Shown: positions 1-64,000, numbered from the stretch's first letter. The stretch: DNA of 64,000 nt from Thalia democratica (GCA_965202585.1 OZ241832.1:2852001-2916000), one strand, 5' to 3'. The notes: a model not told the origin generated them from the sequence alone. Numbers and translations are program-made.

Positions 1-3000
1 ATGTAGATAGTTGGGGTGTCTGTAAATTGTTTACAGAATTTAAAAAAAACAGATACTTCAAGAACAAAGAGTTAATCATTGTTTCTAGTCAAAAGATGTT
101 AATTAATATTTCACTTTCGATTTACTTGAAACTGAAAACATTTTTTTCCACAAAATTTATTTTTTCGTAAACAGCAAGAAATAGTTAATTATGAAAATTG
201 AAATTAAAAAAATATTTCAAACATTGCTGAACGTATATATTTGTGGTGGATATGAAATAAGCTGTTTATACAAAAGTATACAAAAATTTAATTAAAAAGC
301 ATAAAAACCGGTGTTTTTGTATGTGTTATTTTAGTATTTTACAAAAACTAAAAAACTCAAGTATATGTTTTTATATACCAAGTTTTTAAAAGACATGTCC
401 TTTGAACAAAAGTATATACGCATGCTAATTTAAGTATTTTTTTTAATGCATACAAAACTTAACTAATGAAAACTTTTTAGGTGAATGATTTTTTAGAACA
501 CAAAGGAATACTGTCTCGTATTAAAATAATTCAAATATAATCTGATTATGGTAAACATTTGGATATTACTGCAGTGCATACTGGGTATTATAAAATAAAA
601 TATTTTAAATAAATACACAATATAAAGAAAGTGTATCAAAAACTGAACTAAGACAGTGTTGAAAGATACAAATTAATTTGCAAATGATGAATTATATAAC
701 ATTTTGAAACAACATATAATTAATTGAAGTACACAAAAATCCCTTAACAAGTAAACAAAAGTCTTGAAACATACAAATTAATTACCAAAAATTTAGTTGC
801 ATAAGATTTTGAAACACTGTTATAAGTTCAAATAAAAATTAAAACCAAGTGTTGAATGATATGAATTAATTATAAAATTTTTACATGCAAACTTTCTATT
901 TATAGAAAACTACCCTCAAGTAGAAATTAATGTTTTGCGCGCCAAATTAAATGTTTCAAGAAAAAACCAAAATATTTTAAACTGAGGTGAGTTAATCTGA
1001 AAACCCGCAAGATCAACTGTTGAACTCAAAAATTAACTTTTTTTTTTATGAACGTGTTGTTTTGTTTTATATTTAAATTTTTTAACAGGCTTTTTATTTT
1101 CAAAATTAAAAAAAAATTCAACAAAACACGTTTAAAGCACGGGTTGATTCTGCACAAAAGAAAAAGTAAACAAATATATTTTGCTGTATTTTACGCTGTA
1201 TTGATGTGTTTGTAGGTGTAACTTTTCAGTTTACGTAACTTCAGCAAATATCACATACAGAGAGTGTAGTGCGACAAGTATTAAGTATACAGTGAGAGTT
1301 TACACTGAACTGAACATGAAAAGTTTTGAAAGAGTATTATCTACAGAATAGTTTTGGGTGTACAATGAAATTTGCAGCATTTTAATTTCAGCGCGTTTTA
1401 TCGGGTTGTTTGTATATTGTTCTAAATATTTTTATCATATTTTTGTAATAAATATTTTTTTGTTAATTAAATTTGTTTATTATTATTTTTATTTCTGAAA
1501 ATAAAAACGAAATTGCATAAAGCTTATCTTACTTATCTTATCACAAAATAAAAAAGCACTTCTATAGATTTAAAAATAAAATTTGCTAAATATTTTCAAA
1601 TTAATTGTAACTCAACTTTAGAATAATATACAAAACATTAATTAAGCTTTATATGAATTTTTATCAACTTTATTTTTTTATAAAATCAAACATGTTTAAA
1701 GTTTATTAAAACATTTAGTTTGTGTAAATTAGCACTTGTTTTTATAATTTAGATTAGAATACTTTAAATATGTTTTATTAACCTTTAGTTGTTAAATGTT
1801 TTTGTTTTGGAAAACTGTAAATAAAAACAATTACACCTGTTTAATGTTTAATAGTTTTCAAAACAAAACTTATTTGTATTAAATTTTTAATTTGTAAAAG
1901 TTTACATCTATATATTGTACTTAAAAAATTTGAACATTTAAAAAAATATATGTATGTAAATTTTTAGAACAAAATTGTATCTAAAAAGACTAAAGTCAAA
2001 CTTAAAAACAAGTTCAAAATAATTAAAGAATAAGTCTGTAAAAACTTTTTATATTTTTAAAGTTTTTATAAAAGTATTTTCAAAGTGTACTACAGGATAT
2101 AAAAATACGTTTGAAACAACAAACACAAAGGCTTCATTTAAGCTTAAAACTGAGTTCAAAATGATTAAATTTGTGAAATATTTTTAATAATTTAATGAAA
2201 TATTTTTTATTATGTGTTAAAAATTCACGTGATTTCGTCTCAGGAAATAAGTACACGTGCTATGAATATGTTGAAAATATTTTATTAATTATTATAAATT
2301 ATTGTAAACTGTATTTGTATTTAATTAATGAATATGTAGAAAAATATTTTATTAATTATTATAAATTATTGTAAACTGTATTTGTATTTAATTAATGAAT
2401 ATGTAGAAAAATATTTTATTAAATATTAGAAAATATTGCAAATTGTATTTGTATTTAACTAATGAATATGTAGGAAAATATTTTATTAAATATTAGAAAT
2501 TGTATTTAGTTATGAATATGTTGAAAATATTTTATTAATTATTAGAAATTATATTTAGTTATGAATATGTTGAAAATATTTCATTAAATATTAGAAATTG
2601 TACTAAGTTATGAATATGTTGAGAAATAATTTTTTAAATATTATAAATTGTATTTAGTTGTAATTATGTTGGAAAATATTTTACTAAATATTGTAAAATG
2701 TACTTTAGTTAATGAATATGTTGAAAAATATTTTAATGAATATTAAAAAATGTTGTATTTGTATTTAGTTATGAATATGTTGAAAGATATTTTATTAATT
2801 ATTATTAAACATTGTGAAATATCAAAAGTATTGTAAATTGTATTTGTACTTAGCTATTATTGAAAAATGTTTTATTAAACATCAAAAATATCGTAAAATG
2901 TACTTTATTTAGTTGAGATAATGTTGGTTGTAATTGTAAGTTATCAAGAGTATTAAAAAATGTACTTGTATTTAGTTATGACTATACTAAAAAACATTAT

Positions 3001-6000
3001 TAAATATTTCAAAAACATTGTAATTAAGAGTACTTGCTAATATAATCTGACATAAGCAACTGAAGTGAATATTCTAATATTGGAAATGTCAGATTATAGT
3101 AGTAAATACTCTTAATAATTTACAATATTTGTAAACACTCTTAATAATTTAAAAATATTTGTAAATACTCTTACTCATCATAAAACTATTTCATGGGGAT
3201 TAGTAGAAGCTATTTTAAATTTGTAAACAATTACCAAGTTCTAGTTTACACAATCAATTAAATTGTTATAAAATTAAACGAAAATAAGTGAGCTGTTTAT
3301 AAAACAACTTCAATCTAAATGACAGAATTAAGTTTACTTTCGCTTTAAATACGTCATAAAGATCAGAAAATGTCAATTACTTTACAAATTTTTAAAACAA
3401 AACTTTAAAAAATTTTAAGAAACAAATAGGTAACAAAAACTAATCTAAGTATTTTGAGTTAACTCAAATTCTCAGTTTCTAAAACCCTATTTAATTTAAA
3501 AATAAAGAAACAAAAGTAAAATTTAATTTTCAAGAAAGTTTAGTTTAAAAATCTCCAAGTATTGTCAGTAAGGCTGAACTTTTATTTTTAAAATCTTATT
3601 TAATTAAAGAAATAGAATAAACAAGTAAAAAATTATAATATTTTGTGAACAAGACTGAAAATATAGTTATACAAATTTTATGTTAAATGTTAAACAGAGA
3701 CGCCCAGAGCAGCTACCAATTAAAATAAGTTTGGTTATTTTTGTAATAAATAAATAAAAAATTGAATTTATTTTTGTAACAAAATAGATAAAAAATTAAG
3801 TTTAAATAAAGCAAACAGCTATATATAACATTTATATCAATATTCAATTGATAAAATTATTTTATCTTTAATATTTTACAGCATAATTGATTTATCTATG
3901 CCGCATTAATGATTTATTTGCAAAATTTAATAAATATAATGCATTTAAAAATAACTGTGGTTTTTTTGCAAAAAACTTGTGAATTTTTATCAGAAAGAAC
4001 TTATGTTTAAGTTGAATTATTTAATTTAATTGAATTTTTAATTTATTTTTTTGGAGCAGCAACTTAGTTGCAATAGAGTAAAAAGTACTACACTTTAATA
4101 GATTTTATTTTATTTTTAATTTAATAATTTTGTTTACTTTTCCTATAGAAACGTGTTAAAAACAACTTGTAAAAATCGAGCTGAAATGCTTGTTTCCGTT
4201 TTAACACACACACGTCTATTTAAACATTGTGCAGAAATTTCAAAACAAGTTTTGTTGTATTAATACTAATTTTGTTACATAAAATATTATTTTAAAAAGT
4301 TTAGAACATTTATACCCTATAAATAAAAACTAATCAAAACGATTCTTAGAAAACATAGTTTTTATTTTCGTTAAAAAAACAAAAATATTTTTGTTGTTAT
4401 GGGTGAACATATAAATAATTGCTTTGTTTCAGTGTATTTTAAAAAACTTTATGTAAGAATTCGGTAAAATATATTTACAGAAAAAACAGTTTAAAAATAA
4501 ATAATTACTCAATTAAAATGTACAAGACTTTTTACAAGTGTTTAAAAAGTTGTTACATATTTGAAGCATGTTTCAATCAACCAAACAATAAATCATTTTG
4601 ATTTCCAGACACGAAGTAATGATCAATTAAATACACAAATTCCAATTCATTATACTTTATACATTAGTTATCATTTTACATGAAAATAAACGCATTTTTC
4701 ACAACAATCAATCAAACAGTTTTTGAAGTAACTTTCTTCAAACGCATGAAGGTTTTTCGAAAGTATTTTTCCAACCAAATACTAACCAGTATAATTAACC
4801 ACTATTTAAATGATGGGGTTTACAAATGCGTACTTTTAATTGAGAAAGTGATTTCCTCAGGATACGTTCGAGTAAACAGAAGAAACCGAGTTTTTCGAAT
4901 ATACTGCCTTGAATAATTAAATCAAGAGATAGTTTCTGCATCACTTTCAATTAAACTTATTATAAAACGATATTTTTCGGTAAAATATGACTAAGAGAGT
5001 TATCCTATAATAATCTCAAAATAATAAGGTAGGAGTTTTACAAAAATAGTATTTTAATTTTTTTTTGTTCCATTAACCACCTTTTAGGTTGAATAAATTT
5101 TCATCAATACACTAGCTTCAATATTTAATCAAAATATAATCTTGTGAATAAGTTAATAATTTAATTAAAGTAAAAACAATTTATACTGACCTGTTTTCCA
5201 TAAACAGAAGAAGTAGATATATCATTCCTGCAAACAAATTTTTATTTTAAATAAGTCAGATGTAAAAGTAGATGTAGCTCTTAAAATTAAGTATACTTAT
5301 ATAGATCTATATCTTTCTTGTTAAAGAACTTTTATTGATTAAAAAGATGTAAAACTAAGTATAGCTTATAAAAAAAAACTTAGTGACTAAGATATATCTT
5401 GTAACTAAAGTCAATCAAATATTTGTATTTCAAATAACTAAAAATGTTTGTTATTTGACTTACGTTTTATAAGTTTAAATGTTTTAAATATATTTAAAAC
5501 ATATAAAAATCCTTGATTAAATGTAACTATGAAGTTTATATATTACTAATTGCACTTTAAGCTATCCTTTTCAAGTATGGTTGCCTTACATTGGTCAATC
5601 TACTGCGAAAAATGTTAAATATTTCATATAATCTTTTCGGAATTTTCAAAGACTTTTCACCTAATATACTTTTAGAACTTTTAAACTGCAGACGACTGTT
5701 TTTTTGTCTGTATATTCAATTAAATACTGGTACATCACAATTAATCAAATCAAACACTTTCTCAGATTTGAAAACTGGGTTGTCTGCCCACAAACGGTAT
5801 ATAGAATATTTAATACTTAAACAATATAAAACGCCCTTGAGTAGCCTGGTAATGACAGTCTAAGCAGATTAATTAGTTTTGTTTCCTTTCCAAAATTTTG
5901 AGACAAACATTTATGCTTGGGAGGTAAGGCTTTTTCAGTAGAAATTGTTTTGTTTTACACTTATATTTAATACCGAAACGAAATGTATTTATACCATTTA

Positions 6001-9000
6001 TATGTGCCCTTAGTATACATTAATAAAATACACCGGAGTAGCTTGGTGATGACAGTCTAAGCAGATTAATTTGTTTTGTTTACTTTTCAAAAATCTGAGA
6101 CAATTTATACTTGGGAGGTATGGCTTTTACAGAAGTAACGTTTTATTTTACAAACATAATTAAAACGAAATGAATTTATACCATTTGTATGTAGCCTAAG
6201 TGCACATTAATGCTGACATACTTCAAGTGTGCAGACATTAAAAAGAATTTTGAAAATATTTGGAAGATTTGTCTACACATTTTAACTAAAATCAGTAAAC
6301 TATAATTATTGAAAAAATTCCTTAGACGCTTTAAAACTAGGTTGTCTATTCCGGAAAAATATTTGAAATATTTTTATCACATTCCAGCCAAATTGTCTAC
6401 TAATAATGACAGATCTAAGCAGATTAATTAGTTTTGTTTCCTTTTCAATCATACGGGATACACATTTTTGTTTATGATGAGGTTGTTCATGATGTTTAAA
6501 AGTTGAATTCTCAAAAAATATTTAAACTATTTTTTTCAAACAAACATTAAAAACACATCCAAGTATCCAGACGTCCGGAAAATGACATGTCTAAAAAAAC
6601 TAACAAACCTGAAAAAAATCAGGATGTATTTTAAACATTTAAGTAAATCTTTTGATAAATTCATGCAAAACACCCACGTAAATTTGTACTAATTTTTGTT
6701 TCACAATATGAGAAGGTAAACTTTAAAAAAACTTAAATAGTTTTTACATTGCTTTTTAATTCATATTAATAACTGTTGGTATGTTTAGAAACTTATTGCG
6801 AAAAAAAATACACAACATATTTAGTCTGCATACTTTAACGCACAAACAGAACTAATAAATCTGATTGTTTTGTCGTTTATAATATGCTTTTGAATTTTTA
6901 TTTGTATTAAGTTCTTAAATCTATGAAAAAATCTTAAATATATTTGAGGACAGACTTTGTTATCAATCAATTTCAGAAATCAACGGTTTGATTTATTGAT
7001 TCCTGATTTCAATTAAAAAACACAGACAAAATTGCAGCTACTGTATAACTGAAAATGATAAATAACATCATTCATCTTTTCAATATTGTTATTATATATA
7101 TATTGTTTTTAAAACTTAAATTTAAAATAAAGACATTAATCTGATCAAGACTGTCATTTTAAATAAAGTTTTGTCGTTTTAGACGTAAAAAGGAAATATT
7201 TTATACAATTATGCGGGTAAAAAACCCAAAAGTTATCAGTTGATGACGTTCACAAACTTGTTTATTTCGTAAATCGGTTAAATTGGTTTTTACTCAATGC
7301 ATTGGTAAAATTATAGCTGTAAAAAGTCTTAAAAAAGTTTTAATTTATAACAAGTTATAAAAAATTAACAACTTTTTCTGATGATTATACTAATTATAAT
7401 TATTAAATTGAAATCCGATTATTTTCATTGTATAATTCTACTTAAGTATATAAATTTCAACTAACATTTGATTGTTGTTCATGATATTATTGTTTTCAGT
7501 AATTATCTGATACTGCAAATATATTTGCTGTTGTTCCAATCTTCTCGCGTAGTTGGTGTCCATGTTGTTTTCTTCAACTTCGTCCGACTGTTTTTTCTGT
7601 TTTCCCTGTATAAAATAAATTAAATTAATAATTGAAACTAAAAATATAAAAATAAATAAATTGTGTTAAAATAAATGATTGTTTCTTCTGTTTTCCCTGT
7701 TAAAAATAAATTATGTGAAAATAAATAATCTAGTTTTTTTTGTTTACCCTGTTAAAAATAAATTATGTTAAAATAAATAATCTAGTTTCTTCTGTTTTGC
7801 CTGTTAAAAAATAATAATCTGCATTGCATCTATTCATTTCAATTCAATGCTTCTATTTTGTTTTTCTAGTTTAAGTGTGAAATTTTGCAGTTTTTATTTA
7901 TTTGTACACTGTTTAAATGTAATTGGTTTTTATAATTAACAAAAGGTTTAAACTTTTCTAAAAAACTAACCTAAAGACATTATTAATTGGAATTTTGATG
8001 TCTAAGGTAGAAAAGTTGCATTTATTTAAAGTATACAAGAAATAATCCATCTTTACTGTTTTAAGGTTTACGCACGGAAAATCAACTTCTTTTGGAAATT
8101 AATAGTGTTGATTGTACTATTTATTAAACAGTTTATAAAAATTATACTTAAACATCCAATGTTTTCGTTACTGATAAAAACAATTAAAAAATTACGTACG
8201 GAAAAAAAAATATTTTTATTATTTTTGATAGTACCAGTTATTTAACAGTTTATAAAAAAATTAAACTTTTTAAATGCAACCGTTGTTTTTCAGTTATTCG
8301 TAAAAATAATTATAATTAATTATAAATAAATTAACAATAAATTAATTAAATAATAAAACAATTTAAAATAATAATACTTGCATGTCTACAATTTACAAAA
8401 TTGACTTATTTAACCATTTCATTTAAAATAAATTAAATTACAAGTACTGACCTGTGTGGGGGGTATGTACTGATGGTACTTGAAAGTTTTTATTTTCGTC
8501 TTCTCCTTCTTCTTGCGCGAACCTGAAGACCGTGATGACGTCATAAAGCTGTTCTTGGACCCCTGTGTGACGTAAGAATAACATCAACATAAACTCAGGT
8601 ACGAATTAGGAAACTTTTTCTAATACATCAGTTGTATAATAACTGAGTTCAGTAAAAAAGAAAAAAGTTTCTTGCGGTCAAGTAAGTATGCTGAACACAA
8701 CATCTATCAAGGTGGATCAATTAATTAATTATTTCATATGTGGTTATTTTAAACACTTCATACATAATTATTTATAGACTATCTACCACATTAATGATGT
8801 ATCACAAAATGTAAAATATTTATAAATACTTTCAAAGCTTTTAATCAGTCTATTCAATGTCTAACTTTTTGTATAATATATTCAAGAATTTTCTGAGTTT
8901 CCAAACAGACACAACTTTATTTTAATTAATCATTAATCTTCACGTTTTTTATATAATATGAACGCAAAAATAAATTCAGTGATAAACTGTACCATCTGTA

Positions 9001-12000
9001 TCTTTTTTATCTAAAAATTTTGACATTAAAGTCACATTTTTTTATACCAACGTACAGGCTACTTTCTAATTACGTCCAACCCAAACATATTTTTAATTAA
9101 AAAACAAAGATCACGTATATTTCACATTTAGACACCTACACATTTTTTCTTGTGTGGGACACAATATTTTTATATTTTAAAAATAAAATTTACACGCAAT
9201 GAGACGTTATACCAACGTACAGATTAAAAAAATTTTGACAAACTTTTAATAAAATAAACTACACACGTTTATTTCAAACGCTTTTGGACGTTTTCAAACA
9301 TTTTGATGTAGGAAGTCGTATCTTGCTATTGTACCAATTTTAATTAAAATAAAAATTACATTTTTTTATGATATCTTACGTGATTTTGCGTGCAGACACA
9401 ATATTTCCAACAACAAAAATAATGTCAATATTATTAAAATAATGTTAAAAAATCCACGTTAAACAGCGCAAGGTACAAGAAAACTATCACGGATGAAATA
9501 TTGTCTCTACGTTATTTATTTTCCTACGTAAGACGAAATATTTCATGGGTTCACGAAGATGTTTGAACGTTGATGGACCAATAATGCGCTGACAAATAGT
9601 TACAAATTGGATTTCATGGAAACTTGTTGTTTTCGCTTGTAAATATTAATTGTTACAAGACCCATTTGTAACGAATTAGGTATTTTTTGTTGAAACAATG
9701 ACCGTGTTTTTGTAAATATCAAAATATTACTTTCATAACCCCGTGTAATTGGTTTTGTTTGGAATTTTTATGTTTCAATTTCTTAGAATTACAGAAGTTG
9801 TTATAATCAATTGCATAAAAAGTTTGTTATTTAACTTCTTATGTTTCAAACTTTTAGAAATGTAACAATTTAGCGTGAGAAGTGAGTTTTGATTGGAAAT
9901 TTTTAATAAATTTTACAAGTTGATAATGTCTATGTATGAGGTAAAAATTAATTTATAATTACATTTAAGCTTTTTAATTACCTCTGTAACAAAAATATCT
10001 GAAATATTGTTTCCAAGAACTTGATTTTGTTTCATCATTAAAATAATATTTACTAAAATAACATGGTCTTTAACACAAAAAACGTTAAAGGAATATTGTG
10101 GATGAAAATTTCTAATTTTTACACTAGTAGTACATCTAACCTTTAGTTAAATATTGCCACTTCGAAAAGTAATAAACCCTATTTGAATAATATTATAAAA
10201 TTTAAGATAGCTGATTTGAAAACCTTAAACTCCTTATAAATATTATCATAAACCAATGTTAGGGAACCTACTTAGATGCGATCTTACTTTTAATACGTTT
10301 ACTTTCCAAAATCTAAAACACTGCCAAAAATAACAGACTACTCATAAAACTTACTTAAAATATAAGTTTAATACTACAAAATATGTATAAAATATTCCAA
10401 ACTTTGGAAGACTGTCTGCTGAGGTAGGGATGCGAACCCTGGTTGAAGAGGGAACTTGAGGACGAAGATTTGCCGTTGTTGAGGTTGAACAAGGATGAGG
10501 ATGAAGAAGATTTGAACAAGTTTGTTGATGAGGAGCTCTTCTTCGGTTTGATGGATTTTGTTGTGTGCTGAGAAAATGTACAGATACAGATTAAAATTAA
10601 TAATTATATAGAAATTAAACTAAAATACGAATAAAAAATACATTATGTCTTGCATTAGTTTGTTGGAATACGCTTTGCAATCTTTTGTGCGTTGAAAACA
10701 TATAGTCAATATGATTGTAATAATTTCAGATATTGTATAAACTTGTCAACACTATTATCAAATTATAGCTTTTCAAGTTTGTAATCTTTTTATCATTTAA
10801 ACTTGTTATTAGAATAGAGTTTCAAATATTACAATAAATAGATTCGATTCTATCATCTATTCCAACATTAAAGATATAAAATTTTAGTTGTTATGCTTTA
10901 ATTTCATTTTCAATAATATACCAGTTGGAGATATGGTAAAAGTTAAACAAATTTTATAAACACTTCTGTTAAGACTTAAATATTAAAAGTAAAAACAGAG
11001 TTTAGAACTGTCTTTTCAAGTTAAAAAAATTAAATATGTTCAAAGAATTTTTTATACAAAATAAATGAAGCATACATTTAAAGCCAATATTATTTCCTAA
11101 GCTGTATTATAAAAAAAATTGGAACTTTTATGAAATACAGACCTAGTCTGTATATTGTAACTATTTTTAATAAAAAGTATTATTGAAGAAGTTTTTTTTT
11201 CAAATACTACACTTTCAAAATACCGAAATTAAAAGAATTTATTTGGTATCGTACACAACTAAAATTTATAAGATTAAATACTTAAAGTACTAAATATTTT
11301 TAACTTAAACTGTTAAATGATTTTATTTTGAAACTATTGTTTGACATAAAACGTTAAACATACACTAGTTTTTCACATTAAAATATTAAAAACTTATATT
11401 TTACAAAGCTTTGAAAAGCCGACTTATTACTGAAGTTCTTGTTTAAAGCATTTTTTCGTGAAAAACTAAAAGGAAGTATATTTTTTGTTTGAAAGTTATT
11501 TTAATAAATTTAATCAATAGAATGCTAGCAACAAAAAAGCCAAGAGTAAAGTTTCCACTTCGGTAAAACATCATATCATGAACAATTTTAATAATTACGT
11601 GTTTTTTAAGATGTTTTCAATGTTATATTTAATTGACTGTAATTGATATTTTTTGAAAGTCTTTTTAAATAAGCACTTGGGTTCTATCAATACTTAACTT
11701 TTATGTTCTTAGAATTTTAAGTACCATTATTTTACACATAAAAATTGTATTAAACATGTTATTATTTATAGTAAAAACTTTACTACTTGTGTAAAGTTAA
11801 TATGAATACATTTTTTAATAAAAAACACACAAATAAGTTTTAAGTTTTTTTTTTTCAATCAAAAACTTGTCAGAAAATTTTTATAAAAAAATGTTTTCTA
11901 TCCACAACCTGCAATTTATTTTCAGTCAAAAAAATTTCTAATTTTTTCTGCAAATGTTCTTTTTTTTTGCAGAATTTTGTATAAAGTCGTAATTCAACAC

Positions 12001-15000
12001 ATACGTCAGTTGAAGCAGACAATAAATAAACAAACTTGAATTATTCACACTTTTATGTGTTTTACGCACAATACATTTCTGACAACCTTATAACGCTAAT
12101 TTGTTGCAATTTTCACCAAATATACAGCTTGCAAATACTTTTTTGAACTTTTTGTTTTCACACTTACTTTTCTTTGTAGTAGTATTCCAAATAAATTTAA
12201 TTTAATATATTTCAAATGTGGTGAATGAAAATTATTTATTTAGACATGGGAAAAGTACGTATGATTTTAATTATTTATATTTTTTTATAAATTTTTCTTA
12301 TGGTGAGTTTTATAATCTAAGAATTCTTGACAATAATATAGCATTTATTTGCAAAAATTAAAAATATATATAACATTTATTTATATTACAAAAAAAGATA
12401 ATGTTTCAATTAGAAGGACCTTGATTTTTGTTTACGTTATGACCTGATGTGACATAAATATAAAAGTAATTTGCAGCAATTATAAAATTATACTGTGTAA
12501 TTACACAAAATACAGATGTTTTAATTGTTATTGGAGAAATTAAATAACAATTTAGAGTCTTTTTAACTTTATAATGGCTGACCAAAATAAAATCGAACAT
12601 CTTAATGGGTAATTTACAAAATTTTTTTTTGTTGTTTATGTTGTACACAACTTGTAAACAAAAGTTTGACATATAACAAAATAAAATTTTATGTAACTGT
12701 TATTTTAATAATTTATATACAACGTTTATAGGAATCTAAGTGAAATGGATTATCTATAATAAATAGTTTTAATAAAACAGTACATGAATTTTGATTGAAG
12801 AATATTTTTTTACATAGACTTTAGTATTATTTGTAAAAACTAATTTACGTTGTAAGTCTATAATATCAAAACTATAAAATTTATTTTACAGAGAATAACC
12901 TTAACATTTTCTATAATTTATTTCATTTGTCGATGTATTAAGTATTTAAATTCTGGGTAGTAATTACTAATACTACAAGGTCACTAGAGTTTAGTAAAAT
13001 TAATTTCATTACAACAGAACATAGTGTAGTGTTAAATATTTGTGGTTTCAAAGATATCTGTAATTTATCAATATAATTGTATATTGCAATAAAGCAGTTG
13101 AATAATTTAAATACTTTTACATATAAAATGAATTAGTTCGTAGTTTAAAATTGATATTTAAATACGTGATTCATTTTAAATTTAACTAGACAGATTAAAT
13201 TTAAATTGGTTTATTGTGTAATAATTATGTTTTATTGTTAAATTTGTATTTCGGTTTTACATTTGTATACAGTCTGCAACGGAAAAACTGTAAACTAAAA
13301 CTGCTATAAATTTTAAATTTTTAAATAGATTAAAGTTGCATTTATAATATTTAATCGTAAAAACTGTAGTACTTATGAAACTATACTATCAAATATTAAT
13401 TTTTATCAAAATTACTTTAGGTTATTGACAACTTAAAAAGTAGCAAAGTAATTTAAAGTTATATCAGCCCTTAAGATAATCAATCTTGAAGCTTATTTTT
13501 AAGTTGAAACAATATTTTTAACTTTGTAATTTACTTGTAGATATATTTCTAGTTATTTACTCAAAAAAAAATCACAGTATAAATAAATATGAAATACATA
13601 CAGTTTTTATATAGCTATACAAGTATTCTGGTCTTTGATAAATTCTAAATTTATTTTTAACTCTATTTAAGTTTGTAAAAATGTTTTGCAATGAAATGTG
13701 AATTATTCTAAAAACCATTTGACTTGAAAACCTTAATACTTTTACGCCAAACAATGTGACGAGTCATTTTATTTTTTAAATAAATAATTCAGCTAACAAT
13801 TTACCACTTGCAATAATTTAAATTGTTCTTTTATGAATAATTCTGTGAATTTTATATTTATAAGGCATCTTGCTCAATTTTCATACTTTCAAAACTTGAC
13901 AATTTTAAACTTAAAAAAAAAACACATTTAACTGTTTTGAACGTGACCGAAAATTTTTGAACATGTTTTGTTATACTTACTGGCAAAAATAACAAAAGTT
14001 GTTGTAAATGTAGAATTATTGGTAACTTTATCCACCTCAACTTTTATGGAAAATTTCGGAGACTTGAAGTGTATCAGATTACAATGCATCAACTATTTAG
14101 TTCGGACCACACCAAAGTAATATGTATGAATAATTTTATTGCAAATGTAAAAATGCCCACAAATAAGTACTTTAAAGGTCAGTATATAAAATTTGAACAT
14201 ATTAAATTAAAATTATGTAAATCTTATAATATTTGTGTTTAAATTATATTAATTTTTGTGTATTTTGTTATGAAACTGAAGGAATGTATAACCATAATTT
14301 TTAAATTTAGAAAAAATACGTTTGGTTTTTATATAAGCTACATTTATTTACTCATTAAATTTAATGTTGGTTGGACAAATCGACAACTTAAAAGAATAGT
14401 TTTAACTGAAAAACTTTTGATCTAATGTTCAGTATGTAATTTAGGTTAAAACTTTTTTAACACTTCAAATAAAAACTTTCAGAAAAAAAAAAACGTTTTT
14501 AAAATAACATACTTAAATTTTATGTCTAGTATTGTTTTATGTACTTAATTATTTTTTACAAGTTGCTTATTTTGAATGAGTTTGGTTCTCAAATTCAACT
14601 TCTTATTTAGAAGACCAACACATCAATCAAGTTAACACAATTGTTTACTTTTTTATTTTTATCATTTAACCGAACTTACTTTATTCAGAACTTGTCGCTT
14701 AAATAATTTATTATTCTTTTCAATTTAAGAACTATAAAAAATTAAACTAGTTTAGTTTATTTTAAATCTAGTCAAAATAAATCTACTCAAAAACTAACAG
14801 CAGTTTGTATTTGAAACAATTTTTTTAAATTTTAACTAGAACTTGTCAGATAAATATTTAATTACTCTTTTTAAATTACTAACTACTAAACTAAACAAAT
14901 TATTATTTTTTTATTGAAACCTTGATATTATATTTAAACTAACAGCAGTTTGTATTTGGAACAAGTTCTGGTTGTCGCCGATGCTCATCTGGTGATTGGA

Positions 15001-18000
15001 CGAACCATTTAATTGACCATTACTCAGCTGGTTGTCAAGCACGTGGTTGGCAACGAACACGCGTTGGTGGGGCTGGATGGACTGGGGTGGCGACGGGTCG
15101 CCGGGGGAGAAGTTGATGGGGTCCTGGTGGGGAGGGGAAAACGAGAGGGGATCCCCCGAAGGCGGGGAGAACTGGGAAAGTTCCTGCGAGGTGGGAGGGG
15201 AGAATTGGTCCTGCGGAAGTTGGGGTGAGAAGGACAATTGTTCCGGTGAAAACGCGTCGGACGAGTCATCGTCGAAGGAATCTTCATCGATCTTCTTGTA
15301 CTGAAGTTGACCGTCTGTTTTGATAATAATAAATTATAAAAATAAATAAATTAATTATATAGATTTATGATACAATACTGCTTGACGTTAAATTAATTTA
15401 CAATACTTAATTTAATACTGTTTTGATAATAATAATAAAAAATAATTACGCAGATTTATTATATAATACTGCTTGACGTTAAGTTGAGTAAAATGTCCTA
15501 GAAAGTACAATACTTATTTTTGGATGTTATATTTTATAATTAAAGTTGTTTAAATCAAATAAGTACATTTATGCTGAAGCTGACTGCTTCTTTTGATAAT
15601 TGATGGAATTTGTTAAAATTTGTGTTGTATAATTTTTAAAAGTATTTAATATAATTATACTTTTACCATGCAAGTTAGTTTCTTGACAAAAAGTTAGTAT
15701 TTTCTTTTCTAGTAAAGTAGACTAGGTGATTTAATTGTTATTATTAAGGTTATTAATAAAATTTTATATGGAACACTGAATGAGCTAAAATTGCTAATAA
15801 ATTACATGTTACATAATAAATTTTAAACATGTACCACATTAAACATGTATTTAAATATTTTATCATTTAAGATACAAATCAAATTGTACTTAAAATAAAT
15901 GAAGATAAAAACAACATGGTTTTTCCTTGTAAATGGTTAGATTTGGGAAGATAAAAACTAATTAGTGAAATACTTTAATGTAACTGCTTTTTTAAAGTTA
16001 CTTTAAAACTTTAAACTTTCTCAACTTTGTAATAAATTAGCAAGTTGTAGTTATGTAAAAACGTTAAAAAGATACAAAATTAAGGTTAAATATAAGTTAT
16101 AACTAAAGAGTAATGAAATAACCTTAATTAATTTGTTTTCACCTTTTTTTTTGTAATTTTTCATTCAAGTTAGAATCACTACTAATAAGAACAAACTATC
16201 AAAGTACAATTTATTTCATTGTATGATTTATAATTAGGAAAGAAAATTTGTTACATAGAGACTGAAGCACTCTTGAAAAACTTTTTATTGTCTAATGAGT
16301 GCAAAGCTAATTAGTAGTGTTTTGTAATGATACTACCACAAATTATTGTTTAACAATATATACTTTTTGAAATATAATGTAAGATTTTACTAATCTTTAA
16401 TAGTACAAAGTCTAAAGTTTATTTTATATTGTATAATACTTTATGTTATATCGTTTATTTAATACACAACTTTAATGTTTACGTGTACTTATAACAAAAA
16501 AACTTTTCAAATTAAATTGTTGTTATCTATGTGCTTTATCAATAAGTTTTTCTAAAACTAACCTTTAAAATGCTTAAAATAATTTAAATCAAATTGAAAT
16601 ATCAGATTTTATTGATTATTTGAGCTTAAATCAGAAAACTTAGGCACACATTCTAATTTTCAAAGCAATTTATATTAGATAACATAGAGGTTTGGCAATA
16701 AAGTAAGGAGAGAACACTTATACTTATCATGAGCAAGAATAGTAAAATATAAAAGGAAATATAAAAGTATACTTATTATACAATGGGTATAGTATAACGG
16801 ATATAGTAAGATTTTTAGTTATAAAAAAATGTTGTACTTTAAACTGATATAAAAATCTCAATTGTTTGTTCCACACATTTTTTTAAAGGTTAGTTTAACC
16901 TAACTTATTTTTCTCAAGTTTCAACGCAACTTGGAACTTCTTAAGGTGGTACTAAAAAAATTAACATACCCCCTAAAGTTAAACTACAAAACATTATCAA
17001 TCTTTATATGTATTGAAAGTATTGAGTTTTGTGTACTTTTATCAAAAACAGAAGATATCACGAAAATACTAGAATTCATACAGTTTTATAAGCTTAAGCA
17101 AATCAAATTAAAAAAAATATTCAACAATATGATTTCATAACTTAAACAACAGCACAGTTCATATTTTTAAGTTGTTAAAATTCACATATATAAAGGAATA
17201 CAATCAATTACAAGAAACGAGGTGAAAACAAAATATTGTGTATCTAAGGTGTGTAGTTTTATATTAATGTTAGCAAACATAATACTATACTAAAGTAAAT
17301 ATCAGGACTTATTGTACATAGTATTTTACACTATTCGAACCTGATTTTATATTTTAATTTATTACAGCATTTTTTATTAATTCCGTAGTACATTTAAAAC
17401 ACAAAGTTGTTCAAGCAAACATACTTTCAAGCAAAAAATAATTAAAAAAACTTTACAATGCTAATATTAAATATCTGATACAACTTTTCACATATTTTCA
17501 AACAATAGTTTTTTAATCAATCAATGTTCTAAAAAGATCGTGTTAGAATTTAGAACTAAAGAGTTTTTTAAATGTAGTAAATCTATTAAAGTTGTAAACT
17601 ATTACATTGGTCAGACACCTTACTCAATCAAAACAACAGAAAATTTACAAGTTTAAAATCAATAAATTTTCATTTAATTTTTCATGACTTGAATGACGCG
17701 ATAGATTGTTTATACACAACATTGAAACATATTTTTTATTTATAAAAACACATGTAAGACTACTTGTCTTTAGACAAAATTCCACGTATGACGTAACAAT
17801 ATAAATAAAATTAATTACAGTGGTCCATGAAGTTTTAAATATTTCAGTGAGACTAATTAATCAAACTGTCAGTATTTAAGGTTACATGTTTTTTTTCTGG
17901 TAACTAAATTATCCATATTTTTAGAAAGGTTTACAAGCTTTATAATTATTTAAACTTTCTTTAAGATTAGTTTACATAAGATACTTTTATCTATGATTTT

Positions 18001-21000
18001 AAAGTAAAATTTAAAAAAAGATCACAAAAAAACTTATATTTTTAAAAATTATTTCAAACAGTAAATGCTATATGAAAATCTAATTAAAAATATCTGCAAT
18101 TTAGCAAACAAAAAAGCTTACAAAAAAGACAAACTTAAATGTACAAATTTTTAATAAGATTTGAACAGATAAGCGTGTCTCAATCGATACAAATCAAATT
18201 TTGGCGGCACAAATTTATTGATTTTACGCAAGACAGCTGGTATGACAATAGTTTTGCTGCTAAAAATAAATTAACTATAATATATTCAAAAAATAAATTT
18301 CAACTGTTTCCTTGTGTGATACTTTTGTAAGTTAGAGTTTGTATGGTTTTAACATAGGGCTGTGCACTTTATATTTATGAAAAACTTATTAATAATACGT
18401 ACTTAAATGAAAACTATTTAATATATATAACCATTATACTTAAATAAAAACATGTTTTTTAGATGATATTGTTGTAAGTTAATTAGTTGGTATTGCTTAG
18501 TTATGGGTATATAAGTATTTTATAACTTGATACTTTACAAGGCTAACGATTTACATATTTTTTAAGCTCTTTTTTCAGATAGAATAAATATAAAGTAGAA
18601 GACACATAAAAAGCTGTTTATTTTATAGTGCCATTAAATTTAAAGCAAATTTAATGAACCTTGGAAATTTTAAACGTCTGTTTACATTATCCTTGTTTAA
18701 ATGCCAACGTAAAGAGTTTTTGTTTGAACTAAAACGTAGCTGCTTCTTTTACTATAAATAAATAATTTATCATAAATCAAAAGATCGTTTCGCAGATCAA
18801 ACAAAATTTTGTTTGCTTTCTCAGAAGAATACAAATTCACAAGAAATATTCTACACCTATTTAAAGTTTAGAAAGGAATTTTGATAAAATTAAAATGCAT
18901 GGCATTACTCAAGAGGGAAATGAACTAAACTATCACGAAAATTTCAACTTTAACATTTATTTAAGTTTTATTTTAAAGTAATTATGTTGGATGGAGATAA
19001 AAATAATTTTAGTTAAACATATTCATTCCAAACTATTAATTTTGCTAAAAAATATAGATGCATTTGTTGTCATTTTATACATCTTGATTGATTTCATTTT
19101 CCAAGTTTTGAACGGCTTTTTATTGAAACAAATTTATTAGCATAAGGTTATAAAGAAAAGTAATTGACTGTAATAATTATATGATTACATTTACAATTAT
19201 TTTTTTAAAGTATAATAATTATAACAGTATCCAGCAATTAGATGAACCTTTTTGCCCTACAATAACTCATAAATCGTGAACTGATCATCATATTAAAAAG
19301 TTTAACTTACATTTCAAATGTAATACTGATATAATTGGCATTTGAACACTCTTGTTTTGTTGATGGATATAAATTGTTCTATGTCAGAAATTTATTAAAA
19401 AAATATTATATGTTAGTGAAAACTTTTAATTTGTCAAAATTGTAATTTACTTACCTCTTATATGGGGCAAAAGACATTACATATAAATAAATCTATACAT
19501 ACTTTAATATGTGGTGATAAAAACTTATTTATGTTTCAGTGTTTAGATGTTTTAAAGCTTTAAAATTTTGTTATTAATTTTAATATTTGATAACTCAAAA
19601 ATGTCAGATTATCTCAAAATACTTACTTGTTGTTACTTGCTTATAATGTGTTCATTGTTTATTTATTTGGTTTTTATACAAAAAAACTTTTGTATTTCTA
19701 AATGTAAAATAGCCTGAAAAAAAAAAACATTTAATGCATCAATAATAAAGTTAAAATATTTTGATTAGATTATAAATATGTGAGTTTTTCAAGATTATTT
19801 GTATTTAAAATGATATGTTGCATGTATTAGACCAACAGAATATGGCAAATTTTAATACTTTGATCAAATTTATTTGGATATTTCTAAGAATTTTACCAGA
19901 CAGTTAATTTTAAATGCAAACAAAATATAAACTTGAAATGAAGTAGAAGGAATATTACAAAAATAAAATATTCCTTTTTATTGTTTAAAGAAATTCTTTA
20001 GTTAAACTTGTCTCACTATTTTTATATCTATAATTAAAAATATTTTTTTGTTTCGCAGATTAAACCTCACTTCTTAGTATTTTTTACTTAATATTTAATA
20101 TGAGTCTCAAGAAAGTTTTATTTATTTATTGTATACTAAACTGTTTTATTTACAAAATATTTCAATTAAGTTTAACCAACAAACCATAACTTATGAAAAT
20201 AGTTAACAACATTTAAAATTTTTGTAATTAAAAAACACTTACTGCACAACAAATTGTGGTGCGTACACAAAAACTTTTTATCATAATTAAATTCACAAAA
20301 GCATTTAACTAAGTGAAAAGTCAATAAAATCAACTTTGTTTTAAACTGCACTAAAGTTCATCTTTAAATAGTTAATGAAGTGAAAAATTCATGAACTTTT
20401 AAAAATATAAATCATTATTAACAGACTTCTCAAACAATACACACAACAAAACCCATTGTGTTTTAATGTAAACAGAGTGTTTGTTTAACAAAAAAATTTT
20501 CATTAGTGCAAGTGAAAACTTTCAAAGTTTAATGTAAACAAGTTTTGCAATTGAAATTGATTTGTGGTAAGTTGTCTGTGAGAAAAATTTGTTTTTAAAA
20601 ACTAACACGTGTTCTAGGTCGGTTGTTTAAACTCATTTAGCTACCGAGATGTTCTTAATTACAAGAAGTATATACTCTTCAAGTTGAACCTTTTATAATG
20701 ATAAAACTTTTGAATTACCTGTAAACTTTTTGAAAAACTCATAAACTTCTACAACCTTTGGTTTATTTTCTATTTTTACTTAACAATCAATTTGGATATA
20801 AATATTTAAAAAAGTTTAAGTTGCCTGAAATAAACTACTAACAAAGAAGTACTCAATTTATAAGCCTAAACTTTACTTTTAGTTTTATTTAAGTTTAGTG
20901 TATGCAATTTCCTGGTTATAGAAAAATATATTTACATTTACTGCCATAGGAATAAACTTTAAGTTTTTATTTTTACAATTTTGTTTATTTTGATAACACT

Positions 21001-24000
21001 TAAGTATAAACTGTTTACTAAACAAGTTGCTGTTAATTAAAGCTAAAATTTTCTAGAAATTTTAGTTTTTGGAAAGTTTCAAACTAGCAGTTTTTCGCCA
21101 AACTATGCTTTTTTAGCAGTTATTAGAAGATAAATTCAACTTTCCCCCATACAAACTTATTGCAAATATTTTAAATGCAAGCATAATGCTTCATACATAC
21201 ATAGAGTGACGTATTTTGTCTAATACCAAATTATAACACCATACTGTAGCGTATGTCATTTTATATGCGTTTCAAATATTATTTAATATTTGATGCATTT
21301 TAAATACTATTTAAATTTTGCTGTATCTTAAATATTATTTAATTTTTTAATGAATTCAAAATGTTAGTTTATTATTTGATGCTTAATTTTTGGTACTCAA
21401 TATGCTGGAAAAAAAAATCAATAAAATTGCTTGAAATTATTTTGTAAAATGTTGGCAATGTACATATGTTGCAAATTGTATTGATAAAAAAGTACAAATA
21501 TTTTAACATATTTTATACCTTTTATACTAACATATTAAATTTTAGCTTTTAATTTTTTTTCCATAACTGAAACAATTAAGTAAAGTTTAAGATAAACTAT
21601 CATAAGTATAAGATATCTAAGTATAAAACTATAAAAATGTTATAACAAAAAAAAAACGCATTGACTTATTAAACACAAATAATTTTGTTCTTGTAATACT
21701 TAAAATGATTGACTTGCAATAAATTGTGTGAAATTTTCTAGCACACAACTTTTTCATGACAGCTTTGAAATGTCAGAATTAAAATCACGCCGGCTAATTT
21801 AAAAACTAGAGAAACACTAGAAATAATTGCCAGGATAAAAATAGCATAATAGCTAGAATTTAAAAATTTTGTGCGCTGAGTAGTTATAACTCGAACTTAA
21901 TCACGCGTAAAATACTTGTGAGTTTCAGATAACAAATATTTGAGAAATATTTTGAATTTCAAGCAGATGAACAATAAGATCAGTGAAAATATTCATTTCG
22001 AGTTTCGGCTGGCCGACTTGATTTATTTGACAAGAGTTTTTATTTCTAGAAATTTTAAGTTTTGAATAGTTGTATTAGTCTGAACTGTGTCTCATAATAT
22101 GAAAGTTAAAATATTTTTTTTAAGAATAATTTAAATAACAATTATTATACTTGTATGATTATTTTTAAATAAATAAACTTTAATTTTATAACCCTTTGTT
22201 TAATTTTTAATTTTTTATATCTTAAAAGTAATTTTTTTTAACAAAATACTCAATGTATTACCAATAATCAAGAAAACAATAAAAAAAGTATTAGTATATG
22301 GATAAAAAATTAACTTAATTTAAGTATGAATGTAAAAAAAACTTAAAACTAATCAAAACTTAACTTTTAAACTTATTTTTAATCAACCAAAAATTTAACA
22401 AGTGCAGTTTTACATTAAACTTTTGTATATATTTATAAGAATCAAAGAGACTAGTACTTTACAGCAGCAGACAAGCAACTTTAAAGAACTAGCATTGTAT
22501 AGCAAGTAGTATAGCGACGTTAGAAGTATTTCAATTAATCATTCAAACAGTGAGGAGAAAATAGTTCTCAAGTGTTTCACATTGCAGAGAAGTATCTCTA
22601 TTCAAATACTCGCTATAAAGTATCTACCAATAAGATATGATGTGCTTTCTCTAATATAAACTTTGTGTATATTTAGTGAAAATTTCTCAAAATAACTCGA
22701 TACTTTTGACTAGTAAGCGAAATAGTATGTTTATTTTATTTATACACAGTTTTAATAAAGATTTTTACTTAAATACCTGAGTTTGAAATATTTCTTAGTA
22801 TAAACTTAGTACTATATAAAGCCCACTATAAAGTAAACTTTATATTTTTTTGTGCTATGTCTAATATAAGCACTTTATAATTGTATGATTAGTGAAACTT
22901 TCTCAAAAAAACCTAAATATTTTTAACTAGTAAGTACAATACTATGTTTGAATACTACATATATTTTTTAAACCGTGAATTTTTTTAATTACTTGATTTC
23001 AAATATGTCTTAGTACAAACTTTATTGGTGATAAGTGTTATCTTTATTGCGCTAAAACTATTTAAAACTATTTCATTAGCAGGATTTTTTCTTAAAATAA
23101 CTCAATACCTTGACCAGTAACTCAACTATTTCAAGTTTTTAAAGGTGATCAATAATTTCTATTCTCGGTGATAATTTTGTCCTAGTTTTAAAACTTTGTC
23201 TTTTCTTAATATAACCTATTAAACTATGGCGAACTCTAAAACAATTTATTTGAAAAAATAAGAATATGAACTAGTTTAATTCTTTAAGATTAAATTAGGT
23301 ATTGTACATCATTAATATAAACTAAATAGTTCAGTTTAATTGATTATTAATAAATTTAACAACATTTTATCTAAAAAAAAATTATGTTATTTAAAAGTAA
23401 TTACTATCTGTTATTGTAAAGTTTGTTGAAGTAAATGATAACAAATAAAGTTAATACTATAAAATTTTATAGTTTGTTAAGAATCTTATAAATAAAAGTT
23501 TTAAATTCATTAAGTAAGCTTAGAGTTTAAGATGTAAATTTACTATTGGAACACTGTTCAAATAACTAATTAAATAATAAAACCATAACTAATAAATTTG
23601 CATCTATAGTTTGAAATGTGTAAATTAAACAAGCAATCAACAAATAATTTTTTATTTTATTGTTACTGATAGGAATTAATATATGTTATAAAACTAAACA
23701 TATTTAAGTATTATTTTAATCAGCCTGATTTAAAAATACAAATCAACTCACTTCACTAAAGTTTAATAAAACAATGTCCTCTACAACTTTACTGTTTTAA
23801 CGAAATTTTAAGTTTATTAATTTGAAAAGTAAAATACTGAAAATTTACTTAATTATTTTTTGTCTATTGACATATCACGAAACTTACACGAGTTTTATTT
23901 CAGGAATAAAATAACTTAAAAAGAACAATAAGTTACTTGAAGAATATTTAAAAGATTATAATCATATAATATTAGTTTAAAGGTTATCTAGATTCGGTGT

Positions 24001-27000
24001 CGTTAGAGTATTAGTGAAATTGAATTATCACATTACAGGTACTTAAGAGTACAACTTAATTTTATTATGGTGTATTAATAGGATGTTACAAAAATACATT
24101 ACAAAACTTGTTTCATTAAATAAAATTAAAGATTATTATAGGTTGTATTAAAATTGTTAAAGTAATTTTATATTAATCTCTATAATATATAACAAATGTC
24201 TTATGTTGCACTTGTTTAACATATTATCTAATATTAAAATATATTTTAAAAGATCAAGTAATAAATAAGCTTAATATTATTAATAAGTTGATTTGATTAG
24301 TTTGGTTTTTAAACTTTCTTTAATACTAATTTACATAAGTACCCAAATAAATTGTTTTCAAACACTTGTATTTTTAACAAAACGAAAGTGTTCAAAAAAA
24401 AGTTACATGATCGAAAAAAAATTACAAGATTGAATATTTTTATCATATCTACAAAAAACCTTTTAAACAACTATCTTTTAAAACTAAAGCATCGATGCAA
24501 GACAAAAGGTAAAATGAAATGAAATTATTATTTTAAAAAGAAGACATCTCAATGCAATTTAGAGACAATAAATTTGATTGGGTGTCAGCTTTTTTGTTTA
24601 CATAAAACACAGAATGAGACCATGTGTTAAGCTGTATTGTTAGAAAACATTTTGTGCAAAAGTTTTAAAAATATATTTTTTATTAACCTTTCTTCGGGTC
24701 TACCTAGGTTTTGAGAAAATATTAATCAATTTTAAATTGTTTCTTTGTTAAACTTGTGGTTCTTATTCAAGTTTTTACTGTTTTTTGTTGAAAAACTTCT
24801 GTATTCTCAAGAACATGTCATTTAAAAAAATAATTAACTTTTTGATTAATTTTCATGCATTTAAGTTAGATTTTTTGAATAATTAGAAAACTATAATCTT
24901 AGAAAATTCTAACTTTATGTAGCAAACTTTGTGGTATTTGTATTTTTTATATCTAAGTTTAAAATACATGTTTAAAAAAAGCTGCATTGTTACAAAAATA
25001 AATGTTGATAAAACTTCTAAAAATAGCTTTTTTTGTTATTTTTTCATAAGCAAAACCTTATCTTTTTGACAAATTAGAATATATTTTTGGTGGTTTAAAA
25101 GACTAAACTTTTACAAGGCGTAGAAATAGTCCATCATTTTCCGGTGAAGTTTTTGTGTAAACAACTTTATTGTCACTTTTTTAATGATGATTAAAAAGAA
25201 TTTTATTCAAATGAAAAAGTAACATACTATTGTGTCTTGAAACTTGTGTAATTCAAAAGCAAATTTTCTGCTTAAAAGTTCAGGAGCAGTAAATCAATTT
25301 TACTTTAAATGAAATAAAAACTACATGAGTTACAGAGTGGTTTAGCTTAAACAAATAATTGTTAAACTAATAGTTTACATAGAAATTAATTAATGAAATA
25401 TATACGAGTTTGAAAAACGGTTAAAAACATTAATATGAATATCACTTAGTGTTTTACTTTTAGCATCAGAACTAAAAGCTGAATATTTTAAATGTAAAAT
25501 GAGAAGTTTACACTGAAAAAAAATAATGATGACGTTTTAAGATATTTTCAATACATAGCATACTTCTACAAAATTATGAATTTTATAATTTATATAAAAA
25601 AGTTTATGAAATATAAACTTTTGAATTGTGAGTCAAAGTACTCGAACTACTTAAGATTATTTTACAAATCTTTTAAACTATGAGATTTTCTTGAGTGCCT
25701 TTTAATGGTTTTAATGGATTTATCATTGAGATTAATGTTTGAATGTGCTATAAACATTTTTTTAAATTCTTATATAAGTTTTGTATTAAAAGTGAAATAT
25801 TGGAAGATTAAAAATAATTTCAAACCTAATAGATTTTTTAAAGGGTTTGGAAATAAATAAAAATCTTTTATAAAGGTTCTTATAAAAAAACTAATTTTGT
25901 TTTGAAACTTAGTTGTGGTTTATTTTTGATAATTGTTATAAGTATTCTTTGATATATTTGTGTATTTATTCTAAAGGCTTAAAGTAAGATTTATATACTA
26001 AATAAAAACATTCATTTTTTATGTTTAGAAACAATTTGAAAAAATAGTTTGAGAACATCTTTGTTTATATCAACTATAATTAGTTTATTAATGAAATGTT
26101 AAAAATATTTTCCTATGTTTAGTATTACTTAACTTTCAAAGAACAACTTTACAGGTCACGTTTCTAGGAAAAAATTAAAAATAATGTGTAATCTTCTCAG
26201 GAATATCTGATTCAAATACTTGATAAATACACTTTGAGATTTAATAAATGTCGTCAGGGACATTAATAATTTCTTATGTAATTTTGAAATACTTTTATCG
26301 GTTTTACAACCTTTAAAATAATACAATGGAATTTAAAAAATGTTTTGAAAATAAATATTAACAAACATTTCTACAATTTTATTAAGTTTTGATTTAAATA
26401 GTCTTTTTAGTAACTTGTATTTTAAGTAAAGAAAATATTGTAAGTTACTTTTTGTTGACTTATAGTTAAATACTATATATAAGTTGTTTATTTATCTTTT
26501 TTGTAACAGATGTCTAAAACTCATCAAAAAGAATATTTTTTGTAAAGAATGTAAAAATTAAACTTTAGGAAGTCATCAATCAGAATTTAAATGACTGAGG
26601 GTTTGAATTAAACTTTGTAACAGAAAAAACACAACATTTAACAATAAATTTCAACAACAACTAAGCGGGAATTTAAACATATTTTGAAATTTATAAAAAA
26701 ACCTTTTCAACACTATAGTTCAGAAACTACATATTTGCATCAAAAAATCTTAAATACTTTAAATAGTGTTTTTTACCGTAATATATACGAACTTTAAACT
26801 ACTAATACTTATATTTACTTTACTTTAAAAATATTATGTTTTAAACCGTGAGCCATGTTCAACAAAGTGTTTACAGTGAACATATATGAGCCGGTATATA
26901 TATAAACAATATTTTGACAGGATATTTCTGCTTGTTTTCACATTTTTAAATTTACGTAAATTATCATGGTTGATAATAAATAATAATATTGTTGAAAATA

Positions 27001-30000
27001 CTGTTTCAGTTGAATATAAACAAATTTTTACAAACTACTTTCCTGCTATATAAAACATCAGAAACATATTATTTTTGGATATTTTATTATAAACTATTTT
27101 CTTCAAATAAAACAACCAACTTCTCAGTATAGCTTGCATACTATTAGTAATTTTTTCAAATAATTTTTAGTTATACTGCGTTTTATTAATCGTTATTTCC
27201 GAGCAAAACAACCAACTTCTCAATTCTTTCTGAATATTATAAGCTTTTTCAAATTACTTTTTTTGAGATACTTACTAAATAAATCATAAATACTATTCTT
27301 GCTTATGCTCCGTTTTATCAATTTTTAATCAAACAATCAACCTCTGAGTGCATTCTGAATATTGTCAGCATTTTTTAAAATACTTTTTTTTATTATTATT
27401 TATTATTTTCAAACAAAACACAAACCTCTAAGCGCATTCTGAATATTATCGGCATTTTAAAAATAGTTTTTTTTTAATAATTAATCAAACAAAACAACAA
27501 ACCTCTGAGTGCATTCTGAATGTTGTCAGCGGGGATGATTTTCTTTTCAACAAGTTCAATGACGCCAGGTCTGCACTGAATCTTCTCGTTGAGGTCGTCT
27601 ACCAGCTTGGCTTTCTTCAGACATTTCTGGTTGGCCACTATCGAGCTTGCCACGTCAGTTTCTGTTGATAAAATTAACTATTATTATCTTGTACTTAGCT
27701 TTCTTATATGTCATATAACTCTATATCATATGTCCGTCTCTGTTGATAATATAAAGTACTATTATGTTGTACTCAGTTTTCTAATAAAACTGTTGAATTT
27801 TCTACATATGTTTCTATTACCACAGATGTTTTTGTGTCAAAACTTTATTCTGACTAAAGGCGTTTCACTGCTCTCAAATAAATTTAAGAACTTATTTTTT
27901 TATTAATAAATTAAGATAAGTATAGTGGTTTGTTTTTAAAAATTTTAATTAATTTTACTTGTATTACTTGCATTTATTGATTTTATATGTCTGTTAAAAT
28001 GTTATTAACAAAATCAATAAAGTTTTTACAAATGTTAAGGATGTTTTATTTATTGAAATAAATATGTTTGTGTTTCTTGGTAGTTTTTGTGACATGTGTT
28101 TTAATTTATTCTTAACTAAAATATCGTCTAAGTTTATTTTTTATCATAACAAACCATTAAACAAATTAATTAAAAGTAAAAATTTATGTTGAAAAATTAC
28201 ACAGAAAACATAACATGTGTGGTATTTGAAAAAAATACTACTCTATATCTATTTTTATTGATAAATTATTTTCAGAGGATGCTTTTTATTTTTGTTAGAA
28301 CATAAATTAAACACAAATTATTAGTGCATATGCTCTAACAACTATTGAAATAAATTATATTTATATTTTTACATATGGTGCAACAAACTCGTAAATAAAA
28401 TTTTTTTTTTGACCAGTTTAATTTTCAAAACTAACTTTATAAAAATAAACCTCTTCCTACAGGAAAAAATAGAAAGACATCTGGCATATATTCTTAGATA
28501 ACTATTATTTATACGTTTGGAAATTATTTTAAAAACTTTGAAGTAAGTTTTTTTTAAATTTACTATCTCTATCAAACAAATATATTCAGAATTAAATTTG
28601 GGAGCAATTTGATAATGACAACTTTTTTTATTTAGAAAACTATATTGATGATATTTTACTGTTTTTTTTTTTTAGTTTTACAAACCAAGTTAATTTTGTA
28701 AAAATATATCTACTTGAACAAAATAATATATAATATAAATTGCTAATAACAACAAACTTCCAGTATATGTTTGTCGACGAGATACTGCTTTCAATAAAAA
28801 TATAAACATAAACAAAAAAAAATTTAATAAAAAAAAATTAAAATCCAAAAACCTTCCAGTATATGTTTGTCGACGAGATACTGCCTACCAGGTCTTCTCT
28901 GAATCGCTTTATTCAATTTGTCTTCAGCCATCTTTCTACTCAGTTGCTGCATCTGCATGTAGTGCTTGCCGGGTACACTTAAAGCTGTGAAGAATTAATT
29001 AATAACAATACTGTATATTAATATCAGAGCTTTTAATTTTTTTCAGTTGATTGTTAATATAATGCTTCCCTGGCACACTTAATGCTTTGAAAAAATTATT
29101 AACAAATATTTAGATGAAGTTTAAAATAAAATAAACTTAAATACTGTAACATTTTTAATATCTACTTAATCTTTATGCATAGTTCTTGCATATGCATTTA
29201 ATTGTAAAGAACAAACTAAATAATTATTACCCAGAATTTTTTACCACTTCTGAACTATTAAGAACATAGAAAAGGTTACATTTAATTAGCTTCTATTTCA
29301 ATACTAATTAGCTAATTTGTGTAACAATTTTTAAACAAGTTGTTTAAATTTCATATGGAATTTTTACAAGGTACATAAATGCTGGAAAATTTGTTACAAA
29401 ACTAATTATGTTAGATGTTATCAAATTAACTGAATACTGATTGGTGATTAGCTAAATTGCTTTTTAATAATTTGTTTAAATTTAAAAACTATCCAACATT
29501 AAGTTTACATTTAAAAAACTTTAATAAAACTACTTTTTGCTTTAATTACAAACAAATGAATTTATTAAACTCTAAAATAAAATTTGGTTTATGATATTCT
29601 ATTTACTTATTGAAAATTTTTAATACATTAAAAAACTGTGTAAGGTTCAGTTTCAGTAGTATTACAAATAAACTAAAGTTTTCTGGTAAAAGTTAAAATG
29701 TTTTTATCCTAATCATAAACCGCTCTAAAGGTAGAAAGATTCTTTCTAAAAGTTATGAGTTGATTTTTCTTTTGTCTGGAAGTTAACTAAATGGATGCAG
29801 CTAAACTAAAAATTAAAACTTAAAGCTTTGTGCCATATTTGAAATGAAAGTTATTTTCATTAAAAACAGAAACTTAAAGGCAAATAATAACACAACAAAT
29901 AATGAAAATATAACAGCTAAAGAAAGTATAACTTTACTAAGTAATCTTTGTATACTATGATAAGTACAACATTTTTAGTAATTAATACAAGTTTATCTCA

Positions 30001-32518
30001 AGTTCTAAAAAATTAACAAAACAAAATAGTATTAATTATTAAATAATAATAAGGTAATACTAAATTATATATGTTATAGCACAAACATATAGTACTTCAA
30101 TTAAAACAAGTTTATTACTAACCGGGTAATATTACTTGTTTGCACAGAACTTAATATTAAATACTTAATATATTAAAATAAATATTTAATTACTAACGAG
30201 GTAAAATTCCTTGTTCGCACAGAACTTGTCTGGATCTTCTCTGTTGAAGACGCATTTGCAGAGCTATAAATAATAAACATGCTATGACAAAATAATATAA
30301 AATAACACAGTAAAATAATAGCATAAAAAAATATTATATATTACTAATATACTAAGGTTTCAAAATGATAGAAAATTTAGCTGCGTTTCAATCAATTAAC
30401 AGCTTTATTAAAAGAAATTTTCTTTAAATATAACTTATCTAAGTTGAAAAATTATTTTTTTTTAGTATTTAAAAACTTACTTGAATAATATTAAGTAAAG
30501 TAGTAAATATATAAAGCTAGCATAAAACTTGGTTATGTCAAACAAAAATAAATAAATTATAATCATTATTCTTCAAGCAAATCATTCCCCAAAACTATTT
30601 TTCAATTGTTTTTGTTTTTTCACTCTCTAGCTAAGCTTCCCATGACATATTTTTTTAAACATTATTCTTGTACTAATCATTCTTCAAATTACTTTTTGTT
30701 TATTTTCATTCTTAAGTAAAGCTCCTGATATTATTTTTAATATAATTATTGTATTTTCTGGTAAAAAAAATTGGATTTGTTCTGACTATTTTAACTGAAA
30801 AAAAAGACTCTTTGTTAAGACAAGCATTATTTCTGAAATTATACTTTTAGTTCAATGTATTATTTTTGTCATTTATTATAGTTTTTTATTTAATGTTTGA
30901 ACATCAATAAAATGATGTTTAATTAATAACTTTTTTAACTTGTTTATTAGCCTTTATAAATACTTACTCTATATTACCTCAACTCATCCAAAAAGCAAAA
31001 GGAAATTTTTGTATCAAAATTAATTAAATTATATACATGCAAAAATAATAAAAAAGCTAAGCAAAATTGGAAACTTAAACATTTTTTATGCTACTGGCTT
31101 ATAATGAAACAACAATTTGTTTTTTTTTTGCAATACACCTTAAGAAGCTAAATTAAAAAGAAAATAAAAAATAGCTTTATTGATTTAAAAAATAAAATAA
31201 AATAAAAAAATTTAAGGAATAATTTGTTATTAACTTATTTTAATTTTTCAAATCTCAACAGTACACTTGTTAATTGAAACATACTAAATCTCAGAGAAAT
31301 TAAAATGTTTTGCAAGCTGACAAGCAGGTAAACGTACAATTTTTTGTTGAAACTGCAGAATTCTCACACTGGCCTTAAATTTTCACAGCAAAGTTTTAAT
31401 TTGTATTTTTATTAAATTTTATTAAAAATCTACAGAATACAGGGTCGAAGTTGAGTGTTTGATATTTAAAATTAAAATTTTACCGTCTAAAACTTGGAAA
31501 CTATCTTTTTAATTGTAAATTGAGACTTTTTAAAATATTTAGGCATAACCCTTAAACTTATTAAATCCAGCTACAATTTTAATTTTGTAAGATTTGTCCT
31601 CATAAAAGAAAAACAGGTTTGAAAGATTTCATTTTAAAGTAAATCAATAATAATTATATTTGTACAATAGATATGTTTACTAATTACTATACAAAAAAAA
31701 TCTTGCTTAAACAACTTTTAACTACTAAAATCAGCAGAATTCAACCTTAATATTTTTTTCATTAATTAAACTTTTCATATTTAAATTAAAACAATTTTAC
31801 AGGAAAGATATCTACACTTCTGAACTCTATGACTTGAATACCAAACACAACTTTATTAAAATAATTCAAAAATATAATTATAAAATACAACTCAAAGCAA
31901 CAAGCTGCAACAGCCTTAAGAACATGTGCGCTGACCACAAAAAAATGAGAAAAAATGTGAATTTACTTCATTTGTAAACTATCATTTTTGTTCTATAAAT
32001 GCCTAAAAACATTATTTAAAAGTTTTTAGTACTCAAAAAATTTGAAAAGTATGATGTGCTATGATTTCTTCAAAAATGTCTGTCTAATTAAACGTTTACT
32101 ACTTATAGATAACTTTTGATTAACCATTTTTTTTTATCATAAAGTTTTAAACACAAAAAACTACATCATATTTTACTCTTATATAAAGTTATGAAAAAAC
32201 TAGAACAGTTTTCAAGTTTCTTGAAAAAGGGGCTTAAAAACATTAAAGTTTATAGATAAGTTTGTACTTACCACACAGACTCATAGTTTATGAAAAATGC
32301 TTCAATTTAAGTTTTAGTATGCACCATAAAGTGTTTTACTCTTCTTTAAAATAAAAAAGTGCTTAAAAAACATACTTATCCTTGTAAAAAAACTATTTAA
32401 CAAACTTTTTCATTGTAGAACTTTAAAGAATAAATAGCAACTTACTCTGCTTTGTAGAATCGAAATGATCCATTTGTATGGTTAGATTGTTGTTTAGGTT
32501 GTTATTATCTCCATTCAT
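1..32518 (-). CDS. MRTF: Myocardin-related transcription factor (myocardin/MRTF/MKL family), 3'-partial; SAP domain and C-terminus expected beyond the left edge
   Basis: Exons (minus strand, all GT-AG, phases consistent): 32518-32446, 30263-30198, 28984-28853, 27661-27503, 15314-14944, 10567-10403, 8562-8452, 7605-7466, 5227-5191, 19-<1. About 424 aa in window. MNGDNNNL...KQTLQMRLQQRRSRQVLCEQGILP (RPEL1), KLNKAIQRRPGRQYLVDKHILE (RPEL2), KAKLVDDLNEKIQCRPGVIELVEKKIIP (RPEL3), DDDSSDAFSPEQ, KKKEKTKIKTFKYHQYIPPTQ (basic domain), MDTNYARRLEQQQIYLQYQI (Q-rich). The order and motifs match the MRTF family. The last two small exons are less certain. Confidence 0.95.
2261..3020. repeat. Degenerate AT-rich tandem array (about 66-bp and about 50-bp units, ATGAATATGTTGAAAATATTTT core)
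   Basis: More than ten copies of the core, near-identical at 2261-2460 and decaying rightward; lies in an MRTF intron. Confidence 0.9.
3013..3130. repeat. Inverted repeat/hairpin with about 40-bp arms and a 32-nt loop
   Basis: TTAAGAGTACTTGCTAATATAATCTGACAT (3024-3053) pairs with ATGTCAGATTATAGTAGTAAATACTCTTAA (3086-3115). Confidence 0.85.
5839..6450. repeat. About 197-bp tandem duplication plus a partial third copy
   Basis: TGACAGTCTAAGCAGATTAATT(A/T)GTTTTGTTT at about 5854, 6051 and 6406; CTTGGGAGGTA(A/T)GGCTTTT in the first two copies. Confidence 0.85.
7590..7815 (-). repeat. Three tandem copies of the MRTF exon-8 acceptor plus the first exonic bases
   Basis: Extra minus-strand AGs at 7697-98, 7749-50 and 7801-02 in TTTTAACAG|G(G)AAAACAGAAGAAAC-like context; 52-bp period. 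Confidence 0.85.
22673..23125. repeat. Three degenerate copies of an about 200-bp unit
   Basis: TTAGTGAAA.TTTCTCAAAA...TTG/AACTAGTAAG-like motif at 22673, 22889 and 23076. Confidence 0.7.
27110..27530 (-). repeat. Four intronic copies of the MRTF exon-4 donor junction
   Basis: AACCTCTGAGTGCATTCTGAAT-like motif at 27500 (real), 27423, 27339, 27214 and 27118. Confidence 0.88.
27503..30263 (-). other. RPEL1-3 actin-binding repeat region of the MRTF gene (one RPEL per exon)
   Basis: Translated exons 30263-30198, 28984-28853 and 27661-27503 each carry one RPEL-like motif; all three are phase 1-1 exons. Confidence 0.92.
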
Positions 32519-34439
32519 GACTATTCATTTAAGAATAACTTATTTGTACTCTGTAACATTGTAAAAAATGTTCAAGTTTCTTATACTTAAAAATACTATG
32601 TTAAAAATTCAATTTTCTTCTTCTTAAAAATCACAAGACACCTTTATTTCAATAAAAAATACTTAAACATTTCATAATTATATTCTCAAAGTTTTTAAGC
32701 ATAAATACTTATTTTAAGGGCATAGGGGGGTTAAAACTTTTTTCATAATTTGATACTATTTTATATAGTTTTTACTAAGCTACAAGGTTCTTTTTACAGA
32801 TTTGAAAAACTCAAAATAGTTTTTGAGACATAGCCAGTCAAAGGCAAAGGCAACAATAGGTTCCTTATGGGAGGAGCAAACTAAAACGGCAAATAACTAA
32901 GATCACTAAAAATCTTCTCCTACGTTTTTTGAGATAACTACCTAAAATTTTCACGAAATGTTCCTTGGCAATATTTAGAAAATTCGGTCAAAACAAAATT
33001 AAAAAAAAAAATTAAGAATAAACATTCTATAACAAAAAAAGTTCAGCTTTAAGTTAAGTATACTAAAACAAAATTCACAATTGATAAAATATATAAATTC
33101 ATTAACTCATAGGTTGTAAAGCAACAGTTAAATAAAAAAACAAATATACTTTAATTTAATCAATTTAACTTAATTTGAAACGTTTATTTAATAAAGTTCT
33201 ACAATGAAATTAGTTGCTTAAAATGGTGACCATCAGGTAAAATTTAATAAAAATTAATGCAACTGAATAAACCTTGTTGAAGAGGAATTCTGGTGTCTTC
33301 TACCATAAAAATCAATGAGTAGAAATAACTGTGCTATAAAACTAACTAAACTTATGAATAAATAAAAATGTAATTAAATCCTGCATGTACCTGTATTTCC
33401 TATGTTTTGAACTTTGAATATGGAGAGTCAAACAAATGCACTCAACCGTAAAGTTAACTCAATTTTATTTTTTAGATTTTATTTGTTGTTGTGTAGGTAA
33501 AGTACCTACTGATAGAGTTGTATAAAAACTAAGGTATTTGTATGTTGATTTTCTAACATTGTTGAATTATTAAGTAAATATTTAGATCATACTTGAATGT
33601 TTTAAATCTTTTGAGTTAGGTTCAAGTTTCTTTAAGTGTTTTATAGTTCACTGCTCAATGAAACTTGGTTATTGTTAAGTTTAATACTATTTCAAGTGTT
33701 CATACAAGTTATAAAAGCAACTTGTATTTTTGAAAATTAGTGTTTGTGTTATTTATTGTGGTTCATTTTATAAAATGGATTCATTAACTCAGTTGTCTTG
33801 TCTGATTAGTATCTAGTATTTATAAGGTTGCAATTAAATAAAGTAGGTAACTATTTATGAGTAATACCAACATCCTTCAAAAACATTATTGTTTCAGTAC
33901 AATACATAGCTGGGTTGTTAAATTTATGATTGAATTGACAGAGTGTAGTTTTGATTAATTTTATGTGAACAAATTTACATTTTTGTGGACATTAGATTTG
34001 CATTAAGTGATGCTTTTTGTACTAATCAATTTCACTTTAACTGTTTTCTATGGTTTCATTATGGCCCATAATACAATTTATTTTTTATTTAACTTTGAAT
34101 GTCAAAAACAGCTTTTGATTATTAGGAAATTAATTAATTTAAGTTATTGATTTTTATTGTATACTTGTTAAAATTTATTTTTACACACTTTTTGCTTAAA
34201 GGATAAAACTTAGTCTTTATTGTACATGTCAAACAATTTAATCTTGCAACATTCAACTCAGAGAGTTTTCAAAGCCATCAGGCCACACAGAAATGATAAA
34301 AGTATCATTTGTTTTACATTTAATTTATTCAAATTTCTTTTTATTGTCAACTGCATAGTATTAATTTTAAGAATTTTAAAACTATTATTCATAATAAAGC
34401 CTTGAAGTGTAAAATTACTTCATTTATACATATACACTT

Positions 34440-34625
34440 GTTGAGTGCATGCAATTGCAAACAAATTTCAATTCCTTGTTTGATAGCTGCAAACCAACAC
34501 GAAATTACCACTTCGCCCAATTTACCATGTGAGAAAAATAACCTTTGCTGATAATCAGCTTTATCAGTGCGCTAGTTTTTCCAGATCTCTAATTTTCATA
34601 AAGTGTTTCTGTCGAACTAAAGTTC
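34440..34625. promoter_or_regulatory. Candidate promoter between the divergently transcribed MRTF and RING genes
   Basis: Local GC/CpG enrichment with CCAAT (CCCAATT) about 2 kb upstream of the MRTF ATG; support is positional only. Confidence 0.3.
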
Positions 34626-36076
34626 TTTATTCGTTTTTATCAATATGATTTTTTTTTCTAATACAACATGCTTTTTTTTAACAAAAGTATTTGAAACTAC
34701 TAAGGACAAACAAGCATCTACAAATTTAATATGAATAACTTTTGTTAGTCTTATAACTTACATGTTTCTCAATGCACTTATTACTACAATATAAAACGTT
34801 GATTGATAATTTTTTTTAATTTTAACCTTTGTAGAAGTTTTATCAAGTTTAAAATAAGATTAAAAGTTTAAACAGTTAAAGCTTTTTCCATGACTTTTGA
34901 GTCAATAAATCTATAACATAAAATTATGTCCATAATGATTAAATCTAGTTTAAACTGCGGAAGTATTTTGCATTTATGACGATAAGATGAATTGAAGTCC
35001 TTTTTCAAACGATATATAGTAATTAGATATTCAGTGATTTAAGTAACTTTATCACGTATAACAAACAATACAATAAACAACTCTTAAGTGTTTTTTTTTG
35101 GAAAACTTAGTATTATATTGGTAAGTACTTGCGTTATGGAATACCAGTTACACTGCCGCTCCATTTAGTTAAATACTGAACTATGTAGAAAAAAGTTACA
35201 GCTAGGAGAAAATGAGTCTGAAATATTCTCTAGGCTATGTTCAGATATATGTTTACTGAGTTTGGGAAGTGACAGACACTCTAGACCACCTTGCTGCTAC
35301 TAAAATGTAAATATTTGTATTATTTATTGTTTATTGTAAAGTTCTTTCTTAAACAGTGTTATTTCTTATAAGCAGTTTTTTGATTTAAATTCAAAGCAGT
35401 TAATTCTTGGTTTAGTTTTACAATCTTAAAATACATTTCTGAAATATTTAGTTTTTGTGTAAATGTTTTGACCGCATCTAAAATATATTCTATAGTATGA
35501 TGTTCTTTATTTTTAGTATTTGATATGTTCTTCAATATAAAATATAACCACCAAAAATCAAGCTTAGTGAGTATAAGTAGTATTGAACAACTTTACGTAT
35601 TATTCATATCAGGATTTACTACAGTTAAAGTTAAAATTAATTGTGGTTATTTGTCTAGGTGTGTTATTTATTATAACTTTTCAAGTGATCATACCAGTTA
35701 TTATTTAAGTGACCTAAACCCATGGGTCACTTTTGGTATTTTTTGTAGTTTTATTGATAAAATTAGTAAGAACATTTTTAGCATATTAAGTTAGAATGTT
35801 TTGATATAATGTTGCGCGTATTAATATATTGTTTATGAACTCAAATAATTGAATATTCATTTAGTTAGTTAACTAAAACATGGTATTAAGTTTTAGTAAA
35901 CTTATTCAAGGGCTACAAATTAAAGCTTTTGTACAGGAAAAATGCTAAAATAATTTTTTAGACAATATGAAACTATTTATCATGCTGGACTCATGTAAAA
36001 TGTTTTTTCACAAAAGTGATTGTACAAAAATATCACCTAAAAACTAAAATGTAGTTAAATAAGTTACACTCTAAAC

Positions 36077-36389
36077 CAGGGTTTCCAAACTGTTTTGCAA
36101 ATGGCCCCCTTTATAGAAAATTAAAAAGCAATAAAGCAATGGCCCCCTTCAACAAGATTACTCATAAACTACGATAAAAAACACCAAAGACCTTTTTTTT
36201 TTTAAATTTTTTTTTTGCTCTTCATCTGCACCTCGAGAATGTCTAGTGTAAGTTTCATGTTATGGCCTCATGGCCCCCTGTGGCTCCTTTACTGCTCATG
36301 GCCCCCCTCTTCCTCTTTGCTGCTCTTGGCCCCCTGAGTATCTGTCATGGTCCCCTAGGGGGCCACTTGGCCCACTTTGGGAAACCCTG
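36077..36389. mobile_element. Non-autonomous hAT (Charlie-like) MITE, 313 bp
   Basis: TIRs CAGGGTTTCC(C)AAA at both ends; perfect 8-bp TSD CTCTAAAC (36069-36076 and 36390-36397), which fits the hAT/Charlie NTCTARAN target; internal TGGCCCCC subterminal repeats. Confidence 0.93.
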
Positions 36390-38135
36390 CTCTAAACAGT
36401 GGCTGTATAACTTTTTACTTAGGACAGTTCTAAAAACTTAAACTTGTTTGGAATTTTTATGCGAAATTCATACCTTACAGGGTATTTTATAATTCTTATG
36501 CTAGTTTTAATGAGTTTTTATCTTAAGTTATAATTTTAGTTCTGTTTTATTCTGTTTTTGAATATTTCAGTATCCAAGCTGAACTATCTTATTTCATTTA
36601 TTTTTGTTATAGTTTAAGATATAGTAATTGAGATCTCTTTATTTGTTTTCTGAAAACTAAAACGTTTTGATTTAGAAAGAAGCAACTTTGATGAAGTATT
36701 ACAAATTAATATTTTCAGGTATTCATAATTATTGCTTTAATAGATCTAGTTACCAATTTAATCAGAATTAGTTTTGGAATGAAAAAGTACTTAAGCAAAG
36801 AAAAACAAGATAGGACGTAAGACTGATTTTGGAAATAAATAAACTTTACATAACTAAGGAATAGTTGAAGTTTCCGAAGTAGTTTTTATGATTAACTCAA
36901 AAATTTATGTTATTATGAGTGTGTGACTACATTAAAAAATAAGTGAAAAGTAATACTTTTAGTTGTTATTTTATAATAACATATTTATCATTACAATGTT
37001 GGTTAGCTGTTTTTATGCCTTCTCAACTTATTAAAAAAGAAGTAAAATCATATTTAAAAATATTCAAAAACTGAATATAATCATATGTCATAGTTTTTGT
37101 TTAACTCACTTAAATTTAATCTTTTTCAGTTTTTAAAGTTTGAAAAAATAAATACATTTTGCGTGTTTTGTTTAGCACCTGAGTTAATTGAATTTACTTT
37201 TAATTCACTTAAAATAATTTAAATTTTAATAAAAATCATGATTTTTTGTAGTTTTTACATAACTCAAATTAGTTTTTTTTTTTCAATTTCTAGCTAGATT
37301 TTTAGAAACATTAACTTAGGAAAAGTCCTATTGTAATTTAGTTAATTAGAAAAACTAAATTACATTAACTTAGAAATGTTTGGCTCTTGTAACTCAATTT
37401 AATCTCAAGCACAGGTGAATTCTCATTTGGTGTAACTCAAGATCTACTCTATAGAAGGGTAACCATTTTTGTATCAAAGAATGATAAAAAAAATAGATAT
37501 ATTTTGTTAAAAGTTAAAATTATACTTGAGTATAATAAACATCATTATAAATTATTTGAAATTTTTATGCGAAATTCAGCTTATACTAATTTTTAAAGTG
37601 TAATGCTATTTTCAATTATTTTTTCTCATATTTGATAAAAAACCGTTCAATTGTTTTGACTATTTGTTATTTATTCTTACTGAAGCTCTTTTATCCATAC
37701 TAAAGCTTTGTAAAGGGTTAAAAAAATAATATTTCCTTAAATATTCTTAGGCTGGATTTGAAAAGTAGTAGCCTTGATTATGTATGATAAAATGTATTGT
37801 AAAATTTTAAGTACTTTTAATTGTTTTTAATAATTTGTTTAAATTAGGAATTTAGTAAGAAAAATCATCGATTTAAAACAACGTGTTCATCTAAGACAGT
37901 TAAGAGCTTAGAATGCAAAATTGAAATTTAACTTATAAAAATTAAACTTTATATAGATAGATGGACTTAAACTTTCCAACTAAATACTTGTTGGTGTTAA
38001 ATTTTATTACTTTAAAAGAAGTTAAACACATTGTGTCTGTAATTATAACTATCTAAGATTTAAAAGGGCATTTATCAGTTGTATTGCTAATCAAATAAGT
38101 TTTGTATAGGTTTGTACAATATAAAAGTTACTTTT

Positions 38136-39208
38136 ATGGAAAATCCACCACTAAACAACAATCAAAGACCTACCAATGCGACAGAGGTGAGTAAAAAATA
38201 ATTTTTATTGAGTTAATTTTTTGTACTCTGTTCTAATTTTAATCTTATCGTATACACTTAGGAACCAATTGTTTTACTTAAATAAAACAAGACAAAACTA
38301 TATTACTTTTGAAGTTTTATTAAAGTAAAGCTTTTTCAAGTACTTTCTAGTTCTTATATTTAAAATGTTAAACTGAGTTTAAAACTAATAACTTTATGAG
38401 CGATTGAAATTAAATTCATCTTAAATTGTAACGAACAGCTCTACAGGGCGAAATATTGTTTTATAGTTAGAATCTGTAAACAAAATTCTAACAATTTGTC
38501 ACCTTATATCTGTACAAGCCTGAAACTTACATTGAACCAAAACATAACTTTAATATTTACATTTTTTGAATTGTCATACAACAGAACATTTGGAACATGG
38601 ACGCCGAGAAATTACAAAAAATTTTCGAAACGTGGGAAAATGTACTTAACAGCCTCACTGAGTTGCAATTTGTTGAGCAATATTCGATTGTAGTTATCCA
38701 ATCGATTTACGCTTATTTTGCTTCCTTCAAATCGAGATTGGATGCGAACGAAAAAAGAGTTGCTGAATACAAGCGAACGAGGCAAGCAATTGAAAGAATT
38801 AACAAAAGTCTGAAGGTTTCGGGTAAAAAACTTGAGAGGAGTAGGAGACAAGAGGCCATCGAAAATGTGCAGCTCAAAATAAGGAAGCTCAAAAGTGAAA
38901 ATAAACATATTAATACTTTGTTGTATGAGCTGGACAAAAAACAAATAAGATTTCAACAACAATATGTAGTGAAGATAGATACGTTCCGCCCAGGTCTGCC
39001 AACTGCAACGATCCAAAGTTTCACTCACTTCACAGCTGATGAGTCGCTTGTTGGTGATCAGTGTGCGATTTGTATGGAAAATTTTGAAATCGGTAGACTT
39101 ATGATGCGTCTCGACTGCGATGGTCGGCACGCTTTCTGTCAAGTCTGTATTAAAGAATGGTTTGCTGACAACAAAACATGTCCTCTTTGTAGGCATATGT
39201 TTAAGTGA
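38136..39208 (+). CDS. RING-finger protein, putative E3 ubiquitin ligase, with an N-terminal coiled-coil-like region
   Basis: Exon 1 38136-38186 (MENPPLNNNQRPTNATE, donor GTGAGT) joins in phase 0 to exon 2 38585-39208 (acceptor ACAACAG; NIWNMDAEKL...). C-terminal CAIC-x14-C-DGR-H-AF-C-QV-C-x10-CPLC. K/E/R-rich helical middle region. About 224 aa. Confidence 0.88.
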
Positions 39209-39606
39209 ATAATGATTTAGATGAATACCAATATTTCCTATGAGTTCTAGACACGTATTTAATTAATAATGATTTAGATGACTGTTAATATTTTCCTTAA
39301 ATTCTAGGCATACATTTAGGTGAATAATGATTTAGATGATTACCAATATTTCCTTTAAGTTTTTGGCAAAAATTTAAGTGAATAATGATTTAGATGTCTA
39401 CTAATATTTCCTGCAAGTTATAGGCATATGTTTAAGTAAATAATAATTTAGATGTCTACTAATATTTCCTGCAAGTTATAGGCATATGTTTAAGTAAATA
39501 ATAATTTAGATGATTACCAATATTTCTTTTAAATTCCAGGCATTAGTGTTTATGAATAATAGTTTAGATGATTAGTAATGTTTCTTTTAAGTTCTAGGCA
39601 TACATA
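39190..39606 (+). repeat. 58-bp tandem repeat (about 7 copies) whose unit includes the last codons and stop of the RING gene
   Basis: TAGGCATATGTTTAAGT(G/A)AATAAT.ATTTAGATG recurring at about 39205, 39263, 39320, 39378, 39436, 39494 and 39552. Confidence 0.92.
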
Positions 39607-40140
39607 ATTTGAAAGAAGTTAAATACATTTTGTCTGTTTAAAGTTTAAGTATTTAGTCAGTTTAAGAAATAATGTTTGTAGTATTTCAAAAAAAAAGTTA
39701 GCTCTAATTAATAAAATTTCGATGATAATTTTTTTGTGCTTTCAATTATTTTTTAAAGAGATAAATCACAACAAATCAGAATAATTAGAAATTGAATTGT
39801 TCTGCACTTTATTTACACATATTTAAACTTTAATTTGAAAAATAATGCAAATTAGTGCCAGCTTATTGGTTTAAACTAAATTTATTTTGCTTGTGTTTAT
39901 TAAAACAAACTTAAAATATAAAACCATTTACAGTTTTTTTCAAGGTGTTAGTTAAACACTAATGTTACTTCATTTCTACAAATTTATTCCAAAAAAAATT
40001 TCTAAATTTAACACAGAATATTGAAAAAAAATAGTAAAAAAGAAGGAGCAAAATAGTTTACATAGAACAGTTTTCTCTTAAAAATGATGACATAAGAATC
40101 TTAAGTTTAGTTTTTACGGTCCAAAAAAAAAACAGTTTAA

Positions 40141-40554
40141 GGTAGCTCGGGTCTAAAATGCACAAAGACAAAATTGCACGAAACCAGATTTGCACGAAGA
40201 CGATTTTGCACGAGTTACATTTTTGCATGAGAGTATTAAAATTACAGAAAAAAAAAATAAACTAAAAAAAAAAAAAGTTACTGACCGAGGGTAAGGGTTC
40301 GGGGTAACAGTGATAGAAAAAAAAAATAAAAATAAAAAAAACAAATAAAATAATAAAAAAAAAAGATAAAATTAAAAAAAAGCTACCGACCTAGGGTAAG
40401 GGTTAGGGGTAACAGTGAAAGTAAAAAAAAATAAAGTTAATAGAAAAATCAAAAAAATTAACCCGTGCAAAGTTGTCTTCGTGCAATTTTGTGCACTCGT
40501 GGAATTTTGTCCCATCGTGCAACTTTGTACTCTCGTGCAATTTAGACAGCTGCC
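40141..40554. mobile_element. MITE-like element with imperfect TIRs, TGCACGA subterminal repeats and telomere-like internal motifs
   Basis: Left end GGTAGCTCGGGTCTAAAATGCAC versus reverse complement of right end GGCAGCTGTCTAAATTGCAC; TTGCACGA repeats on the left and TCGTGCAA on the right; two GGGTAAGGGTT(C/A)GGGGTAACAGTGA copies separated by A-tracts. No clear TSD; superfamily unassigned. Confidence 0.8.
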
Positions 40555-41339
40555 AGTCTAAGGAATCGTCCATGTTTACTAACTAAAACAATAATCAAAG
40601 TGTAAGAAGTATTATTATTTTCAATACCTATTTTAGTTTATTTGTAGTTTTCAATATTTCTTAAACACTTTAACACACATTTAGGAACGTATAAAACATG
40701 CTTTAAACTTTCATTAAGTTTTCAAGATTAAATAGTCTTGCTGATTTGAATAACAATCAGCTAAATAAAAAGTGTTTAAATGTTCTAAAAAAGGACAATT
40801 TATTATAACAATAATAAGTAATCATGTTGTAAGATGAAATCAGTACAAACACTTCAACTATAATTTCAATTTCATTTTAAATAAAAATAATTAAGTAAAT
40901 TTATTTTAATTTAAGGGCATTAAATAGTTGGCCAATTTTTTTAGAAAAGTTGTCACGAGTAAAATTTTGAATTTTTTAAAATTCAAACTTTGAATTTTAA
41001 TTTGATAAAATAAGCATAAAAAATGAGTAAACAGTAATTATCAAAAAAAGAGTCTATTTGTATATTTTTAATGCAATTTTTTTTGTTTAAAAAAGTATCT
41101 CTTTAGCTGATAAGTACATTGCGGGCCGCATTTGCAAGTATCTTAAGTAATTAAAATTAGAATAATGTATTATATTTAAAAAATTTAACTTGTTTCTCTT
41201 TTAACTGTAAAAGTAGAAATGTCTATTTAAATTAAAGCAGTTTGAAATATTGAAAAAAATATTTCGAGGGAGAAAACGATTTAGTTACAAAGAAAAGTTA
41301 TGTGAGAAGTTAGTAAAATAAATAGTATAAAACAACAAA

Positions 41340-41410
41340 TACATGTTTATGACGTCACAACTACGTAACTACTACGTCATAATCGTGTCATTACATGTTT
41401 CACGATGAAC
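41340..41410 (+). promoter_or_regulatory. Probable promoter element of the CUB-like receptor gene (CRE-type palindrome plus half-sites)
   Basis: TGACGTCA at 41350-41357 followed by CTACGTAA and CTACGTCA, about 380 bp upstream of the ATG. Confidence 0.45.
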
Positions 41411-41729
41411 TTTTACCATATGAGTTGTTTTCTAGGAATATGACTAAATATTGGCTTAAAATTGTTTTTCTAAACTTTCATTTCTTTTATATTAATGAAA
41501 GTCTGGTTTACATTTTATATGTTGTTGAACAATTTTTTATTAATAAAACGGAATTGTTAAGGTATAAAAAAATAAAAACTAGTTGTGCTACTTTTAAATA
41601 CTTTTTTAACAAATAAAATTTGTGTAAGTTTAGCACTTGCGGTCACCATATATGAGTAATTTATAATTAGTTGTTTATGTTTACAGTTGAACTGTCTTTA
41701 TTTGTTAGTAAAATTCAAGCAGTGCATAT

Positions 41730-44700
41730 ATGGTTGAAGTTAGTCAAGTTTTGATTCTTGGTAAGTTTTTTATGTTTATTTTTTGTCAAATCTATGATTT
41801 GTTTTTACACTTAGCTTTATACTATAAAAATATTGAAAACATCAAAGAACTCGTTTTTAACGTTTTAAAAATATGTGTTTTAGTTTATACTTGCTTTACT
41901 TTAGTTAAAGCTTTTTGTTTTGATTTTCAAAGTTTTGGTAGTTAAGAAAATCTTAAAAGTTACAAAACAACAGTACCAGACTAGTTTTTTAATAGCAGTA
42001 GTAAAATAACTTAAGAGTTGTTGCATTTGAGTTTGTAAAATTTTAATTTCAGAATTTTCCGGACCTAAAAACTATAACATTATACCCAAAACTCGTTTCT
42101 TTATTAGTTTGTAAGCTTGCTTTGTAATTTAAGTTATATGCACTGAAAAAATATTTTGTCCTGCTTTTTCTTTTTTATTTGTAAAAAAATGGTGCGTGTA
42201 ATAATGGTTAAAACTAGAAGAAAAAGGTTACAGGCGTAAGGTGTAATGTGATGAAACAAAAAAAAAACGGTTCCAAATTCTAGCATGAGTTCCGATACAA
42301 ATTAGGTATCTTTTCTTCATATAGTCCGCAATTCAAGCTTCCTGACTAATTCTGAACGTCAGCTAGAAGTCTGTCATTTTTTAATTAAGTACTTCAAGAA
42401 GTTAACTTTATGCGCTTCAGTTTTATTGCAAGTGTTTTTAATAAAAAGTTGTGCAATTTAAATTAAAAAATAAAAACTTTTTTTATTGGTAATCAACGTA
42501 ATCTGCTTATAAAAGTTTAAGATTTTAAAACATTTTAATCGTCTTCTTTTACGTAACAAAGTCCTGTGTTACAAAAATATATTGTGGTATGTTTGAAGCA
42601 TAAATAAAATTTGTTTGAATTCTGATAAAATACAACGACTTAAAAAGTAGATTTTAAAAACAATACGACATACGAATTAACTTAAGGTTTATAATAGTAA
42701 GTATTATACTAGCCGGTTTCGTAAAATGACTGCCTTTGTAATTAAAAAATACTATATATGTAGGGTAAAAACAGTTCTATTTATAAACCATAAGTATTTA
42801 GCATTTGGTCATAATAAGTATAATTTTACTAAGTTTTAAACACTCAATAGCAAGACACATAAACAAGATTTAAAAGATTTTTTTAGGTAGATCTTAGAGT
42901 ATATTTTGTAAAGTAACACCATTTTTTACAAGCATTAAGTAAAACGAGCTGAGTCACTTATAAAGTGTAAGTATGTTTTAATATTACAAACTTTATAATT
43001 TAACTAAAACCACAAACAAAGTGAATTGAGTTACATGTAATAATAAAAGTTGTAAAAACTTGCTTGTCTTTCATTTAAAGGTTGTTTAAGGTTGAAGTTT
43101 TTAAAAGTACGCAATTAAACCCAAGCTTGTTTGTATAAAAAACTACAACTTTCAGTTAGTAGTTTTTAGTCGCAGTTGTATGAACTATTCAAAAAATGAA
43201 TATTTTATCTTAAACATTACAAATTTCAGTCCTATCTTGTCTTTGGACCACCGATGGCCGCATGAACCGTGGTGCAAGCGTGTTGGAAGTGACCAAGGAC
43301 AAGTGTCAGAGCGGAATACCTTTAGTGGACACCAAACCTTCAGGTTATTTCGGGTTCGCCAAGACCAACGATTTCGAATGCGAGTACACGTTTCGACCGC
43401 TAGATGTCGACAGAGGCGTTGTCATGACGGTAAATGTCGTGTACGCTAATGAGTTGGGTGGAAGTAAACAAGACATCATAATGCCAGGAGGTTTGAATTT
43501 ATTTGTATATTTATGAGCAAAATAATATACATATTCATCAATGTAATCCATAAGTTTGAAATTGTTAATCATTTTTATAGCAAATAGACCGAATGCGTAG
43601 TAATTTTTTTTACTTGTAAAAATAAAAACTAAACACTTTCTACTAAAACAAAAACTTAGTTTAATAAAAAACAATACGTAAAGTAAGAGTAAATAGACTC
43701 GGTAGAAAGTATTTGCATTCTTTTAATTTTTAAATTTTTATTAAAAACGAGCGAAATACTTTATATTATAGCCCCACTATGTTTTACAAAACCACATAAA
43801 AAATCACATAAAACCCCCTATATTGAAACAGGCAACAAGTTCCCGTACACGAAACCTTACGACGCTGGTCAGGATTACAAATACGGAACGAACTGCTTCC
43901 ACCTGGTCAGGGGAAGTACCTGCTCCTCCCAAATATCCAGGAGGTTCTGCCCTCGTGACGTCACGTACGGGGTACCCGATCAGGAAGATTTTACGTTCAG
44001 GATACCATATAGCAGCTGGAAGTTTGTGGTGTACTACCAGTTCTTCGAGTGCGATGGTACCACAAAAGGGGGTTTTACCGAGAGTGAGAGTAGTACAAAG
44101 CCTTCGGTGTTTGTTGTGAGCAGGGACGTTAAAAGTACTGAGAGTGTTTCGACTACTAAAATTAAGCCGACAACGTCTGTAACTACTACAAAGGGGGATG
44201 CTCCGGAGAATGGCGAGGAAAAAGTTACAGATAGACCAAGTTAATGTTTTTTTATTGCTTATCAAATTAAATTAAATTTTTAATCAACGTTTTTTTAATA
44301 AAATTTTCAGTTTAATTTATTTTCAATTTTATGCTAACATAAAAGTAGTAAAATGTCAAATCAAGATTTTCTGAACTTCAGACAATGATAAATAAATGTT
44401 TCTAACATGTATAGAAACCAAACACGAATTTTAGGATAAAAGATATGTCAACTAAATTTTTTCAATGCAAATTTCATAAAACAACAAAATAAATTTAAAG
44501 AAACATCCACACTAGCAATGCACAACCAAACAAAAGATAGCAGGTTTTTAGACCCATACCAACAAAATGCGAATACAAATACACTCTCCATAGTGCTTGG
44601 AACTGTTTTATTTGTTGTATCACTTCTGCTTATTGTTGTTCTCTTCACTAAAAAGTTTGTTTTAATTGTATTTAAAATTAATAGTAGTTAGTAGAAAAAG

Positions 44701-46037
44701 CTTTTCCTTTTTTTCTGTAGTAATTTGTTGAAGTTATAAAAACATTCGTTTAAACAAGGTTTTTAATAGAAGTATTATTACAGAAAGTTTTTGTTAAACC
44801 AAAACTTTTCAAGGCGGTTGTTTTTCTTATTTGTTTGGATTAAAGTTTATTTTTATTTGCCTATTTTTACTAAAAGTTATTCAACTCAAAATTTTATCAC
44901 ATTTTAAAGTTTTACAATTTTAAAACTAGATAGTAAACGTAATTCATTGATTAAGAAAAGTTTATTCATTTAATTTGCTTATTAATATGAGTTTGTTTAG
45001 TTTCATTTTTGAAATGTTTTGAAATAATTTGAATTTTTTAATGAAAGATCTCTAAATTACATAGTTCAAATAAAATTTATTTTTAAATAAGTGTCTAAAC
45101 AACTTTTAACCGTTAGACGTCGCAGTAGAAAAGTGAGTAGAACTAGTTGGCAAGGAAACAGAGTTTATGAGATGACTAATAAAAGTTGTGATGAGCCAAA
45201 TGAGTAAGTTTAAAATAAATTTTACAAACCATGATACGTGGAAGATTTACAAACTTTTTACTAATTTGACTCAAAAACTTCCATTTTTGCATAAAAAGTT
45301 ACAGGTTTTTATAAACTATTAAGTTGTATTACTTTTATTAAGTATTGCATTTTAAAATTATTTTATTTCGTTATTCTAAGTTTAAGTTATTTTAAATACA
45401 GTAAATATTAATCAGTGTAGTACACTAGATTATTATTATTATTACAAATAAAACTATCTAATTAATAACACAAACGTAGTTTTTGTAGGAAATAAATTAT
45501 ATTTACTTTTAAAATTTAGTTTATAACTAATTAGTAATCTACTGGTTTATTAACTAGATTTTTTTTAAATAAATGTAAGCAAACTAATTTAATTAGGATA
45601 AACATTAATGAATTTTATAATCCACTTTTGTTTAAACAAAAAAAAAATCAAGTTAGCCGGTTTAACTTTTCTTTGTTCAAAATAATCTAAAAATTTAAAA
45701 TAAAAATGTTTCAATTAAAAGTTAAACTCAAAACAGGCCCAAAAACGAGCTCTACACCCCGATCGAAGACGACATCAACAAAAATCCCCACGACAGCAAC
45801 CCGAATGTTAGGGAAATCCCCGCGACTCCGCAAACCCACCGCGCCCCAATTCCGCAACCCCGAACTGCGAGGGGAAAACCCTCAAGTGAAGGTGCTTACC
45901 TGGCGCCACTGACCAAACAGGAGTCTGACCAAATTTACGCGGAAATACCGGCGGGAGGGGAAATTCCCCCGATCGAGAAACCTCCGAGGAGTAGGAGGGT
46001 TCCGACCGCGTACGGGGTTGGAAATTTTAAAAGATAA
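41730..46037 (+). CDS. Orphan type I single-pass membrane protein: signal peptide, CUB-like ectodomain, S/T-rich stalk, TM helix, Tyr/Pro-rich cytoplasmic tail
   Basis: Exons 41730-41760 (MVEVSQVLIL, GTAAGT), 43230-43490, 43832-44239, about 44501 (alternatives 44516 or 44552)-44654, 45117-45203, 45737-46037; phases are consistent. Signal peptide MVEVSQVLILVLSCLWTTDG; TM LSIVLGTVLFVVSLLLIVVLF followed by TKKRRSRK; stop TAA at 46035-46037. About 396-413 aa. The CUB assignment rests on C..SG..DTKPSGYF..NDFECEYTF resemblance only. Confidence 0.85.
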
Positions 46038-47617
46038 ATAATTATTTTTTATTGAAACACTTGTTATGTATACTTTGTTAAAAGATCATTCAAACTAAGA
46101 TTATTATTATTTTTGAAAAAAAAAAAGATTTTTTTCTCTAAAAAGCTAATAATAGCTTAAATTGTTTTCAGTAGACGGAATACAACTTTTGCACATTACG
46201 TTTAGTTTGGCAAAGTTAAAATGATTAAAAATAAAGTCAATAAAATTTGAACTTTTTAAAATACTCGTCTGTTTTTTTTTTCTTTTTTTAAAAAAAGTGT
46301 TCAAACACTTATTTGTTTGTGTTAAGTTTTTATGCGTGAAATTTAGTTTTATGAACATTTTTCAAAATTTCAAAACAATTACTTATAACAACCATGACTA
46401 GAATTAAACAAAACTTTTGTCAGATTGATTGGAAAACATATCTTATTTATATTAGAAGTCTGGGCTTGAATAGTTAGAATTAAATTTTATGTGTATTTAT
46501 TTATTATTTATATAAATTATATTTACTTTGAGCTAAACAATTTAAAAAAAATTTCAAACAGTAAATACATAATGACTAAAATGGTAATTTAGCACAGTGT
46601 TTGAAGAATTTTTTAACCTACAAATTAAGTTTAAATCAATTTATTATTATGATGTTAATTAACTTTCTTTCAGTAACAAAACTGTTTAGTGCTTATCATA
46701 AAATTAGTCACTGTTACAAAGTACGGGTAAGTTTTAGTTTACCAAAAGTAGTATTTATTTCTATAACAGGTGTAATAAAGAGTTTTTCTAAATTTAAGTA
46801 GTACAGCGAAAACTACTAAGTTTTGAGCAATTAACATTAAAAAAAAAAATATATATACAGTTTTTTATAATCTTAGCTAATGTTTACGTTTAAAAAAGTT
46901 TATTTTTGACAAAAATAAAATAGGTCTTTCTCGGAATGTTTTAATGACAGTGATTATTTTTTAAATCTCATAGTATAAAAACTATTTTAAAAATATTTTA
47001 CTGATTTGTTTGTTGAAATATAAATTTAAATAAATATTTTTTACTATATTAAATCAAAGTAAGATTTTTTTTTAAATTACCATGGTAAATTTTAGGCACA
47101 AAAAAACTAAAAAAACAAAGAATAAACACACTTGATTTAAAACAAACCTATATTTTAATTCTATTTATTGTTTAATATAAAAAGTTTATAAAAAAAACTT
47201 TGTAGAACTAAACTTTGTACTGCAAATATGATTTTACATGTAGTTTTAAAACCATACTTTTGTTGTTCTCAAAATTATTTTAACCTATCAAAACTAATCA
47301 TCTTTTAAAAAATTGTTACTAGTTACCAAATAATAAAAAATTGTATAAAAACTTATTAACTTACGAATTACAGGAAATTACTCCAATTTTAAATATTTAT
47401 ATAAAATCGATAAAGAAATTCTAGTTAGAAATAAAATCTTTAAACATCATTGCTTATACTTTATGAAACAAAAAAAATCATAAACAAACTTAATACAGTT
47501 GTAGATACATCTAAAAATTGATTTTGAAGACCTATAAACTACTATATTAAAGTTTTTTATTTATTTTTTAGACATGTTTATACAAAATAACACATTTCAT
47601 TTTAACTTTAATTCAAT

Positions 47618-50600
47618 TTAAGTGAAAATTTCAACTTCACATCCGCTTTCGAAGTAAACTTGCTCAATATCAAATATATAATTATCTTCGGAATCTTGTT
47701 TTATTGTCAGTGCTCTCTGTGATAAGTACCTCTGGACACATCTGTGTTTAAATGTTTTGGCTATAAAAAGTTATATCGAAAGCGTTCAAAAGATTTTTTT
47801 AAAGCTATAAGGTTTTATAAACAACAAAAACTTTATTTAATGTGTTTTAAGTTAGAAAGTTTTGAGACTTTATCATAAAGTATTTCTGATGACTTAAGTT
47901 TTTTAAACCTAAAATATAAGCAGTGAATTTATAATTTACACATCTGAAATGTTACGGCTTTATTAGTTTAAACTTTCTTTATTATAAATATCATTTGTAC
48001 ACAAACCCTATTGGTCCCCCTTCAAATTCAGTCTGACAGACCCTGGTATCAAACCACTGGTAGTTTTCCCCGAAGTGAAAAACCTCAGTTCTGTTAACAA
48101 TCTGGTCGTTTTCAAAACCGAACCTCCTGTAAATTATTCCCGCCTCAATATCGCATATTTTGTATGCGTCTTCTGTTATAAATAAATAAAAAATTAAAAC
48201 TTGCTTAATTAATTTATTTTTTCTTCAAGATAAAGTTTTTTCTTATAAATCGCTTTAATGAACTAACAACTTATTAAAATTATTTTTTTAATTGTAAACA
48301 AAAAAAAGTATTTTTGTAAACTTTGTTAAAACATAAAGTTGAAACATCTGACTTATATTTAACAAATCTTTGTTATTTATTATGTTTTCTAAACATTTTA
48401 AATAATATGATAGTACTTATGACGTATGTACATGTTTAAAGGGTTTTACTGAAATATTGCGAGTGATTTTTTATAAAGTTGTGACTGCTAACAAAGTTAA
48501 ACAAAAGAAATTTTATTAGAAAAAAAAAAGTTGAAAGTTTATTAAATTGAATCAAATTCATAAGATTATAATAAAAGCTATATAGTAAACAACTACAAAA
48601 CAATTAAAAATCAACAAATAAGAGCTGAAAAAAAGAACAAAAATATCTTATTTGGTTTTTTGAATACCATAAACTATATACTATATATAAAATAAACGAA
48701 TAAAAATCGTGCTATATAATAAATAAATGTATACGTTAATAATTTGGAATGCTTTAAAGAAACTCCTCAAGAAAAGTATGTTAGTTAATGAATTTAAAGA
48801 ACATAAGACTTCAGGTATCGAAGCTTAAACAACTTGCTTTTACAAAAAACTTATAAAGATATTTTGAACTACTTTGTTTTTTATTAGTAAGCTTAAATTA
48901 GTATTACAATCAAGTTAAACAGAATTTTATTTAAAACAGTTGAAGCAAGAGGCTAATGATACAAAGCAATGTTTGAAGCTTTATAAAGTATAAACTAATT
49001 TTATTATTGTGGATATTATTATGTAATAATAGTTTTAGATTAATAAGCGTTAGTTAAAACATGCTATTAACTACGCCAAGCAAAAAATAGTTTTTTCATT
49101 CAGAAATAATAATAGTTAGAACAAACTTATTTATTACTTTTATAACAAGTTTAACAGCTTTGTAATTATGTTTTAATTTGAACGTTACATATCTCATTTT
49201 TCATGAAATTATACTCACACTAAAACGGAGTCAGTTTTTTAACGCAAAAAATTTAATTTCATTAAACTTGTAAAACTAACTAGTTTATTAAATCTTGTTA
49301 ATACTTTGATTTGTTTATGTCTTAGAAGATTGCAGCCACGTAAACTTAAGTTTTTAGTTAAGCAATTAAAATTGAAGCCGTGTATTTTAAGCTCTTTAAG
49401 CTTTTTTAACTTACTATCTGGGTAAAGTCCTGTACCGGTGGAGAGAGTTTGAAATATTCCGAAATTAGAGGTTTTTATGTAAAAGTTGATTCAAGCAATA
49501 AATTAAGTATTTTCTTAACACTTTATTATGTAAAATGAACTATTTATAATAAAATTTGATATAACTTAGTCTAAAAGAAAATTAGTATAATTGTAAATAA
49601 AAACAAAAATATTTAAACGGATAAAACGTAAAATATATTTTGTAAAGTGTAATAACAATAAAAATTAGTTTTTAAGTAGTATATAAATTAGACTTTAGTT
49701 AAGAATATTTAAATTAAATTAAATTGTGAGTCATAATTTAACATCAACATTTTGTTTATTTTGATATCTACTGACCTGAAACATGATAACAATGAAAATT
49801 AGTTTTCAAGTAGTATATAAATTAGACTTTAGTTAAAAATATTTAAATTAAATTAAATTGTAAGTCATAATTTAACATCAACATTTTGTTTATTTTGATA
49901 TCAACTTACCTGAAACCTGGTATAACAAAGGTTGCTTGTCTGTGGAATTCTGTAAAAGTAAAATTGATTATTTTTGCCGCATTTAATAAAAAGTTTCATA
50001 ATGTATAAAACTCACAGCAGGGCAAGCTTTTTCAAGTACTGAATCTGGAACTGTGAAAAAATACCTGGAAAAGTATAAGTTTAAATAATAAAGTATGTCT
50101 TGTGAATTACTCCAAAATAAACTATGTATTTATTTTCTAGCTTGTGGTAAGGTACTTATGATTTTTATTTCATTCAAGTGAGCCTTAAAGGCAAAAGTCT
50201 AATAACTGTAACACTTTAAATTGCAGCTATAACAAAAAAAAGCTAATAAGTCAACTTAAAAAGTAAATAAAAGTATTTATTCAAACTAGAACTATAGTTT
50301 AGCTAAATTTCAAGAAAGTTACAAGTTTTTACTACAATAACGTGTTTAAAAGTATGTACATACATAATACAACAGAAACAGTTTCCTCCGAAAAATATCA
50401 GTTAAAAAAATCTTAGTTGTTAAACTATTAGTGTACAAAAACTGTTTATTGGTAAACTTAGACATTCCTATTTAATAATAGTTTTAATATAACTTACTTG
50501 TAAGTGTTATATACAGATTGTGCTTTCACAAAATCTTCATTTGCTAATTGACAAGACAAACTTGTTGAATTTTCACATCCGGGCAGTAAACTTATTAAAT

Positions 50601-50621
50601 TGTCACATATTTCAACGTTTT
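47618..50621 (-). other. Spaetzle-like module of the EGF gene
   Basis: PGCENSTSLSCQLANEDF...YKYFF (prodomain-like), then KICDIEAGIIYRRFG...YQWFDTRVCQTE...GCVQRYLSQRALTI...FDIEQVYFESGCEV, recalling the Spaetzle C..Q.v.ve.C...C.QkY....l......d.f..Ps.C pattern. Only 4 Cys are present in the knot region. Confidence 0.55.
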
Positions 50622-53600
50622 CTGTTCAAATATACTTTGTAAGTACTAGTTAGTATTTAGAATTGTCATTTGATTATATAAAATTTTATGATTATTAACA
50701 TTTTTTTACACAACTTTCTAAAAATAAATATCAAGTTTAATAAGTCATCACAATGTTTACAGCTCAAATATTTGTTACAAATTGTTCAATTTATTTTAGA
50801 AAGTGTGTTTGTGTGTACACAAGTACATACATTTATACTGTTTTCTAAAAGTTTTATACTTAGCTTAGTTTTATTTGTTTATAAAGTTAGAAAGGTTGCG
50901 AAACAATAAGTTAAATTATGAAAAGTAGTGTTTAATTTTTATGTAAACAACAAACAAAATATTGACCTAAAAACTTTAAAGAAACGTTTGATGTATACAT
51001 AAACAATTGAAAATTTTTGGAGAAATTTTGTTTACAAATAAGTTAAAAACGATTAATAAAACCTCACCTTAGTATTTAAACATAAACAATAAAGTTTTGA
51101 AGAGAAATTCTTTTTATGTTTATGATTAATGGAATTTATCGCAATAACGTAAAATCACGTAACATTTTTAACAATTGAGTTTATGTTTATTTAATTATTT
51201 CAACTTATTGGGTGATTATAAGGTTGTGATATTTCACAAAATTTTGTTTGGTTCGAAATGCATTATATAAGTTATGAGAAAGAATTCAATTGTAATGAAG
51301 AGGCCAAAAGCAAAAGCAATTATATTTATGTTTTAAAATTTTTTTATGGTATGTTTAGTTTTTTTTTTTAATACCAGTATTTTTCAAAAATTTTAAATAT
51401 AGAAAATCAATTATTAAGTCCCGTTGATTTTTATTAAAGCATTCTTTTTAGTCGAAATGAATACTGTTTGTACTACTTTTAAAAACTATATAGTAAAAAG
51501 TTTCCTCTATTTATTCTCAAGCTATTTTATAAGAACAAGACAACAACAAACTTGGAAGCTATATGATTTTAAACATTTTGAATCATATTTATAACTAATA
51601 AACATATTGTATACGGAAATAAAAGAGTTTAAAATTTTGTAAAAATTTAATTTAGAATTATTTAGTTAAGCTTATTTATATACTTTTTGCAATACAGACC
51701 TTCACAAGTGAAACCATTTCCTTCGAAGCCATTCTTACAAACACACATGAAAGAACCTTCAGTATTCACACAATTCGCATTAATCGAACACATCACAGTA
51801 GATGGTTCAGAACATTCATCAATATCTGTTAAAATATTGATTAGTTATTTATTAACCTTTGTTCATACACTTCGCATTTATTAAAAAGTTTCAAAACATT
51901 CATTCATGCCTAAAAAATGAGCATTTATCGAGAAAATTAAAAATAGTTATCTACATCTGTTCAACTGTAGGCCGATTTACATACATATATATTAAAGTTG
52001 GTTAATCCTGTTTGATCAGTATACTTATTGGTATATAGAAATATTATTGAGATGATATGTAGAAATATGGTGTAAGGTTTATGTTAATTGAGTTATATTA
52101 ATTTGTTTTTTGTGTAGTTATGTAATTGAGTTTTCTTTGCATATATCAAGATTAAAAACCTTCATAAACCAGTTCGGTTCAATATAAGTAAAAGCTTTAA
52201 GTTTTCTTAAACTACTTTATACATACTAGACGTTATTGTAAACTTTTTATTGTATTAAGCTTAAACACTCACTCAATTTGAATAAAGCTTACAGTTAATA
52301 TTATGACTTGAAGTCTAAATACTTACTTTTTTTTTGTTTTGTAACACGATTTAACGGTAAAAGTTAAAGTTTTTACACAATAATACTTTTTATAAATAGC
52401 GTAAGATTAAGTAGCTATAGGCTTGGTCTAAATAAATAATAATGTTGTTATAAAATGAAATCAATTGCATTTGATATGTAAGAATAACAGTTTATTTACT
52501 CAAAACTTTAAAAGCAACTCTCTTATGCTTTCTTTCTAAAAACAGTGTGTGTTGGTTAAGTTTACACCAATTATATATTAGTTATATACATAACTTTTAG
52601 AACTCGAACTAAGTACAATTTTTAAAATTAACTTGAATTAATATACAAAAAATAATTAATCAACAGTAATTATTGTACAGTAGATTTATGAATACAGTAT
52701 TTGATCATTGAAATTAATACATTTTTGATCTGTTATTTATCCTAGTTTATTTTATTTTAGTCTTCAACTTGACAACTAATTGTTAATTTATTTTGTACTT
52801 AAAATAAGTGCCAAAACACTAGTTTTCAAATATTCTTTTTAACAAATTAAATAGCACATTAGCAAAAATAAAACTTACTGATGTGGTTATGTTACGTAAG
52901 CTTTGTATATTTAGTCGCTTTTGTTAAATTCAACAATATTTACTTCAAGCAAACATTATATTGAAAAAACTTTTGGTGTTTTTATTAAATCTGTGTAAAG
53001 TAAAACAAAAGAATTTTAAAACTTCAAACTTGTCTAGGTCATTTTTACTAAAACTAATTGGTTTTTATCACGTTTTGTTATTTTAATTTTACACCCTACA
53101 AAGTAAATTTAAATGAACTTGAAATTACTAAAAACAAGTAAAAGTTATTGAAAGCTATTTTTAGTACATAGGTAGAAATATCGAAGTAAACTCAAGAACG
53201 ATTGCATTTGTTATTACTTTTTACAGTTTTATTCTGTATTAAAATTTAAGTTCTATGTTTTAAAATTTGTTTTGTTAAAAAATAGACTGATTTAAAACTT
53301 AATGCAGTATTGTACTTTTACATAATCAAAAATATACTAAATAGTAATTAGTATGATAAATCAAACTATCAGACAAATAATTATAACCAGTATAACATTT
53401 CAAAATAATAATAGTAGTTTAAATAATTGAAATTTAAGGCAATTACTTTAAAAGTTACAAACCTAAACCTTAAATTTCCAACTTGCATACAAAATTATCA
53501 TAAACAAGTTTGAGAAAAACAACAATTAAACATATTTTATAATAATACATCTTTAATTATTTATACCTTCACAACGACCATCTTCAGTTTCATAGTAACC

Positions 53601-56600
53601 AGGCTTGCAAACACATTTGAACGAACCAATAGAATTCACGCATTCAGTGAACTGCTCTAGTGAACACGCACCGTCGTCAATACATTCATCGATGTCTGAA
53701 AATATTTTGATAAACAATTAAGTTTGATAAAAAACATACTTCTGTAAAAGTTTTCACTTAAAAAATCTTTTAGTAAAAAATAATCAATTATGTCGAAAAA
53801 ACTTGCAAAAGATAATGAAAATATTTTGGTAATGAAAGGTATTTTTAAACAGTTATCATAAAATCATATGTTTAAAATATTTTGTTAAAAAACATTTATA
53901 AAAATATTTTCGCTTTAAAAGTTTGCAAGTTATACTTAGCAAGCTACACCCTTAACAAATAAAGGTCGTAAGTTTCAAATTTTTATTTCAATTTTCGTTG
54001 TAATTAACATTTAAAACTTATCAATTTTCCTCTATTAATATGCTCGACCTTTTTCTAAGACTTTTGACTTTCAAAGAAGTATTTTTTCTAGATATAACGT
54101 GTAATTTCATAAAGCATACCATAAAGTAAGCTTGAATTTAAAAATTAAAAAATTTCACCGTAAAAAGTAAACAATAAGTTCCATAAGAAAAACAAAATTA
54201 TTATATTAGTATACTTACCATTCATTTATCAAGCTCATCTCAAATCAAAAAAGTCATTAAATGTACATAGGAAATTATTTAGTTTATTAAAAATTAAATC
54301 AAGCTCATCTGAACCAACCAACGCATCCGGTTTCGTTTCCGGTAAAACCCCCATTGCAAGAACAATTGTAAGAACCAATCATGTTGCTGCATTGCGAGTT
54401 GGCGTCGCACGGAAGGTATGACGTCACAATGCTTATTACGTCATCACTGATTACGTCACCGTACATTTCTTTCAAATAATTGTTTGATGTTGAAACTACG
54501 TTGTATGATTGGTAGTTCGCCTCCAACTCAATTGTGAAGTTCTGTTTGAAAAACAAAATAAAATTCTAAAAATTCACGATTTTATGATTTAAAGTGCTAG
54601 ACTAGATTTTTATTTTCTATTTATAGAAATGTTTTTAATTAATTTTAAAGTTCTACCTACTTAATTAGCCAACGAAATAAAGCAATATAATTTGATTAAA
54701 TTTGTACTTATTGTAAAATGTTATATCTATTGTTAAACATATACTTCGTGTCTATCTTGAAATACAATTTGAATGCAAAATGTTTAAATTAGAGTGAAAA
54801 TACTGTAAAAATACAAACTTGTATGTAAGTCGAGTTAATAGAGCAATCATCAAAAGAACTATTTTTTCTACAATCCATTATTTCATCTTTCCATGCATCA
54901 AAATTATTTAAAACAAAAGATTCAACACTGTCCAAAACTTCACACTCATTTGTATCTGTATAAATTTTAGTTAATTTAAATAAAAATTTGCAAGATAAGA
55001 AACTTTTAAGTTTGTTTCTGATGTTTGTTGTTAGTAGTATGTATTAGAAACATATTTAACACAGTTTATTAGTAAAAAAAACACTTTTACATGTTTGATG
55101 GCTTTAGAAAAAATTAGAAGATTTACATAAAAATGTATTACAAAGAAAATTAAAGTACATATTAAAGATTAACGCAGTGTGTATTAAGTTAAAAATAATA
55201 TTATTTTAAATTACACAAACAAAGAGAGCTTTAAAAATAAGAAACAAAACCAGCTATTCAAAAGGTCGATCAATATTTTTCTATTACAATATACTTGTTA
55301 GGACAATTTGAACGCAACTAAACTTTTACATTGTAATTGACATTCATTTTAAAGTAAGGTCATTTAAAAAGCTTACAAACATGAAACAGTTACTGTTAAA
55401 AAGTAGAAAACTACACACAAAATTTATTGAATTTATGAATAAAACTGTAATCATTCTATTATTTAATTTATGAAAATTTTCTTCTACCATTAAAGAGAGC
55501 TACTGATTTAGATTTCATTTATTAGTAGCAAAGAGTAACTATAAGTTAGTAAAAATGTTTAAAAAACTAATCAAAAAAAAAAAAGATAGTAAAAAACAGA
55601 TAATTTTTACTGTCGAATGGCCAAGTTACAAACACTTGTGTAAGTTTGAACCAAACCAAGCGTACAATACATTTATAAGGTCACTCATAAAAATAAATAT
55701 ACCCATTTTAAAGTTCAAAAATATAATAAAAATTCTTTTGTGTATACTTACAATAAACATTTAAATGTGGTCTTTAAAACGATAAATTTAGCAAATACAA
55801 CGTATAAACTATAAAAAGTATCGGTTCAATAAACAACTCATATTACCATTTTTAGAAGTTTAGTTTCAAGCTTTAAAGTATGTTATATATATATATATAT
55901 AGGTAATTAGTTCTTGTATATCTTTTTTTTCGATTCATTTAGTTACAAAAATTTAAGTTTTTATGTTTAAAAAGCACTAACAATAAACCATTAATCTCTA
56001 CAACAAATGTTTCTAAATCGGACTATTACAACAAATACACAGAACTTTGTTTGTTTTAAGATAAATAAGCTTACTATTTAAAGAAAATAAAATTATACAA
56101 CAAAGCTAGTATATAATTAAAATACCTATTAACCAATATATACAAACTAGTTACTAAGCAACCTGTGCAAGTATGGTTGTCATCTCCTGAAAAGAATCCT
56201 GTGTAACCCTGTTGACAAACACACTCGTAACTGAAATTTACGTCATTGCACGTCGCTAATACGTCACAAGGACTAGGTTCTCTGTCACATTCAAGAACGT
56301 CTGGAAAAAAAGTTCAAATATAAAACTTGGTAATTGATAGCTTTGTTTTTTTTTTTTGATATTTAACTATAAATGAAGCAATGAAACTGTATTAAACTGG
56401 TAAAGTAGCTCTAAATTTATAATTTGAAAAGTATTTTAATTTGTAATTGAAATTGAAATGGTTATTGAAAGCTTTGTTTTATTTTTTTGATTTAAAATAA
56501 ACTATAAATGAAGCAATGCAAGTATTTTAATTTTTACAGTACAGTTATTTAAGTTATACATTAGCTTAAGTATTAAGCCTTAGAATAAGTCTTATATACT

Positions 56601-58530
56601 GTATAATATGTAAACAGGTTTCCTTAAGAATAAACAAAATATTGTTTTTTAAAAAACATAATTTAAAAAGTGGTAAAATAACAAAACACTTTTTGCAAAA
56701 AAAAAAAAAAACGGCTACACTTGATATATAAAAGCGTATTTTTAATCACTTTATAATTTTTTTATATCTACTTTTTATATTTTATATATTGTAAACGTCG
56801 TTTGCGATTCTAGCATAAAAATTAACTTGAGTGTAATAGTTTAAAAAAACAAGCTATAAGTATTTATAAAAACTTTAACTATTTTTTTTAATTTATGATG
56901 TGTCAAAAATTAGTCTTATCACGTGTAGTTATTACCAGGTTTATAACTTAATGCCAGAAAGGTTTTGTTTATAAACTTAAGTTAAATTTTTTCCTCAATA
57001 CATTTTTTTTATTAATTTTTGCAAATTTGAAATTATGAAACACCTTCTATACAATGCTAATAAAGTTGTAAATTTGATTTTATGCTGTACTAGACCAGTC
57101 AAACCTTCAAAAGTAGCCGATATGTTTATTGCTAAGTTGTAAGACTTTATGCTAAACACATTTTGTTTATAAAACTCAAGTTAAAGTTTTTTCTCAATTT
57201 TATTTTTGTTAAAAATGTTTGAAATTTATTTCTTTTAATTTTTTAACTTTACTTTGTTTTTTTCACATTGCTATTTTAGTTTAAAAGTTTTTATTTATAA
57301 ATAGTAAACCAGTCAAACCTTCAAAAGTAGCTGATATGTTTTGTTCGTTTAACAACTGCTGAAGCTGGTAAATTAGTTCAGGGTCATCAAAAGATATTAT
57401 GACGGCTGCGAAAAAAAATAGAATTTAAAATAAATATTTTTATCAATTTAAATTGAAATAAACAAACTCACATGAATCTGGTCCAAAGCTAATGCTCACA
57501 GCTGTAAAATTAAAAACAAATTAACTCTTTTAATTAGTTTTATAACTAGGTATATGTTTATCTCAGTATTAGACATTTAGCTTCTATATTTCGAAATTGA
57601 GATTTAGTTTTTACATAAAGATTAATTAATAATAGCAAATAATAAAAACTAGGTTGTTAAACTAGTAAAATGATAATATAATAATATAATAAATAATATA
57701 ATAATACCTAATACTCAAAGCTCATATATTTAGATATAGAATTTCGAGGTTCATAAATAGATTAATTGCTAACAATGAATGTTAAAAATTAAGTCCATTC
57801 GTAGAAGCTTGATACGAAAAAAAGAAACGGTCTTAAACTTACTTAAACAAACAAAATCAACTTAAAAAACTATAAAAAAGAATTACTTAAAACATCTCGG
57901 CTTAACATTCTTAATCGTTGTAATCCTACTTAATATGTTAACGCGAAAAGATTTATTTAAGTGTTATAACAAATTCTTACGTGACACTTTAGCCAGACTA
58001 CTTAAACTAGTTTTCCTATATATATATAAAGTAAGAATATACTTTAGGTATGAATATTAAAAACTAAAGTGCTTGAAGTTAATTTAAAAAAATAGTTTGT
58101 GTCTGTAACTCTTGCGTAAATCAAAAAAATTACAGGAAAACCTAACCTAAGTAATTAAATCTAATTTCTACTCAGGTTTTATTTAGTTTTATATCTTCGA
58201 AAGAAATAAATACTTAAAACGAGTTGAAATACAGGTAGTAAAACCTCTTAAAACCTTTTTTTTTGAAAAATTATTCAACTTATACTATATTCTTATAGTT
58301 ACAAAACGTTATCAAACTAAATTTTAACAAGTTATAGGAGTTAGAACTTTAACAAGTTTACCAAAGTTCTAACATAGTTTTATCAAGTAAATAAAATAAT
58401 TTAAAGATCATTTAACAAATAAATCAAACATAAACAAACTTGTATTTGAATTAAACTGCGCATTCGAGCTAGAAACAACAAAAACAGTTAAAAAAACAAC
58501 TGTCAGAAAACCATTTCCGAAAAATTTCAT
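47618..58530 (-). CDS. Secreted protein with four Ca-binding EGF-like domains and a C-terminal Spaetzle-like (prodomain plus cystine-knot-like) module
   Basis: Exons (minus): 58530-58440 (signal peptide MKFFGNGFLTVVFLTVFVVSSSNA), 57501-57472, 57405-57310, 56300-56163 (EGF1), 54955-54819 and 54541-54319 (split EGF2), 53695-53567 (EGF3), 51825-51700 (EGF4), 50621-50498, 50064-50016, 49949-49910, optional 49429-49415, 48172-48007, 47741-47618 (TAA). All GT-AG with consistent phases; 490 aa (495 with the microexon). cbEGF consensus D-[IT]-[DN]-E-C...C.N..GS[FY].C.C..G[FY] is clear. The Spaetzle call is pattern-based. Confidence 0.88.
49650..49930. repeat. 134-bp tandem duplication including an EGF-gene donor junction
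   Basis: Two near-identical copies of AAAATTAGTTTT.AAGTAGTATATAAATTAGAC...TTTTGATATC.AC..ACCTGAAAC. Confidence 0.9.
56335..56530. repeat. Short intronic tandem duplication (about 130 bp)
   Basis: AGCTTTGTTTT...AACTATAAATGAAGCAATG occurs twice. Confidence 0.75.
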
Positions 58531-58534
58531 TTCC

Positions 58535-58720
58535 AAGTAAATTGATACGAATGTCAGCGATGTAAAATTACAACCTTACAAAAACCCGAGCGCATGGTAA
58601 TTTCCACGAGCTAAACATCGGCATTATGACGTCACAAACATGTTTTCTCGTCACTTTCTCTGCGCCCTTTTGTTGGGTGAATTTTTTCTCGCGTGTTTTT
58701 TTAAGAAGTTGGGGCGCAAA
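58535..58720 (-). promoter_or_regulatory. Probable promoter/5' region of the EGF-Spaetzle-like gene, with a CRE-type palindrome
   Basis: CpG-rich patch just upstream of the ATG at 58530; TGACGTCA at 58627-58634. Confidence 0.5.
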
Positions 58721-60700
58721 AATTTATGTTTTTGTCTTTTTTGTTTTGATATTTTTGTTAAATGGGGTTGGGCTTATTGACGAATTGGCTTGGGTGAATG
58801 ACAAGTAAGATTTGCTACTTTTATTTAATATAATTTATAATAAACATGTAGTAATCTCTTAAAACACATTTTTGTATTTCGTGCAAGTTAAATAGTTTTA
58901 TATGTCATATTTTAAAAAAAATATAACTTGTAATAAATATGTTATCATCCTAATATATTTAAAATGTTTAACCTAAATTTGTTGTAGGAGCTGTATTTAA
59001 CTCTTGAATTCTCCTTTAAATTTTCATTACAATACTATACTTTTTATAACTCTTTTGTGTAACAAAAACCTTTATAAATATTTATAACATAAGTAACACT
59101 AAAGTTTCTCAAACTGAACTTTAGATAGCTTTTTAACAAAAATACCTTGCAAGTAAAAGTTTTATTTTAAGTGAAGAACTCAGTTTATTGAAAGTAATCG
59201 AAACATAATTCAAAAAAAATTAAATTTACAATGCAAAAATCAATAAAAAACTCTCTAAATTTAGTTTTATCTTATAAAAAAAAATTGACATATTCATATT
59301 TTTTGCTCATTAAAAGTCGTTTTAGTTTCAAATGTTTTTGCTATATTTGAAATAAACCATACAACTTAATTACAATTCTTTAGAAACTTATTCTGATTTC
59401 TGTTTAAAAATATTAAGATCAGTATTTAGTAACTACATTAAGCTATATAAAAGCTACCTTTACTTTATATTTACGAGAAAAACTAAGTTATTAAAGTTTA
59501 CATTAATAAAGTATTTTATTTTTAAATTAAGTATATTTGAAAAGTTGCACTAAATTGAGTTCTTCATAGTTGAGTTAGATGTTTCTTAAACTTAATACAT
59601 ATCAAAGTTTTACAAATAGCAAAAAAAAATTTTTTAATAAAAGCAGTTTAATTTTTTATTTTGTCTATATAGATAAGAAGACTTTGCACTATCAATCATA
59701 TACGACATATTTTACTTTTTTTTTAATGATATTCAATAGATAAATAGAGTTTAAAAACAGAAGTAAAAACTTTTTCAAGTAAAAATATTGTTTTTGTCAA
59801 AGTTTTTGATTGTATAAATAATAAACTTTTTATTATATATTTTTTCTTGCATAAAAACAACAAAATAAACAAAATGATTGTTGATGAAAAGCAGATACTT
59901 TAAAAAGTTGTTCTGTTTTAATTTTTTTTACTAAACACAAAAAGTTTATTAAAGATTTAGCTTACAAAAGTGTACTATTAATTAATAGTTACAAAATAGA
60001 ATTTGCTAGATTTTTCACTTCTAAAACTTTTTGTTTTATTATCTACACCCACCAAAAAATAGAGTATCTTAGTTGAATAAATTTCACTCCTAAACAACTA
60101 TACTACTTGACTTTTGCAAGAGCTGTTCAAATGAGAAAGTAAGATGAAAACTTATTTTTACCAAATGTATGTACTTTTTTTTTAACAACTGAAATACTAA
60201 TTTTTCAAAGCATTTTGCTATATAAACGAGTGATAGCATACTTACAAAGTATTAAGCTATTTTATTTATTGTATTTACAATAGTATTTATACAAAGAGTA
60301 CAAATGTTACTTTCAAATATCACTTTGACATTTGTTTAAAATTAGATGCTCTTGAAATCAGTATTTGAGTCTATCTTTTTGTGGTTTACAATTTTTTTCA
60401 ATATTTTTTATCATTTTCGGCTGTAGCTTTTCATCAAAAACACTTAGTTTATACAAATAGTTTTTTTCAATTTGTTCAAGTTTCCTAGTAATATAACGGG
60501 CAAAGAACCAAAACAAAAGTTTTGACTTTTAACAAACTCAGCATCAATTTGAAGGAGACTGAAAAACATTCATAGCCCGCAGACATCCTGATTTATTGAA
60601 CTAGACACTTTGTTTTTTATCTTTTTTACTTTTTTGAATGCAATCTACAAGTAAGTAATCAAACAAACATCAGGTTTTTTTTTCAAAAATCTAAAAATTT

Positions 60701-61606
60701 TTATAGTTCATTCTGACTAGCATCGGTTATCTGACTAGTGCCGGTTATCTGGGTAGTATCACTTGTTTGCGTGGCCACCGAAATTCCGCTTGCGGTGCTC
60801 GACAAGCGTTTTTTCACACCTAAATCATCAGACTCTATTTTACCGGCATCAATCACGTTATTCGATTTACCGATCAAAAGTTTAATCTGCTCCAACAGCT
60901 CCTTGTTCCTCTTACAACCGTCATCGTCACTATCGGAAGTATCCGAGGAATCTGAGCTCAGGCACCCCAAGTTCCTGCTGTCCCTCAAAATCGCCTCGCA
61001 CTTCTCCTCCAATTCCCTCTTCTCTCTCTTGCGCCTCCTGGCGTGTGAGTCCGGAAAGCAGCTCAGGTTCTCCCTCAGCCTCGAGTAGCTCGTGCTCGGT
61101 TGGTACATGGGGACGCAGTTGACGTGCGGGGGCAGCTTGGGGTTGAAGGGGCTGCAGTTGTAGAACCACTGCGGCATGTAGCACAGGTTGTCGAAGGGGG
61201 GTAGGGGGCACGCGGGGAGCATTCCGTGATCGTACTTGTCTCTCGTCTTCTCCTCTTTCGTGTGCTCCTCCTCCGTTGTCGTCTTCTTCTTGCTCTTCCT
61301 GCTGAACTTTGACTTCATCCTGGAGAACACCGACGTCTTGCTGGACTTTGCCGATTTGCCCGAGTTCACCGATTCGTTGGACGTCCTGGTTTTGTTTTTT
61401 GTGGATTTTTTTCCGGATTTCACAGATTTACCAGAATTCAGAGACTCATTAGATTTGGTTTTGTTTTTTGTGGAAGTTCCGCCTTTCTGTGATGCATTTT
61501 CGTTTTCTTCTATCGTTTCCAATTTGCTCTTTTTTGTCGAGTCTTTCGTTTTCTTTATCGACTCTTTTGATTTTTTTGTTGACTCTTTGGTTTTGCTCTT
61601 GGTCAT
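60701..61606 (-). CDS. Uncharacterised intronless Lys/Ser/Thr-rich protein (301 aa) with a central Cys/Pro-rich segment
   Basis: 906-nt ATG-to-TAA ORF in DNA where random ORFs rarely exceed about 100 codons; GC-rich coding-like composition; internal repeats TKNKT(K/R)..SNES(L/V)NSGKS.KS. No family recognised. Confidence 0.8.
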   Translation of the reverse strand: MTKSKTKESTKKSKESIKKTKDSTKKSKLETIEENENASQKGGTSTKNKTKSNESLNSGKSVKSGKKSTKNKTRTSNESVNSGKSAKSSKTSVFSRMKSKFSRKSKKKTTTEEEHTKEEKTRDKYDHGMLPACPLPPFDNLCYMPQWFYNCSPFNPKLPPHVNCVPMYQPSTSYSRLRENLSCFPDSHARRRKREKRELEEKCEAILRDSRNLGCLSSDSSDTSDSDDDGCKRNKELLEQIKLLIGKSNNVIDAGKIESDDLGVKKRLSSTASGISVATQTSDTTQITGTSQITDASQNEL

Positions 61607-62439
61607 GGTTTAGTTTAATTAAGCATGTGTGGTGACATTTATAGTTTTTCAAACAAAACAAACGGACAAATTACCACAATTTATTTTTTTCTCTAATTTA
61701 GATAATTTATTATAGTTATGACGTTGCTCCCATTTAAATTTATGTAAAAACAATTATTTTTCAAATTTTTATTTTAGTAAAAGTGATTTTTTTTTAAATT
61801 ACTGCATAACTATTGCTTATGATGGTTAATACTATTAATTTTATTTTTTTTTAACGTTGTTACATTATTATTGCTTTTCAATGGCTGTTTTAATCACTAA
61901 CTTTTAGACAAATGTGTTATTAAGTTAAAGGTTTCATAGCATAAATTAACGCAATGTAAGCATAATATTTTTGTCTAAAATAATCATGCAAAAGTAAATT
62001 TTAAGAATAATGATTAGATTAGTTTTTATTTATTAAGTCTTTAATCATGTGTATACACTTTTTGCGAAAGTGAACAATACTTGATTTTTAACAACTTTGT
62101 ATATTCTTTTTTAGTATTTTAATTATAGTTTTCTAAAGTTTACTTTACAGCATTAAAAAAAGTTCTTAATCTTTGTTTTCACCGTTTTAAGACTTACAGA
62201 GCACAAGAAATAAGCACAATTTTATTTAAAGTATATTGTTTCAATTTAAGTGTTCCTCAGCTATTTTTATGATTCAAAGTAAACTTAGCATGACAAGGAT
62301 ATTTTTTTTAACATCACTTTAATAAAGATGTTAGTTAAGATAAAAGGTGAAACTTGTTGATAAGATTTGTATGTACAATAGTTTAGTGAAACAATTTTTT
62401 GTATAAGCATTGATGAAATAAGTTAAATATAATTTTAAA

Positions 62440-63180
62440 CAGGGGTCGGCACACTACATGAATTTTAAGATAAAAACATACTTTTTTAAAACATTAAAAG
62501 GTTTTTGTTGCAAATACTTACAACTGAGCACTTAAATACTAGTATTTACTAGTGCTTGTCTACTTTATCGCAGTTTTTGTTTATAGTAGTAGTTTTTTAT
62601 TTAGCATTTTAAATAACTTTGGCACGCGTAAGACATTTTCTTATACATTGCGGCCTGCGAGCAAGTTTTATATGGAAATCTTTCACAAAACACAAAAGGC
62701 TACTAAATCTAAACGTTTTGTATACAATTAAGTTGTTGAAATTTGAATTTGAAATACTTACCATTCTATTATTACGTCATATGACAGAAACGGTCAAAAA
62801 TTCATATTGAAGACATTTTGTTATCATTTGTAACTTACATCAGAACTAATGGTTTTAAATCTTTTTCTTTTAACTTTTGATTTAATATCTTCATTTCTTT
62901 CGAAATTTTCAAACTGTTTTTTAATTCCTTTTCAAAAGCACTTTCATTTCCTTTAAAGCACAATAACCTGAATCAAAATCATTGGTTATCTGCACTAAAG
63001 AAGAAACATATTTGTCAGGTGTTTTCCAAAGTAAAGAAAAGTTGTGTAGCTTTAAGTCTCTATCCTAAGTAATAAATGTGTGTTATCTGCTAAGAAAAGA
63101 AAACTTCAGATGTGATAACTTAATATTACTAAAACAATCGAAGTAAGATCTATCAAGTCGAATTGAACTTTCTTAACTAA
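62440..63180 (-). mobile_element. Decayed hAT transposon end with a possible transposase relic
   Basis: Charlie-like terminus CAGGGGTCGGCACAC at 62440; TGGCACGCG and TGCGGCCTGCG subterminal-like words near 62620-62660; stop-interrupted minus frame LLWKTPDKYVSSLVQITNDFDSGYCALKEMKVLLKRN*KQFENFE...KVKRKRFK loosely resembles hAT transposase C-terminal halves. The other end was not found. Confidence 0.4.
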
Positions 63181-64000
63181 TGTCTTATAGCTTTATTGAA
63201 AAAGTTACCAAATCAGTTTACTTTAATAAACATTACAGTTAACAATCGATCTTTGTATGTATCTAACTAGATAATAGTTGTCTCACACTAAAACAGTTGT
63301 TTACAATACTTAATTAGCTAAGGCCAAAACTAAGTTTTTCTTGAGATGGTTTGATTATACACTGTGTTTCATTATTTATCATTTCTATTGTATTTTTCGT
63401 TTGTTTACGCTGTTTTTTTCTCCATGTTTACTATTTTTTCATTGTTCCTTAAAGATAATTATCTTTTATAACATAAAAAACTTGTCAGAAAGCAATATGT
63501 TACTTTGCAAAACAGCTCTTTGTTATGCTTTTCAAGAAATTAAAAAACTTAGAAGCATAAAATTTGTTTTTGAAAACTAACTTACAAGCTTGTTTAGTTT
63601 ATACTTTAAACTCGCATTATTGTTATTTTGCTGAGTAACTCGACTTAAAAGTCAAACAAACATTAACTTTGAACTGGTTGGTAAATTTTGCTACAAAATG
63701 TTTTAAAGTAGTAACTTTCATCACAGTTTTCTTGAGCAACTTAATTTTATTAAGCATTTATTTTTATATGAAAAATACTGTTTATCATCAATTAAAAAGT
63801 CTTTTCATTCTTTTATTGGATTTTTATTGATATCTGAGTTAGAAACTTTGTATTGAACAAGTTTTTTTCTTAATTAATTTAAAGTTTTTCTTTCAAGTTT
63901 TTCAACTTAATATTGGATAACAAATTACACCAATAGGCCTCAGACTTTTAATAATACATACCATAGACCTTTTTTTTATTTGTTATATAGTTAACTTCTT

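Follow-up and report, generated by a model that had tools for sequence, protein, structure and literature searches.

The window analysed here (64,000 nucleotides from Thalia democratica) raises the question of what kind of domain sits at the C-terminal end of a secreted protein otherwise built from EGF repeats. The Spaetzle family (PF16077), to which the initial annotation likened this end, comprises ligands of Toll receptors and is best known from arthropods.

The gene lies where it had been placed, on the minus strand at 58530-47618, in a window of 24% GC (published tunicate values are 28-42.7%; PMC13746493). The phase-consistent exons described earlier could be rebuilt, as 12 coding exons rather than the 13-14 claimed, all AG/GT-bordered and consistent in phase, with a spliced product of 476 aa and 34 Cys. 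Contigs from a marine metatranscriptome run (X1; ~95% identical, from a near relative) covered the exons and not the introns when compared over the 3' exons within 47500-51900. They join EGF3 to EGF4, 50498 to 50064, 50016 through a 40-nt exon to 48172, and 48007 to 47741, and one loose end reads ..GPIGCVQRY... In this near relative, the exons at 48172-47618 are thus joined to the upstream 3' exons, as had been proposed; the join from the EGF4 exon to 50621 was not directly seen in these contigs. Further support comes from L001, a full-length Tara Oceans metatranscriptome contig (mRNA, 1597 nt) that encodes a protein (P0001) collinear with the window product over its whole length and in every exon, at 81% amino acid identity. 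Its blastn pieces stop at, or a few bases from, the modelled exon ends, its 5' end aligns to 58573-58440, and the intron after ..PIG (between exons 11 and 12) is kept in genomic contigs of another species (L004 and L005). P0001 has ten additional residues following exon 1, for which no matching exon was found in the window, and a shared 5' leader, a sign of trans-splicing, was sought on three mRNA contigs and found on none. The gene is real and transcribed.

Its product is a secreted, N-glycosylated extracellular protein that opens with a signal peptide and a short conserved motif; four EGF modules in a rod come next, then a piece with four Cys that is predicted to be helical, and a variable linker leads to a C-terminal domain of ~100 aa. 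Exon 1 (58440-58530, ending in phase 1) supplies the start codon and signal peptide (MKFFGNGFLTVVFLTVFVVSSSNA|Q...), as indicated by its hydrophobicity and the 5' end of L001; the signal peptide is the sole 19-residue stretch with a Kyte-Doolittle mean above 1.6. Because the next-best stretch reaches only 0.86, there is no transmembrane helix, so that the earlier description of both features holds. Exon 2 (57319-57405) encodes a motif (..ISFDDPELIYQLQQLLNEQNISATFE) conserved in each of the four family members, and an echo of exon 2, a candidate alternative exon, lies at 57051-57127.

All four EGF modules reported initially were recognised by the Pfam families EGF_CA (PF07645) and EGF_3. EGF1 (exon 3, 56163-56300; DVLEC..., six Cys) scored 28.9 bits with EGF_CA against a cut-off of 27 (E 1.3e-6; EGF_3, 1.1e-7), cbEGF3 (exon 6, 53567-53695; DIDEC..., joined to exon 7 in the X1 contigs) scored 41.9 bits (1.2e-10) and cbEGF4 (exon 7, 51700-51825; DIDEC...) scored 45.1 bits (1.2e-11; EGF_3, 5.4e-12). 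EGF2 (DTNEC...), which occupies exons 4 and 5 (54955-54819 and 54541-54319; 54319-54955 with their intron), scored 25.6 bits on its C-terminal half, a low value because an insert interrupts the module. This insert of ~85 aa lies between Cys1 and Cys2, holds two further Cys, and is kept in P0001, P0003 and P0004 and absent from P0002. The calcium-binding motif D-x-(D/N)-E-C occurs in three of the four modules, with the DVLEC of EGF1 a marginal version, and the ortholog P0001 likewise contains four EGF_CA stretches.

The C-terminal part of the protein contains eight Cys, four in an upstream piece and four in the end domain. Exons 8-10 (50621-50498, 50064-50016 and 49949-49910; 49910-50621 with introns, which are spanned by X1 joins) encode the upstream 4-Cys piece followed by the variable linker. 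This piece matches no Pfam family and is probably helical, with helices at positions 22-44 of a low-confidence AlphaFold model; its four Cys are invariant across the family and its dN/dS is 0.09. The strings quoted in the initial annotation (PGCENSTSLSC, YKYFF, KIC, YQWFDTRVC, GCVQRY and VYFESGC) are all present as spliced. Its interpretation of the PGCENSTSLSC...YKYFF piece as a Spaetzle prodomain found no prodomain match, however, and we regard this piece as a conserved part of the EGF-plus-end-domain family. The end domain itself is encoded by exon 11 (48007-48172; KIC...YQWFDTRVC...GGPI-G), which supplies the first half of a putative NGF/Spaetzle-like domain with Cys "C1" and "C2", and exon 12 (47618-47741; G-CVQRYLSQRALT...YFESGCEVEIFT, stop), which supplies the second half with "C4" and "C5".

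This family is small and lineage-restricted. A phmmer search with exon 11 recovered the end domain from just four of 1.84 billion (1.84e9) representative proteins, and the four family members share one plan of 3-11 EGFs plus the end domain, with 4+4 invariant Cys. The combination of EGF array and end domain corresponds to no named family, in line with the earlier remark that the architecture was unfamiliar; no Pfam family scored above threshold with the C-terminal 170 aa. Other searches for relatives were unproductive: no stand-alone relative of 92-294 aa was found among 889 candidates with alignment A1, a word-index search with exon 11 gave no match, two scans of JGI metagenome contigs revealed no relative, and phmmer searches of PDB sequences, run with one exon at a time, returned a chance lectin match only. 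Since a region search from P0004 recovered P0002 only, adding no new member, the alignment stayed at four lineages and both structural models at pLDDT below 50.

No part of the protein is as constrained as its last ~100 aa (dN/dS 0.035, versus 0.11-0.16 for the EGF rod and 0.097 for the whole protein). The four Cys of the end domain are invariant in 13 sequences from four lineages, as are residues of its surface loops. In the linker of the four family members, no conserved basic or furin-type site was found, nor any conserved basic residue at -7 to -15 from the first knot Cys, and the sequence thus lends no support to the suggestion that the EGF repeats tether a ligand until its proteolytic release.

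Sequence comparisons of the end domain point, at scores below significance, to a single group of proteins. Spaetzle was the only Pfam family to match it, with three matches that share one register (E 0.083, 0.095 and 0.14); the last exon, the P0001 tail and the P0003 domain scored 13.2-14 bits against a gathering threshold of 27 bits; in the best of these, residues 2-37 of exon 12 aligned to positions 61-93 of the 96-position profile (E 0.083). P0002, P0004 and the 168-aa pieces had no Pfam Spaetzle match, PF00243 (NGF) had none at E up to 10, IL-17 (PF06083) was never matched in Pfam scans, and neither A1 nor A2, used as profiles against PDB sequences, found anything at E up to 10. The HMMER comparison proposed in the initial annotation thus fell short of the family cut-off (14 vs 27 bits), while singling out Spaetzle in a consistent register. 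On the Spaetzle profile, C2 falls near position 41, C4 at 62 and C5 at 92, with ~10 profile positions missing at C3. Taking these positions to be those of the knot Cys, the proposed assignment of the four invariant Cys as C1, C2, C4 and C5 fits where the profile aligns. Language-model features agree: the ESM-Atlas neighbours of P0001:385-487 were led by Spaetzle clusters (0.91, 193/256 features, on a scale whose calibration has not been measured for protein parts), followed by NGF, IL-17 and Noggin, with the best ten all from one clan, and exon 12 had Spaetzle/NGF/IL-17/Noggin neighbours.

Structural comparisons were made with an AlphaFold model of the domain that drew on family sequences alone, with no Spaetzle or NGF input; confidence was low for both models obtained (mean pLDDT 46.7 and 48.0). 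Compared with 48,161 PDB representatives, the low-confidence model matched just eight chains at Z of at least 2, headed by NGF (Z 4.8 and 4.4, with 82-84 of the 105 residues aligned), with coagulogen following at 2.6. Among re-aligned Foldseek candidates, 17 neurotrophin entries reached Z 4.2-5.2 (about 5 being a middling value by the comparison tool's own notes) and PDGF, IL-17 and VEGF at most 2.4. In the Swiss-Prot set of the AlphaFold DB, the same low-confidence model ranked Drosophila Spaetzle first, followed by NT-4, coagulogen and NT-3, and in an Atlas shape search with the pLDDT 47-48 models an NT-4 cluster and a Spaetzle cluster each reached TM 0.53. No Foldseek match in PDB or Swiss-Prot had an E-value better than 0.17; in the AlphaFold DB clusters, an uncharacterised 201-aa protein matched over 87 residues at 28% identity (E 5.9e-3, probability 1.00), alongside several Spaetzle/NGF-domain entries. 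A 168-aa model gave weak matches to cystine-knot families in the PDB (PDGF, IL-17, TGF-beta) and no meaningful match in the Atlas. Checking the fold with AlphaFold and Foldseek, as had been suggested, placed NGF/Spaetzle first for the low-confidence model of the end domain. The claim of a Spaetzle/neurotrophin-like module survives in the sense that several weak, independent lines agree, although every sequence score is below significance.

We consider it likely that the end domain is a two-disulfide NGF/Spaetzle-like fold carried by a lineage-restricted EGF-array protein. Such a domain would fold into two hairpins, as do the cystine-knot cytokines of the neurotrophin/Spaetzle/coagulogen group, presumably keeping the C1-C4 and C2-C5 disulfides, with C3 missing from a loop ~10 residues shorter and C6 apparently replaced by Val; with C3 and C6 lost, the closed knot ring would be absent. 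By analogy with NGF and Spaetzle, it would form a parallel dimer (non-covalent, because no unpaired Cys is available for an interchain bridge) and serve as the receptor-binding end of the protein. Given the lack of a conserved basic processing site ahead of this domain, the ligand may act without being cut from its EGF stalks, as a dimer that is probably associated with the matrix and not as a released cytokine. For the protein as a whole, an EGF-stalked, two-disulfide NGF/Spaetzle-like ligand that is dimeric and probably matrix-associated is the explanation that we favour, with a modest degree of confidence.

The likeness to Spaetzle extends to secretion, a C-terminal domain of ~100 aa, a C-x-Q-x-Y motif that follows the third conserved Cys and a Cys near the C-terminus, in addition to the nearest language-model features, the only in-register Pfam match and the first Swiss-Prot structural match. 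The Pfam score is nevertheless half of the family cut-off, and the window protein lacks a counterpart of the conserved Arg, immediately ahead of the knot, at which a serine protease removes the Spaetzle prodomain. Spaetzle has seven Cys, six in the knot and one for an interchain bridge; the window protein has four in this domain, leaving the C3-C6 bridge and the interchain Cys without counterparts, and its EGF array and helical 4-Cys piece stand where Spaetzle has a prodomain. The neurotrophins (NGF, BDNF, NT-3 and NT-4; PF00243) provide the best PDB structural matches (80-87 of 105 residues, with a low-confidence model), and the end domain contains what we take to be NGF-like motifs (..Q-W-F-x-T-R-x-C before the second Cys and ..A-L-T after the third). 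Unlike neurotrophins, however, it has no Pfam NGF match and two predicted disulfides instead of three, and the protein lacks a dibasic furin site and is fused to EGF repeats.

The same fold could also serve a structural role, with the end domain merely dimerising or assembling a protein of the extracellular matrix or a mucus net and no receptor being signalled to. Slit, gel-forming mucins and von Willebrand factor follow the same general plan, a rod of repeats ending in a knot domain (CTCK) that forms dimers. A structural role would suit a domain that always sits on EGF rods, of very different length (3-11), as for a spacer plus dimeriser, and that lacks a conserved cleavage site. We nonetheless judge it rather unlikely, though worth keeping in mind, as the much lower dN/dS of the end domain (0.035 versus 0.11-0.16 for the rod) and its invariant surface loops fit a specific partner better, and the matches are to NGF and Spaetzle whereas CTCK/TGF-beta-type knots rank far below NGF. 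Short fibulins (fibulin-3/4/5) are secreted cbEGF arrays in which one cbEGF has a long insert and a non-EGF module forms the C-terminus, an arrangement shared by the window protein, which differs in having no Pfam fibulin C-terminal match and a Cys-bridged end predicted to be NGF-like. Fibulin-type and CTCK-type readings were both rejected, as neither had Pfam or structural support.

Two further explanations concern the fold itself. Subthreshold sequence scores, low-confidence models and a 168-aa model without a meaningful Atlas match would all fit a new fold unrelated to cystine-knot cytokines, whose likeness to them would have arisen from long beta-hairpins, few Cys and chance motifs. We think this improbable, since five comparisons of a model free of Spaetzle/NGF input rank one superfamily first, clearly above other hairpin-rich folds, and the language-model features and sole Pfam match, which are independent of the structural model, agree. 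Loss of a disulfide has precedent within the superfamily: the invertebrate IL-17 types T1B and T1C are functional ligands with two of three disulfides, and T1C lost the 3/6 bridge as proposed for the end domain (PMC11087794). A T1C-like ligand fused to EGFs, from the IL-17/Trunk/PTTH branch, would thus share its Cys pattern, having lost 3/6 and retained 1/4 and 2/5, and IL-17 clusters do occur among the Atlas neighbours (0.85-0.88). This placement is very doubtful, however: IL-17 chains reached Z 2.1-2.3 versus 4.2-5.2 for neurotrophins, a likeness weaker in structure and sequence than that to NGF and Spaetzle, Pfam IL17 never appears, IL-17s are small stand-alone proteins, and T1 types are reported lost in tunicates and vertebrates (PMC11087794), a point that counts only for a tunicate genome.

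If the preferred NGF/Spaetzle-like assignment fails, what the gene encodes would be an ordinary secreted EGF protein, specific to its lineage and ending in a domain of unknown kind. Neurotrophins and Spaetzle connect nervous-system and immune signalling across animals, and beyond vertebrates and arthropods their history is patchy. Ciona, an ascidian tunicate, was reported to lack a neurotrophin system (PMC2772990). It is conceivable, though speculative and on present evidence unlikely, that pelagic tunicates keep an unrecognised descendant of the ancestral neurotrophin/Spaetzle ligand, permanently fused to a stalk of calcium-binding EGFs, deprived of its ring disulfide and anchored in the matrix as a dimer that signals through a p75-like receptor or one of LRR type (Toll- or Trk-like), in which case the 201-aa AlphaFold DB entry would be a stand-alone relative. 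With the NGF/Spaetzle-like fold, the superfamily would gain a new domain architecture, in which an EGF array replaces the cleavable prodomain, and a second case, besides IL-17, of a working ligand scaffold minus one knot disulfide; the protein would also supply a concrete candidate ligand in animals of the pelagic plankton.

The gene lies on the minus strand from 58530 to 47618 of the window, where the initial annotation had placed it, and assembles into 12 coding exons (rather than the 13-14 first counted) with clean AG/GT borders, consistent phases and EGF signatures in the open segments of this very AT-rich DNA (~24% GC across the window). The peptide strings originally quoted were all correct. 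When exon 11 (48172-48007) was run through an exhaustive phmmer search, it recovered P0001, whose 487 aa are encoded by L001, a metatranscriptome contig of 1597 nt from Tara Oceans; P0001 is 81% identical to the gene model and collinear with it from the start codon to the final residue of the window's protein, the sole break being 10 additional residues after exon 1. Since the blastn alignment of L001 to the window also breaks into pieces that end at, or a few bases from, modelled exon ends, the gene model is confirmed end to end by this spliced orthologous mRNA.

Contigs from a marine metatranscriptome run (X1), compared with the 3′ half of the gene, covered exons, left introns empty and were ~95% identical to the window, which points to a very close relative or a population variant as their source. 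They splice EGF3 to EGF4, 50498 to 50064, 50016 via a 40-nt exon (49949-49910) to 48172, and 48007 to 47741, the last giving ..GPIGCVQRY.. and bearing out the split Gly codon assumed at this join. The collinear L001 mRNA also carries exons 48172-47618 together with the EGF exons, a point that had been left for transcripts to decide. Two 2025 sequencing runs of a single organism contain 95-98% of the sequence words and presumably represent the source DNA. Around the gene, a perfect CRE-like palindrome, TGACGTCA (58627-58634), lies ~55 nt upstream of the L001 5′ alignment end (58573) and could be a promoter element. A convergent neighbour (41730-46037, plus strand; coding-looking segments at 43.1-46.0 kb) ends ~1.6 kb from the EGF gene's stop and looked receptor-like, with a CUB-like ectodomain, when first read from the sequence alone. 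Two uninterrupted ORFs lie further out: one of 212 aa with a coiled-coil-like appearance (38570-39205, plus strand) and one of 302 aa, Lys/Ser/Glu-rich, where GC rises locally to 35% (60704-61609, minus strand).

The predicted product (476 aa, 34 Cys) opens with a typical signal peptide and a short N-terminal motif, which lead into EGF1, EGF2 and two canonical cbEGFs, and closes with a C-terminal part of ~166 aa with 4 + 4 Cys. The signal peptide and four EGF domains initially described are therefore present, and the signal peptide is the sole strongly hydrophobic window, in keeping with the reported lack of a TM helix. Against 1.84 billion representative proteins (E up to 0.001), exon 11 found only four phmmer matches, all from marine metatranscriptomes: P0001, P0002 (357 aa), P0003 (752 aa) and P0004 (536 aa). 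All four are built alike, with a signal peptide, the same N-terminal motif (4/4), 3, 4, 5 or 11 EGF modules, and a common C-terminal part in which eight Cys are invariant, as are long strings including QWF, PIGC, Q-R-x-L-x-Q-x-A-L and ESGCEV. In the P0002 species, two metagenomic contigs (23% GC) contain the last two exons (L004:584-1069 and L005:235-720), with the intron after ..GPIG at the same position and phase as in the window gene, so the family members come from related AT-rich genomes.

EGF2 (54319-54955) is split by ~85 residues between Cys1 and Cys2. This insert has two extra Cys and a dN/dS of 0.11, and is kept in P0001, P0003 and P0004 and absent from P0002; it is an old, constrained sub-domain, not a local oddity. 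Separately, a 77-nt direct repeat (57051-57127 versus 57265-57341; 75% identity, last ~37 nt nearly perfect) places a copy of the exon 2 3′ end, GT donor and intron start deeper in the intron, at a distance of 214 nt. An AG just upstream would let this echo act as a 27-nt frame-preserving exon repeating ..NISATFE, a motif that is single-copy in L001.

Compared with L001 (dS ~1.1, saturated), the window gene has a dN/dS of 0.097 overall; the EGF region stands at 0.11-0.16, the helical 4-Cys piece at 0.09 and the final 87 residues at 0.035. These rates mark the end-piece (the last ~100 aa, encoded by exons 11 and 12, the latter at 47741-47618) as the functional core of the protein. The piece upstream of it, with four invariant Cys, is well conserved, predicted helical and matched no known Pfam family, which does not support its earlier reading as a Spaetzle-like prodomain; we treat it as belonging to the C-terminal unit peculiar to this family. 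Sequence varies most in the linker that connects this piece to the first knot Cys, which in the four family members has no conserved basic residue at the Spaetzle/proneurotrophin cut position, so the suggested proteolytic release is an unsupported guess.

Sequence methods alone leave the identity of the end-piece unsettled. Pfam scans of 168-aa C-terminal pieces gave no match, nor did profiles from two family alignments against PDB sequences (E up to 10). With shorter pieces, Spaetzle (PF16077) was the sole Pfam family found; its three matches share one register and come from the window's last exon (profile 61-93, E 0.083), from the P0003 domain (31-93, E 0.095) and from the P0001 tail (E 0.14). 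The end-piece does not qualify as a formal member of either Pfam family, Spaetzle or NGF. The Spaetzle matches put its Cys 2, 3 and 4 near profile positions 41, 62 and 92, which we take to be Spaetzle C2, C4 and C5; the alignments leave out ~10 profile positions in the stretch from C2 to C4 that holds C3, and every family member has Val two residues past the last Cys, at the expected place of C6. The proposed C1, C2, C4, C5 mapping fits this pattern, although the register comes from matches at E 0.083-0.14. Both partners of one disulfide would be missing together, the pattern of a tolerated loss, for which IL-17 types T1B/T1C offer a precedent (PMC11087794).

Language-model features placed the last exon alone closest to the Spaetzle, NGF, IL-17 and Noggin Atlas clusters (0.80) and the whole P0001 domain closest to Spaetzle (0.91, 193 shared features), on a score calibrated for whole proteins while our queries were protein parts; the ten best matches of the P0001 domain all fell in one clan. 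AlphaFold, given four lineages only and neither Spaetzle nor NGF sequence, returned two poor models (mean pLDDT 46.7 and 48.0) with two beta-hairpins, the second very long. Foldseek against PDB ranked BDNF/NT-4 first for the domain model (E 0.17-0.56, TM ~0.4 over 110-115 columns), and Atlas by shape gave NT-4 and Spaetzle clusters (TM 0.53). Seventeen neurotrophin entries scored Z 4.2-5.2, followed after a gap by PDGF, IL-17 and VEGF (≤2.4). In AlphaFold DB Swiss-Prot, Drosophila Spaetzle came first, then NT-4, coagulogen, NT-3 and Spaetzle-4; among AlphaFold DB clusters, an uncharacterised 201-aa protein (E 5.9e-3, probability 1.00, 28% identity, 87 residues) preceded several Spaetzle- or NGF-domain entries. 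A Foldseek-independent alignment against 48,161 PDB representatives left only eight chains with Z ≥2, headed by NGF (4.8 and 4.4) and coagulogen (2.6). The suggested structural check thus ranked the expected folds first, though from low-confidence models and at modest PDB E-values. Weak one by one yet concordant, these results point to one branch of the cystine-knot superfamily. Because Pfam, language-model and structure results agree, an NGF/Spaetzle-type fold is quite likely, and the module first proposed would then hold at the level of fold, not of Pfam membership.

The protein is secreted, with a calcium-binding EGF rod and a strongly constrained piece at its end. Probably held by two disulfides in an NGF/Spaetzle-like fold, this piece may, by analogy, form a parallel dimer, which would be non-covalent because the Cys count is even with none spare, and the dimer could bind a partner while still borne on two EGF stalks. 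The main rival keeps the fold and makes it solely a dimerising clasp of a matrix or mucus protein, a role in line with the variable rod length among family members, whereas the extreme conservation of the end-piece speaks against it.

The neurotrophin system has been reported absent from Ciona (PMC2772990), and our literature search found no published report of Spaetzle in tunicates. The ligand-like protein proposed here combines a new architecture with a known ligand fold that has fewer disulfides, and belongs to a lineage-restricted family that would be of some evolutionary interest if its host lineage is tunicate.
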